NCBI RefSeq assembly: GCF_018350175.1 | Contig: NC_058368.1 | Location: 102,488,001-102,552,000, forward strand | From: Felis catus | Lineage: Eukaryota | Reading direction: 5' to 3' | DNA length: 64,000 nt | In this document: one piece after another, positions 1-64,000 of the stretch | Numbering within the stretch: the first letter of the stretch is position 1 | How the letters are laid out: each line of letters starts with the position of its first letter | Made by a program: the position numbers and the translations under genes | The notes under the pieces: generated by a model | The model's database searches: none | What the model saw: only the letters and a program-made list of their open reading frames with translations | Told to the model about the DNA's origin: nothing

Positions 1-176
1 ACATTCCTACAGCTCTGCTGGCCACCAGCTGTGTCCCCCATAAATCATAAATCCTCTGAACAAGCCATTCTTTACAAAGACCAACAGCATTTACTGGAGA
101 TGATCACTCTGCTATTATTCCACTTGCTGAAATTTAAAATAGCAATTTACAACAGCAGCTGAAAACCAGGGAACTT

Positions 177-210
<34 letters not shown>

Positions 211-214
211 CGGG

Positions 215-281
<67 letters not shown>
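177..281. repeat. Compound microsatellite (TG)13(CG)5-GGTAT-(GA)32
   Basis: Read directly. Confidence 0.97.
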
Positions 282-283
<2 letters not shown>

Positions 284-704
284 AGAAAGGCTGTGCATGT
301 CTGCAGCACACAAAGGGGCACATTTTGTGTGTCACCTTCAAGTCAGCAACTCTGTGAATCTAAAAAGGAAACAAGGGGTGTAAATGTCAGAGGAACCGGA
401 CTCAGCACCCTCACAACTGAAGGCAGTGGGGTGAGTGGGGTCTGTGTCGTGGGTAGACCTCCTTGGTCTCACCCGGAAGCGGCCAAGCCCCCAAGGCAGC
501 GTGGGAGGGGGTTCACACAGTCTCTAGTGAGGCCACATAATTATGGCTCAGGTTCAGAATGTAATAAGGAAAGCTGAAGGAATTAACTCCAATCAAGCTC
601 AGTCTGCAGCCAATTTTATTTTGAGGACTAGGGAGGAAGACAGAAGAAAAGAGTGATTGGTAATCCCACGCAGCATCCCGAGCGCCTGAGAAGAGGTCTC
701 TGGA

Positions 705-870
705 GGCAGACGCACCTGGCTCCCAAGCCCGCTCTGCAGCTGCTGCCTCACCTTCAACTAAAGCGCTCGGTGCCTCAGTTTCCTCATCTGTAACACAGGG
801 AGGATACATACGGGTATCAAATAAGGTGTGATTTCTGTAAAGCATTTAACACGGGCGCTGGCACAAAACA
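705..870 (+). mobile_element. MIR SINE
   Basis: Core gcctcagtttcctcatctgtaa ... taaagcatttaacac...ctggcaca. Confidence 0.8.
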
Positions 871-1816
871 GTCGCGTCGCAAATGGACTTTGGCTTCCTC
901 ATCTTCCAACTCCCCTGGAGCCCCAGGTCGCAAGCTAGGATTGCAGAGGGAGAAGCCAAAATCCTAGGAATTCCGCACTCAGAAATACAGTCAGGAGCAA
1001 GCGCCACTGGGATCCCTCCAGGCAAAACACCCTCGGACCTGGGCGTCCACAAAGATTATCCTGGACTCCTGGTGACCAGGCCCTTGCGCATACGGCACAC
1101 CGATCCTGGCGAGTCTCAGGAGCTGCCAATTCCAACGTTAAGGAGTTGTGTGATTTCTACACCGGTTTCAACCGACACGAAGTTCTCCTTCCTGACAGAC
1201 CTCTCCTCGTGCCACCACTCAATAGTACAGCCGACAGAGAAATACAGCTCTAAATCCCTCCAGTCTCCCCTCTGGACGTAGGACAGGGAAACCTCACATC
1301 CGGTTTTCAGAAACGGCGACTGGAACCGGATGCCTGGCATTGGTCTGAACGACCAAAGGCAAAATGGTGACAGCAGAGGGGAGAACCCCAGCAGCCAGGC
1401 TCCTGGGATGCTGAAGGCGTCAAAGGCAAACTCATCTTTCCCAGTTACCATCGGAACAGACTAGATTTCTCAACAATGGTCAGAGGCACCCCCCCCCCCC
1501 CGATTCCGAAGTCCCTATCTTTCAGGGAAGAATAAAGCCCAGCAGAGTTACAAGTATTTCAATAATGTGCTTAGAGACCAGCTCTTTTCTGTAAACAAGC
1601 CTAATGAAGCATGACTAATAGTGCTCTCCGTAAGCAGAGCCAGGGAAAAGGGCCTTTGTTAGCACTTACTGGAGCAAGGCATCATTTTGCTGGAGCAGAA
1701 CAAAACTTAGCTGGTTATTGATTGACCAGCCTCGCTCGGGTGTCACCGCTCTGCTGTCCATTTCTGTATAGTGTGTGTAGGCAATGCATGTGCTTCCGTA
1801 GACGCAGAGACGTTCT

Positions 1817-1818
<2 letters not shown>

Positions 1819-1848
<30 letters not shown>
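1819..1848. repeat. (AC)15 microsatellite
   Basis: Read directly. Confidence 0.95.
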
Positions 1849-1851
<3 letters not shown>

Positions 1852-2889
1852 CCCACGTACACAGTCAGTGCAGCCACCAAGCTAACTTTGGGCTACATTT
1901 CTCCGCAGAAGGGATCAAGTATTCCAGGCCTCTCGCTGAAACCGAATTGCTCTCCGATACTCGCGCGTCTTCTCGTCCTCGATATCACCTAACATTTCTC
2001 TCCGCGTTGTCAGGACCGTGAACCTCCTCCGCCTCCGAGCCTGTAAACCGACACGGCCCACGGACGCTTAACCGTTTCCAAAGTCACTACGATTTAACCT
2101 GACCTAGTTACTACCTTCTAGAGGGGATTTCCTTTTGTTTTTGCAATACATTCACAACGGCTGGTGTTTCCTTCCCCATTTCGCCTCGCGGTCCTGAAAC
2201 TCCTGACATTTGGCTTCTTGTAACTGCCACAGACACGTTCCATGATGGCTCTCATTCTCTTCTGCAGTTCAAGTTTGTCTTAAATGTTACCGATGCACAC
2301 ACGCCAGCAATGTTAGCAGGGAGAGCCAAAGTTGACCTGGGCGTCTCTTCCGAACAGGCAGGAATTCGAGTCAAAACTTGCTTTCCTTGCGACTCTAAGC
2401 ACAAATTTCCGTATAAATTATTGACCGCACTTTGGCCTCATCTGAAACATTAGCCCCGCAGGCTGATAAGTTCTGACCCCAGGTGGCACATCAACCCTCT
2501 CCGAAGAGGCTGGAACATTAGTGCTTTGCACTGGGGACTAAGGCGTGAGAGCCAATCAATCAAGCTCCTGACAGCTTTTACGGCCTCTGAGCATTAGGCC
2601 CAAGTCAACCTCCAAGACTCCTATTGTTCGCATTATTCTCTTCTTCTCTGGTCTGATGAAGTTAGGGTTAAGTCCAAGGCTTCGGTGAGAGAGAAAGGCT
2701 ATTGTTAGTAACTCAGTCTTTATTGACTCTGACCTGCAGGGCAACCAGCTTGAAGTCTTTTCCAGAAAGTAATGCACAGTTAATTGGTGCTCATCATCAG
2801 GGTATGTTTTCTACACCTCTCTTCACTGAAAGGAGACCTGGCCGAACATTTCACCATCTTTTCCAGGTTGCCTTCTAATTCTCCCAAGC

Positions 2890-2892
<3 letters not shown>

Positions 2893-2944
<52 letters not shown>
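2893..2944. repeat. (AC)26 microsatellite
   Basis: Read directly. Confidence 0.95.
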
Positions 2945-2948
<4 letters not shown>

Positions 2949-3522
2949 TTTGGACAAAAAATCTGATTTGTACCCATAACCGTCTGCCTGAAATAACTGA
3001 GGATCTTTTTCAGCTGAAGCTGGGGGCTGGGTCTGTGAGCAGCGGGCAACAGACTGCATGGTCTGGGCAGGGAGAGGACACAATCCCACACGGGCTTCGT
3101 TTGAAGCACGCAGCCGCCCTCTGAAGGGGTTGCAGAATTACTGGACCCAAAGGCTTTCCCTTTGAAAGAAAAACCAGGCACACCATTATCTCTTCCTACC
3201 CAAACAGGCCTCTCAGGAGAGAGGGAGGGGGAAGGTGGTGGCCAGACAGAAGTTGGCCACCAGAGCATCCAGTCTGTTTCTCAACAATCCTGGGCAACGG
3301 GTGCCCAGACGAGTCAGCTACACTTCAAGGGTCTTCCCCCACAACCCTTGTTGAAAGCACTGAACAACAGGCTACCCACTGAACGCTTTGAAGGAGAAAT
3401 CACATGTTGACATTTTGGAAATCGAAGTTTCTTGGATGGGGACGGGGAAGCACAAAAACCAAAAGGCTTTTTTTTTTTTTTTCTTTTTCCACTTAGCTTT
3501 TGCTTTAGAAGTTTTCAGCCAC

Positions 3523-3740
3523 CCGGCTGCCTGGGTGGCTGAGTCGGTTAAGCATCTGACTTCGACTCAGGTCATGATGTTGCGGTCTGTGAGCTTGAGC
3601 CGCGCACGCGTTGCGCTCTGTGCTGACAGCTCGGAGCCTGGAGCCTCCTTCAGATTCTGTGTCTCCCTCTCTCTCTGTCCCTCCACCGCCCGCGCTCTGT
3701 TCTCTCAAAAATAAATAAACGTTAAAAAAATTTTTTTTAA
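3523..3740 (+). mobile_element. Can-SINE (SINEC_Fc-like)
   Basis: tRNA-like head, CT tract, A tail; TSD agaa(g/a)ttttcagccac. Confidence 0.92.
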
Positions 3741-4397
3741 AGAAATTTTCAGCCACACAATCCTACATTTAGCCAAGAGACTGATCATGCTACTTTATTT
3801 AGTACATCCCGGTACCTGAATTAGCACAAATAAACAAATAAAGTAGTATATACTTTTCCAAATGAGTGAAGAGGAAGCCATTTTTCAGTTAAAGTCTGCC
3901 CCATTTGTGTGTTTGACAGTATACTAACTCCAAGATATATGAATCTAATATTAGATTGGTTAAGCTTTCCGAAAAGGCGGTAGTTAAGAGAGCACACTGA
4001 TAAAGTCTCCTGCTGCAAAGGATTCCATTTTCTGGCGCCGATCGTTCAACTCAACTTCAATATTAAAGAAAACTACAGCCTTCTCATTCATTAAGAATGC
4101 ACAGTCAAAGCACATTAAACTCATGAATCCCAGGTGCTACCAAGGCCAAAAAATGTTTGCAGACCCTTCAAGACAAAACTGAACATGCGGCCCGTTCCTG
4201 TAGTGGAGAACTTCCTCCAGGAGCCCTACTTTCTTACAGCCCAGAAGTAAGTTAGGAAAAGATGCAGAGAAAAACCAACTATAGTATTCAAGCGAGTGCT
4301 GTTCCTAAAGACCGATTACGAAGGCTAAGTCTTGAGCCAACGAAGTTGCAAGTTTCAAGGGAACAAAACAGGTATCAGCTAAAAATGTTTAAACCTA

Positions 4398-4510
4398 GGG
4401 GCACCTGTGTGGCTCAGCTGGTTGAACATCCCACTCTTGGTTCTGGCTCAGGTCAGAATCCCAGGGGTTGTGGGATCGAGCCCCGCGTGAGGCTGTGGAG
4501 CCTGCTTGGG

Positions 4511-4548
<38 letters not shown>

Positions 4549-4613
4549 CCCTCCCCGGCTCACGCTTCCCCCGCCTCCCCCCAAAATAAAGTTTAAAAAA
4601 GTAAAAAATAAAT
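4398..4613 (+). mobile_element. Can-SINE (older subfamily)
   Basis: ggggcacctgtgtggctcag head; TSD aaaatg(t/c)ttaaaccta. Confidence 0.9.
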
Positions 4614-4799
4614 AAAATGCTTAAACCTATAGATAAGCTCAACGCAAGACGGAATGAATCTTGATAGAGTTGAACGTGGGGTTCCCGCTGAAGCTTCAGT
4701 GAAGGCAATTCAAAACTAATACGTTTTACACAACAGGTGGTTAACATTTGTGTTACTGTCCCCAGGGAGTAAAGACAGGAAATAAACATGAGGAATTCT

Positions 4800-4960
4800 G
4801 CCGGAGCGCTTTACTATCTGTAGGCCATCAGTGCCCTACGAGCCAGGTCCTTTTTACTGTTCCTCTTTTACTGATGAGCAAATGAACTCCAACACGGCTT
4901 AACTGCCAGGTTTGCCTCAGAGGGGAAAGTCAGAGATTTGAACACAGGCAGCCCCACTTC
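4800..4960 (-). mobile_element. MIR SINE
   Basis: ttttactgatgagcaaatgaa...gagatttgaacacaggcag. Confidence 0.6.
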
Positions 4961-5301
4961 TGATACCATACTCCTAAATGCACGGTGTAAGGTTACTTAC
5001 ACCTAAGTTTATAAAGAACACAATTTCATGAAGGCGCTGCATGTGCGTGGATGGGGCCCCATGAGGTTGAGTGAGTCCGTGCGGGTGACGCACAGGTGTC
5101 TTCGGAGGCTTGTGCTGTGGATAAACCAGTGACCTCACACTGGAAGCTTGGAACGGACCACGGGGAGAATACATATACCAAAAAAACAGCAAACACTGCA
5201 ATTCAGGGTCCCCCCCCCCCACAGCCCCAACTCCAGGGCCGGCTGTTAACCAGCACACGGACAGTTAGTAACCTTACTTTGTTGAAATACTATTCTTCTC
5301 T

Positions 5302-5523
5302 GGGGCGCCTGGGTGGCGCAGTCGGTTAAGCGTCCGACTTCAGCCAGGTCACGATCTCGCAGTCCGTGAGTTCGAGCCCCGCGTCGGGCTCTGGGCTGAT
5401 GGCTCAGAGCCTGGAGCCTGTTTCCGATTCTGTGTCTCCCTCTCTCTCTGCCCCTCCCCCGTTCATGCTCTGTCTCTCTCTGTCCCAAAAATAAATAAAT
5501 GTTGAAAAAAAAAAAAAAAAAAA
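5302..5523 (+). mobile_element. Can-SINE (young SINEC_Fc)
   Basis: Near-consensus; perfect 18-bp TSD gaaatactattcttctct. Confidence 0.96.
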
Positions 5524-6679
5524 GAAATACTATTCTTCTCTCCCACCATGTGACGCGTCAGAGAAACTAGGGGCCCGGGGAAAGGAGGGAACGTGGAAAC
5601 CCTTCCCTATTTGCGTTTAGCTGCTTAGAAGGTATCCGAAGGACAGAACTGAGGGACGATTCTAGAACCCACTAGAGACTACCCACTGTTCTACCTACTG
5701 TAGAACCCACTACAGTTCTCACTTAGGATGTTGGCTGTTTCACAAGGGGTCACAGCGCACAATCCTGGATGCCTCCTGGTTAAGCACTCACACCTAATTC
5801 ACTGCTCACCAAGTCATGACTACCTTGCTTCCAGGCTCCGTCCCCTCCCTCTTCCTCCAGACCACCGTCCACAGTCAGGGGATGGTTCCCTTCCCACTGT
5901 TACCACTCACCCCTCCCCCGCCTCGCAACGCCTCCAACTGCCTTTCAATGTCCCCAGCACACAGAAAGTTGCTTCAGGCTTCAGGCTCACCTCCTATCTT
6001 TTGCAGGGAGAGCCTGGCCTGCCTTCACCTTCGCAGTCTGAGTCCCGGTGCACAGAACTCCAGGCCGCCCTGAGAATGGCTGAGTGCCCCTGCGGCTATT
6101 TCTACCGCAGCACTTACGTGACATCCAGGACGCCTGATTTTTCCCTGCCAACCTCGGTAAGAGACCATGTAATAAGCACCATGTCTTTCGAATTGCCTGG
6201 CAAAAACCAGAAGCCCCATACATGTCTTTTTTTGTTTCCTAGGGCAAACGAAAAATTGCAATGAATAAAAGTGCAAAAGAGCCCCTGTGTTGTTATTAGG
6301 TACACAGATCAAAACCCAGAAGTGAACTGCGATGCTGACAATTCTTTGTCACCTGATTCCGATACCTCCCGAGCGAAGGAGCCCGTCTCCGTTGATTCTT
6401 TCCACTTTTCAAATAACTGGTAATGATGTCAACGTAAACGATTTGGTTTCGAGGGCTCTTCTATTTTTGGTTGGAAATTTTTGTGAAATCAGTACTCTTA
6501 CAAGGGAGAGAAACCGGGGACCCTCCTCTTAAGATTCCAAAAGCCATCCACTTTTACTGAACTATTACAAAAGCAACTGAGGAGGTACGTGTGTCGCTCA
6601 CCTGATGCAGACGCTCTGAACACAGACCATAACCGCCCAGCCGCGGTAGATGCGGGCCGTTGGCCGCTCCCACTACACT

Positions 6680-6900
6680 CCTTGTAATGTAATGAACAGT
6701 CACATCCAACAAATCTCCTCCCAATGGGCTGCCAGTGGTTGTTCTCCCAGACTCTGGGGCCCCAAAGAGAGATTTGTCATTGCTTAAATAAATTTTACAG
6801 AGGTAATAGATAAAGGCAATAAAGAAAACAGAGCTTTTATAAAACAAAGTTGACAGAGCAGAAAGCCATCTCTCCATAATGGGCGCGTATGCTGGTGCGT
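6680..6900. promoter_or_regulatory. Candidate intronic enhancer / conserved non-coding element
   Basis: No recognisable TE; CAATAAA, TTTTATAAAA, AACAAAG, TGACAG, AGATAA cluster. Confidence 0.35.
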
Positions 6901-8602
6901 CCCGGGCTGCTTGTGTGTACCAAAGGGAAACAGACAATGAAGGTTAGGAAGCATGAAATGACAGCCTTCTTTGCCTTTCAGGGAACGTAAATTTTAGTTG
7001 CTGAATGTAAATCTTCAAGCCATGGTTTTCAATCTGCCTGGCTGATCACCAGACACTGATTTCAAGGAGACAGAAAATAATCTCACTCATTGGCCAGCCG
7101 TGCAGATCCCTGGCTACAGGTTTGTGACGACCCACCGTGCAAAACTCGGGTGGCGCTGGGAGTGATGTTTCCCTGTTGTGGTTCTTACAGGCATGGATTA
7201 TGTCACCTGCCCCCTGGGTAGCGTGCGGCTGGAAGGGGCGCCGGTACTCGGAACTGGTACTAACTGGAAGCTAACATTACTGGCAGTGCGTACACGCATC
7301 GCTGGTCCTCACAAGTGGCCCGTGACTTTTAACAGGGGCTTTCTTGGTGCCAGATGAGACAGAGACAGAGCAATTTTCTGTGCCACTGTGCTTTCTGGTG
7401 TCTCGCGCTCTGCCCATAATATAAGCACATTAGCTTACTTTCAAGTGTCAGGGCTTCGGGCTATTAGGATCTTGGACCTGGCTCCTCACACAGGGGAAAG
7501 ACATGGCAAGAACATTCAATCGTGTCACCTTCCTACCGCGGTAAAGAGGCAACGTTTTCCCCCCAGAAGATCGGGAACCCATTTTGACTTGTTTCTTTAC
7601 AACTCGAACGACCAAACTCCAAATCAGGGTTGTCGTGCATGTTTTAATCTGTCCTACGCCCTGTAGCGTTTGTTGTTTAATTCCAGTTAATTGGGTCAGT
7701 CTAGTTTTACGTGAAGGCATATTTTGAAATAGAAGCTTGGTAAATATACAGAAGTCACAGTGTGCTGGTAAATACGCTACAGAGTAGAACAAAAGAACAT
7801 TAATTTAAAAAAAAAAAAACCAACACACAAAAAAAACAGTCATGCTAAAAAAAACATGGCCTCAACAGCAATAATGTAAATACCAGCCATCAATACATGG
7901 GGTAAGTATGGTCAATACGGATGCAGCATGTGTCCTCTCGAACAGATTATACAGATACAGATTTTCACTGACTTATTATAAATTAGCAATTCAATTGAAA
8001 GCAAAAAGGAATCGCCTGATCCCTGAATGCATGAGGTACAGAGGATCAATCCTTCAAAATTAACTTCTACTTAAAACGCACTTCCAACCGCCGTCATGAT
8101 AAAAAGGAAATAAAAGAAAGAAATTTACGAAGATAGATTTGGGGAGCGGGGAGGAGGCAATAAATATTTTTCACAAGGCCATTTCCACGTGAAGTACTGT
8201 TCCCCACCATCTCTTCCTGTTGTTTACATTCTATGTGACCCCCAGAAAAAAGTGGCTTCTGACAAGGAAGGAGGGCTCCTTCGCTGCAGATCCTAAATGC
8301 GGTCATTGCCTGACCACGGCTTCCCTCTCCCCTCACGGTCACCTTTGTTGGAAGGACCTGCAGTCAAGCCTCCTGCCAGCTTGATATGGCCGTCGGAAAG
8401 GACACACGTGGCCGTGTTAACACATGGTCAGTAGTGTAGGAATACCTACTGGTGTGAGGGTCTGCCCATCGTGGAGGCTGGAATCCCAAAATACAGGGAA
8501 CATGATAGCAGGCCAATGAAAAGCATTCCTGTCTCTGCCTAGAACAAAACTCTACGGCATTGAGAATTGTACTTTTGTTTGTCCGTTTAAAAGTGCATTT
8601 AG

Positions 8603-8823
8603 GGGGCGCCTGGGTGGCTCGGTCGGTTAAGCGTCCGACTTCGGCTCAGGTCATGATCTCGCGGTCCGTGAGTTCGAGCCCCGTGTCGGGCTCTGTGGTG
8701 ACGGCTCAGAGCCTGGAGCCTGTTTCAGATTCTGTGTCTCCCTCTCTCTCTGCCCCTCCCCTGTTCATGCTCTGTCTCAAAAATAAATAAACGTTAAAAA
8801 AATTAAAAAAAATAAAATAAAAA
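8603..8823 (+). mobile_element. Can-SINE
   Basis: TSD taaaagtgcatttaggg. Confidence 0.95.
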
Positions 8824-8879
8824 TAAAAGTGCATTTAGGGCTAGCTATTGGACACTCGTTGGAATGTCTTAGAGTAAGC

Positions 8880-9040
8880 TTTCTAACCACCCAGTGAGGA
8901 GGGTACTATATTCTCCCCATTTTACAAACGATGGGGCCGATGCACAGAGGCATTAAGTCACGTCCCGAGGTCACGGGGGCAGTAAACTGCGGCACTGCGA
9001 TGGAACCCAAGGGGACTGGCTCCGGTTTGTGACAAGGACC
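8880..9040 (-). mobile_element. MIR SINE
   Basis: ccagtgaggagggtactatattctccccattttacaa...cacagaggcattaagtcac. Confidence 0.7.
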
Positions 9041-9242
9041 CAGGATCACCATGTAGAAGACGCCGGGGCAAAGAGGGTGAACACACACACCCGGCCCTCA
9101 ATTCAAGGGGTTTTTCCTCTTGCACTAGTTTGTTGGGGTGCCCGATCTAAAGGACAAGGTGCACAATTTACTCGTTCAATTTCATCCTACCATGTCCTGA
9201 ATGTTCAAACAAATGAACAGACGAAAGAAATCATGTTATTTT

Positions 9243-9361
9243 GGGGTGTGTGGATGGCTCAGTCGGTTAAGTGTCCGACCTCAGCTTGGGTCATGATCTT
9301 GTCGTTTGTGAGTTCGAGCCCCGCCTCGGGCTCTGCACTGTCAGCGTGGAGCCTGCTTGAG

Positions 9362-9401
<40 letters not shown>

Positions 9402-9485
9402 CCTCTGCCCCTCCCCCACTTGCACACACAGGCACACGCGCGTGCGCGTTCTCTCTCTGTCTTAAAATAAACAAACTTTTAAAAA
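9243..9485 (+). mobile_element. Can-SINE (older)
   Basis: TSD tcatgttatttt; long CT tract. Confidence 0.9.
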
Positions 9486-9499
9486 GTCATGTTATTTTC

Positions 9500-9600
9500 A
9501 AGCACAAAGGAATCTTAGAGATCATTTATTCAAAACTTGCTGTCTTTATCAAGGAGAAACCGAGGCCCAGAGAGGTTACGTGGCCGATCGTAGCCCCCAC
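9500..9600 (-). mobile_element. MIR/MIR3 fragment
   Basis: aaggaatcttagagatcat...gagaaaccgaggcccagagaggtt. Confidence 0.65.
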
Positions 9601-9761
9601 GACTAAGGAGAAAAGAGCCAAAACCGCAGCTAGACCTGTCGCTTTCTTCTCTTCCAGCGATCCTGTGGGACCATACAGCAGCACCCAAGGTAGGTAGGTA
9701 GCAGCTAGGATGTCAGGTGATAGGCTCCCGATGACTCTCCACTGACCAAGAGGTCCCTTTA

Positions 9762-10020
9762 TTTTTTTTTTAATTTTTTTTTTTTATTTAAAAAAAAAAA
9801 TTTTTTTTCAACGTTTATTTCTTTTGGGGACAGAGAGAGACAGAGCATGAATGGGGGAGGGGCAGAGAGAGAGGGAGGCACAGAATTGGAAACAGGCTCC
9901 AGGCTCTGAGCCATCAGCCCAGAGCCTGACGCGGGGCTCGAACTCCCGGAACTCCCGGACCGCGAGATCGTGACCTGGCTGAAGTCGGACGCTTAACCGA
10001 CTGCGCCACCCAGGCGCCCC
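9762..10020 (-). mobile_element. Can-SINE (young) with 9-bp internal duplication
   Basis: TSD caaga(g/a)gtcccttta; gaactcccg x2 at 9940-9957. Confidence 0.95.
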
Positions 10021-11069
10021 CAAGAAGTCCCTTTAAAGGCACTCACAGCCCGAGGCCTTTGCAGGATTTTGCCCCAGGGAGACTAACACACATCCAGATG
10101 GTGAAGAGTTGCTTTGGAGAAGGGAGGGTAGGTCAAGAAAAGGCTTCTTCGAGGTCTGGATAAAGACAGAGCCAGACCACCCGGCAATAAGCAAAGTCCC
10201 ACGGGAGGTGACACAGGATTTAATCAGTCCTAAATTTCTTGGCCCAGTTTGGAAGGCAGAAGGTGCATGTCTCAAGTTTATGGCACGTGAAATGACTGAA
10301 AAGAAAGAATCGGAAGACTCTTTGTTGCAAAGGACATACCGCGAAAATTCGATTCCTTTAGGGCCACGTTTAGTGCACTGAAAGGGGGGGTGGGGGGTGG
10401 GGGGGGGGGGGAGTCAGATGAAGCTGTCCCCCTGTTTCCCTTCAGTGACTATGACCACAGGCTTCCTGGGACGGCGTCCTGTTGAGAGGCAACAAGTGGC
10501 AGAGGAGGAGTCTGGCGAGTCCTACCGACCCCCACCCCGACCCCCGCCTCTGCTGCCGACACCCACAACCTGCCGGAAATCACATCACACAGTACAGTTC
10601 CAATCAACTTGCGCTGACAGCCTCTTGCTCTGTTTGCTTCACAAAGTAGCCGCTGATGCCTAAAAGGTGGGGGGCTACATCCCCAGTGTTCGCAGTCTTT
10701 GCTTTGGAAGAGGGGGTGTTCTCAGAATGGCAGTGGGGTCATCACACCCTTCTGGCCTTAATGGCTACGGGACACGGCCAAGGGACCTGGCAGGACTGGG
10801 AGGGTAATGACCAGCACTCCGTCCAAACGGAGCATTACTGACAGCAAAATCCACAGGCTTCGAGGCTCTGGCTATTTCTAACCGTTAAGAATCAGGGCTC
10901 CATTTTTGAACAAAATATAGAGCAGCTTTCCAGATGTGGGTTCCTGGCTGAACTACAGAGAAATCTGTGAATCTCTTGTCTCGCTCAAACACACACGCGC
11001 ACACACACACGCACACCCCGCCCCTAGAAGACGGCACATGTGGGTTTCAAACCCAGGCCTCTCAGACTC

Positions 11070-11190
11070 TTATGTTTCCCCAAACTCCGTGGGGGCTAAA
11101 AATCCTCCTGAGTCCTTATTAAAACTACGGATGCTTAGCTCTACTCCAAACATCTAAGGTGATTCTTAGCGGAGCAACTGGGTTAACAGA
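11070..11190. mobile_element. MER5-like hAT-Charlie MITE remnant
   Basis: tttccccaaact...aatcctcctgagtccttattaaaa...aggtgattctt. Confidence 0.45.
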
Positions 11191-11842
11191 CTTTAAAGAA
11201 AAACGTACGCCATACAAAGTAAGACACGCATACACCATGTTGAGTCTTTCAAGGACAGAAATGGGGAACAAGGATTTTGATTAATTACTTGCCAGCATCT
11301 TGGGGGATGGGGTGGCAGGTGGGGAGGGGAAGGCATTATGCGATTCCTTTAGGAAAAGTTACCAAGGAGCCTGGAACGAGGCTGAGGACTTTTTATCTGC
11401 TGAGCCCTCGGACAGTAGTATTAATACAACAGCTTAACTTGGTTTAAAGAAAGGATTATTTCGCCATCTGCAATAATCGCTTCTGGCAAGAGGCAGGCTC
11501 CGCTACGGCCACTCACAAAAGATGATGGAGACCCGCAATCCTTTCTTCACAGACAGGAATTGGGGGCTTTTCCAAATATTAATATAATCTCACTTATTAA
11601 GATAAAACGATGTGCTAAAGCACTGGAAATTCTCCCACTGGAGCCGCTGTACATTTTCTTTGACTTTTTTTTCCCTTCTCCTTTTAACAGAAAGGATCTA
11701 TAAATCCTAAATCAGATGGTCCGTTTTTCCCATCACATCCTAAAATATGAGCATCTTGGTATGCCATGTAACCGTGTGCTCTTTTTACCAGAAGTCAAAT
11801 AACTGAACAGCTCGTCGGGCAAGATCAAATAAATTGCAGTTC

Positions 11843-12086
11843 AGGGCCGCCGAGGGGGCTCAGCCGGTTAAGCATCCGACTTGGGCTCAGGTCGTGATCT
11901 CGCGGTTCAGGAGTTCAAGCCCCACACCGGGCTCTTTGCTGACAGCTCGGGAGCCTGGAGCCTGCTTACGATACTGTGTCTCCCTCGCTCTCTGCCCCTC
12001 CCCTGCTCGCTCTCTGCCCCTCCCCTGCTCGCGCTCTGTCTCTCAAAAAATAAATACATGTTTAAAAAAAAAAAAGTCTTTTAAAG
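11843..12086 (+). mobile_element. Can-SINE
   Basis: TSD aaataaattgcag. Confidence 0.92.
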
Positions 12087-12439
12087 AAATAAATTGCAGC
12101 TCCGAGGTAAGATTAATAGCAAGGCTAGCCTCTACATCGTTACAGGCAGGAGGGCCCTTCTGCCAGGGACACCGGCCTCCTCCGGGAGGGTGGGTGAGTG
12201 CCTGAGGGTAACTTCTAACTCGTCTAATCACCCTACCATAGAATCAGAGTTAACCAGTGCTTTTCGTGAGGCTTGCCAAAGGCGAGGTGGACAGACAGAG
12301 AGGCAGAAAGAGCGAGAAGCAAACCAGCCTGCCGCTTCCACGCTGTTCCACCACAAAAACCTCTTGTGAGGTCTTCAAAACTAACAATTCAGCAAAAAGT
12401 GACAGGCAGAGTAACCACTGAGTCAGCTCTTGTAACTCC

Positions 12440-12860
12440 TCTTCAAAAAGCGGCTTTCAGTGAATCAATTTTCAGTGTTGTTTCGGTTATTCTTAGATAG
12501 AAAACTTGCTACCCCCTCTCCTTCTCCTTTGGAAATTTGGTAACCATAGTTTCTGTATCCTGCTGAGACTTGATATGTGGAGCTGTATTCTACCTGCTAT
12601 TAAGCTGCTGATAGCAGTGTTTCTGTTGCAATTTATGAGCAATGTCAGTTGAAGGCAGAGAGTATTGTACACGCTATATTTTCCCAGCTGGAGATCTCCG
12701 TGAATGGAAAGCAAAAACATGAATACACATGCACTGTGGGCTTGAAGGAATAAAAAGGCAGGGAGAAAAGTCAGCAGGCGAAAATCAGGTGGGTGGTCTC
12801 GATTATAGACCAAGGAGATAATAAAATATTCAAAGGAAGCTCTGACTAAATGGCCGGGAA
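12440..12860. promoter_or_regulatory. Candidate conserved non-coding element
   Basis: No recognisable TE; ttgcaaTTTATGAgcaaTGTCAG composite. Confidence 0.3.
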
Positions 12861-13216
12861 AAGGAGATAGGCAACATAAAGAGGAGCCTGATAAAGTCTT
12901 TTTTCTACCTGTAGGTCTCTTGCGCGATTCTTAGATTGGGGACGTGCCAAGACGCACCTTGTCGCCTGGGGTTTTAAAGCAGCTGCCATAACCGAAGAGT
13001 CATTTGAAACCACAAAAACAAATCCCATTCCACATTAAGTTTCTAATAAGGGCTGCAGCTGACAGTGAGCACAACACATCTCATTTCCAACCTTCTCAAT
13101 GTCTCCACACACGCTATCTCAAGAGGCAAATTTTATCTTTTTTTGCCTGAACCAAAAGCATTTGATAAGGAGACAGAAACTGGGTTTTATTTTTGTGGTT
13201 AAGAAACAGACACACT

Positions 13217-13448
13217 GGGGCGCCTGGGTGGCGCAGTCGGTTAAGCGTCCGACTTCAGCCAGGTCACGATCTCACGGTCCATGAGTTCGAGCCCCGCGTC
13301 AGGCTCTGGGCTGATGGCTGAGAGCCTGGAGCCTGTTTCCGATTCTGTGTCTCCCTCTCTCTCTGCCCCTCCCCCGTTCATGCTCTGTCTCTCTCTGTCC
13401 CAAAAATAAATAAACGTTGGAAAAAAAAAATTAAAAAAAAAGAAAAAA
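13217..13448 (+). mobile_element. Can-SINE (young)
   Basis: TSD aagaaacagacacactg. Confidence 0.96.
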
Positions 13449-15131
13449 AAGAAACAGACACACTGTATTGTCCTTGGACCTTGATACCTGCGTCCTCATG
13501 GAGCGCACAGGATAGGTAACGGTCCTCAGAGAGACCCAATTCTAGAGAGAGAGAAAGGATCAAATAATCAATCGGGAAAGTGCCCAGTGAAATTATTAAA
13601 GAGCCAAAAGACATTTTCTCTCCCTAAACACTCTACTGAGAAATATCACATAAAATATTAATAGGGACCTCATTAAATAAGCTTGATGTACTTCTTTCCC
13701 ACCTAAATAAAATGCGGAACCAGCCTGTGTCAATGGTTCCCAAACCTACATCAGAAGTATGGGGGAAAAGGCTTTTTGTTTGTTTTTCAAATAACTACAC
13801 CATACCCGCACCCCTAAATATTATGATTCGGCTTCCTAGTGCTTTTTAAAAAACATGACTTTAATACTCTTCCTCCATGAAAACAATACTCCTCTAAACA
13901 ACAAGTCAAACTGCACTCAATTATATCAGGAGGCTCTATTCGCTGGAAAAAAAACGGTCTCCAGGTACTAAAGGAAAAATGTGCCCAAAACAGTCACAAA
14001 AAGCAAAACATTTACCTATTTAACATGGAGCATTAGTTTATGATTTTTCCCAAGTAACACTGGAACACGTACTCGACGTATGTATTCAACTGACTTCCTA
14101 TTCAGAATTCAATAGTTTTTTTTTCATTCAGACCCTCACCCCCTAGTACCAACAATATAACATGAAAATACTTGAGCCTGTTAAATTCACCAAGCCCAAC
14201 GCTAACCCAGGAGAAAAGTAATTACCATTTAAATAGCAACATGAAGTTCTTTGAAGGAACAGCCTTTTGATGTTAGCATCTCTAATGGTAAAAGCCAAAA
14301 AAAAAAAAAAAAATCTCAGATCTTAAACATCGTTCATTGTCTTCCAACCCAGAGAAAACAAACGTGTCTCCCAAAAGTTCTTTCATCACAAAGAAGCAGG
14401 AACCCAAGTTGTTTATCATGGGCTTGTGGTAACATGGTGACAAGGTCCAACTAAATTTCAGTGACACTTAGAAGAACGGCAAAGTGCAACGAACTGGCTT
14501 CTCACACGACAGAAAAAAATAGGAGCGACTGGGCACAGGCAATTAACAGATTTCTGGTGCCCCCGTCCAATGATGGGGACACGACTGCTGCACCCGGACG
14601 TCACGACATCCCCCCCTGGGCTCACCGGCAGGCAGCCTTCATCCTTACGCACCCTTTCCAGGGGATTCAGCACCAAGTTGGAAAAGCTTGTCCTTATTAA
14701 ACTCAATCTCTTAATTCACAGGAGGGATGGGGATCTTGGGCCTATGAGCGATGGAAAACCTCTTACAAATGACTAGACACGGGCCAGTACGACGTGGTAT
14801 GTTTCACACAGCTGCTACTCTTCACGATGGCGCAAGTGACGAACCAGTTGGTATATTCAACGGGCCGTACGGTATTCAGCCAGCGCAAAACCTTTCTATT
14901 CATCCACAAACCCCAAGACACGATCTTACACTTTTAATCTCCTTCCTCCTGGCTCACACAATGCTAGGCACTTAACAGAATCCAATCGATGCCATCCCAA
15001 CGCTCGTGTCTTTTCACTTTTGCTCCTTGACCTGTTTTTCCCAGAAAGCTCCGTTCGAGTACCTCCATAAGACCGAAGTCATGACAACAGAGCGAAACAC
15101 AAACCAGGTTTTAAAATTTTAAAAAGTCCAT

Positions 15132-15350
15132 GGGGCGCCTGGGTGGCTCAGTCGGTTAAGCGTCCGACTTCAACCAGGTCACGATCTCGCGGTCCGTGAG
15201 TTCCAGCCCCACGTCGGACTCTGGGCGGATGGCTCGGAGCCTGGAGCCTGTTTCCGATTCTGTGTCTCCCTCTCTCTCTGCCCCTCCCCCGTTCATGCTC
15301 TGTCTCTCTCTGTCCCAAAAATAAATAAAAAACGTTGAAAAAAAAAATTT
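15132..15350 (+). mobile_element. Can-SINE (young), inserted at the 5' end of the next SINE
   Basis: TSD tttaaaaagtccat. Confidence 0.95.
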
Positions 15351-15361
15351 AAAAAGTCCAT

Positions 15362-15590
15362 GGGGCGCCTGGGTGGCTCAGTCGGTTGAGCACCGGACTT
15401 CGGCTCAGGTCATGATCTCACGGTTCGTGAGTTCAGGCCCCCAGTCAGGCTCTGTGCTGACAGCTGGGAGCCTGGAGCCTGCTTCCGATTCTGTGTCTCC
15501 CTCTCTCTCTGCCCCTCCCCTGCTCACACTCCGTCAATCTCTCTCTCAAAAAATAAATAAACATTAAAAAAATTTTTTTTTTTTTAATTT
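15362..15590 (+). mobile_element. Can-SINE
   Basis: Full head, CT tract, tail. Confidence 0.93.
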
Positions 15591-15994
15591 TAAAGCCTGC
15601 GTACAGGGGAGAGAGTAAGAACTTCAAGTACAGTAAGACCTTCCCCCCCCCCCCCGCATTGGTTTTGGCTTTTAATTACCCATGACATCCCTACATGTTA
15701 TAATAAACAGCTGACCATGTGTCATATTCCAATGATCAAATGCTTATCTCTGACCAGACTTTCTATTTCAACCTGTAGTTTATTATCATTTAACTAGAGA
15801 AAACTAAGCAATTATAACTGTCCACCAAAATGACATAATTGACAGCTTTTGGTTATATACAATTTTCCTAAATCTGAAAGGCTTTTGTTTTACGTGGCTC
15901 CTTTGCTCCGAGTCAAACCAAAGTACATTTTGAGAAAATTCACCCGCGACCAGAATTTGGTAAAAAGCAGTTATTTCCTGGATTCGGGCCCATG

Positions 15995-16780
15995 TCCCCC
16001 AAACTTGCATGATCATAAACCCAACCACCCCTCTGGAGATTCTGGGGAGGGGCCAGGGAATCTGCATTCGAGGAGGCATTCCAGGTAAGTTGTACCAACT
16101 GGCAAAACCACGCAGGCCTTTCTGAGTCAGCTCTGGGCTCACGCAGCTCACACTTGAGCCCAGTGGTTCAAAAACTGGGGCGCGTTAAGTATCACAGAAG
16201 AAACCTTTCACAAAATCCTGGGGCCCATCCTACTTTAAATCCAGACCACTGAGAGCAGGCCCCCGGCGTCAGCGTCTCCTCACTTACCAGGGTGATTCCA
16301 ATAGACAGCTATGTTTGTAAACGAATTATCTCTTCCAGGGCTTCTCGACCCTCACTGCTGGTCAGAATCACCTCAAGAGTTGCAAAGACGCTACCAAACA
16401 AAAAAACAAGGCTAGCTTCCATCTTAAACCAACTGAATTGGAATATATGGATGTGAGGCCTCGAGCCACGGCATTTGCTTTCTAGGTTCCTAAGATGATT
16501 TTTTTTTTAATTTTTTTTTTAAAGTTTATTCATTTCTCAGAGGCAGAGAGACAGAGCATGAGCGGGGGAGGGGCAGAGAGAGACAGGGAGACAACAGAAT
16601 CTGAAACAGGCTCCAGACTCGGAGCTGTCAGCACAGAGCCCGACGCGGGGCTCGAACTCACGGACTGTGAGATCATGACCTGAGCTGAAGTCAGACGCTT
16701 AACCGACTGAGCCACCCAGGTGCCCCCAGGTTCCTAAGATGATCTTAATGTGCAGTCTGCGTTGAAGAGAACGAGCCTAG
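15995..16780. mobile_element. Cluster of about three MER5-like (hAT-Charlie) MITEs
   Basis: Repeated MER5 hallmarks: cagtggttc, agaatcacct, gggaatctgcatt, caggtgattc-like ends, gatcttaatgtgcag. Confidence 0.6.
16500..16727 (-). mobile_element. Can-SINE inserted in MER5-like element
   Basis: Perfect TSD aggttcctaagatgat. Confidence 0.95.
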
Positions 16781-17430
16781 TAGATTCCGAGTAGATTCCA
16801 TGACTGTGTTTGTCCAATAGAATAAAATTACGAGACAAAACAGTCTCTCCTCTGAAGGCTACTGCAACTCAGCTGGTCAGAGGAATAATCTACCTAGATG
16901 GAAGAACAAGAGAACAGTACAAAGTATCAGCAAGGGTAAAGTTTACAGAACTCTGAAAACCCACACGTGGAAAGGAAAATAAAAATGTTCGTGGTAAGTT
17001 TCCAGTTCGTGTCAGCTAGATGCACTTATCATTCAAAAGTGTGCAGATTCTCGATGAAAAATTACTGACACTGACTTGGGAGTCATAGGTTGGACAGAAA
17101 CAAAGTCTTTTGGAGCCTTCCACCCTGACTGGTACTTTTATCTTTAAAGATTAAAAAAAAATTCTGAAAGCTTTTCAATCCAAGTTCCTTTCAACATCCT
17201 TGGGGCTCGTATACAGTCAGCAGCAGTTTATATAATGTCAGCAACACCCATAATAACAAAAATACACCTTTCTCCTTGTTTAAAGGGAATGTGTATCTAC
17301 TAATGTTTCCTACTTACTACGTCCATAACCCCATTTCACAGATGAGAAAACCAGGGCCTCAAGAGTCTGATGACTCACGTTCAAGTCTCCAGCAGGATGT
17401 GGACGACATCCTTTACTTAGAAATATCCTT

Positions 17431-17617
17431 GGGGCGCCTGGGTGGCTCAGTGGGTTCAGCATCCGACTTCAGTTCAGGTCATGATCTCACAGCTTTGTGA
17501 GTTCAAGCCCTGCACTGGGCTCTGCGCTGATAGCCTGGAGCCTGCTTCCGATCCTCTGTCTCCCTCTCTCTCTGCCCCACCCCCCCTCAAAAAAATAAAC
17601 ATTAATAAAACCCAAAA
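17431..17617 (+). mobile_element. Can-SINE
   Basis: Head ggggcgcctgggtggctcag; degenerate TSD agaaa(t/c)at(c/t)ctt. Confidence 0.9.
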
Positions 17618-17747
17618 AGAAACATTCTTAATCTGTTATTTCAGAAAAATTCATCTCCTCTATCCATTTTTACCCTTTCCCATGTCCTAGGCACTAGAGA
17701 TAAGACTCTGTGCCCATATGACACATGGAATGAGACAGGTAATGGCC

Positions 17748-17965
17748 GTGGTGTCTGGGTGGCCCAGGGGGCTAAGCGCCTGACCCTCGATTTTGGCTCA
17801 GGTCATGATTTCACGGTTCATGAGATCAAGCCCTGCACTGGGGCTCTGTGCTGACGGCATGGAGCCTGTTTGGGATTCTCTCCCTCTCCCTCTCTTCCTC
17901 TGCCCCTACTCTGTTCGTGCATTCTCTCTCTTTCTCAAAATAAATAAACATTAAAAAAAAAAAAA
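17748..17965 (+). mobile_element. Can-SINE (older)
   Basis: TSD gacaggtaat; diverged head. Confidence 0.85.
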
Positions 17966-18814
17966 GGACAGGTAATAGTCAAGGAAGAAACTATAGTTTC
18001 AGGTACTAAGTTCTTGAAAAAAATAAAGTAGAAGAGTTTAGGAAGTGATCGGAGAAAAGCTAGTTTGAGGATGGGAGTCAAGGAATGTCTTTTTTGGGGA
18101 GGTAGCTGATGCAAGACTGCAAAGGTGTGAGAAAGCGGCTGTGTGGCAGCTACGGGCAGAAAGCAAAGCAAAGCAAAGTCCCACCGGCACCAAGACGAGG
18201 CCACAGAGGACAGGCAGGGTCCTACTTATGCAACTCGGCTCATCTTGGAAGGTATGTTTGAAGAGTGGCACTCAGTTTTGGAGCAGCTAGTGTATTCTCA
18301 ACGTTCAATGACGTCAGTAGAGATGCCATCCAAGGCCTTTAGTCGATGCCAACAGAGACACGACCAGAACACCCAGTGGCAAGTGTAGACAAGAAACGCT
18401 CTATTAACTGAGGAAGGAGAGGTAAACGCAGCACAGGTAAATGAAGCAGGTACTTCTTGTGGGAGGTTTTCTCTTCCTACCGGTTATCTTTTGGATCTTA
18501 AAAATTCCATGGGACTCTTCAAGCTGGAGTTCTAACAAACATTAATGAAATGCCTTTTGCAGCAGCAATGACTTTTATCTGGACCACTATGAAGGGTGGA
18601 AACACAAAGCTACTGTTCTTTCATAATGCTGTGCAAACAGGGGCCTTTCTTTGAAGTGTGTAATCAATGGTCATTTTACAATCTAAGATACCTGAAATAT
18701 TCTGTGGCCTACCCTCCTGGCAAAATGAATCATTAAAAAAAAAAAAAAAAAAAAAAAAGAAACACAAAAAACCACCAGCATAGTGTTTAAAGTAGATGGG
18801 TTTGTTTAAAAACC

Positions 18815-19340
18815 GCCTTAGATACCAGAAGACATGTACAAAAATGTTCACGGGGACAATGTTTGGAATAGCAAAGAACTGGCCACGATCCAAAAGTCCA
18901 CAGGCACAAGAATGGATAAATAATAATGGTATATTCAAACAACCTGACACAGCAGTGAAAATGAACCAGAGCTTAATGTTGGGCGAAACGTTGAGTGAAA
19001 GAGAATTACTGGGTATGATTCCATTTACACGAAGTTCAAAACCATGCAGAACAAACAGTGTGTTTACCTAGGAATTTACAGGGATGCAGTACAACATGGG
19101 GGGGAAAAAAGCCCCACGAGATTCAGGTCAGGGGCTTCTCAGAGAGGGTAAGAAGCAGAGTGGGGGGAAGGCAGGGGCACCCCAGGGGTTCTCAAAGGTC
19201 CTGAAACTGAGAGTTTTCTATTTCTTCACCAAAGTGGTGGGAAATACACATTTGTTTTCAGGTCGTTCTTTATACCGTGCGCGGGTTTGAAATCGCACTT
19301 TACACACATATTTGTTTCGCATTCTGCATCTATTTAATAT
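18815..19340 (+). mobile_element. Old L1 (L1M/L1ME-type) 3' fragment
   Basis: acatgtacaaaaatgttcac, gaatggataaa, gcagtgaaaatgaac, tatgattccatttacacgaagttcaaaa. Confidence 0.75.
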
Positions 19341-19889
19341 TTGGCAAAGCCAGTGTTCAGAACTGCCTTCGAGGAGGAACTCGGCTCTTCACCCAAATGC
19401 TGCTCTGGCTTATTTCACATGTGTATACAAATGCGTTTTTAGAAACAGAAGCCGAACGCTCTTTCTTCCATGTAGCCAATATGTTGCTGGGCGCAGCCCA
19501 AAGGAAAGAGAAGCACCTAAGAAATGCCGGGAAAACTGCACATGAAATCCATGTTCCCTGAAAAGCTGAGGGGAAATGGAGCTCCCCGCTCTCCTCTTGC
19601 ACCCGACCTGGGGTCCACGAGCTCCTGACCTAAGGGGCACAACAGTCCACGAGGCACACCGAGGCCACATTTGCTTACGAGGGTGCATTGTGCAGGAAAC
19701 CAAGGACTGATGTTCTCAAGGCTCCCGGGCAAGAACTTCCACAAAAGGGAACAAGGAAAACTATTACACATCCGTGAAAATCAAAATTCATAGAAGAGTG
19801 GCAGGCAGCCAAGCCAACTACTCCAGGTCTGCTTGGCCTGCTGACGGTGGGAAAATACAAGCAAATCACTTCTTCTGCAACTAATTCTC

Positions 19890-20420
19890 AACAGGGCTCC
19901 TAAAAGCCAGACTCCATGATGCAACTTTAATAAGACAGAACGGCTTATTATGATCAATAAAGCAAAGGCTTCCAGGAGTTGCAGAGCCGAAAGCTGGCTC
20001 AAATGCGTCTTCGGTGGACACAGAGCACGAATGCCATCCTTCCCCGGCCCTGCGGAAGCCCCTGGGCCAGCACACGCTCAGATACCGGGAATCAGCTCCG
20101 TCCTCACTCCCCTCCACGGATGGACCCAAAGGCGTTCTCATCCTGCTGGATTTTATTAGCCCCAATATATGGTAATTAATTTACTGCGGGCTCTTTATTC
20201 ATAAATGGAATCAAATAAAGCCTTACATGGCTTTTGGCAGCTAACCCCTCACTAAATTACGGTGACTCGAAGTTTGCTCAAATGCTGCACATAAGTCAGC
20301 CCCTTCAGCTTGTAAAGTTCAATTAGAGAGTTCTTAGCCTATTGTGTGCCTCAAAGCTTCAAAGAAGGCATTATTCATGCATTTGCCATTGCCAAAAAAA
20401 GAGGAAAGCTGGCAAAGGAG
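19890..20420. promoter_or_regulatory. Candidate homeodomain-rich conserved enhancer
   Basis: TTTTATTAG, TAATTAAT, TTTATTCATAAA, CTAAATTAC, CAATTAG, ATTATTCATGCAT in a SINE-free region. Confidence 0.45.
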
Positions 20421-21489
20421 CAATTCCTAGAGTGTTGATCTAGGCACCACTCAGAAATCCTAAAACTCCAGCTCTCAGTACCCAAACACCTCCACTTTGG
20501 GGCAAAATCTCCGTGAAGTGTAAAAGACTAAAATTAATCTGATTGACTGTGGAAATCTACATAATAATGAAAGTTCTGACCAAGAACACAGCCACCTGCT
20601 CCGGTTTCTTTTTCTATATTCCTCTCATAAGTGGCCGCTGGCAGGTTCCTGTAAATGTGGCCTGAACACGCTGGGGGCTCAACCGGAGGCCAGAAAGGAC
20701 GTCTGGGAACCGCCATCCCCACCACGATGGGCTGCCATCTTGGTGCTCACGACCCGATCTTGAACTGGGGGGCGAGGCCGGCGTTACGACCTGACGCAGG
20801 CAGGTGTGAATCCGACCGGCATGTTCAGAGGCTATGCGTCAGGTGCCGTGTGGCTCCCTTCCGTCTGCGGCCTGCGTCAGGCAGGGCTTTGCCCAGGGGC
20901 GCGGACATGAACTTTCGCTCTGACACTCCCCTTCCCGGCAGCCAAGGGACTGGATGCTGCGGTTCTGCGGTTGCCCTCAGGTGTGAAAAGGGGCCCGTGT
21001 GATTTTCTCAAGAGCGCACCATTAAGTCAGAAAAGTCCCCGGCGACCAATCTCCCGGTCTGTCTGCAAAAGAAGAATCTGGGGCTGCCGGTTCTGCAAAC
21101 AGCCAGCCGGGCTGTTCCTACTGCCGGGCAGGAGCCTAAGAGAAAGGAGCAGGAAAACAATTCCACCGTGAGCCACTGCCAGGGAGGCCACGGCTCCAAA
21201 TCTCCTCGAAGCTGAAAACAAATGAGCGGCTTTGCCTGCATCAAGCCGGCCATCAGAAAGAGGCTTTTTTTTTTTTTTTTTTCACTCCGGCATTACAAAC
21301 TGCTCCTCAAAGATAACACTTTTAAGGATATAAAAACGTTTCCTTCGGCTTACCGCCTGTCACCTATCGACTCGACTGGCAGAACAGCACGAAACCCACA
21401 GCAGCTCCCTTCGGAGCGCCAACACGGGGAGAGGGAAGGAGAGCAGGTGGCTTTTAAAGTCACGCCCGACCTGACCACCTTTCTCTTCA

Positions 21490-21625
21490 CCATTCATTCA
21501 CTCGTTTATTTATTCATCCAGAGGGCACTGATTGTGGGGTGGAGGGGGGGGGTTGGTTTGCCCATGTGCTTGGCACTGGGGACACGTGCGTGAACCAGAC
21601 AGGCAAATATGGGCGCCTCATAAGA
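21490..21625 (-). mobile_element. L2 3' end
   Basis: cattcattcactcgtttatttattcatcca...ggcactggggacac...gtgaaccagacaggcaa. Confidence 0.65.
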
Positions 21626-22869
21626 TACCAACGTGATATTTACAATCATCTTTTACAGCTGTTCTACTTAAGAAGGAAGTGTCCCAGATGACGCTAAAGT
21701 AGGTGGACTAAAGGAAAAAAGCCCCTTTCCAGGCTGAGAAGGAAAACCTGAAGACACAATTACATGTGCTCTGGATAAATGAACAGAGTGCTTCCAGATA
21801 CACCCTGCCCCCCGGGGCCTGGGGCCACCGGAGAAGCCCAAGGAAGGGAACTGGGTTCTAACAAGGGGTCTTCAATGCACCTGCCCGTTGCAGAAGCAAG
21901 AGCTGTCAGACCTGTCTCAACTTCAGTGTCTTAGAGGTGCAGGTGTTAAGGGGCTAGTCAAAACCCAAACGAATGTGACTTTTGCTAGAAACACTGAAAG
22001 GAATCCGTGACAGGGCAGTCTGGTGAACAACTTGCGTTGCCACATAGAGGTAAAAAGAACGGAGCTCAAGCCCAAAATAATGACCTGGCCAGGACCCATG
22101 AGGGCAGCAGGTAGGGATGGGATTAGGAGAGGCTGTTTCAAAAGCCACTAAATTTCTTTTGTTTAGCTGACCAATAGCCAAGCAACGACAACGAGAAGAA
22201 AGTCTGTTTCATTTGTATGCCTCTGTTTTAAGCTCCCAAATTTACAGTCCGTCTGAAAACGAAGTCTAGCTAAAACCACGTGAGGGAGAGGGTGGCAAGT
22301 AAGCCATGGCAAAGATACACTAAATGACTCGATGTCCCTATAGAGGTGAAGGGATCATGATGGCACGTTCCTAATCAACAAAAACAATCTCACTTTCAGA
22401 TCATGAAATAAATGGTAGCTACCAAGAAAACTCAATAAAGGAACTTTAGACTCTGAGAGTTTCCTCATCTGTATAATGCGGAAAATACTCAAGTTACTTA
22501 AAAAAAAAAAAAAAAGTAAGATTAAGTTTTTACAGAATGGAGAGTAAAACCTTCACCCGTGTTTCATCCTGAAATTGGCATCCAAAAAAGTTGATGACCA
22601 GGAAATTAAAGAAGGCTTTTCTGGGGAAACTGATCAAAGCAAGAGAAAAGCCATATGGAAACCCCCAGCTGGGAGATCCCCTAGAGAGATAATCCACTCA
22701 CATCTTCCCATACCATCAAAATGCCCTCCCACATACATGGGACTTCAAACCAGCTTCTGAAAGCATATTGTCCACACGCAGACAGTCAAGGATCATGGGG
22801 CATTTGAGGAAAGTCTCCAACAGGAAAGACCGAGGACAAAGCACACACACAAAGGAACTTAGAAACAAG

Positions 22870-23082
22870 GCTGAGAAAAGGAGGAAAGGAATGAAGGGAG
22901 GGAGGAAACAAGAGAGGGAGGGAGGGAGGGAGGAAGGAAGGGGAAGGAGGAAGGGAGGGGAAGGAGGAAGGGAGGGGAAGGAGGAAGGAAGGAGAAAGAG
23001 GGAAGGGAGGAGAAAGAGGGAAAGGGGGAGAGAAAGGAAAGGAAGGCAGGAGGAAGGGGAGAAGGAAGGCAAGAAGGAAGGT
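22870..23082. repeat. GA-rich polypurine low-complexity tract (GGAA/GGGA)
   Basis: Read directly. Confidence 0.9.
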
Positions 23083-23227
23083 TCATCCTCAGGGAAATGA
23101 GACACGGTATTCACGAAACTACAGCAGGAGGCTTTAAATCCCCTGACAACAACAAAAAGGAGCTTTCAGAAATGAAAAATTTAAGAGATTTTTTTTTTCA
23201 ATGAAAACATTTAAAGATAATGAATGG

Positions 23228-23453
23228 GGGGGCGCCTGGGTGGCGCAGTCGGTTAAGCGTCCGACTTCAGCCAGGTCACGATCTCGCGGTCCGGGAGTTC
23301 GAGCCCCGCGTCGGGCTCTGGGCTGATGGCTCAGAGCCTGGAGCCTGTTTCCGATTCTGTGTCTCCCTCTCTCTCTGCCCCTCCCCCGTTCATGCTCTGT
23401 CTCTCTCTGTCCCAAAAATAAATAAACGTTGAAAAAAAAAATTTTTTTTAAAA
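23228..23453 (+). mobile_element. Can-SINE (young) nested in HAL1
   Basis: TSD taaagataatgaatg. Confidence 0.96.
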
Positions 23454-24495
23454 TAAAGATAATGAATGAGAAAAGTCCCCAAATCACAAAATACATTAAA
23501 AACCATACGCCAGAGATCTGAACAAGGAAAGAAAAGGTCAGAAAAGTAGACCCATATAAGAGGTTGTTCAATGTGTAACTAAAAGCAACTCCAGAAAGAG
23601 AGAACGTGGAAACAGAAATTACACCCCCTCCAAAGAAAGACATCTATAAAATCTCTAACGCGACAGGGCCTGAGTTCCCAGTGAGAGAGCCGAGCTCGAC
23701 ACAAGACATAAAAAAGACTCTTGCCAAAGGATGTCACTGAAAGATATCAGAATGCTGAGGACAAAGAAGAGAGGAAGGCCTGGCAGATCGGCGGGGGGAC
23801 AAACAGCCATCACACTCAAGACTTCAAATCAGGATGGCATTGAACTTCTCAGGGACAACACTGGGGAGAGCTCAGAGCATGGAGTAATGCCTTCAAGTCA
23901 GACAGAAAATGATTTCCCCCCATGCTTCATCTAGCCACTTCATCAGTCAACTATGAGGGTTGAAGGAAAACACGTGCAAACCTCTGACATTTGAAAAATT
24001 TTACTTCCCATGAATGCTTTCTTAGAAAACTAATGGAAAAGATGGGCTTCACCAAAACGACAGACAGGCACACGAGCGAAACGTACACAGATCCAGGCAA
24101 CAGGGCGTCCAACGCAAGAATGGAATCTTCAGGGTGGAGGAGAGAGAGCTCAGTTTTTAAAACCATTTCACGAGGCCTCTGCATAATCCCTAAACTACTG
24201 GGCCCGATGGGAGCAGATCCAAAGACTCTGGAGAGACTACTCCAAAAGATAAAAGGCACAGAATGCTGGGGTTATTTTACCAACTTCGAAGCAATTTCTA
24301 ATTCTGGCAGGACAGTTCCTGGTGAATTAGTGATGGGTACATAGAGCACTAAGCAAATAAAAAAAAACAAGACGATTAACTCCAGAGAGCCAGTTGGGTG
24401 AGAAAAGAAAATAATCGTAACACACGGTGCGTGAATAATATGTCTGTAGGTACAGTCACGTAAACACTGAATGCTGACCTGACAAAAAAATCACT

Positions 24496-24844
24496 TACGG
24501 TAGGCAGTCTCCAAGATGGTCCCAAATAATCCCTGCTTCTTGGAGTTGATACCCTTACGTGATACCCTCCCTTCCTGGAGTCTGGGCTGGACTTACTGAC
24601 TTCTAAGGAACAGAGTAAGTGGCAAAAGTAACAGGCTCTTCTCTGAGACATGACATGACGCAAAGGCTCTCGAATCTATCTTGGACTTGGTGTCTCTTGC
24701 TGGCGAAGCAATGTACGAAGTCACGCTCAGCCCGACGGGGAGGCTCCTGTGCCTGCTGCCCACAGGAACCGCGAGAGAATCCATGTTTGCGACTCGGAGG
24801 TACTCGGTTTTGGAATCATTTGTTACGCGGCAAGGGATAATACA
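24496..24844 (+). mobile_element. MaLR solo LTR (MLT1E/F-like)
   Basis: Start tacggtaggcag..ccaagatggtccc, gggctggactta.tgacttctaa, end atttgttacgcggcaa..gataataca. Confidence 0.75.
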
Positions 24845-25238
24845 ACTAACTATTTGGGAGAACAGGAGGCAGGAAAATCTGAGTGGGGAGAGGGGAGTAT
24901 GGGCTAACTCCCCAGCGTCCCCATGAAGTTAAGATAAAATGCCTAAGACTAAAAACTTACATCAAGAAACAGCCATAGAAACAGGTGTTTTCAAACTGTA
25001 CAGAAAATACAAGCTAACAGAGTTTAAAGCAGTTTACTGCCTCTGGCGAGCGGGAGCAGGTGAAGGCCAAAGTGGAGGTTTTCTGTTGTTGTTACAGAAC
25101 TAGAAGAACTCTGGCTTTTTCGGTCATCAACGCAGATAACCCGAAGAAAAGTTAGAAAATTATACTACCTTCATGTGTTCACGCTCAGGCAGCCCATAAA
25201 TTCTCTATTTTGCAGCCGTCTTTTGGACACTTTAAGGA

Positions 25239-25594
25239 TTTTTTTTTTTTTAAGATTTTATCTTTATTTTTTTAATTTTTTTTTTCAACGTTTATTTATT
25301 TTTGGGACAGAGAGAGACAGAGCATGAACGGGCGAGGGGCAGAGAGAGAGGGAGACACAGAATCGGAAACAGGCTCCAGGCTCTGAGCCATCAGCCCAGA
25401 GCCTGACGCGGGGCTCGAACTCACGGACCGCGAGATTGTAACCTGGCTGAAGTCGGACGCTTAACCGACTGTGCCACCCGGGCGCCCCTAAGATTTTATC
25501 TTTAAAGTAATCTCTACACCCAATGTGGGGCTCGAACTCACAACCCTGAGATCAAGACTCGCTCACTCTACCGACCGAGCCGACCAGGCACCCC
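25239..25594 (-). mobile_element. Short older Can-SINE (SINEC_b-like) hosting a younger SINE in its tail
   Basis: gtaatctctacacccaatgtggggctcgaactcacaaccctgagatcaaga; TSD tggac(a/g)ctttaagga. Confidence 0.85.
25267..25488 (-). mobile_element. Can-SINE (young)
   Basis: TSD taagattttatcttta. Confidence 0.95.
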
Positions 25595-25611
25595 TGGACG
25601 CTTTAAGGACT

Positions 25612-25817
25612 GTTTTTGTTTTTTTAAACATTTATTTATTTTATTTTGAGACAGGGACAGAGAGAGAGAGACAGACAGACAGAATGTCAAGCAGGCTCCA
25701 CCGATGTCAGTGTAGAGAGCCTGACGTCGGGCTCAAACCCACAAACTGTGAGATCACGACCTGAGCTGGCAGCAAGAGTCAGACACGCTCAACCGACTGA
25801 GCCACCCAGGAGCTTCC
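25612..25817 (-). mobile_element. Can-SINE (older)
   Basis: tttatttatt..gagacag...ctcaaccgactgagccacccagg. Confidence 0.88.
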
Positions 25818-26269
25818 GGGGGCTTCTTAAGACCAGGTACAGACGGAATAACACAGAAGCAGCTGGAGCCTGTGAGGAGATTTTAGAGCGGGCCCTTCCG
25901 ACGCAACTGATGATGCGACCTTTCGGGAGTCTTTTCAGATGATGTCTTCTTCGTGCTTGTTCCTCCCTGGAATGTACCAGGGCATAAAATACACGTCGGC
26001 CTCCTCACACCAGACTCCACTTTACCTGCCCGACTGCTAACAGTTCAAGAACGGTTTCAGTAAATAAAGAGTTCTAGAAGTAGTTCCACTGTGGGACACT
26101 TGAGGCATGGCCACCTGCTGTTTGACAGGATTTGGCATGAACCCCGAGGGGGATTTAAGGGTCGTGGCCATCGAGGCGGGCTGGTCGCTAAGAATTCTCT
26201 TCAGAATCCTGGGAGTCTGAAACGATTCCAGCAAGAACACTCTACGGGCGTCACATTCCCTCGTTCCGC

Positions 26270-26370
26270 ACAGCTCCGGTACCTTCATTCTAAACCCTCC
26301 CATTTTGCAGAGGAGGAAAGCGAGGCCCCGAGCCGAGGAAACGCACCTGGCTTTCACAGTGGGCAAGGGA
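26270..26370 (-). mobile_element. MIR fragment
   Basis: ctcccattttgcagaggaggaaagcgaggcc. Confidence 0.6.
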
Positions 26371-26666
26371 TAACGTCTGCCAAAGCAGAGGAAGCAACAG
26401 ACACGCTCTAACAGAACCTCATTCGGTCGTTGTACGTACGTGTATTTTTACAACAAATGGGATGGGAGGAAGCGGGACTTACCAACGCTAGCTGAACAGC
26501 TGCATAGTTTCCATTTTCCTTTCAACTAGTCTCCCTTTTCTCTTAAGGCCAGCACACTCCAGTAACCACAGTGTCACAGCAATCACATCATTTTAATTTG
26601 GTTTTTCTCATGGTTGAGCCACACGTCTTCTGAGTACCGAGAACTCTGGAGGATTCTGCCACGGTA

Positions 26667-26699
<33 letters not shown>

Positions 26700-26720
26700 C
26701 AACAAGATCTGCTAAATGCA

Positions 26721-26946
26721 GGGGGGGCCCGGGGGGCTCAGTCAGTTAAGGATCCGACTCGATTTGGGCTCAGGCCATGGTCTCAGCGTTCTGGAGTTCG
26801 AGCCCCACAACTGCCTCTGCGCGGACAGCAGGGAGCCTGCTTGGGATTCTCTCTCCCTGTCTCTCTCTGCCCCTCCCCTGCGTGTGCACAGGCGCCCAAA
26901 CTCTCCCTCTCTCTCTCAAAAACATAAATAAAACATTTTTTTTTTT
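26721..26946 (+). mobile_element. Can-SINE (older)
   Basis: Diverged head, CT tract; TSD atctgcta. Confidence 0.87.
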
Positions 26947-28365
26947 AATCTGCTACAGGGATAGATTGAGAACACTGCAGCCAAAAAGATAAAGGAGAAT
27001 GTTTAACAAAGCAATGCCACGCGCTTTTTGCTGTGTGTGCTCACGCCCTTCCAGGATCTTAAGAAACACAGCATTTTGTATGAAATATAAAATGCTTCCC
27101 TTGCTCCCTTCTCATGGGGGGGCTGTGAAGGTGCATCGGGTCTCATGTGCTTTTTTTTTTAGTCAAGTAGTGTCACTCAAGTTGCTTTCCACAAATCAAG
27201 TAACCAAAAATTAAGAAGTTCATGTGCACAGAAGACAGGCTTTGGCTGCCTTCAAGCAATTTCACTGTTTTGATGTTGGCTTCTGATCAAGCATCTGACG
27301 CTTACCGACTGGCCTGGTCCTCCCACCACCCCTTTGTCACTTGGCATTAATTATCGGAAGGAAATAAATGGGGCCATGACACCACACACTGAACTGTACA
27401 AGTTGAAGCTGCCAGGATTTACGGACAGAATCACACAAATGGAGACTCCCTGATGATCCCCTTCCTGCGCGTTTTTCTACTTTCCAAAGCACGCAACGAT
27501 TTGCACTGTGTAAATACACGACAGTGAAGGGTGCACGGTCCAGGCATGGTATCTGCATCTCCCGTGAGTAAAGCGCAGCGTCAAAGCCTGGGTCTAGAAG
27601 AATCAAATGGGGGGTGGGGGGGCGGGGTGGATAACTGCCCATCGAGCCAGAACTCAGACCCCAGGGGATTTGGGTTAGCTGCCAGGCCTGGATTATTCTC
27701 CAGAAGAGGACCCCAGGGTGCTCCAGCCCGCCCTCTAATGAAACCTTGAGGTAAGCCTTTGTGGCTCACGAGACCCTTCCCAAGCCGTCACTGAAGCTAC
27801 TGCAACGCTGTGGTATCAAATTCTCCTTCAGACCCTGTCTCGATCTCCACTCAAGTCATAAATTCCCCACACGTTCTTTTCCTCCCTTCGCGAAAATGAA
27901 GACGGCGATGTCAACCGCAGTCACACTCAACATGTCATGCCTGGTTGAAATCCCACACTTGGCAATGTGCTACCGCAAGGAATTTCAAGCTCAGGAGGAC
28001 TGGTGGGGCGGACGATATCTATTTCAAGACGATATTTAATGCAGAAGTCAGATATAAAGGGAGACGTCCTAGAGGCAGTCTACTTTGGATTCTCTAGTAA
28101 ATGACGGAGGATTTTGTGGTTAATGCTCTCCGCCTGAATCACTCAAGACTTAACGTGTAGTCAATATAAGCCTAAGTCCCTCACTGCATTCTGCTTCTGT
28201 GTAAGCTGACCCTCCGTTCCCCTAATCCTACTGGGGTCATCTGTCCCAGTAGAACCTGCCACTTTTTTTAGAACTCCCGGGGAACAGGATACCGCTTTTG
28301 GGGTCACCTTTCCCAAACAGAGGCATCATGGAAAAGACAGGCTCAATATAAAGAAGGCTGTCATC

Positions 28366-28595
28366 AGGGCGCCGGGGTGGCTCGGTCCGTTGAGCATCCG
28401 ACTTCAGCTCAGGTCATGATCTCGCGGTTTGTGAGTTCGAGCCCCGCGTACAGTTCTGTGCTGACGGCTTGGAGCGCAGAACCTGCTTTGGATTCTCTGT
28501 CTCCCTCTGTCTCTGCCCCTCCCCTGATGGCGCTCTGTCTCTGTCTCTCAAAAATAAACATTAAAAAAAATTTTAAATAAAAAAAAAAGAAGAAG
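28366..28595 (+). mobile_element. Can-SINE
   Basis: TSD aagaag(g/a)c(t/c)gtcatc. Confidence 0.92.
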
Positions 28596-30095
28596 AAGAA
28601 GACCGTCATCGTTCCAGTCTATGGCCTCCTCACTTGCCCGCCCTTGGGTATTCAAAGACCCGTGGAGCTCAAAACACCTCTCGTCGCTCGCTTCCTGCCG
28701 CCAGCTCGGTTCCAGGCTCAGAGTGCGAAACCAAGGCTTCCAACCCCAACGGTGGTTCTTCTGTGCTTCCAGTATTCACCCCTGCCCCTGGTACGTTTGT
28801 CTGGGTAAGAAACAATAGGTGGACGCTCGAGGTGCTAGAAGAATCCCCTCTCCGTGAGTCCCGCCTGGGAGCGGCTGGCTCTTCAAATGTGCAAAAGCTG
28901 CGAAGTATTCTGGGGAAGCCGAGGAAGGCGGTGGAGAGCAGGCTTTGTGGTGCTACTCAAGCGAAATAAGACACATTAAATGTTCTCAGTCAGCTCTTGC
29001 GACTCGACCTACTTCAAAAGTTGTCTGTCAACGTGGCTATCGGGAAGACATATACATGACAACATACAAACTGTGCAGATGTACAAGTGAGTCCCCGAGG
29101 AGCTGGCGGGACACAGGCTGCCCGCCGAGCCAGAGAATGCGTGCCACTGCCGCTGAGGTACGGGAAGCGGTTGGCCATTTTTCCTCTTGTTATGAAACGC
29201 GTAGTCAAAAAACAACATTTTGGGTATTTCTGCAAAAATATTTGGTGAATATTAAATTAAAAAAAAAAAAACACATCTCACTCTATACGCCGAATTAAGT
29301 TCCCACATTTCAGTCAAAACCTCCAACTGACAAGCAAATGTTTATTTGCCTCGTAGCCTATTTTTAAAGTAACTGGTTGCATTCGCACATTCATACGCGC
29401 ACGCGCGCGCACACAGATTCAAACGCGAGGAAAGGCTGATCACATCAGGTACAAACTAGACATCCAGGAAGGACACAGAGCCATGAGACTCAGAGCGCCT
29501 GTGCCTCAGTTTCCCCGCCAGAGTAAAAGAGCTCATGAGGGGAGAAAATGCTAGTTAATTAGATGGTGTTGGCAGAGCACGGTGAAGTTCTCCAGGCAAA
29601 AGCATTCAGTTGTTCCGACCGAACGTGGCCAAACGTGCCACGCGTCACGTAAAGGAAAGGGCCGCGTTTCTAACACCCAGGGAGCGAAAACACCGCGCAA
29701 GTGTTTCGGATACGTATTTGAGTCAGAAGGCTTCGCGTGAAATGAATGCCACATACATGGGTGTGGCATATTTATACCTGTTCCACTTACTACGCAGTTA
29801 CAAGCGATTATCAAATGGGCGGCATGGGTCTTGCCTAACGCACATCACCTTTTATCCGACCTGTCTTGGGTCTTCTGACTGTTATATCGGACTTTGCTAG
29901 AGACTCTGCAGTTGTGCCCACGAGCCTAATTCTGCAAGCTCCTTGGGTGAGAACGGCTTTCTGCAACTTCGGACAGGCCTTCCCCCGGATTGTAGTCTAC
30001 TCTCCTTTGGCCAGAAAAATATCAGCCAATCTTATCTGAGCACAGAAGGGGTGAAGAAGGGTACAGGTGAGAACACGTTAGTAGATATTACTTTT

Positions 30096-30293
30096 CTTAA
30101 GTTTTGTTTGTTTTTGAGAGACAGAGAGAGAGCAGGTGAGAGCCAGAGACAGCGGGAGAGAGGGGATCCCGAACAGGCTCCCCACTGTCAGCACAGAGCC
30201 CGGCACGGGGCTCAAACTCATGAACTAAGAGATCATGACCTGGGCCAAGATCAAGAGCCGGACGCTCAACCGACTGAGCCACCCAGGCCCCCC
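30096..30293 (-). mobile_element. Can-SINE (older)
   Basis: TSD gtagatattactttt. Confidence 0.9.
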
Positions 30294-30390
30294 TCGTAGA
30301 TATTACTTTTAAAAACTACCTGGACAGTTCCTCTCACTACAGCTATACATGGAAGCAGCCAAAGGAAGAGGCTAAAGGAAAAAGAAAATA

Positions 30391-30845
30391 GGGGCGCCTG
30401 GGTGGCTCAGTCGGTTAAGCGTCCGACTTCAGCTCAGGTCATGATCTCGCGGTCCGTGGGTTCGAACCCCGCGTCGGGCTCTGTGCTGACGGCTCAGAGC
30501 CTGGAGCCTGTTTCCGATTCTGTGTCTCCCTCTTCCTCTGACCCTCCCCTGTTCATGCTCTCTCTCTGTCTGTCTCAAAAATAAATAAATGTTGGGGCGC
30601 CTGGGTGGCGCAGTCGGTTAAGCGTCCGACTTCAGCCAGGTCACGATCTCACGGTCCGTGAGTTCGAGCCCCACATCAGGCTCTGGGCTGATGGCTCGGA
30701 GCCTGGAGCCTGTTTCCGATTCTGTGTCTCCCTCTCTCTCTGCCCCTCCCCCGTTCATGCTCTGTCTCTCTCTGTCCCAAAAATAAATAAACGTTGAAAA
30801 ACAAAATTAAAAAAAAAAAATAAATGTTAAAAAAAAAGTTTTAAA
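30391..30845 (+). mobile_element. Can-SINE (outer) with second SINE in its tail
   Basis: Outer TSD taaaggaaaaagaaaata (30373-30390 / 30846-30863). Confidence 0.93.
30594..30817 (+). mobile_element. Can-SINE (inner, young)
   Basis: TSD aaataaatgtt. Confidence 0.94.
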
Positions 30846-31149
30846 TAAAGGAAAAAGAAAATAAATGTTGGAAGTGGGCGGGGGGGGCAAGGCGAGGCTG
30901 GGGTGTGCTAGGGCAGAACCGGCACAAAGCCTGAGTATGTCAAGTGACAAATTACAGATTATCAACAAATCACAAGGTGCAAAGGATTTCCATAAAGGTT
31001 CTGTCCTTCGCCCATCCTTCTTCTGAAGGAGCAGAACCCAAGACTATGCATCTGACTTACAACCTCATCCCTGTTGTCATGACAACGTGTCAGTGAGCCC
31101 AAAGGCAGGAAGGTTAGATGAGAAGGGCATTCGCAACCAGGGCCAGATA

Positions 31150-31960
31150 CACAGGTACAACATTTTGGGAAAGTGGTTACGCACAAGTATTTAGTAACGC
31201 CTATTAAAAGTGTTTGCGTCCTTTGACTCAGCGATTGTTTCCGAAACGCTGACCCTACGATAGTAACCGCCAAGTCGTAAAACGATACAAATACTTCACA
31301 CACAAACATATACCATGCAGGGTGATACTTATCTCAGAGGCTGAAGGCAATGTAAATATCCATCCTTAGAGGAATTTGCATTAAATTTTGTGTGTCCGTG
31401 CCATAAAATGTTTTATATCAACAAAAAGAACGTCTTAGAAAGCGGTTTCATAACATCAGAAATGCTTATGGTTTAATGTTAAGATTAAAAGAGAAAGCAA
31501 TATTCAAAAGCGTATTCGCCAGATGATCTCAAATACATTTTTTTTTTCTTTAACGCATATTTAAAAAGCTAAGGAGGGGCGCCTGGATGGCTCAGTCAGT
31601 TGAGCATTTGACTCTTGATTTCAGCTCGGGTCATGATCTCCTGGCTCCTGAGTTGCAGCGGCACGTCGGGCTCTGCGCTGACAGTCTGGAGCCTGCTCAG
31701 GATTCTCTCTCCCTCTCTCTCTCTGCCCCTCCCCCACTTGCGCGCACAAACACGCACGCTCTCTCTCTCTCTCAGAATAAATGGATAAACTTTTAAAAAG
31801 TAAAATAAAATAAACAAACAGCTAAGGAGCAAACCAACAAATTCAAGTGGTTGCCTGAATAGTGAGATTAAAGGTGATTTGGTTTTTCTTCTACCTTTTG
31901 GGTGTTTCCCCTCTGCGGGTGTCCTAAAATGACCAGATATTCCTTTTATCACCAGAAAAT
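31150..31960 (+). mobile_element. Old L1 (L1ME-type) 3' fragment interrupted by SINE
   Basis: ggtacaacattttgggaaag, cctttgactcagcgatt, aaatatccatc, aatgttaag..aaaag, agtggttgcct. Confidence 0.6.
31576..31819 (+). mobile_element. Can-SINE (older)
   Basis: TSD agctaaggag. Confidence 0.9.
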
Positions 31961-32254
31961 TAAAACCCTACCGAGGGTACGAATGACTGAGGGGAATAAG
32001 CAAACCGAATTATTTTGTTGCCCCTTTTTTTGGAGATGGGTCTAGGAAGAGCAAGATGGGGAGGTGAATTACAATACAATGTAATCACATTTTATAATGG
32101 CTTCCTCCTCGCCCCCCCCCCCAAAAAAAATCAGTGACAAAGTAGATTTGCAGAGCTATATTTTCCAGATTGTCTAGGCCAAACTTAATTTAAAAGTAAC
32201 ATATTCTTGACTAGAAAGCTACACTACACAGGTATCAAGACCATACCACTTTGT

Positions 32255-32390
32255 TCCGTGAATTTATTCAACATTCAACAAATATGTATGGCACACTTAC
32301 TCTGTGCCAGGCGCTGGGGATCCAACAGTGAACAAAACAGATGGGATCTGTGGACTAAAGAAGCTTCCAGCTTAGTGGGGCAGAAAGGGA
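32255..32390 (-). mobile_element. L2 3' end
   Basis: cattcaacaaatatgtat..cacttactctgtgccaggcgctggggat..cagtgaacaaaacag. Confidence 0.8.
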
Positions 32391-32623
32391 TGGTTTGTAT
32401 ACATCAACCCAGCTGAAGCTGATTCAGTGACTCCTGCCAAAATCAGACGCTACCCTTATAAAGAATTTCCTATCGTTCTGTGCTTAAAAACAAAGACGCC
32501 AGTTACTACATCACATCTTACGCCCTCTTTCCAAAGAGTGCTGCGTGAAATACATGGGCACTTTTGTGCAGTGGAAATCCCGGACACCTAGGCAGGAGTA
32601 GCTGTGAAGAGTAAGGGGTCTCC

Positions 32624-32850
32624 AGGGCACCTGGGTGGTTCAATGAGTTAAGTATCCAACTTCAGCTCAGGTCATGATCTCGCGGTCCGGTCGGTGAGTT
32701 CGAGCCCCGCGTCGGGCTCTGTGCTGACAGCTCAGAGCCTGCAGCCTGCTTCGGAGTCTGTGTCTCCCTCTCTCTCTGTCTCTCTCTCTGTCTCTCTCTC
32801 TCTCTCTCCCTCCCTCTCAAAAATAAACATTAAAAAAAAGAGAGAGAGAG
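32624..32850 (+). mobile_element. Can-SINE
   Basis: TSD agag(t/c)aaggggtctcca. Confidence 0.92.
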
Positions 32851-33084
32851 AGAGCAAGGGGTCTCCAAGTCTTGCTGCCTTGCACAGAGAAATCCCTTTC
32901 TAAGTCTCCTTCATAAACATACAGATGATAACAGTGCACTTTGCATTCTGTTCTAAGGATTAAAGGAAATTATCTAGGAGGCATGTCTAGCACAATGCCT
33001 GGTACAAACACTCAACAAATCAATCCCTTCTCTCATCCATAAAATACACATTAAAGCAACGAAGAGTCAAAGACAACGATGCCA

Positions 33085-33295
33085 ATGAAATGGGGGCTGG
33101 GGTAAGCGGGAGTGACTGCTGGTGGGATACAGGGATTCCTTGAGGTAATGAAATTGTTCGAAAATTAACTGTGGTGATGGTTGCGGAACTCCTTAATACA
33201 TTCAAAAAAAATAAATAAATAAACCCGCTGAATTATCCACTTTAAATGGATGGATTGTATGCTGTGTGAATTAGATCTCAATCAAGTTGCTATAA
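33085..33295 (+). mobile_element. L1MB/MC-type 3' terminus
   Basis: gggagtgactgct...tgtggtgatggttgc...cactttaaatgg...tgtgaattagatctcaat. Confidence 0.8.
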
Positions 33296-33418
33296 ACACT
33301 GTATGTAAAAAGTTAATGAAATACTCGCCATCAACATTCCCAGGGGGGCCAAAAAACGATTCTCTGCAACCAATGAGAGTATCTTCATTTTTGTGATTAG
33401 GAAACAAACAGGCCTTCA

Positions 33419-33602
33419 GGGGCGCCTGGGCAGCTCAGTCGGTTAAGCATCCGACTCTTAATTTTGGCTCAGGTCATGATCTCGTGGTCTGGCGATCCGG
33501 ATGGAGCTTGCTTAAGATTCTCTCTCTCCTTCTCCCTCTGCCCCTCCCCCGTGCACTCCCTCTCTCTCAAAAAAAAATAAATAAATAAAAGAAAAAGAAA
33601 AA
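33419..33602 (+). mobile_element. Can-SINE (internally shortened)
   Basis: Head and CT/A tail present, middle deleted. Confidence 0.85.
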
Positions 33603-35275
33603 TATGTCTTCAGTTCAAAGTCACTATAATATTAAGACTCAAGATTTTCTTACCAACTTCTTTATAGGGAAAAGCAAACCAAAGGAGGACAACACTATAC
33701 ACGCGAATCTTAGAACACAGCTTCTTAAATCTTTTACTATTATACTCAAGTCCTAAGGGCAGTTCCATTTTACATGTCTTACATTCTGTATTCACATCTA
33801 CAAGTTTCGCTACCGTATCAACCAACCAAAGGTTAACAAAAGGCCTTTACGCGGGGAGTTTAAGACTGACTGCTTCACTACTTAACACGTAATGTCAACA
33901 CCAAAATATACACACAAGTGACACAAAAAGAACCAATGTTTGGTCTGAAAACATGAAGCTGAATCCTAACAGCGGCTTATTTTTCACGCTGACAAGCGGT
34001 GATGTGACTGTGGTATTGCTTTCCAGCAGAACGTGCCATCAGTCATCCTATCAGATGGGTGTCCCATTACCTCATCAGGAAAGCATAAAACAGGTAGGTC
34101 CAGAGGAAAGGAAAGCCCAGGAAGACGGCCCAGGCAAGCCCTCCCTTGGTCCCTCCCTTATACTCCCCTTCATTCATAAATCTTTACACAGTGCACAGCG
34201 CAAGCACCCGGCCCCCATGTTTGATTTCTGATTTTTTGGTGAGACTGGTAACGCGAGTTTCTGTGATGTGAAAAAAACCAAGCAACTTCGATGTGCATTG
34301 TAACTGTTTCTAATCCACATCCTTAGACCAAGCTCGTTTTTATTAGAAGAAAAGTTTTTCGCCACCGAACACAGAATGATCACATACCCAAGATGGTATG
34401 CGGTCCAGCAAACATACAGAGAGGGTTTGCCAGCTGGGTTGCCTTTCGCCTGTGAAAACAGGTGGGGCTTGGGCACTCTGCAGGCCCATCCTGGAGCTGC
34501 TCGTCACCAAGGGTGACGAACGCCCAGCGGGGCGAGGATACAATGTTGGCCAATACACAGAGCGGCACTGACTAGTAGTTCCTCCAGCCCTCCAACCCTC
34601 TGTTGAGCTCACGGTGAACAGCAAGGCCGGACGGCTTTTTTTCCACTAGCCCAGTGACTAACCGGCTGGGCCCACCAGCGAAACTCACAGACCACAGGCT
34701 GGTTTATTTACCTCCATTTAGCACATCACTGATAGAGGAGAAGGGCGTCCGTGAGCCATCTTCACGTTCCCCGTGGCTGCATAGCTCTTAATCCTCCCTG
34801 GCGTGGCAGGTAACGAAATGAGAAGCGAAAGCGGGCATCCGACTCGCCTTGTGAGTCAAAGCTGAATTTATAAAATCACTGGGAAATACCTCAATAATAA
34901 CATTTCACTTGGTGAAAAAAAAGTTAACGCACCAACCCCGTGCTCCAATACCGAAACCACAAAGCGGGCCGGGATTCGTATTTAATCTCTTCTCCAATCA
35001 AAATTGAAAAAGGAAGTCCCAGTTCCAGGAACAGGTTTGGGCAGTCGATACCGCAGAATAGGAGTAACAACACCGTACGTCGGATCTGTCGTCAATTTAT
35101 ACAGGATCGTTTGCCTTTTAAGGACTTAACTTGAAACCCCTCTGCTTCCCATGTAAACACTATCCTCTTTGTGACTTTGGAGATGCGGGAGAAGCAGGAG
35201 AACTGAAGAGCATCTCTGGTGGTTTGAAGACAATCACTGACTTCCCCAACCGGTCACCTTTAAACATTCATTCTT

Positions 35276-35491
35276 GGGGCGCCTGGGTGGCGCAGTCGGT
35301 TAAGCGTCCGACTTCAGCTCAGGTCACGATCTCGCGGTCCGTGAGTTCGAGCCCCGTGTCGGGCTCTGGGCTGATGGCTCAGAGCCTGGAGCCTGCTTCC
35401 GATTCTGTGTCTCCCTCTCTCTCTGCCCCTCCCCCGTTCATGCTCTGTCTCTCTCTGTCCCAAAAATAAATAAACGTTGAAAAAAAAATTT
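35276..35491 (+). mobile_element. Can-SINE
   Basis: TSD tttaaacattcattctt. Confidence 0.95.
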
Positions 35492-35508
35492 TTTAAACAT
35501 TCATTCTT

Positions 35509-35724
35509 GGGGCGCCTGGGTGGCTCAGTCGGTAAGCGTCCGACTTCAGTTCAGGTCATGATCTCATGGTTCGGGAGTTCAAGCCCCGCGTCGGGCTCTG
35601 GGCCGACAGCTCACAGCCCGGAGCCTGCTTCAGATTCTGTGTCTCCCTCTCTCTCTGCTCCTCCCCCACTCACACTCCGTCTCTCTCTCAAAAATAAATA
35701 AACATCAAAAAAAAAAAAAATTTA
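35509..35724 (+). mobile_element. Can-SINE
   Basis: TSD aaacatt(c/a)attc. Confidence 0.93.
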
Positions 35725-36367
35725 AAACATTAATTCCCAAGACTGCTGTTCTTGGAAAACACACAGAACATCAGATGGAGAAACTCAAAGAACCATTCTT
35801 CCTTTTACACCAGATGCTAATAAGTCTTCTCTAAAAAAAACACACTTACTCACTTTAATAAGCTGCCAGTTGCGTTTTCACTGTCCCCTCTGAAAGCTCC
35901 CAGTGATGCTGGGAGTCCAGTCTTTTATTTGCTGCTTTATTATTAACTTTTCTTTACTACTCTGGGTTTCTGAACTATTTCAAAAATGATTCAGCAGAAA
36001 CCACACAGAAACGAAGGCACCATTTCTGGCTCAGTGAAGAACCACGTAGGAAGGTCCACACCACCATATTAATAAATCAGGAAGAGTGGTACCAATCGGA
36101 TGTTCATTACACCCCAAAACCTCTGTGAAGGCCAGGTTCGGGATCAAACGCCGGACCCCCTTTGTCATTAGCACAGGGGTGAAATGGTGAAGTTCACCAG
36201 CCACACTACAGCATCTGGACAGACATTATCTACCCTGCAAGGTAAACAGGGCGAGGGTGCCTGTCCACTCCATCCCTGAGAAAATGAGGCAATAACACAG
36301 TGACTTCCTTAAAGGGAAAAGGTCAAGCAGTTTGCAAAGGGTGAGGACATCCCCTCTTTCCCCCGAG

Positions 36368-36570
36368 ACACTGGTTCTCCATCCTGTTTGCACATTAGAA
36401 TCCCCTGGGGAGTACTGGAAAAAAAAATAATCAGACAAAAAACCCCACCAAGGCCAGGTCAGCAAACCAGAGCAAAGTGCCATCCCAGACCAAGCCTAGA
36501 AGTGGTGCCCGGGCGTGTGTGAGTAGCTCTCCGGGTGGTTCAAAGGCACAGGGTTGAGAACCCCAGGCCT
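36368..36570. mobile_element. MER5A-like hAT MITE
   Basis: cactggttctc...gcacattagaatcccctgggga...gggttgagaacc (terminal inverted repeats). Confidence 0.7.
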
Positions 36571-37362
36571 CTACCTCTAGATGCTTTAAAGGCCACAGTA
36601 AATGACAGTTGTACCAAGGAAACACAGCTGTGTAGCTGAACCAAGTATGTTCTCAGATAGGGAAAAAAAAAAAAAAAAAAACCAGGGAGGGAGAAAAAGT
36701 CCAATAAGAAATACGATTTAATAAAATTCCAAAGGAAAATGCGTTCATGAGAGCTAAAGAGCCAAGCTCAACAGGTAGGTATTTACACTCCACATTTTTT
36801 CTGGTTTTATGTCCCCCACGCCCACCCCCACCCCCCAGAAGAGCAAATTTCCAAACAAATAACTATACACAGGCATGTGCGTCCCAAATGTCAGGAGTGA
36901 AACGCTAAGGAAATTCTTTCCAACATCTGAGAGTAATTTTGTACAATACCTCATTGCTCCTATGTGCTCACCTTAAAGAAGCAAAAGCAGAGTAAAATAA
37001 CTAAACATCCAAATGCAGTAATAGTTTTTCTCTCCTATTAAGCACGCTCTGAAACCCACTAATTATTTCCAGAGGGAACTTCTCTCGTAACATGGTACTC
37101 CGGAGGACAATTTGGTTCTCAGGCAACCAGGACTCCATGTACTGGCGGTAACACTAAGGGGAAAGTCTGTGACTCAAAGAAGCCTCCAGAAATGAGAGAT
37201 TCCCAGCACAAGAAATAATTAATATTTAGTGGGGATTTCATAGTTCAGTCTTGCTGTTCCCCACTACCTTCCCAAAAACAAGAAAAAAATCGTAAGAACA
37301 CTCAATGTTCCCCCAAAGACTGCAGACACGAGCTCTTAACACTTCTAGGACCTTCAATATAG

Positions 37363-37414
37363 ATGCGCGCGCGCGCACACACACACACACACACGCACGC
37401 ACGCATACACACAC
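37363..37414. repeat. (GC)n(AC)n alternating purine-pyrimidine tract
   Basis: Read directly. Confidence 0.9.
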
Positions 37415-37790
37415 CTATGAATGCACCTAACACATTAGGTTTGTTACAAACACCACCAGGTACACAATAACCTCAAAATGAAACTACAAGGGAAGAAATT
37501 TTTTTCAGCTTAATCTACAGGACATGAGTCCCAGGCAACTGACAGTTTCCTGCCTGTTTCCTAAGTGCTCAGTTTGCCTTTTGTTAACGAAACCCCCATT
37601 CTAGAAAACTAATGTGGCTTCCTTTCCCCTCTCCTTCTTCGCAAACCCATTCTCTTTTAACTCTGCCCAATAACCGGCTCCAAATGTGTTTGTTCTGTTT
37701 CTCTCTTTGTTTTTCCCCAAGGGGAAAAATTAATGGTCGAGTGGGTTTAATTTTTAAATTGGTCCAAGAGGTTTAAAGAGGCTGTACTGA

Positions 37791-37829
37791 GAAGAAGAAG
37801 AAGAAGAAGAAGAAGAAAAAAAAAAAAAA
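37791..37829. repeat. (GAA)n followed by poly-A
   Basis: Read directly. Confidence 0.9.
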
Positions 37830-39149
37830 GGCAAATGGAACTCTCTTGAAAATGGTTACACATTAAACACATATCTTACCGTCCAGGCTAAGGAGGGGTT
37901 TTTTTTTTGTTTGTTTTGTTCTTTAAATAAGGAGAGTTCTTAAATTCTGTTGGAGGTCTGAAGTTTAGTTTATTCAGCAAGAATAACTCTGTTCACTGCT
38001 CTAGCTCCTTCTTGTCACCACCATCAACATCCACACATTCCAAACCCTGGAAAATGTGAGGGAGTAACAAGGAGGCTGGGGCTGCAGAAGGTTCCACGCC
38101 CGTGTCCAAAAAGCACCTAAAGCTGCCAGCGTGCCCCGTGGGGACGGAAGACAACCTTGGGGACGGATGGGTCACAGCACACAGAAGCAGGTGCACAGAC
38201 TCAGGAGACGGATTTCTCAGAGAACCGAGCACAACTGGGGAGGCTGTACCTGCATCACCACCAAATAAAACTAATAAAAAATAATAATCGTAATAATGAA
38301 ACACCACAAAGCTCTTTGACCGTTTGCCCAGAGTTACTACAGGCTTTTGAATACAATTGGCTTTTTTCTCAGTAACCTCATCTCTTCTTAGAAGCTAAGG
38401 TTCAAGTCAAAACCAAGCAGACTTCCAAGCCACGGGAAAAATAACCCGAGACTTACAGGCATGCCAGAAAGTTTGTGGCTAATTTTACAACATGCACCGC
38501 CCAGTGAGGTCACACTGCAGGAAGTCGGTCCTGTCGCACACAGGAATAAATAAAATAATGACAAGCAATAAGCCAACGGGCGCTAAGTCGTAGCGGAGAA
38601 ATAAACGGGAGGTGGCACCTCGCCCAAATGAGCGAGCGATTCAAGTCCAAGAAAAATCTTTCTTTCAAGTTTATGGAAAGTAACCCTTAGCCTTTCCAAA
38701 TCTTTTTCTGTTCCTGAATCCTCGGTACCCGGACTCATGATTTAACTACAACATGAGATTCGTGTGTCGCTTCCTTCTCTGTACTTTTCTCACCAACGTA
38801 CCAGTCGGACGCCCTTGGCCACCACTTTTCTAAGGAAAACCCGAGAAGACAGAGGGTGTGCAACGCAAAGAGAGGCCAGAGGAGAGGGGCTGCTCCCCAC
38901 ACAGAAGCCCTTGCCCAGAGAGGGTGTTTCAACAGGTAAGCAAGAGAGGGAAATTTTAATTCCAGCTCCTCCTAATCTGGTTACAGGGGGCCAAGGCTTC
39001 CCCCTTAAAAGTACAAAGAGGATGGGGCCCCCCAAAACACCAAGCGTTTCTAAAGCTAAAAGTGAACTTTAACTAGCACTTTCGGTTGAAAGAAAGAGAG
39101 AGAGCCCTTCGTATCTGCTGCTTTCATTCACCTCCTCTGGTTCCTTCTT

Positions 39150-39358
39150 TCAACATTTATTTATTTTTTGGGGACAGAGAGAGACAGAGCATGAACGGGG
39201 GAGGGGCAGAGAGAGAGGGAGACACAGAATCGGAAACAAGGCTCCAGGCTCCGAGCCATCAGCCCAGAGCCCGACGCGGGGCTCGAACTCACGGACCCTG
39301 CGAGATCGCGACCTGGCTGAAGTCGGACGCTTAACCGACTGCGCCACCCAGGCGCCCC
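39150..39358 (-). mobile_element. Can-SINE (young, very short tail)
   Basis: TSD cctctggttccttctt. Confidence 0.95.
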
Positions 39359-40756
39359 TCTGGTTCCTTCTTAAATAATGATTTTTCCTTACTGACGCTG
39401 GCTACGAAATTTTGTACCCGATTACAAAATATACCTTTCAGGACCTCGAAGATTTTTCTACAATTTTTGCTTTTCTTCCTTGAAACGGTGCGCGCTCTTT
39501 TCCGCCTTCTGACAATTACACTCCCACCTGTCACCGGATATTCATTCTTCGTTGTTGTTCTCTGCTTTCGTTCCCTCGTGTGGTCCTATTCTCACTTCTT
39601 TTCTCTCAACTACTTCCTCCCCAGCATTGATCTCCAATTATTCCCCCTTCCCATCCAGGCAGTCTCCTTGGCATATAGTTTTCCTTTCTCCCCTGGGAGT
39701 TTGAGCCCTCAATTTTTTCCCCCTTGAAACAGAGGGCCCTGAACAGTGACTCTGGGTCTCAGACCTTTCCGGTTACCCGCGTCTTTGCCCTTACTCCTTG
39801 TCCCATCTGTCCATGATACTGACACCGATCATCTCCCTTCTCCTTGACCAATCTAGCTTTGAGGCAAAGAAAAGGTTTCCCCTGTGTTCTTCACTCTCCT
39901 TTGTTCACCTGGGGCACATACCTTCCTCACCTTTTCTACTCTCATTCCCCAATGGAGCAACTCGGCTCTCTCCTTGGTAGTTAGTTTTTAATGACCTGTT
40001 GGCCTCTACTATCAATGACACGAGCCATCTGAAACACACCGTACCTGATGATCGTGTGCTACGAGATGTGGCCAACCAGAGTCTGGGTCCACGGTAGGTA
40101 TGGTATATGCCACATTTATGTTTCTAACAGCAATGACAGACTAATCCTAATCCAATTCTCTTGTGACTATTGGATTATACTAGCCAGATGGCCTGCTGAG
40201 CTTAGGGGCAGGGAAGGTGCTATGTCCCCAGTCAAAGAAGAGAAATGACTGGTTCACCTCGGGCCGAAGCCTCTGACCTTGGGTTCGTTAGCCCTGAGCA
40301 CCAAGCAGTCACAGCCATGTCATGGCCATGGCCCTTGGCTAAACGCAAGAACCCAAATCAGCAGGTCAATTTAAACCTCAACAACCCAAGAACAACCACA
40401 TCAAGACCGAGAGATCGGCTGGCACACCGAGAAGAAAGTGAACTTGAGATCAATCCGTCTTCCCCATTCCCATGATCCCCCTCAGGGCAAAGGGTAACCC
40501 TCGCCCCTGCTTCCCTGTCTTTCCGTACTGGCACTTGAAACGCAGGCCACTTTTAGGGCCACCTCATCCATCCTGAACGTCAAAGCCACCGTGAACAGGA
40601 AAGAGAAACACGGTTCTGATTCCAACAAAAAAACCACGGGCAGTATCAAAACCACTTTTCTCTCCTCTCCGATCCCCGCCAAACCAAGTCCCCTTACCGG
40701 TGGACATAACGAAATACATCAGGGGGGGGAAATAGATAAAAGTAAAGTGTATTTAC

Positions 40757-41012
40757 CTTCTTCTGTTTCATGCCACACGATCCCTTCCAAATTCACACTG
40801 GTCCCAGGTTCACAGGGCCCAAGACACTCTGGCTCTGTCACTACTCCAACTTCACATGTATTGACACCCACGGAACGAGTCCGCACCAAAAGCTGTTCAA
40901 CCGGTGCTGCAATATTGGATGAAGATGGGGGAAAGTAGGAGGGCAGAATCTGAGGCGTGAGGCTGCTGGAAATCGGCGGTGGTGGTGCTGGCACTGTAAA
41001 CAGGGGGTCAAC
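40757..41012 (-). CDS. ZNF608: Internal coding exon (256 nt, phase 0 start / phase 1 end) of zinc finger protein 608
   Basis: Translates to [85 protein letters not shown](G). [21 protein letters not shown] is the conserved ZNF608/ZNF609/Brakeless motif, and the N-terminal part plus HETEEG match ZNF608 as recalled. Acceptor is cctgtctgtctttcag|GTT (AG at 41014-41013); donor is GAAG|gtaaat (GT at 40756-40755). Confidence 0.95.
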
Positions 41013-42301
41013 CTGAAAGACAGACAGGCTTACTGCAGGGTGCTGCATTCTCCGAGCTCCTTACAATGCAATCTGTTTATATCACTTCTAGAACACATCA
41101 CCATTCCAAATTCCATTTGCAAGCAGAACAGGCTTCAGGGGGGTTTCGTGGGGCCACCACGTTAAGGAGAAGACAAAACGAGCGTTTGAGGTTTTTCACG
41201 CCCGCCAGGGCCAACCCTGGGGATCCTGCTTCCGGAATAGACAGGCAGGACTCCCAACGTCCTAAATTCACCGATGGAGAACCGTCAGCCTCAGTCGACA
41301 TGCGTGAACTCTGCTCTGCAAAATTAGGACTCTTGCCCCCTTGTGATGAAATCTCACGTTCAAAACCGCAGTATTTTCCAAAGGAGAAGATCCAATAAAC
41401 GCCACAGAGGCATCACTGGGCACTTCAGCATGGGAGATGGGCTAAAATCGTCTTCAAAGTACTTTACAAACCGTAATGAATTAAATCACTACGAAAATAC
41501 ATTAAGTGACTCTGCTGAATATGTAAAATACATCAACTTGATTATACACACTCAAACACATAAACTGGATATTATTAGCATGTATTAAGCATCGACTCCT
41601 AATTAAGTGTTCTACTGCAAAGTTTAGCAGAATTCACCTACGTGGGGAAATAAAGGCCTGTGCCCAACGTCAGCAGAACCGGGAGTTTCTCCAATGCCAC
41701 ATGTCCTTTAGTGGTTCGACTTGGAAAGGTCCCTGATGAGTCTGACCAAGTCCCGGGATTCCACCCTCAAAATCCCAGGAAACAGACATGACAGCCATTA
41801 TAAGAGCACACGGTGCAATGCCATGTCCTTTGCACCCCTATCCTCGCGAGCAGGAAAGCAGATCTTGAACCATACAACATTCAGGAGCCTGGCCGTGACG
41901 AAAACCAAAGGCTATGCATGTACTAAGTAGGCACACCTCCAACCACCCCACTCTCTCGTCAGACCCATTTCGATTACAGTTATGACCGGTACAGAACAGT
42001 GTTAGCCGTGCTGACGGGTGGTCAGATGTAGAAGAGCCCAATGCAAAGCCCATCTGCACCACGACTCCAGATCGCTTGCCTGGGTCTTCAACTTACACAC
42101 AGGTATCACCTACCGATAAGGGAGGCCATCTTGCGTGCTTTATCAGCTGAGCTAACAAATCCTATGTGTGCAAAGGACACACAGAAACTATTTCTGGTAA
42201 AAGGCCATCCTGGTCTGTAGCTCCTATATGCCCAATTAACCTTTGTAAGAAACCAACGCTTGGCTATTAGACGTGCTATTACATAGTCTTTGTTGTTTAA
42301 A

Positions 42302-42337
42302 ACACACACACACACACACACACACACGTACACACAC
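42302..42337. repeat. Interrupted (CA)n microsatellite
   Basis: Read directly. Confidence 0.9.
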
Positions 42338-43042
42338 AGAGTGCGTTTCAAGACAAGTTATAGGAGGAGGCGTGCTCCTGGTTGAACAGCTGAAGCAGTC
42401 ATGTGTGTGGGCTCCTTGTTCATATGACTGTAGGAACTATTCCTACAGTTTGCCTTTCGCTAAAATGATCAAGTGACGTTCACTTGCCTGAATGATCCAA
42501 GATGCAATAGAACAGCCCTTCGCCCATCTGCATGCTAAAGAAACTTAATTTCCTGCTCTCCAAGCTGCCATAAAACTTCTTTTGCTCCACGCTTTTTATT
42601 GTTCTGCATTCTTGATCACAGAGCCCAAGAAAGAAAAGCATTTAACGGTCCCAAACCCCAGATCTTGTGATTTATGCTTCCGCGTAAATGCAGCTTAATG
42701 TGGATCAAAGTTCACACTGATAGTTCCTATTTTAACACTGAGCTGACAAATGAAGAAAGGGGTTCCAAGGGAGGAAATGCGGGGGTGGGGGGCATGCAAA
42801 AAATCCACTGCTACCTGGTCGTCTGTATTAAACTAAAACATTTAGAACCACTTTCCAGAATTTAAAAAGAAAAAAAAAGGCCAAGAAAAATTATAAACCG
42901 GCTACTGGGTTTTTTTTTTTTTTTTTGCATGTCTGCCAACAAATTCTTAATTTGTACAGTTAGTTGTAAAATGGGTTTAATGATTGCTACACACAGAAAC
43001 TGAAAAGACAAAACAGAACGATACTCTCAAAATACTCTTTAG

Positions 43043-43058
43043 ATCACGTGATTGACAG
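43043..43058. promoter_or_regulatory. Overlapping palindromic E-box ATCACGTGAT and PBX-MEIS/PREP decamer TGATTGACAG
   Basis: Exact consensus matches; function untested. Confidence 0.45.
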
Positions 43059-43214
43059 CCTACGTTAATTCCAAGAAAATACAGTTTCAATCGGAGAAAC
43101 AAGGAAATAGGATGAAATGAAAGGAGGGAAGGCAGCTAAGAGAGCATGAATTCCCTTTGGGAGATCAGGATACAATGAGGCAAAGCCTGCAATACAAAGT
43201 TTTAAGGACAGGGC

Positions 43215-43322
43215 ATGTTGGATGCTAGTATTTTGGCTCTAACACTGACGATAATTAGCATGTGACTTTGGAGAGTCACTTAACCTCACTAAGGACCATT
43301 TTCCTCACAACTGGAAAATGCA
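43215..43322 (+). mobile_element. MIR fragment
   Basis: tagcatgtgactttggagagtcacttaacctc...ttttcctca. Confidence 0.65.
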
Positions 43323-44230
43323 TCCTCCAGCCGCCTACTGATAACAAATCCTATTACAATAGAATTCCTGGGCTAAATCCCTATTTCAATATAACTCCAA
43401 CTACGAATATATCTGCACACAGATACACACACACATGAACCTACTCCTTGGGATATGTAAGTGACTCCAAAGATCAAATTTCTAAAGAATCTAGAAGACT
43501 TGAGGCGAGAGGCGACGGTATCCTGGGCCTACGAGCAACTTAACGGTGTTTATTTCCATTCACGCAATCCAAGGGCAATGAACAAAGCTTGGTGGATAGC
43601 ATTTATCGAGCAGACCTTGGAACCCCGTCCCCAAGGCTTACAGTGAGAAGCTAAGGTTCGGAGAGTCTGACTATAAACATGAACTTAATCATAAACAGTC
43701 CCCCAATACAAGACCACACCCCAGTGGTCTAATGGCTTCCATTAGAAGCCCCTCTTCCCCAGAGGTCACCAACCACAGAGGAGGGTAAGGAATCACAGCC
43801 ACTCCCAGAGGTGTTTTACACTGGGAGGTATGCTACTCTTTCAAACATTACAAATTTTCACAAACGCAAAAACTTAGGGACAAGTATGAATGTCTACTAT
43901 CTCTTAAAATAATAACGAGATAACGTACGGGGCTCGGCCAGCGATTCCTCGCGGCATCAACTGACAGGGCTTAGGCCTTGCAGTGACCAGCTGAGTTTGC
44001 ATTTGCAGCCCTCCCCTGAGAGAATCACAGAATGTCTGCCCCTAGAAGACCACGTAGCCAGCCTCCTCATTCTAGAGAGAAACTTGGCCCATATTTGCAC
44101 AAAGGCAATAAGTAAGGTACCTCTGGGGGCAGCCCAAGTGAAAATAAAACAGCATCCTATAAGCAGTAGGAGTTCAAGTACACACCCGAGGAGCCAAGAG
44201 AGAGGCGGAAGGGAAATAATTCAGTGTCTG

Positions 44231-44462
44231 AGGGCGCCTGGGTGGCTCAGTCGGTTAGGCATCCAACTTTGGCTCAGGTCACGATCTCGGGGTTCCTGGG
44301 TTCAAACCCCGCGTCAGGCTCTGTGCTGACAGCTCAGAGCCTGGAGCCTGCTTCGGATTCCCTGTCTCCCTCTCTCTCTCTGCCCCTCCCCGCTTGTGCG
44401 CTCTCTCTCTCTCTCACCGTCTCTCAAAAATAAATAAATATTTTAAAAATAATAATAAAATT
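44231..44462 (+). mobile_element. Can-SINE
   Basis: TSD aaataat(t/a)cagtgt. Confidence 0.93.
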
Positions 44463-44779
44463 AAATAATACAGTGTACCGAGTCGCTAATTCTTTCCGCC
44501 AGCGAATGCCCCCAGTAAGAGATGCCCCCCTACAAAAGGTTTCAGTTCTCTTGTGAATCTTACAGCATCTAAAACAAAGCCACATGCACCATGTGTAAAG
44601 CAGGATCTGGAAGGATTTTCAGTAGTGTTTTTACCTCCTACCAAAGATCAACTCCGCTGCGCCGATTTCCAGGTCACTGATCCATAGACGGAACCGTACC
44701 TTCTTCAACCAATGAGGCTCGTGAAGACGGAGAGAAGCATTGGTCCCTAGGAGAAGCCCCTCCAAGGGGCATACACTTG

Positions 44780-45010
44780 GACGTGGTAGTGGCGGCCCTC
44801 AGGTTGCGATAGGTTCAAATCCCTACCTCCCTGTTACTCGCTGTGGGGGACCCCTGAGCAAATAACCTGGCTACTCAGAGGCTCCACGTCTGCATCTCAG
44901 AAATGGGAGTAAGAATAACAATTACGCCCACAGGGTCACAGTGAAGACTCAGTGAGATGATTCACATAAAGTGAAGGCTCAGCAAAGTGCTTAGCTCAGT
45001 AAATGCTGGC
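44780..45010 (+). mobile_element. MIR SINE
   Basis: ggttcaaatccc...catctcagaaatgggagtaagaata...gtgagatgattca. Confidence 0.7.
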
Positions 45011-45589
45011 TTGGAAAAAGAGAAAGAAAAAAAAAAAAAAGCCCCTGGTCTGATATTACAGTTCTCTAACCCTGCATGCAACCTTACAAAGCTCCTTTTT
45101 ATATCCTACTATATTTAACATAAATCTATAATCCCCTCCAAATGCATGGTTAAGTGCGGTTAAAGTGTGTTAAAAGTATAAGAAAAAGGGCTTAACCCTG
45201 AGAAGCTCAGCCTGGGGGAAAATACTGCTCCTTTTGTACGTTGGCATCTGGCAGCAGTCGGCCCAGCCTAAGCACCCCCCAATTTTACAGATCTTGATGA
45301 GCCCTAGACCTCCCCCAAAAGTCGTCCCTGAGTCGTCGCAACTTGATCACATAGCCCCCCAATAAATAACGCCTACACACCCGCTACGTGCCAGGCACCC
45401 CGCGCAGGCTGCTAGCAGGACGAGAGCAGGTGCAACCCGAACGGGTCCGTGCTGTCCTGGGCTTACTCCCTAATCAGCAGGACTGTGGCACTCATCATCA
45501 AATACTCACGCAAGTACAGCAAAATTCCACCTGTAATTGCAGAACCACAATCAAGGGGCCGTCCGTAGGTCCTGAGCGCAAAACAGAGC

Positions 45590-45810
45590 GTGTAGTGAAA
45601 GGCAGGGCAGTGCAGGGATCAGTCTTCAGAGGTCGAATCCCACCTCCTTCCGTTACATAACCTTTAGGCAAAGTCACCTGATCTCTCTGGGACTCAACGG
45701 CTTCATCTGTAAAATGGAAATAACCCGTGCCTAAAGGGACTACTACATGAGCCCCAACAACCCTAGTCCAGGTCTGGGTATGGAGCAGCGCTCAATAAAT
45801 AGGAGCTGTT
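45590..45810 (+). mobile_element. MIR SINE
   Basis: ggcaaagtcacctgatctctct...catctgtaaaatggaaataa...gcgctcaataaat. Confidence 0.7.
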
Positions 45811-45999
45811 GCCACGGCCAATATTATCATCCTTATTGCAAATATAATTGAGATCTGAACTAAAAAAGAAATCAATGTAGGATTTGCTACATTCAAAGAC
45901 AACTCACCGGAGGCAATTATGAATACGCTTTGCAGGGGGAAGGTACCCTACAGTAGTCCTAATCAGATATTCCAGGTAAAAGTCACTGGGGAATTATTA

Positions 46000-46630
46000 G
46001 TCTAATAATACTAACACGCAGGAGAAAAGACCAGAATAGAGAACTGGCCAGCATTAGCAATGGTTCCTTTGTCACAGCTCTTTTCTGTCTTCTTGATGGG
46101 ACACTGATGTAACCTATTAGAGCCCAAAAAATAGAAGCAGGAAAACAGCCATCTCCAGTGGGGGGGGGAGGAGAAAGAGACCCATAAGTCTAACAGCTGG
46201 TGGTGGCAGCCTGTCAAACTGAGGAAAGTTAATGTCAAGAACAGACGCGCGGCAGTCTCTCACTGTTATTTTTGCATGATTATTCCCAGGTGTTGGTGCA
46301 CGCTGAGCAGTAGCCTGGCTATTTATCACTCGAGAGAGCCGAAGAGCAAGGGAGTGGGGGAGGAGGGGAGGCAGAGAGGCGGGGAAGAAAAGGTTATTTA
46401 CACAGATAGCGGCACTTAGCGTGTGTAATCAGAGGGCTGGGGGGAAAAAATCCGCAGAGAGATTCTGGCAATATTTTCTCAGTTCACCTTATTTCAAGGG
46501 CTTCTTGAGCGCTGATGAGCAAGGAAGGCTACAAAGCAGGAGTGTTCACAGTAACAGCTTTGCTTCACTCCAGCACCGTGTCAGCCAGTGATGGATTCCA
46601 ATACTGGAAACTGACAGCCAACGAGGAAGG
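46000..46630. promoter_or_regulatory. Candidate intronic enhancer / alternative promoter
   Basis: No recognisable TE; five TGTCA/TGACA, FOX-type TATTTACA, TTTGCAT, GA-rich tract. Confidence 0.4.
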
Positions 46631-47674
46631 GTGCTGGGGGGCACCCTGGGCCGGCACTCCTGCAGCCAAAGAGGTGCAAAGAGACGGGTGATCTGCAGCG
46701 GGATGCGGTGTAGCCAGGCAGAGGGAGAAGGGGCGTCCAGGGCCAGGGGCAGAGACAGGTAAGCCCCAACGGAAGGTCTGAACCCTGACTGGGGAGCTTG
46801 CCCTTTGGTTGCTTCCATCTCTTGCAAAAGTCTCCACGCTCATCTGGCTCTTAACCCTTCAATCCTGGGATTCTCGGATCAACAACAACCAGGGCGGAAA
46901 CGGGGTTTTATTTTGCTCGGTCAATATTTTTACATTCTGTGGGCGTGCTGGGGCACAATTACTTAATGCTCACGTTTTCTCCCTATCGTGGCATTTGGCT
47001 GTTTTACGAGATTGCCCACAGTCACCTCTTTCATTTAAAACGCATTAGACAGACACTGCACTTCATGCAGGGGAAATCACAGCTCTTTGAGGGTGACCAC
47101 TGCCACCGTCTCTCACTCTGCATTTTAACCACCCTTGGTGCCGGACATGGCTGCTGCTTCATTAGCGAAGAAGGGAAGCTTAAAAAAAAAAAAAAGGATC
47201 TCTTCTCCGAAATGAACGGTCAAGGGTGAATTTCCACCCCCGATACGGAAACCTGAACAAATGTATGCCGGTCAGTCCTAACGGTGTCTTTCCTAAATGG
47301 GGTGGAGACTTTTCCTTTCGGATCCACGATCAAAGCAACCTTCCGCTCTACAGCTTGGTTCTCAAACAACACGGGTGAGTTCCCAGTTCACGGTCTACTG
47401 TGCACCACACCTCAGACATTTCCTATCTCCTTTACGTCCCGACATCCCCATTTTATAGAGGTGAACACTGAGGATGGACAACTGGTTCAAGGCCAAAATT
47501 TTAAAATCCATGGGCTTTCCTGTAAAAATACTCGCAACAGAGGGAGACACCGTTTCACCTCTCTGACAGAGGAGGGATTATACTCCACGTGCTCACGCTA
47601 AATCTTCGCAAGATTATGAAAGGCCAAGTATTTACATACGGGGAAAAGGAAATTTGGGAAAAGAAACTTTAAAA

Positions 47675-47888
47675 AAAATTTGTTTTTTTAATCTTTATTT
47701 CTTTTTGAGAGAGAGACAGAGTGCGAGCAGGGGAGGAACAGAGAGAGAGGGAGACACAGAATCCGAAGCCGGCTCCAGGCTCCGAGCTGTCAGCACAGAG
47801 CCCGACGCGGGGCTCGAACTCACAGACCGAGAGATCATGACCTGAGCCGAAGTCGGACGCTTAACCGACTGAGCCACCCAGGCGCCCC
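47675..47888 (-). mobile_element. Can-SINE
   Basis: TSD tgggaaaagaaactttaaaa. Confidence 0.95.
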
Positions 47889-49125
47889 ATGGGAAAAGAA
47901 ACTTTAAAAGGTCACTCAGGGTTGGTGGCCCAGCCAGAACTTGAACCCACAGTGGTCTAAGAGGAAAAGCAAACTCTCCTAAATATCAAATACAATGTGA
48001 GAAGATGGAAGGAAACCTTCCTCCTAGGGTCATTTCTGACCCTTCCCTGTAGGTTAGAACTCACACACCTGAATCTTTTTTTTTTTTTTTTTTTTTTTTT
48101 TTGCATAGAGTTCAGAGCATGCCTCTGAGGGCATCTCATAAGCAAATACTGCAGTCCCTTCCGGAAAACTCCCTCAAAGGCCTCACGAAAACCAAAGCTC
48201 AGGGTTAGTTTTGTTCTTTTAAATCAACCAACTCTAAAAGCTCCAACTACATACGATGGCTGGGAATGACACCATCATTTTCACTTTCTCATTTTGTGAA
48301 GACCAGAGGCCACCCTAAATAAAAGGCCACAGATTAAGCTGCTAAAGGGCTTTTACGGACCTGGTAGGGTTGGACCAGGGCCCTGGCCCCAGGACAGCTG
48401 CTTCCATTTCCAATCATGCCAAAATCACAGAATGCCAACCCAGGGTCTCTCTACGGGGCTGCTTGGGGGATGGCAAGCGGTACCAGGAGGAGGTCACTGG
48501 ACTGGTGAGTCACCTCAGAAGTGTCCCTGTGTGCAGGTCACAAAGCACAGACACATAAAGGCCAGCGACAGGACTTTGAACAACAGTGACCAAGTTTAAC
48601 TTCATTCTCCAGACGGGACAGTTTTCAAAGCCAAACAGAAGGCACGGAGTAGAATTCAACTACTGGATTCAGGGTCGAGTTTCTGTTTTTGTTTTGAAGC
48701 CAAATGGAATTCTCCTGCAGAAGGTTCTCAACTGGGTAGGCTCCAGAGCAGGGGCTTCAAGGGCAGGTGCAGGGGACACAAGGGCTCCGTCTTGGAGGTG
48801 GGCCGACCCCACCAGCCCACATCAGCTGTCATACCCTTAAGCTGCATTTGTGACCTCTGCAAACAAAACGGGTCCTACTGCTGAGCCACAGATGCCTCTT
48901 CTGTTTTAAAAGTGGCACTGACATCTTCAGCTGCTCAGAGAGCTGGCTGTGCTCAAACAGGAACACTAAGGGACCAGCGTTTGTTTTTCTTTTTTTTTTT
49001 TTATGTTGTCCATAAGGGTTCTCTGATTTTCTCTCATCCTGCTCATTTCCAAAGTTACTTAAAACACAAAAATAAGCCGCCAAGAAAGGAGACCATCAAA
49101 CAGGTACTTAAAAGTCTGTCTTCTT

Positions 49126-49360
49126 GGGGCGCCTGGGTGCCGCAGTCGGTTAAGCGTCCGACTTCGGCTCAGGTCACGATCTCGCGGTCCGTGGGTTCGA
49201 GCCCCGCGTCGGGCTCTGGGCTCATGGCTCAGAGCCTGGAGCCTGTTTCCGATTCTGTGTCTCCCTCTCTCTCTGCCCCTCCCCCGTTCATGCTCTGTCT
49301 CTCTCTGTCTCAAAAATAAATAAACGTTAAAAAAAAAATTAAATAAAAAAAAAAAAAAAA
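49126..49360 (+). mobile_element. Can-SINE (no clear TSD)
   Basis: Near-consensus body and long A tail. Confidence 0.94.
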
Positions 49361-49580
49361 GAAAGTAGGCTGAAATGAGGGAAAAGTCACAGGCCTCTCA
49401 TCCTACTGGACACAGACAGGACTTTAAGGGAAAAAGGAAGGGAGGAATAAAAGGAAAGAAGGGCCTATTTGGAAAAATCACTTTATTCTTATTCTCAACC
49501 AAGAGTGGTTCTTTTCTTCACCTTATATTATGGAATCTCACTTGCAACTGCTACAAAGAGTGTCTTCAATTGAAATTTGA

Positions 49581-49803
49581 GGGGCACCTGGGTGGCCCAG
49601 TCGGTTAAGCGTACGACTTCAGCCAGGTCACGATCTCGCGGTCCGTGAGTTCGAGCCCCGCGTCCGGCTCTGGGCTGATGGCTCAGAGCCTGGAGCCTGT
49701 TTCCGATTCTGTGTCTCCCTCTCTCTCTGTCCCTCCCCCATTCATGCTTTGTCTCTCTCTGTCCCAAAAATAAATAAACGTTGAAAAAAAAAATTTAAAA
49801 AAA
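49581..49803 (+). mobile_element. Can-SINE (young)
   Basis: TSD gaaatttga. Confidence 0.94.
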
Positions 49804-50235
49804 GAAATTTGAAACATTTGAGTTGCAAATGCAATACATGCTCGTCACACCAAATTCAATAATAAGGAAGCTCCTGAGTCACGCTGTATGGGAACCAATA
49901 TGGCACCTTGGCCTGGGTCAAAAATCTGCTTCTCCCAAGCATGGCGGGTCACCCACAGAAGGGGACAACCTAGACTCCCTGCCCAGGATACCACCTTGGT
50001 GTCATTCACCCTCCCCCCTGCAAAATCTAAACTCTGCCCACTTAAACCCACTGCATGCCTAAGAGGCAGTGTGTGCCCATCTCACCTCTCTTTCCTCTAT
50101 ACTTCCCACATGCTGATCCAAAAAACTGATCAATTTCAGTGAATTCACGAAAGCTCTGAAATTTTAATTGCACAGTGAACCAGAATAAATGACTCGGTAA
50201 GGCTTTCCATGGTTTGTCATGGAGATGCAGGGCTT

Positions 50236-50252
50236 GGGGAGGGAGGGAGGGG

Positions 50253-50300
<48 letters not shown>
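50236..50300. repeat. G-run tract followed by (GA)n microsatellite
   Basis: ggggagggagggaggggggg then (GA)~23. Confidence 0.92.
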
Positions 50301-50304
<4 letters not shown>

Positions 50305-51264
50305 CACCATAGCTACTACGATCACCTACACACTCACTCTCAAGGACACTTCAGTGACACATGCATTTGTATTACGGCTCCCAAGAAAGGCAAGGGTATG
50401 TTTTCTCATCTGAAGTCTTAAGCGGTAAGTTCGACCTCTCAGGGTCAGGAAGCAAACCAGAGGCCATCACTATCCCAGGGGGGGCTGCTCTGACCTCTAC
50501 TAAGTACCTACCCTAACTACTACTTTCAAAAGTTTCTTCTCACAAAGCCCCACACAGAAAGAGCTGCTCACAGGACCAGAATTCTGTTTTCCCTCCTGAG
50601 AACAAAGATTCTAGAAGCCAACAGGTCACTCTCTAGGGAGAGGCTTTCTCCTAACAGTTTCTTATGCATCCTTCTAAAAATGTGACCCGTATAAAAACGT
50701 GAAATGGTGGGGGGGGGGGGGGGTGTCACTTTTTATTTTCCAGCCTTCTGCATGAATTTTAACCTGAACTTGTACTACGTTCACAATTAATTTTTAAAAA
50801 CTAACCTTTTAATAAAAAGATGCTAAAGCCTTTCTACTCCAGGATAAAAGTAAGCAAATGCCAACGCAGAGGGGGGAGGGCCTATTTTTAAGACTGTTAT
50901 TTCAAATCCTTGTGCAAAGGTCCTGAAACCAACAAGCCGAAGGTGGGATGTGACAGGAGGGCCGTATATTGACCCCATGTCCTCCCCCTGTATAAAGGCT
51001 GCCGTTTAAACCTACCTCCTTCTGACAAAGTCATTCCTTTCTCCAGCAAATTTTTGCCAGGTACCACTATGTGCCTAGCAATGCTGCAGGAACCCTCCGG
51101 GGGCCCCAAGGCCACAGGGGAGACCGGCAGCACGCGGGTACAGGTGGCATCACCATGGGGCGGGGGGGGGGGGGGGTGTCAAAGATGGGTCTTAAGGAAG
51201 TGCAAAGTGCAGCCTGGGGAGGAGACAGGAGACGAGGGCAGAGCTGGTCCATGCTAGACATCAC

Positions 51265-51570
51265 CGTTGATTAAGGGCCTCGAAGCCCTGGAGGTAAGAA
51301 AGACAAAGCAGAATCAAATGCTGGAAAAGCGGGCCTCGTGGTGAGCCTGGATATCGCTAAGAACCGGGGGGTTATGGCCAAGCTGGAAGACAGCGCTAAG
51401 GATTTCAAGTAGGGGCATGAGAGGGTCGGGTTGTTCTTCTGGTAAAAAACACAACAGGTGGGGTGGGGAGAACGGAGGACAAGGGAAGCTGGAGGAAGGA
51501 GGGCAGTTAGGACGCCGTAACAGGAGTCCAGGGAAGAGACGGTGGGCTTGGTGTTGAGGATTGGCCATGC
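51265..51570 (-). mobile_element. L2 fragment
   Basis: aaggatttcaagtaggggcatgagagggtc...ttaggacgccgtaacaggagtccagggaagagacggtgg. Confidence 0.55.
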
Positions 51571-51839
51571 CCCACTAGATACGGGCAGGGGGCTAAGATC
51601 AGAGCGGTCAGAGAGGTCGGGTGTCCAACACTGTGCACCGGTCAAGAGACGGCCGTGCCTACCCCTGAGGAGCTGCCCCATGTCCTACCCCCACTCCTCC
51701 CAGAAAAGCAAGACTGCTAGCTTTTTAAAGGCTAGTGACTCTCAATAGAGTCCTTAATTTCAACCCAACAGCTACTAACGGCCACATGGTATGGCTCCAA
51801 TGCCCCCTTGGAATTTTGTCTCAATCCAGCTGAAGAAAT

Positions 51840-52535
51840 TGTGAAAATAAAAGGAAATCTCGTTTCTTTTTTTTTTTTTTTTAATTTTTTTTTTTAACAT
51901 TTATTTATTTTTGAGACAGAGAGAGACAGAGCATTAACGGGGGAGGGTCAGAGAGAGAGGGAGACACAGAATCGGAAACAGGCTCCAGGCTCTGAGTGGT
52001 CAGCACAGAGCCCGACGCGGGGCTCGAACTCACGGACTGTGAGATTGTGACCTGAGGCGAAGTCGGCCGCTTAACGGACTGAGCCACCCAGGCGCCCCAG
52101 AAATCTCGTTTCTTAAAAGAAGTCGAGAAATTCGGCAGGTGGAGCTCTCGGGCCCTATTACTTGTCATCAATTGCAGACCCAAAGGAAGGCAGGACCTTG
52201 CAGGTGAATACTACTTTACTGCCCCCACCCCAGCAGGAGGAAGAAAGGCTTTCCTCCACACCCCAGCAACAGCCCAGCCAATGAGAGACAATCACGACTC
52301 GACCAATGAGAAGCCACCATACTTCCAGCTTCCAGTTTCCTCCAATGGACTCTTTGTTTCTACCAGCCCTGTGGGCGGTCCTCCTATCTTCTATAAAGGG
52401 GCTGTCACCTCCTTTGTTCTCCAGAGTTGCCTATGACTTTCCCTGTGGCTTGCTGGTCCAAGGTTGCAATTGTCCTGCTATTCCCGAATAATCCCATTTT
52501 TGCTGGTAAAATAACTGGCAGTTTGCAGTGTAACA
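51840..52535 (+). mobile_element. ERV1-class solo LTR (MER34-like, tentative) interrupted by a SINE
   Basis: TG...CA ends with 4-bp TSD AAAT (51836-39 / 52536-39); three CCAAT boxes, CTATAAA TATA box, degenerate poly(A) region ttcccgaataatccc. Confidence 0.75.
51869..52098 (-). mobile_element. Can-SINE nested in LTR
   Basis: TSD gaaatctcgtttctt. Confidence 0.95.
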
Positions 52536-52583
52536 AAATGATGACGCAACACGGCTGCTGCCACCTCTTTTCCATCAGATTCT

Positions 52584-52815
52584 TTTTTTTTTTTTTAATT
52601 TTTTTTCAACGTTTTTTTTTATTTATTTTTGAGACAGAGAGAGACAGAGCATGAACGGGGGAGGGGCAGAGAGAGAGGGAGACACAGAATCGGAAACAGG
52701 CTCCAGGCTCTGAGCCATCAGCCCAGAGCCCGACGCGGGGCTCAAACTCCCGGACCGCGAGATCGTGACCTGGCTGAAGTCGGACGCTTAACCGACTGCA
52801 CCACCCAGGCGCCCC
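52584..52815 (-). mobile_element. Can-SINE (young)
   Basis: TSD atcagattcttttt. Confidence 0.95.
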
Positions 52816-52825
52816 AATCAGATTC

Positions 52826-53014
52826 TTTTTTTGTTTTAAGTTTATTTTGAGAGAAAGTGTGAACGGGGGAGGGGCGGGGGGGGGGGGGGGAGAGAATCTC
52901 GAGCAGGCTCTGCTCAGCGCGCAACCCGACGGAGGGCTCGATCCCACCACCAGACCAGACCTGAGCCGAAATCGAGTGGGACACTTAGCCAACTGAGCCT
53001 CACAGGTGCCCCCC
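52826..53014 (-). mobile_element. Can-SINE (older)
   Basis: Diverged; ccaactgagcctcacaggtgcccc. Confidence 0.8.
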
Positions 53015-56000
53015 ATTTAACGATTCTCGGTCTTTGAGAACCCAGGCTCGACCTCCGAATACCACTCCCCTCCATCCTTCCTTATTCCTGGCAGCCAAGA
53101 ATATAAAGAGACCTTCCCTTCAGGAGGGCTTTATTGCAAAACCAGTGCATATCCTGAACATGCTTTTTCAAACTGTCCTCACCTAATCCTCCCCTAATCC
53201 GGTGATTAGGTCCTCACCTAATCACCATCCCAGGGTGATGCTCTGACGCGTCCCAGGGACCTCCTCTTGAGAATCACTGCCCAGCCATTGGCAGAGATAA
53301 ACGCTCCTTTCCTTTCTCTTCCTTCCTTCCCTTGTACCTGGTCGTACCTTGTCCTTATGTTCCTACCCCCAACGATAAATCCCATTGTCTCCAAGGCAAA
53401 CACCTTCCCTGTTCAGTCTCGGTGCGACGAGCCCTCGGAGAGGAACAGTATAAAGGGCATATTGCCTAGCTTGGGACATCGGTCCACAGTCTGGTCCAAG
53501 TGTTGGCAAGCCACGGCCAGTGGCCCAAACAGGGCCCAAACATATTTCCTCTTTAGAGTCAAAAAGGGATGAGGGCTAATGGGGAGTAGGAGAGAGGGTC
53601 ACACTGTCTTAGCACCTGTATTTCCAGAATATTTCATTTTACATGTGTCTTATTTCAGAACAGATTTCAGATGACTATAACAAATCATTGAGAATAATTT
53701 TGAAGCCATTCACTCAAACTCATACCTATCAAATAACACCTGCTCTAAATCTTGGTCATATATAACCGTAAGATAGCAGATCCAAAATAAATGGAACACT
53801 ACAACTTTTAAAGTGGATGCCATAACCTGTCCAAGATTTCTTAACCAATGAATAAGACATTTTGTATAATGCAGCCAAAAAAAAGAAAAAGCAGAAAACA
53901 GTATACATACTCCATATACTATGTCAAACTATAGCACCCTGTGAACCATGTTATTTATATTAAAATTTATATTAAATTTATTTATGTTAAAATGCATTTC
54001 TGTTATGGTCTCCCTTAATGTTACAGTAATTTCCAGTTAGTCCACAAACACCTGCAGACAGTGTTAGCATGAGACCAAGCTAAATTTAAATCAAGTTCAT
54101 TTGAATCATGATTTAAATCAGTCAAGAAGAACTGGTAACTGTTTTAAAATTAAAGAATGCATACTTATTTTTTGCCATAATAGTACTACGCTTCATAAAA
54201 CTCAGAGATATATATACACACACTACTTTTTTAAAGAAAACATCATTTAAAGATGGCAGAAAAAACTTTAAAATATTCCAATTATTTTTACCTTTACTAT
54301 TACCATCCAGCCTTTACATACGCACATGTATTTTGCACCATCAAAACCATACTCTTTCAACAGATTTTTTTCATACTTTGCAGCTACATCAGGAATTCCA
54401 ATACAGCTGCTATATATATCAAAACTAAATGCAGAATCCATTCACATCAGTAAAAGACTTTCTTCTCTAAGTTAGTCATGAGTATTTTTCCACAGTGTAT
54501 TAAAAACACACAAGCAAAACAACTTATAAACTTATAAACAACTGTTTTCTTCAGTAAAAAAGGGTAGGGGGAGTCTTCTTCGACTACAAGTCAATTTAAA
54601 ATAAGAAGTTTAGTTAAGTATCTTTATGCTTCAATAAACATTATTGAATCAATAAACATTATTCCTTGACAATAGTGTTTATTTTAATGACAGCCCTAAA
54701 ATACAAGGGGGTAGGGGGTAAGTACTCATGTCAAAGCCACTCCCAAGCAGTTAAGGATTAAATGTGGCACCCAGAAGTGAGGACACAAGTTAGAAACAAA
54801 AATGAAGAAAACATTTCATGTACGTAAAAATCCCAAATATTATATAAAGGCACATCCGTCCAGCCTCCAACTAGCAATTTTAAGTATCTTTAATAATAAC
54901 TCTGAAGCACTCGGAGAGCTCATCAAACTTCCGTGCATTTTGTTCTGTTTGGCTGGGCTAAGGGAAATTTGTTTCAGGTGGCTTTGGTGTTAAGTACATT
55001 TTTCCTGCATTCTTATATCCTGGAGCTCTAGTAACTCCTTAAACTGTAAACAGGTTATTAACAAAAACACTTGGCCGTTTAAGTTCATTCTGAATTCAAG
55101 TCATACACTTTGATAAAATATTTAACGTCTGTCACGCCTTAAAAAACGAGTATGTCTTAAATGCAATATGTTTTTAAACCCAGGAATTCTATTTCTTAAA
55201 ATCAAATAATTATGATATAGCTACTCCTTTGAAATCGAATATTTGATCTAAAAAAAAATAAGTGAAGATGACTTAACTACTGTTAGCAAAAAGACTTTGA
55301 GGGGCTCTGGAATAACACAGCCCAAGGATATGCAAAAGTACAGAAGGAGAAGAGCAAAATGATCTTGGAAATGATTTTCGCTCAAGGACACCGGAGTTTA
55401 CGGTAGCAGAAGCTCCCAGTCAAAGCCCAGCATACGTGTGCAAAGTGCAACCTGGTTGCATTTCTGCAGTGTCCAGACGTCTGGGCAGATGGGGGGCTCT
55501 GGGTGTGTCTGGGGCAAGCAATGTATCCCCACATGGGCAGTGAAGGAGGACAACAGATACGATCCCCGTGTAGGTTACCTCTTCTTGTAACACCTTCTTG
55601 CTTTCTCTTGCCCTTCTATAAAGCAGGGTCATACCTTGACGCCTGGGTTCAGTACGCACTACGACTGAACCATGAGGACAACCTCAAGATTCTGGATGGC
55701 CGGCCCCAGTCATGTCACAATCCGAAAATAAGCCCACTATTCTGAGAACCTCCTCCTCCCCACCGTGACCCTTCTCTTTTTCTTCCAGAGAGACACGGCG
55801 GCAAACAGCACGGCCCCACTATGTGCACCTTAGGGAGAGCAGAAAAGGCAAAAATACAACCTGCCACCCCACCCTGTCCATCTTCCCAGGGAGAGCAGGT
55901 CATCCTTCTCTGCCTATCATTCTCCAAGTGCCTTGTTAGAGGAACAAAAAAAAAAAAAAAATTCTCTTTCACATGCGTCAGAAAGTCTAATATTTTGTCA

Positions 56001-57344
56001 AACAGAAATGAAAAATAAACCTAATCTGAGCTGTCATAGAATCATGAAATGCCTCTGGCAGTTCTATCAAAGTATGGAGACATGTACGGACTCTTTGAAG
56101 AAATCAAACTGCAGTTTATCAAGTGTGATTTATAAGCAACACTGATGTAGCTGGTAGATAACACTGCAGTCTAATCATTAGTAGTCAGACAACAGCCATG
56201 TGAACACATCAATTACGGGCCCCACTGCCAAAAGCCCTTGAGATCGTGGAGATTAACAGCCAATCCTCTGTTTTACAAGCTCACATCAAAAAGAATATTA
56301 ATAAGAGGAGGGGCGATGTGAAAGCTTGTCAGAGTAATTCAGCCACTAAAACAAGGCATTTTTTTTCCCTTCGCCTCTCTGTTGAATTGGCCCCAGGAAG
56401 AGGCTGGCATCCGTTACAAAGTACGACGCTGCCAATTTCTTGGAAAATGTTTTTCACGAACATATGGGAACTTGCAAGGGTCTGCAAAACTGCTATTCGG
56501 TGAAGAAAGACAGGCAAGGCGTCTTCGCATCCCTTTTTTAATGCTGAAAACCAAACGAGTGGAGTTATTCCTCAATTATTTTTAAATCAATATGCGCGGT
56601 ACAAACACCCAGTAGCTCTTCCTCTGCCCTCAAAACCGAAAAAAATGTTGGAAAACCTCACGTATTTCATAGACTTCCACCATCCGCCAAAATCTAATTG
56701 ACTGAAAGACACTACGAGCACCAACCTGGACCGTAACGAGTTCCCTCAAAGACACATGGTTCTTCCCAGAGTAGGACAAGAATCAAAATGTGTGGTCTCT
56801 GACTTCGGGGATTGAAATTCCTTCTTTCCGACTATCTCTGGACCGCAGATATAAATCTCACTGATATCTCTGCAGTTAAGAATAAAACCAGCTCTCCCAG
56901 CCCATACACCGAAAGCATCTGCAAAAAAAAACTATGCCACAGCCCTAGCATTTTCTTCCGTGGTATCAGTACTTGACATACGCACCAGTGAGGATTGTTA
57001 TATTTTTGTAAACGATCAGATTAAACCAAATAGCCGGCAACTAACACTTCAGTGGGGTTCCCTAATAAATGAACGTAAGCCCCACTACAAAATGCGTGGC
57101 CTGAGTTTCCTCTGCCACCAAGAAACTGGTTTGCTATTTTCATTCCTAGAACACTCTGCACTTACACGGTGTTTTCCTAATATTTCAATGGCTGTTCATC
57201 ATTTCAAAATCAGCATGGCATAGTGGGAGACGCACGAGGGGAGGAAAAAGAAACATGGGGCTTCTGTTGCTTCTCAGTAGTCAAGCTGTTTGGCCCCTAA
57301 CTAAGTCACTTAATTCAACGGCTTGCTGACAAGCAACTGTTAAA

Positions 57345-57520
57345 TCACAAACTCTTTACCTAGGGTTCAAACGCCTCATGGAGTCTGAGACCCCACGTAA
57401 TTACAGCAGCAAAGGTTTGCATATTTATACACTAGTGCGCTTTCTATTTTTCCTTTCCCCAGGAGAGAGAGCTCATAGATGCTCAATAAAAGTGTTAACG
57501 GTTCAAAACAGACTTAAGAA
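57345..57520. mobile_element. hAT-Charlie MITE remnant (MER103-like, tentative)
   Basis: tttctattttt...ggagagagagctcatag...cttaagaa resemblance. Confidence 0.35.
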
Positions 57521-57676
57521 GCAATAAGCTAGTGTTTGTAAAGTCAAGGGCAAGAAGAGCAGGGCTTCTTTCTCATTCCACTGCATACTAGTCATCGGCC
57601 TCAGTTTCTTCACCTGTTAAACCAGAGCAAGAACATGCTCGCCAACAACCTTGAAGCCCGTCATAAAACCAACAGG

Positions 57677-57920
57677 AGAGGTGACTGGGTGGCTCAGTCG
57701 GTTAAACATCCAACTCCGGATTTTGGCTCAGGTCATGACTGCACAGTTCTTGAGTTCGAGCCCCGCACTGGGCTCTGCACTGATGGACTGGAGCCTGCTT
57801 GGATTCTCTCTCTCGCTCTCTGCCCCTCCCCTCACTTGGGCGTGCACGTGCCCTCTCTCTCTCTCCCTCTCCCTCTCCCTCCTCCCCCCCTCTAAAAATA
57901 AACTTAAAAAAAAAAAAAAA
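57677..57920 (+). mobile_element. Can-SINE (older)
   Basis: gggtggctcagtcggttaa head, CT tract, A tail. Confidence 0.9.
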
Positions 57921-59457
57921 AACAGGCTATGGCTTCAGAAGCTAAATGCTAGTGGTTGTATAAAGATGAGTAATTACTGATTGCAATTTTGACATTAGAA
58001 AGGATAGAGCCTTTTGAGTAAATAATTTATCTGGGAAACTTACTTAGTTGGGGGAGGGGGGACTCAAAAGGAAATTATTCCTAAACCTTGTTGAATCTAT
58101 ACTAGAAACTCACTCCAAAAGATGCAAAGTTTTCACTGATGGGCATCATGGACAACATCTTCTAATAATACATCCGATTAGAGTATTTTTCACAACCTCT
58201 CTAGCAAAAGCTCTTCATGTCAGAAAAGCAAATGACTCGGTCGGCACGGGAACCATGGGCGTGCCTTGGCTATGTAACACAGCAATATAGCAGAACTTGT
58301 TTGGGTGAAAATGGCTCTCAGAATAAACACGTAGAGTTTCAACCTATTAAAATGTATATTGGCAAGTGTATTTTTTTGAAAAATATTTGTTAATAACATG
58401 TTGAGTTTAAATAGCCAACTTCAAGGCTAAAAAAATCAAACCACTGTTCATTTAACAACAGTTATGACTATTAATGACCAACACTGTAATCAATGATTAT
58501 ATACCAAAGCCGTCCAAATGGGCCGTGCTCCAATTTCTTATACAAATTTCACCAAAGATAAAGGGGCCAAATTCATCTTTGAGTTCCTAAGATCTTACTA
58601 CACTCCAAACTCCTGGGCTGGTTTTTTTGTTTTGTTTTGTTTTTTCTTTTGCAAATGAGATTGTTAACTGGGTTTAAACAATTTTCCCATGGTCACACCT
58701 AAGCTTTAAGCTGTAATTGGCCCTTCTCTCTTACTTGAATAATGACCTCCTTTTTTTTTCTCTTAAGAGTAGCCCTCCATTTTAACCCTGAGGGTTTTGT
58801 GAGTGACAAAAAAACCGTCAGACAAAAATCAGCCAGCAACCAGGATGCCAGTGCGATCTGTTATTCTGACACAGCATAACCCTTCTGGGTAAAGCATCTT
58901 TATCTTTATTCTTTAGAATTCAACCGACAAGCTCTACCAGACCCAGCAAAACAGGGGCAATGTAGCCGACTTTTCAGATGACGGTGCTTTAAAGAATTAA
59001 AAATGCCACATGAATGTGAGATATGAAAAGATCCGGATAATTCCCAGCAATGCTTTTTTGCCTGTGATCTCTACATGGAAGGAAGAAAGAAGATGAGGAC
59101 CCGGTGGAGCCAGCCTTGAGGCCCTCCTGCTTCTGCAACCCTACAAAAAGCAGACCCAGTCGAGCAAGCATTTACTGAGCATGCCTTGCAATCAGGCACA
59201 GTGCTGGGTGCTGAGAAGATCCAAGTGCGCGAGAAGGCATCCATCCCCTCCAAGGTCTCGGGCTGGCAGGGGAAACGCACGGCACATGCACAGAAAACAG
59301 CAAGAGACAGGGAGAGGCTCGAATTAAAGATTCCGTCTCCAGGGCAAGAGGAGGAGTGGCCAAACTCGAAGGGCACTCAGAAAACGTAATCCAAGAAAAC
59401 ACTGAGGCCCAGGGATACAGTGACATTTAGCTAGGATCATAAAAGAAGTCCAAGTCT

Positions 59458-59666
59458 GGGGCGCCTGGGTGGCTCAGTTAAGCGTCCGACTTCAGCTCAG
59501 GTCACGATCTCACGGTCCGTGAGTTCGAGCCCCACGTCGGGCTCTGGGCTGATGGCTCAGAGCCTGGAGCCTGCTTCCGATTCTGTGTCTCCCTCTCTCT
59601 CTGCCCCTCCCCCGTTCATGCTCTGTCTCTGTCTCAAAAATAAAATAAACGTTAAAAAAAAAAAAA
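59458..59666 (+). mobile_element. Can-SINE
   Basis: TSD aaaagaagtc(c/a)aag. Confidence 0.94.
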
Positions 59667-60260
59667 AAAAGAAGTCAAAGCCAAAGCGTCCAATGGAACC
59701 CGGTCTCCCCATTCCCATCCCAGATTTCCCCATCCACCTGGATCATGAATGAGCCGCGCAGAAATCGGAGCAAAGGGCTCCGCTCCAGAGAACCCGCTAC
59801 CTGCAGACCACATGCGGCCACCACCAGCAGGATTAATTGGCTGTGCTCTGCTGACTCAGAGGACAGGACAGCAAACTGGCAGTTTTCTGAAGCTCAGCTG
59901 ACCAGAAGAGATGACCCCCATAGATCAGACCTACGGCAGTAACACAACTGCAGGCTTTACACGCTCCCAAAACATTTCCTCCAGCCTGCCTGGAAATTAC
60001 CTACACGCTACTAAACGAAAATGGCTACCGAAGCAAAACCGTGGTTCATCTTTGCTGCTTAAGCAGTTGGCTGTGCAACACATCTCCGCTCTAGGCCTAG
60101 AGGAAACACTGGGGAGGGTACGGACCCGGCTGTGAATATTCCTAGGGCCGCTGCTGCAAATCCTTAATCCTTTCTGCCCTGCCTCCCATTGGACCAACTA
60201 CGCTAATTAACCACCTGTAAAGACACCGAAATTGTATTTCAAGCAACAGTGCGGGGATTC

Positions 60261-60478
60261 TTTTTTTAATACTTTATTTTTAGGTTTATTTATTTATTTT
60301 TGGAAGAGAGAAAGAGAAGAGAGGGAACGAGGGAGGGGCAGAGAGGAGAGAGAGAATCCCAAGCAGGCCCTGCACTGCCAACGGAGCCAGACTAGGAGCT
60401 CGAACATAGCAATCGCGAGATCATGACCTGAGCTCAAATCGAGACAGAGCTTCACCAACTGAGCCACCCAGGACGCCC
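60261..60478 (-). mobile_element. Can-SINE (older)
   Basis: gagatcatgacctgagct...actgagccacccagg. Confidence 0.85.
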
Positions 60479-60502
60479 TGGGAATTTTTCTATAAAGAAC
60501 CT

Positions 60503-60710
60503 GAAAAGAAAAAAGAAAAGAAAAGAAGAGAAAAGACGAGAAAAGACAAGAGAAAAGACAAGAGAAAAGACAAGAGAAAAGACAAGAGAAAAGACAAGAG
60601 AAAAGACAAGAGAAAAGACAAGAGAAAAGACGAGAAAAGAGAAGAGAAAAGACGAGAAAAGAGAAGAGAAGAGACGAGAAAAGAGAAGAGAAGAGAAGAG
60701 AAGAGAAAAA
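60503..60710. repeat. Purine-rich compound repeat including (GACAAGAGAAAA)7
   Basis: 12-mer x7 at 60545-60628 flanked by GAAAA/GAGAA units. Confidence 0.92.
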
Positions 60711-60721
60711 CAGGAGATTCT

Positions 60722-60949
60722 TTTTTTATTTATTTATTTATTTTTTCAACGTTTATTTATTTTTGGGACAGAGAGAGACAGAGCATGAACGGGGGAGGGG
60801 CAGAGAGAGAGGGAGACACAGAATCGGAAACAGGCTCCAGGCTCCGAGCCGTCAGCCCAGAGCCCGACGCGGGGCTCGAACTCACGGACCGCGAGATCGT
60901 GACCTGGCTGAAGTCGGACGCTTAACCGACTGCGCCACCCAGGCGCCCC
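60722..60949 (-). mobile_element. Can-SINE (young)
   Basis: TSD aaaaacaggagattct. Confidence 0.96.
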
Positions 60950-61029
60950 GAAAAACAGGAGATTCTAATAACCATTCCTCACATTTGCTTTTGAGAGAGG
61001 GAAAAAAAAGACATCTTCCAATAAGCTAT

Positions 61030-61190
61030 CTGAAGCTTTTTCTAAATGCACACAAAGGAGCACCCCTGTAGAGCCAGAGAATCAGAATAGAAGTAGGCAG
61101 CCTAGAACCGGGTGGTCTGGGGAAAGGAAAAAAATTAAGCACTCTTTAGGTGATTCAGATGCACAGCTCTGATGAAGAAACGACGGTTTA
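61030..61190. mobile_element. MER5-like remnant
   Basis: gaatcagaat...taggtgattcagatgcacag. Confidence 0.5.
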
Positions 61191-61319
61191 AATGAAGGGT
61201 TTAAGGATTCTGGATATTTGATCAAACATTATGTTTTATTATTTATTATAGAGGATTCATTAACACCATTTATTATAAAAGCATGACCCCAAAAGCCAGT
61301 AAGGTAAATATCATACTCA

Positions 61320-62280
61320 CCTTCCAGTTGAAAACTATAAGGAGAGCAAATGACCACCAAAGCAGTAAAAGAAAAAAATTTTTTCATCATCTCAAGAGAA
61401 AAAAAGGTCTTCTTACACCTATACAGGGCCCAGAAGCCACAGAGGAAATGAATAATAAACCTGACTACACAATTGAAGACACACAGAGGAAAAGAAAAAA
61501 CTTGCATGAACAGAATCAAAACGCAAATGAAGAGATGGAGAAACTATTTTGCCAGCACACGAGAAAATTTGCAAAATGTAACAAAAAAAAAGCGTATTTA
61601 ATTAATACACCTTGAAATACTCTAAGTCAATAAGAAATGGCCAAGAACTCACTAGAAAATGAGTCAGAGGTTATGAATTGTCAATACATAGGAAAATAAA
61701 GAGATAACGGTTTGTTAACATGAAAAGGGGAAATTAACAAGTTACTGTTGGATTAGCACAAATTAAAGCCAAATTATTCTAATTCACAGTATGAGTTACC
61801 TTGGTAGAAATACAGGCATTTCATGTCCCACTGTAAGTGGGAATGTAAATCATGCCATCAAGTTGGGAGGCAAATTCTGAGACATATGTGTACAAAGACG
61901 TCTACTACAGCATTCCGTAGCTGAAAAAGACTATAAACACCTATGCGCTATTAGTGGAGAACTGGCTAAATCAATTCGGGAATCAAAGGCAGAAAGAAAA
62001 CATAGGCTATCCAAGATACCCAGTTATGTGAAAAGAGCAAGGTGCAGAGCTGTTTCTTTACTTACGCTCCGATCTGCATAAGGAGACAAGAAATATAAAT
62101 ATATACGCTTGAACATATGGAGACTATTTCAGGAAAGACATACAAAACTGTTCAAAGTAGTTGGCTCCGGGCTCTGGGGAGCAGGTCTAAGGGGGAAGTA
62201 AAACCTACTTTCCATTATATAATATTTTAGTGCAGTTTAAACTTTTATAGATTCATGTACTACTTAATTTCTTTAAGTCA
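61320..62280 (+). mobile_element. Old L1 (L1ME-type) ORF2-3' and 3'UTR fragment
   Basis: cccagaagccacagaggaaatga, tagaaaatgag..agaggttatgaa, gtgggaatgtaaat, agtggagaactggctaaat, gtgaaaagagcaaggtgcaga. Confidence 0.7.
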
Positions 62281-62480
62281 ATTAAATGGAATTTTAATAA
62301 ATGCAACTAGTTTCTCGAGGCTCTAGACCACTCTCCCAAATTGGAGGCATATTAAATACCCAGCAGGTATGGAAGAGGTATCCACTGGGGCGCAAAAGAA
62401 AAAAAAAAAAACAAAAAAAAAAACCCAACAACAACAAAGAATAGAATTTCTATTTATACTATTACCCCGTCATTTTAAGA

Positions 62481-62486
62481 TTTTTT

Positions 62487-62519
<33 letters not shown>

Positions 62520-62701
62520 ACAGGGCGAGACAGAGCATGAACAGGGGAGGGTCAGAGAGAGGGAGACACAGAATCTGACACAGGCTCCAGGTTCCGAGCT
62601 GTCAGCAACAGAGCCCGCCACGGGGCTCGAACTCACGGACCGCGAGATCATGACCTGAGCCGAAGTCAGACGCTTCACCGACTGAGCCACTCAGGCGCCC
62701 C
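62481..62701 (-). mobile_element. Can-SINE
   Basis: TSD aagatttt. Confidence 0.93.
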
Positions 62702-62716
62702 AAGATTTTATTGTTT

Positions 62717-62846
62717 GGGGGCACCTGGGTGGCTCAGTCGGTGAAGCGTCTGACTTCAGCTCAAGTCGTGATCTCACAGTTGGAGAGTTCAAGCCCCCAC
62801 ATGGGGCTCTCTGCTGTCAGCACAGCCGGCCTTGGATCCTCTGTCT

Positions 62847-62889
<43 letters not shown>

Positions 62890-62935
62890 CCTCCCCGTTC
62901 TCTCGCTCACTCTCACAAATACGCATTTTCAAAAA
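62717..62935 (+). mobile_element. Can-SINE (older)
   Basis: gggggcacctgggtggctcagtcgg head, CT tract. Confidence 0.9.
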
Positions 62936-63132
62936 TCTTACAACGGTCTCATTTCCAAGTTCACTAATGATTACATTAACAAATGACACACAAGAGAGGC
63001 TCTGTGGGTCTGCACACAACTAGAGACACCTGGAAAACATTCGCTCTGAGGAAAGGACTGGTCTCTTTTTAGGGAGGAAGGGAGCCTCTGAGGAAGCTAC
63101 CACGCGGTCCGCTCTCTGAGAAAACACGCAAA

Positions 63133-63276
63133 CAAAAACACTTCATGATCTTGCCTGAGGAATGGAGGCAGAAATGAAGCTGAGAGTAGGTTCCCAAACC
63201 CTGACAAAAACACTTCATGATCTTGCCTGAGGAATGGAGGCAGAAATGAAGCCGAGAGTAGGTTCCCAAACCCTGA
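63133..63276. repeat. 72-bp tandem duplication (2 copies, 1 mismatch)
   Basis: 63133-63204 vs 63205-63276; T63181/C63253. Confidence 0.95.
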
Positions 63277-63399
63277 GATCCTTCTTTAGAGTCACAGCCC
63301 GGCCCTCCCTCCCCCTCACAAAGCCCCACCCCTCCCCTTCTCGGACTCTTACTCGGTTCCCCATGGCTCCCTGGAGCCTGGCCCCAGGCTCCCTCTTGA

Positions 63400-63820
63400 A
63401 TTTCCTCTCCAAGCACCTCAGCTTGCCCTCACTCCGCTCCAGCCACCCTGGAGTCTCCTAGATCAACCAAACACACTTCCCTCCTTCAGGGCTTATGAAC
63501 AGGCCGTTCCCTTCGCCTAGAAACTTCTCAGGGGCTCCAATGGCTCCCCTCACTGGGTATCAGGTCCCTCCTCAAACACAAAAAGTATAAACTCTCCTTT
63601 GCCACCATCCCTCTCCAGCATCTCTCCTCCCTTCTCAATTCCCCCCTTGCAGCACCTAACACCTACCAACACACATTCACTTGTCCAGAATGAACTAGAA
63701 TAGAAGCTTCCTGCAAGCAGAAACTTTGTTCACTCCTGTATCTCCGGGACCCAGCCCGGGCTTGGCATACGGTCAGCGTTCAAACACTGTTCGCCCAGTG
63801 AAGGAACGAAGGAAGGAATA
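63400..63820 (+). mobile_element. L2 3' end
   Basis: ctccagccaccctgg...tagaatagaagcttcc...gttcactcctgtatctcc...gaaggaacgaaggaa. Confidence 0.75.
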
Positions 63821-63965
63821 AACAGAGATCGCACTGACACCTCCCCGATTTCTAGTATTTCTACCGTCAGAACACAAAACAGTCCAAGATCGCGACCTCT
63901 GGGAGGAGGCAGGGAACGAAATCCGTGGTCACCGTTGTCCATAGTTTGTATGCAAAAGAATTCCT

Positions 63966-64000
63966 GGGGCGCCTGGGTGGCTCAGTCGCTTAAGCGTCCC
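63966..64000 (+). mobile_element. Can-SINE 5' end (truncated by window)
   Basis: ggggcgcctgggtggctcagtc. Confidence 0.9.

Follow-up and report, generated by a model that had tools for sequence, protein, structure and literature searches.

In Felis catus, a 256-nt internal coding exon of ZNF608 is, judged by its gene and length, the counterpart of a single-exon circular RNA (circRNA) of human and mouse. The 91-amino-acid open reading frame (ORF) that circularization of this exon would open is most likely a by-product of exon phase and conserved residues, either untranslated or translated as noise (probability about 0.8). The circle has already been published, as has the prediction of an ORF on it. 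The window referred to below is the whole 64,000-nt stretch of DNA that was analysed, and positions are counted from its first letter. Several points speak against the by-product reading, namely the recurrence of the circle in human and mouse, its cytoplasmic location in human, the ORF and IRES predicted for the human circle, a high circle-to-linear ratio, an AAGAAG hexamer and the scarcity of the immediate stop when codon order is shuffled, and they are weighed below.

The exon occupies 40757..41012 on the minus strand, runs from phase 0 to phase 1 (3n+1 in length), and is delimited by its splice signals, by protein matches and by the length of the human and mouse circles. Inspection of the sequence places an acceptor AG with an upstream pyrimidine tract at 41013..41014 and a donor GT at 40755..40756, both also on the minus strand. 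Frame 0 comprises 85 codons without a stop, and the protein it encodes is 98% identical to the best match among the 120 of 202 matches listed. These codons correspond to residues 296–380 of a full-length protein of 1,503 residues (P0248), which has Lys directly before the block and Gly directly after it (HETEE-G). By these protein matches the host gene is ZNF608, as the first-pass annotation of this DNA had proposed. In a tblastn search of the 64-kb window with three full-length ZNF609 proteins, the only match was 41012–40757, which leaves some 23 kb on its upstream side and about 40.7 kb on its downstream side free of further exons of the ZNF608/609 family. The window outside the exon thus appears to be intron, and Rfam gave 0 matches in positions 1–40700 and 41100–64000.

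The human circle, circZNF608 (hsa_circ_0001523, hg38 chr5:124701013-124701269), consists of one exon of 256 nt; its junction was verified by Sanger sequencing after RNase R treatment, and the RNA is mainly cytoplasmic in human cells (PMC8905624). An ORF and an IRES on this circle are predicted by circPrimer 2.0, both as predictions only (PMC8905624). The mouse circle, circZfp608 (mm9_circ_004897, mm9 chr18:55106206-55106462), is a single minus-strand block spanning 256 nt, and its abundance is low, with 10 reads in six cortex libraries compared to 400 for circZfp609 (PMC5153657 supplement). A figure legend elsewhere describes circZNF608 as high relative to its linear RNA, with the exon unstated in that legend (PMC7056929). 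The first-pass annotation had mentioned a single-exon ZNF608 circle in human catalogues, and this is borne out by the human publication and extended by the mouse entry. The human circle belongs to another species and is matched to the present exon by gene, length and protein conservation, and the mouse circle by gene and length, in neither case by DNA alignment; the accessible part of the human report does not give the sequence of the ORF. By conservation, back-splicing of the exon in Felis catus is likely, and the human ORF and IRES prediction suggests that the circle ORF persists across mammals. A second, longer mouse Zfp608 circle (mm9 chr18:55049467-55106462) has the same upstream acceptor and 11 cortex reads (PMC5153657 supplement). 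It would hold the whole of the conserved β block described below, if the following exon is included.

The geometry of the circle ORF follows from the length of the exon. Two ATGs are present. The one at 40857 is followed by a stop after one codon, while the one at 40769..40771 (minus strand) lies out of frame over native His and Glu codons and has a G at −3 that is provided by a Trp codon. In the circularized exon, the ATG at 40771 would be followed through 5 codons, the 85 native codons, one Gly codon and a TGA, giving a product of 91 residues with a computed mass of 9,682 Da and a pI of 4.6. The ORF measures 276 nt including the stop, which exceeds the length of the circle, so that it spans the junction twice and leaves zero untranslated space on the 256 nt. 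In an exon of 3n+1 nucleotides the reading advances by one frame on every round, and therefore any ATG past the last frame +1 stop is bound to traverse the entire native frame, itself free of stops, after which it runs to the first frame +2 stop. The ORF is in this sense arithmetic. The exon length, the ATG at 40771, the 91 residues, the 276 nt and the two junction crossings had been given in the first-pass annotation and were re-derived without change. Its description of a stop made by the junction holds in one respect only: the TGA is indeed read right after the junction, but it already lies wholly inside the exon, at exon nucleotides 3–5 (41008..41010, minus strand) over native Val and Asp codons, and the junction only puts it in frame. 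A stop that comes into frame just past the junction is a feature of circZNF609 as well. The host gene's own start codon, which circZNF609 uses, is absent from an exon that begins at residue 296 of P0248, and stops in both other frames leave no stop-free ORF for rolling-circle translation. The last Gly of the circle product arises from the native Gly. The C-terminal HETEEG, once put forward as a marker peptide for the circle, is consequently native, since P0248 also has Gly after HETEE. If this species resembles P0248, about 4 residues would be specific to the circle and 87 of the 91 would be native.

The frequency with which such an ORF arises by chance was estimated by synonymous recoding, in which the protein was kept constant and each of three simple codon models supplied 20,000 new sets of codons. 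The entire native frame was covered by an ATG-initiated ORF in 49.6% of recodings with uniform codon choice, in 60.1% with the exon's own third-base usage and in 40.5% with a GC3 of 0.6. When the immediate stop was also required, these values fell to 12.7%, 17.2% and 8.2%, respectively. Shuffling the order of the codons gave the ORF in 38.2% of cases and the ORF with an immediate stop in 2.0%, which is rarer than under the recoding models. When stretches were picked at random from five family proteins after back-translation (5,000 draws each), an ORF of at least 91 residues was present in 41–42% of cases at 256 nt and in 23% at 257 nt. The circle ORF is thus not above chance, as the exon length and the amino acids yield it about half the time. 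Such ORFs are also common in general. Circle-specific AUG ORFs have been found in 64–96% of circRNAs of three blood cell types, with scant evidence of translation in the part of that report consulted (PMC8906552), and ORFs that overlap the host frame in 67% of human circRNAs (PMC9242994). These results do not support taking the ORF as a sign of a selected ZNF608 micro-protein, because about half of synonymous recodings give the same ORF and conserved residues dictate the context of its start.

Those residues can be followed through the family. His, the commonest residue at the ATG site across the family, is found in 69 of 121 anchored homologues (from 124 new ones). Among the 120 of 202 matches listed, 29 are of the His type, 89 of the Gln type (ZNF609) and 2 of neither, and in the 89 Gln-type entries no ATG is possible at the corresponding site. 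Eleven His-type entries among the same 120 show the start of the exon, where 8 have Val and 3 have Met (P0093, P0094 and P0096). A Met codon ends in G, which makes the stop impossible in these three; they are divergent, probably from fish, and so would have no bearing on mammals. From the conserved Trp-His-Glu, both the ATG site and the G at −3 follow, with only the choice between CAT and CAC left free. Since the Trp codon fixes the −3 G, this base was rejected as independent evidence for a start. It is the codons of residues constrained in the protein that write out the ATG, its context and the stop; the constraint is visible in the residues themselves, and the codons presumably follow them. 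The N-terminus of the circle product is contained in 0 of the 120 matches listed (of 202), a count that is uninformative, as most of these entries seem to have come from gene calling on genomic contigs.

The native part of the product belongs to a well-conserved region. Brakeless, ZNF608 and ZNF609 share a conserved D2 domain (PMC1868043), the beginning of which lies in the exon, and no part of the ZNF608 protein is more conserved than the encoded block. The D2 block itself runs unbroken across the downstream junction. The exon boundary cuts through the invariant block, about 30 invariant residues of which continue in the next exon. A first fold model was unusable (pLDDT 39.7). A model of a paralogue fragment (P0066), built with 39 sequences, reached a pLDDT of 86–88 for residues 61–90, its only confident part, and 64 overall; it predicts strands at 67–72, 77–84 and 87–94, with the exon ending at 75/76. 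On this model, the circle product would carry the first strand of three behind a Pro/Ser-rich stretch. Residues 61–95 of P0066, the block common to ZNF608, ZNF609 and Brakeless, form a predicted three-stranded β meander with several invariant aromatics and no clear solved relative; a fold search with the model gave no meaningful match (best Z 3.4). A Pfam search assigned no family to the exon or to three ZNF609 fragments. The label PF27627 (ZNF609_beta) comes from an Atlas listing, with scores of 0.82 and 0.76 that make it a lead only, and among the 120 of 202 matches listed it falls on P0066 alone, whose sequence runs into the next exon. The exon thus encodes the start of the D2 or ZNF609_beta block, but just a piece of it would be present in the circle product, which, judged by the model, is not the intact partner-binding module that a dominant-negative product calls for.

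Known partner contacts map partly elsewhere. The ZNF609 stretch bound to INTS13/14 in the Integrator structure PDB 8PK5 maps N-terminally, at about residue 27, outside the exon. In the fly, the D2 region together with the zinc finger binds Atrophin weakly (PMC1868043). Binding of NIPBL has been mapped broadly to the N-terminal part of Zfp609, with the most conserved region included (PMC5263256), and the breadth of this mapping leaves room for a short linear motif in the exon, which may act as a partner contact. The segment RTRSVGVNT (40885–40856) is nearly invariant in vertebrate ZNF608/609. It bears what we take to be a resemblance to the binding motifs of LC8 (DYNLL1). A reading of this segment as an LC8-binding motif was dropped, as it found no support in a literature search and the consulted part of PMC5263256 makes no mention of Dynll.

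Signals for initiation on the circle, whether m6A motifs or open structure, are not above background. The circle has 7 DRACH sites compared to 5.5 ± 1.7 in 5,000 recodings (P 0.28), its circular folding has a z of +0.45, and the predicted ensemble has the ATG largely base-paired. One AAGAAG hexamer, of a kind reported to promote translation of circPFAS (PMC9242994), lies inside the ORF, where it is spelled by Glu-Glu-Gly. The same study found that a circle with a stop no longer gave intact GFP once all of its spacer had been taken out, while stop-free circles were still translated (PMC9242994). The circular ORFs described there likewise read the host frame across the junction and end at a stop, but the ORF described here is missing from the 990 junctions with mass spectra (7 of 8 supplementary files). 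ZNF608 as a whole is absent from that list, a weak negative, as ZNF609 and HIPK3 are absent too. Searches for ZNF608 and the junction motifs gave 0 matches, likewise weak negatives, in the supplements of PMC11245404 (1 file), of PMC10943130 (all but file 2; weak, the control ZNF609 being absent too) and of PMC7938571 (2 small files; uninformative, for the same absence of ZNF609). In 11 of the 20 supplementary files of PMC8355340 the search was uninformative, with the control gene absent as well. No publication naming a peptide of a ZNF608 circle was found in the open literature.

The closest precedent is circZNF609, which derives from a paralogous gene, is also a single-exon circle and likewise has a stop that enters the frame just past the junction. 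However, its ORF begins at the start codon of the host gene and leaves part of the circle as untranslated space, whereas the ZNF608 circle would depend on an internal out-of-frame ATG and an ORF longer than itself. As the first-pass annotation had stated, a different exon is involved: circZNF609 is formed from the second exon with the host AUG (PMC5387670), the exon studied here is the next one, and the corresponding exon of ZNF609 has no ATG. The accompanying statement that circZNF609 is translated stands as far as polysome association and a tagged product are concerned (PMC5387670), but it has been disputed by a report, consulted in part, in which no endogenous protein was found and the signal was traced to linear by-products (PMC7544230).

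The flanking introns have a layout that permits back-splicing but is not special. The window's interspersed repeats are presumably carnivore SINEs. On the downstream side, the intronic copy closest to the exon lies about 1.4 kb away (39145..39368); it is inverted relative to its closest counterpart in the upstream intron, at a distance of about 3.2 kb (44214..44470). It matches 44232–44442 in inverted orientation at 80.4% over 214 nt, and 49126–49335 and 49579–49789 at 92.6%. Long flanking introns with inverted repeats, as expected for a circRNA, are thus present, with inverted pairs no commoner than direct ones. Of the matches of at least 60 nt that span the exon, 140 are inverted and 136 are direct. 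Among neighbouring repeats in the window, 13 of 28 pairs have the inverted arrangement (from 29 of 35 repeat intervals, the 6 of unclear orientation excluded). Flanking inverted SINEs were rejected as a special signal on these counts.

The best account of these observations is that a regular internal coding exon of ZNF608, flanked on both sides by very long introns, occasionally has its donor joined by the spliceosome to its own acceptor, forming a 256-nt circle, as seen in human and mouse and as would apply to Felis catus. Slow splicing of the long introns and pairing of inverted SINEs may aid this step, and the circle would then go untranslated or give a noise-level product, an unfolded fragment that is degraded. 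That the exon is not circularized at a meaningful level in Felis catus, so that the ORF exists on paper only, is distinctly unlikely. The unbiased repeat orientation would fit this possibility, as would the counts of QKI, MBNL and RBFOX motifs, which are not raised in the 1 kb flanking the exon, but the two repeats closest to the exon are inverted relative to each other, and the presence of the circle in both human and mouse points to a gene architecture shared among mammals. The abundant SINE families differ between human and mouse. A role for the circle as RNA, through binding of miR-152-5p or diversion of pre-mRNA, is somewhat less improbable, though still unlikely, and it is compatible with a by-product ORF. 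A luciferase reporter with a mutated site supported miR-152-5p binding (PMC8905624), a ZNF608 circle has a high ratio to its linear RNA (PMC7056929), and loss of the 256-nt exon would shift the frame of the remaining ZNF608 message, as follows from its length. Against this, the miRNA result was one positive among 63 predicted interactions and was obtained on a linear reporter, the trends seen by RNA-seq and by qPCR were at odds (PMC8905624), and the circle is scarce in mouse cortex relative to circZfp609 (PMC5153657).

Cap-independent translation of the circle into a stable 91-residue decoy, which would engage partners of ZNF608/609 through a conserved 13-residue stretch or the first β strand, is very improbable. 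In its favour are the ORF itself, the cytoplasmic human circle with its predicted ORF and IRES, and the slowing of ovarian cancer cells that overexpress that circle (PMC8905624), together with the AAGAAG hexamer, the 7 DRACH sites and the high conservation of a block that, with the zinc finger, contacts Atrophin weakly (PMC1868043). However, the ORF is at chance level, the motifs are not enriched, ZNF608 is missing from the 990-junction list (PMC9242994), and overexpression constructs yield linear by-products with the same junction (bioRxiv 10.1101/2020.12.10.418848; PMC7544230). The micro-protein proposed in the first-pass annotation fares poorly for further reasons: the stop is impossible in 3 of 11 ZNF608-type entries, and the product would be a cut domain, with one modelled strand of three and without the Integrator-binding stretch, the PF27627 label being confined to P0066 among the 120 matches listed. 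A bolder form, in which mammalian circZNF608 gives a conserved 9.7-kDa protein from the internal out-of-frame ATG whose strand or motif disrupts how the conserved ZNF608/ZNF609 domain assembles or sequesters a partner, with the His and Val codons under selection, is a long shot.

As it stands, the by-product ORF matters little, as such ORFs are the rule among circRNAs. The locus nonetheless provides a clean endogenous test of the translation and function of a circle ORF: a silent change of the His codon would remove the ATG and leave the ZNF608 protein intact, an option that is closed for most AUG circles. A stable product, were one to be detected, would stand as an uncommon example of circRNA translation free of artefacts, in a pathway linked to Cornelia de Lange syndrome.

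The introns hold further repeats of other kinds. Head-to-tail pairs of SINE-like elements occur at 30391–30796 and 35259–35703, with periods of 202 and 232 and matches of 88–90%. Purine-rich simple repeats on the plus strand, which would be long pyrimidine tracts in the transcript, lie at 22914–23069 and 60506–60709, each adjoining a SINE-like copy. A 72-nt direct tandem duplication with a 98% match, which does not belong to the SINE family, is present at 63132–63276.
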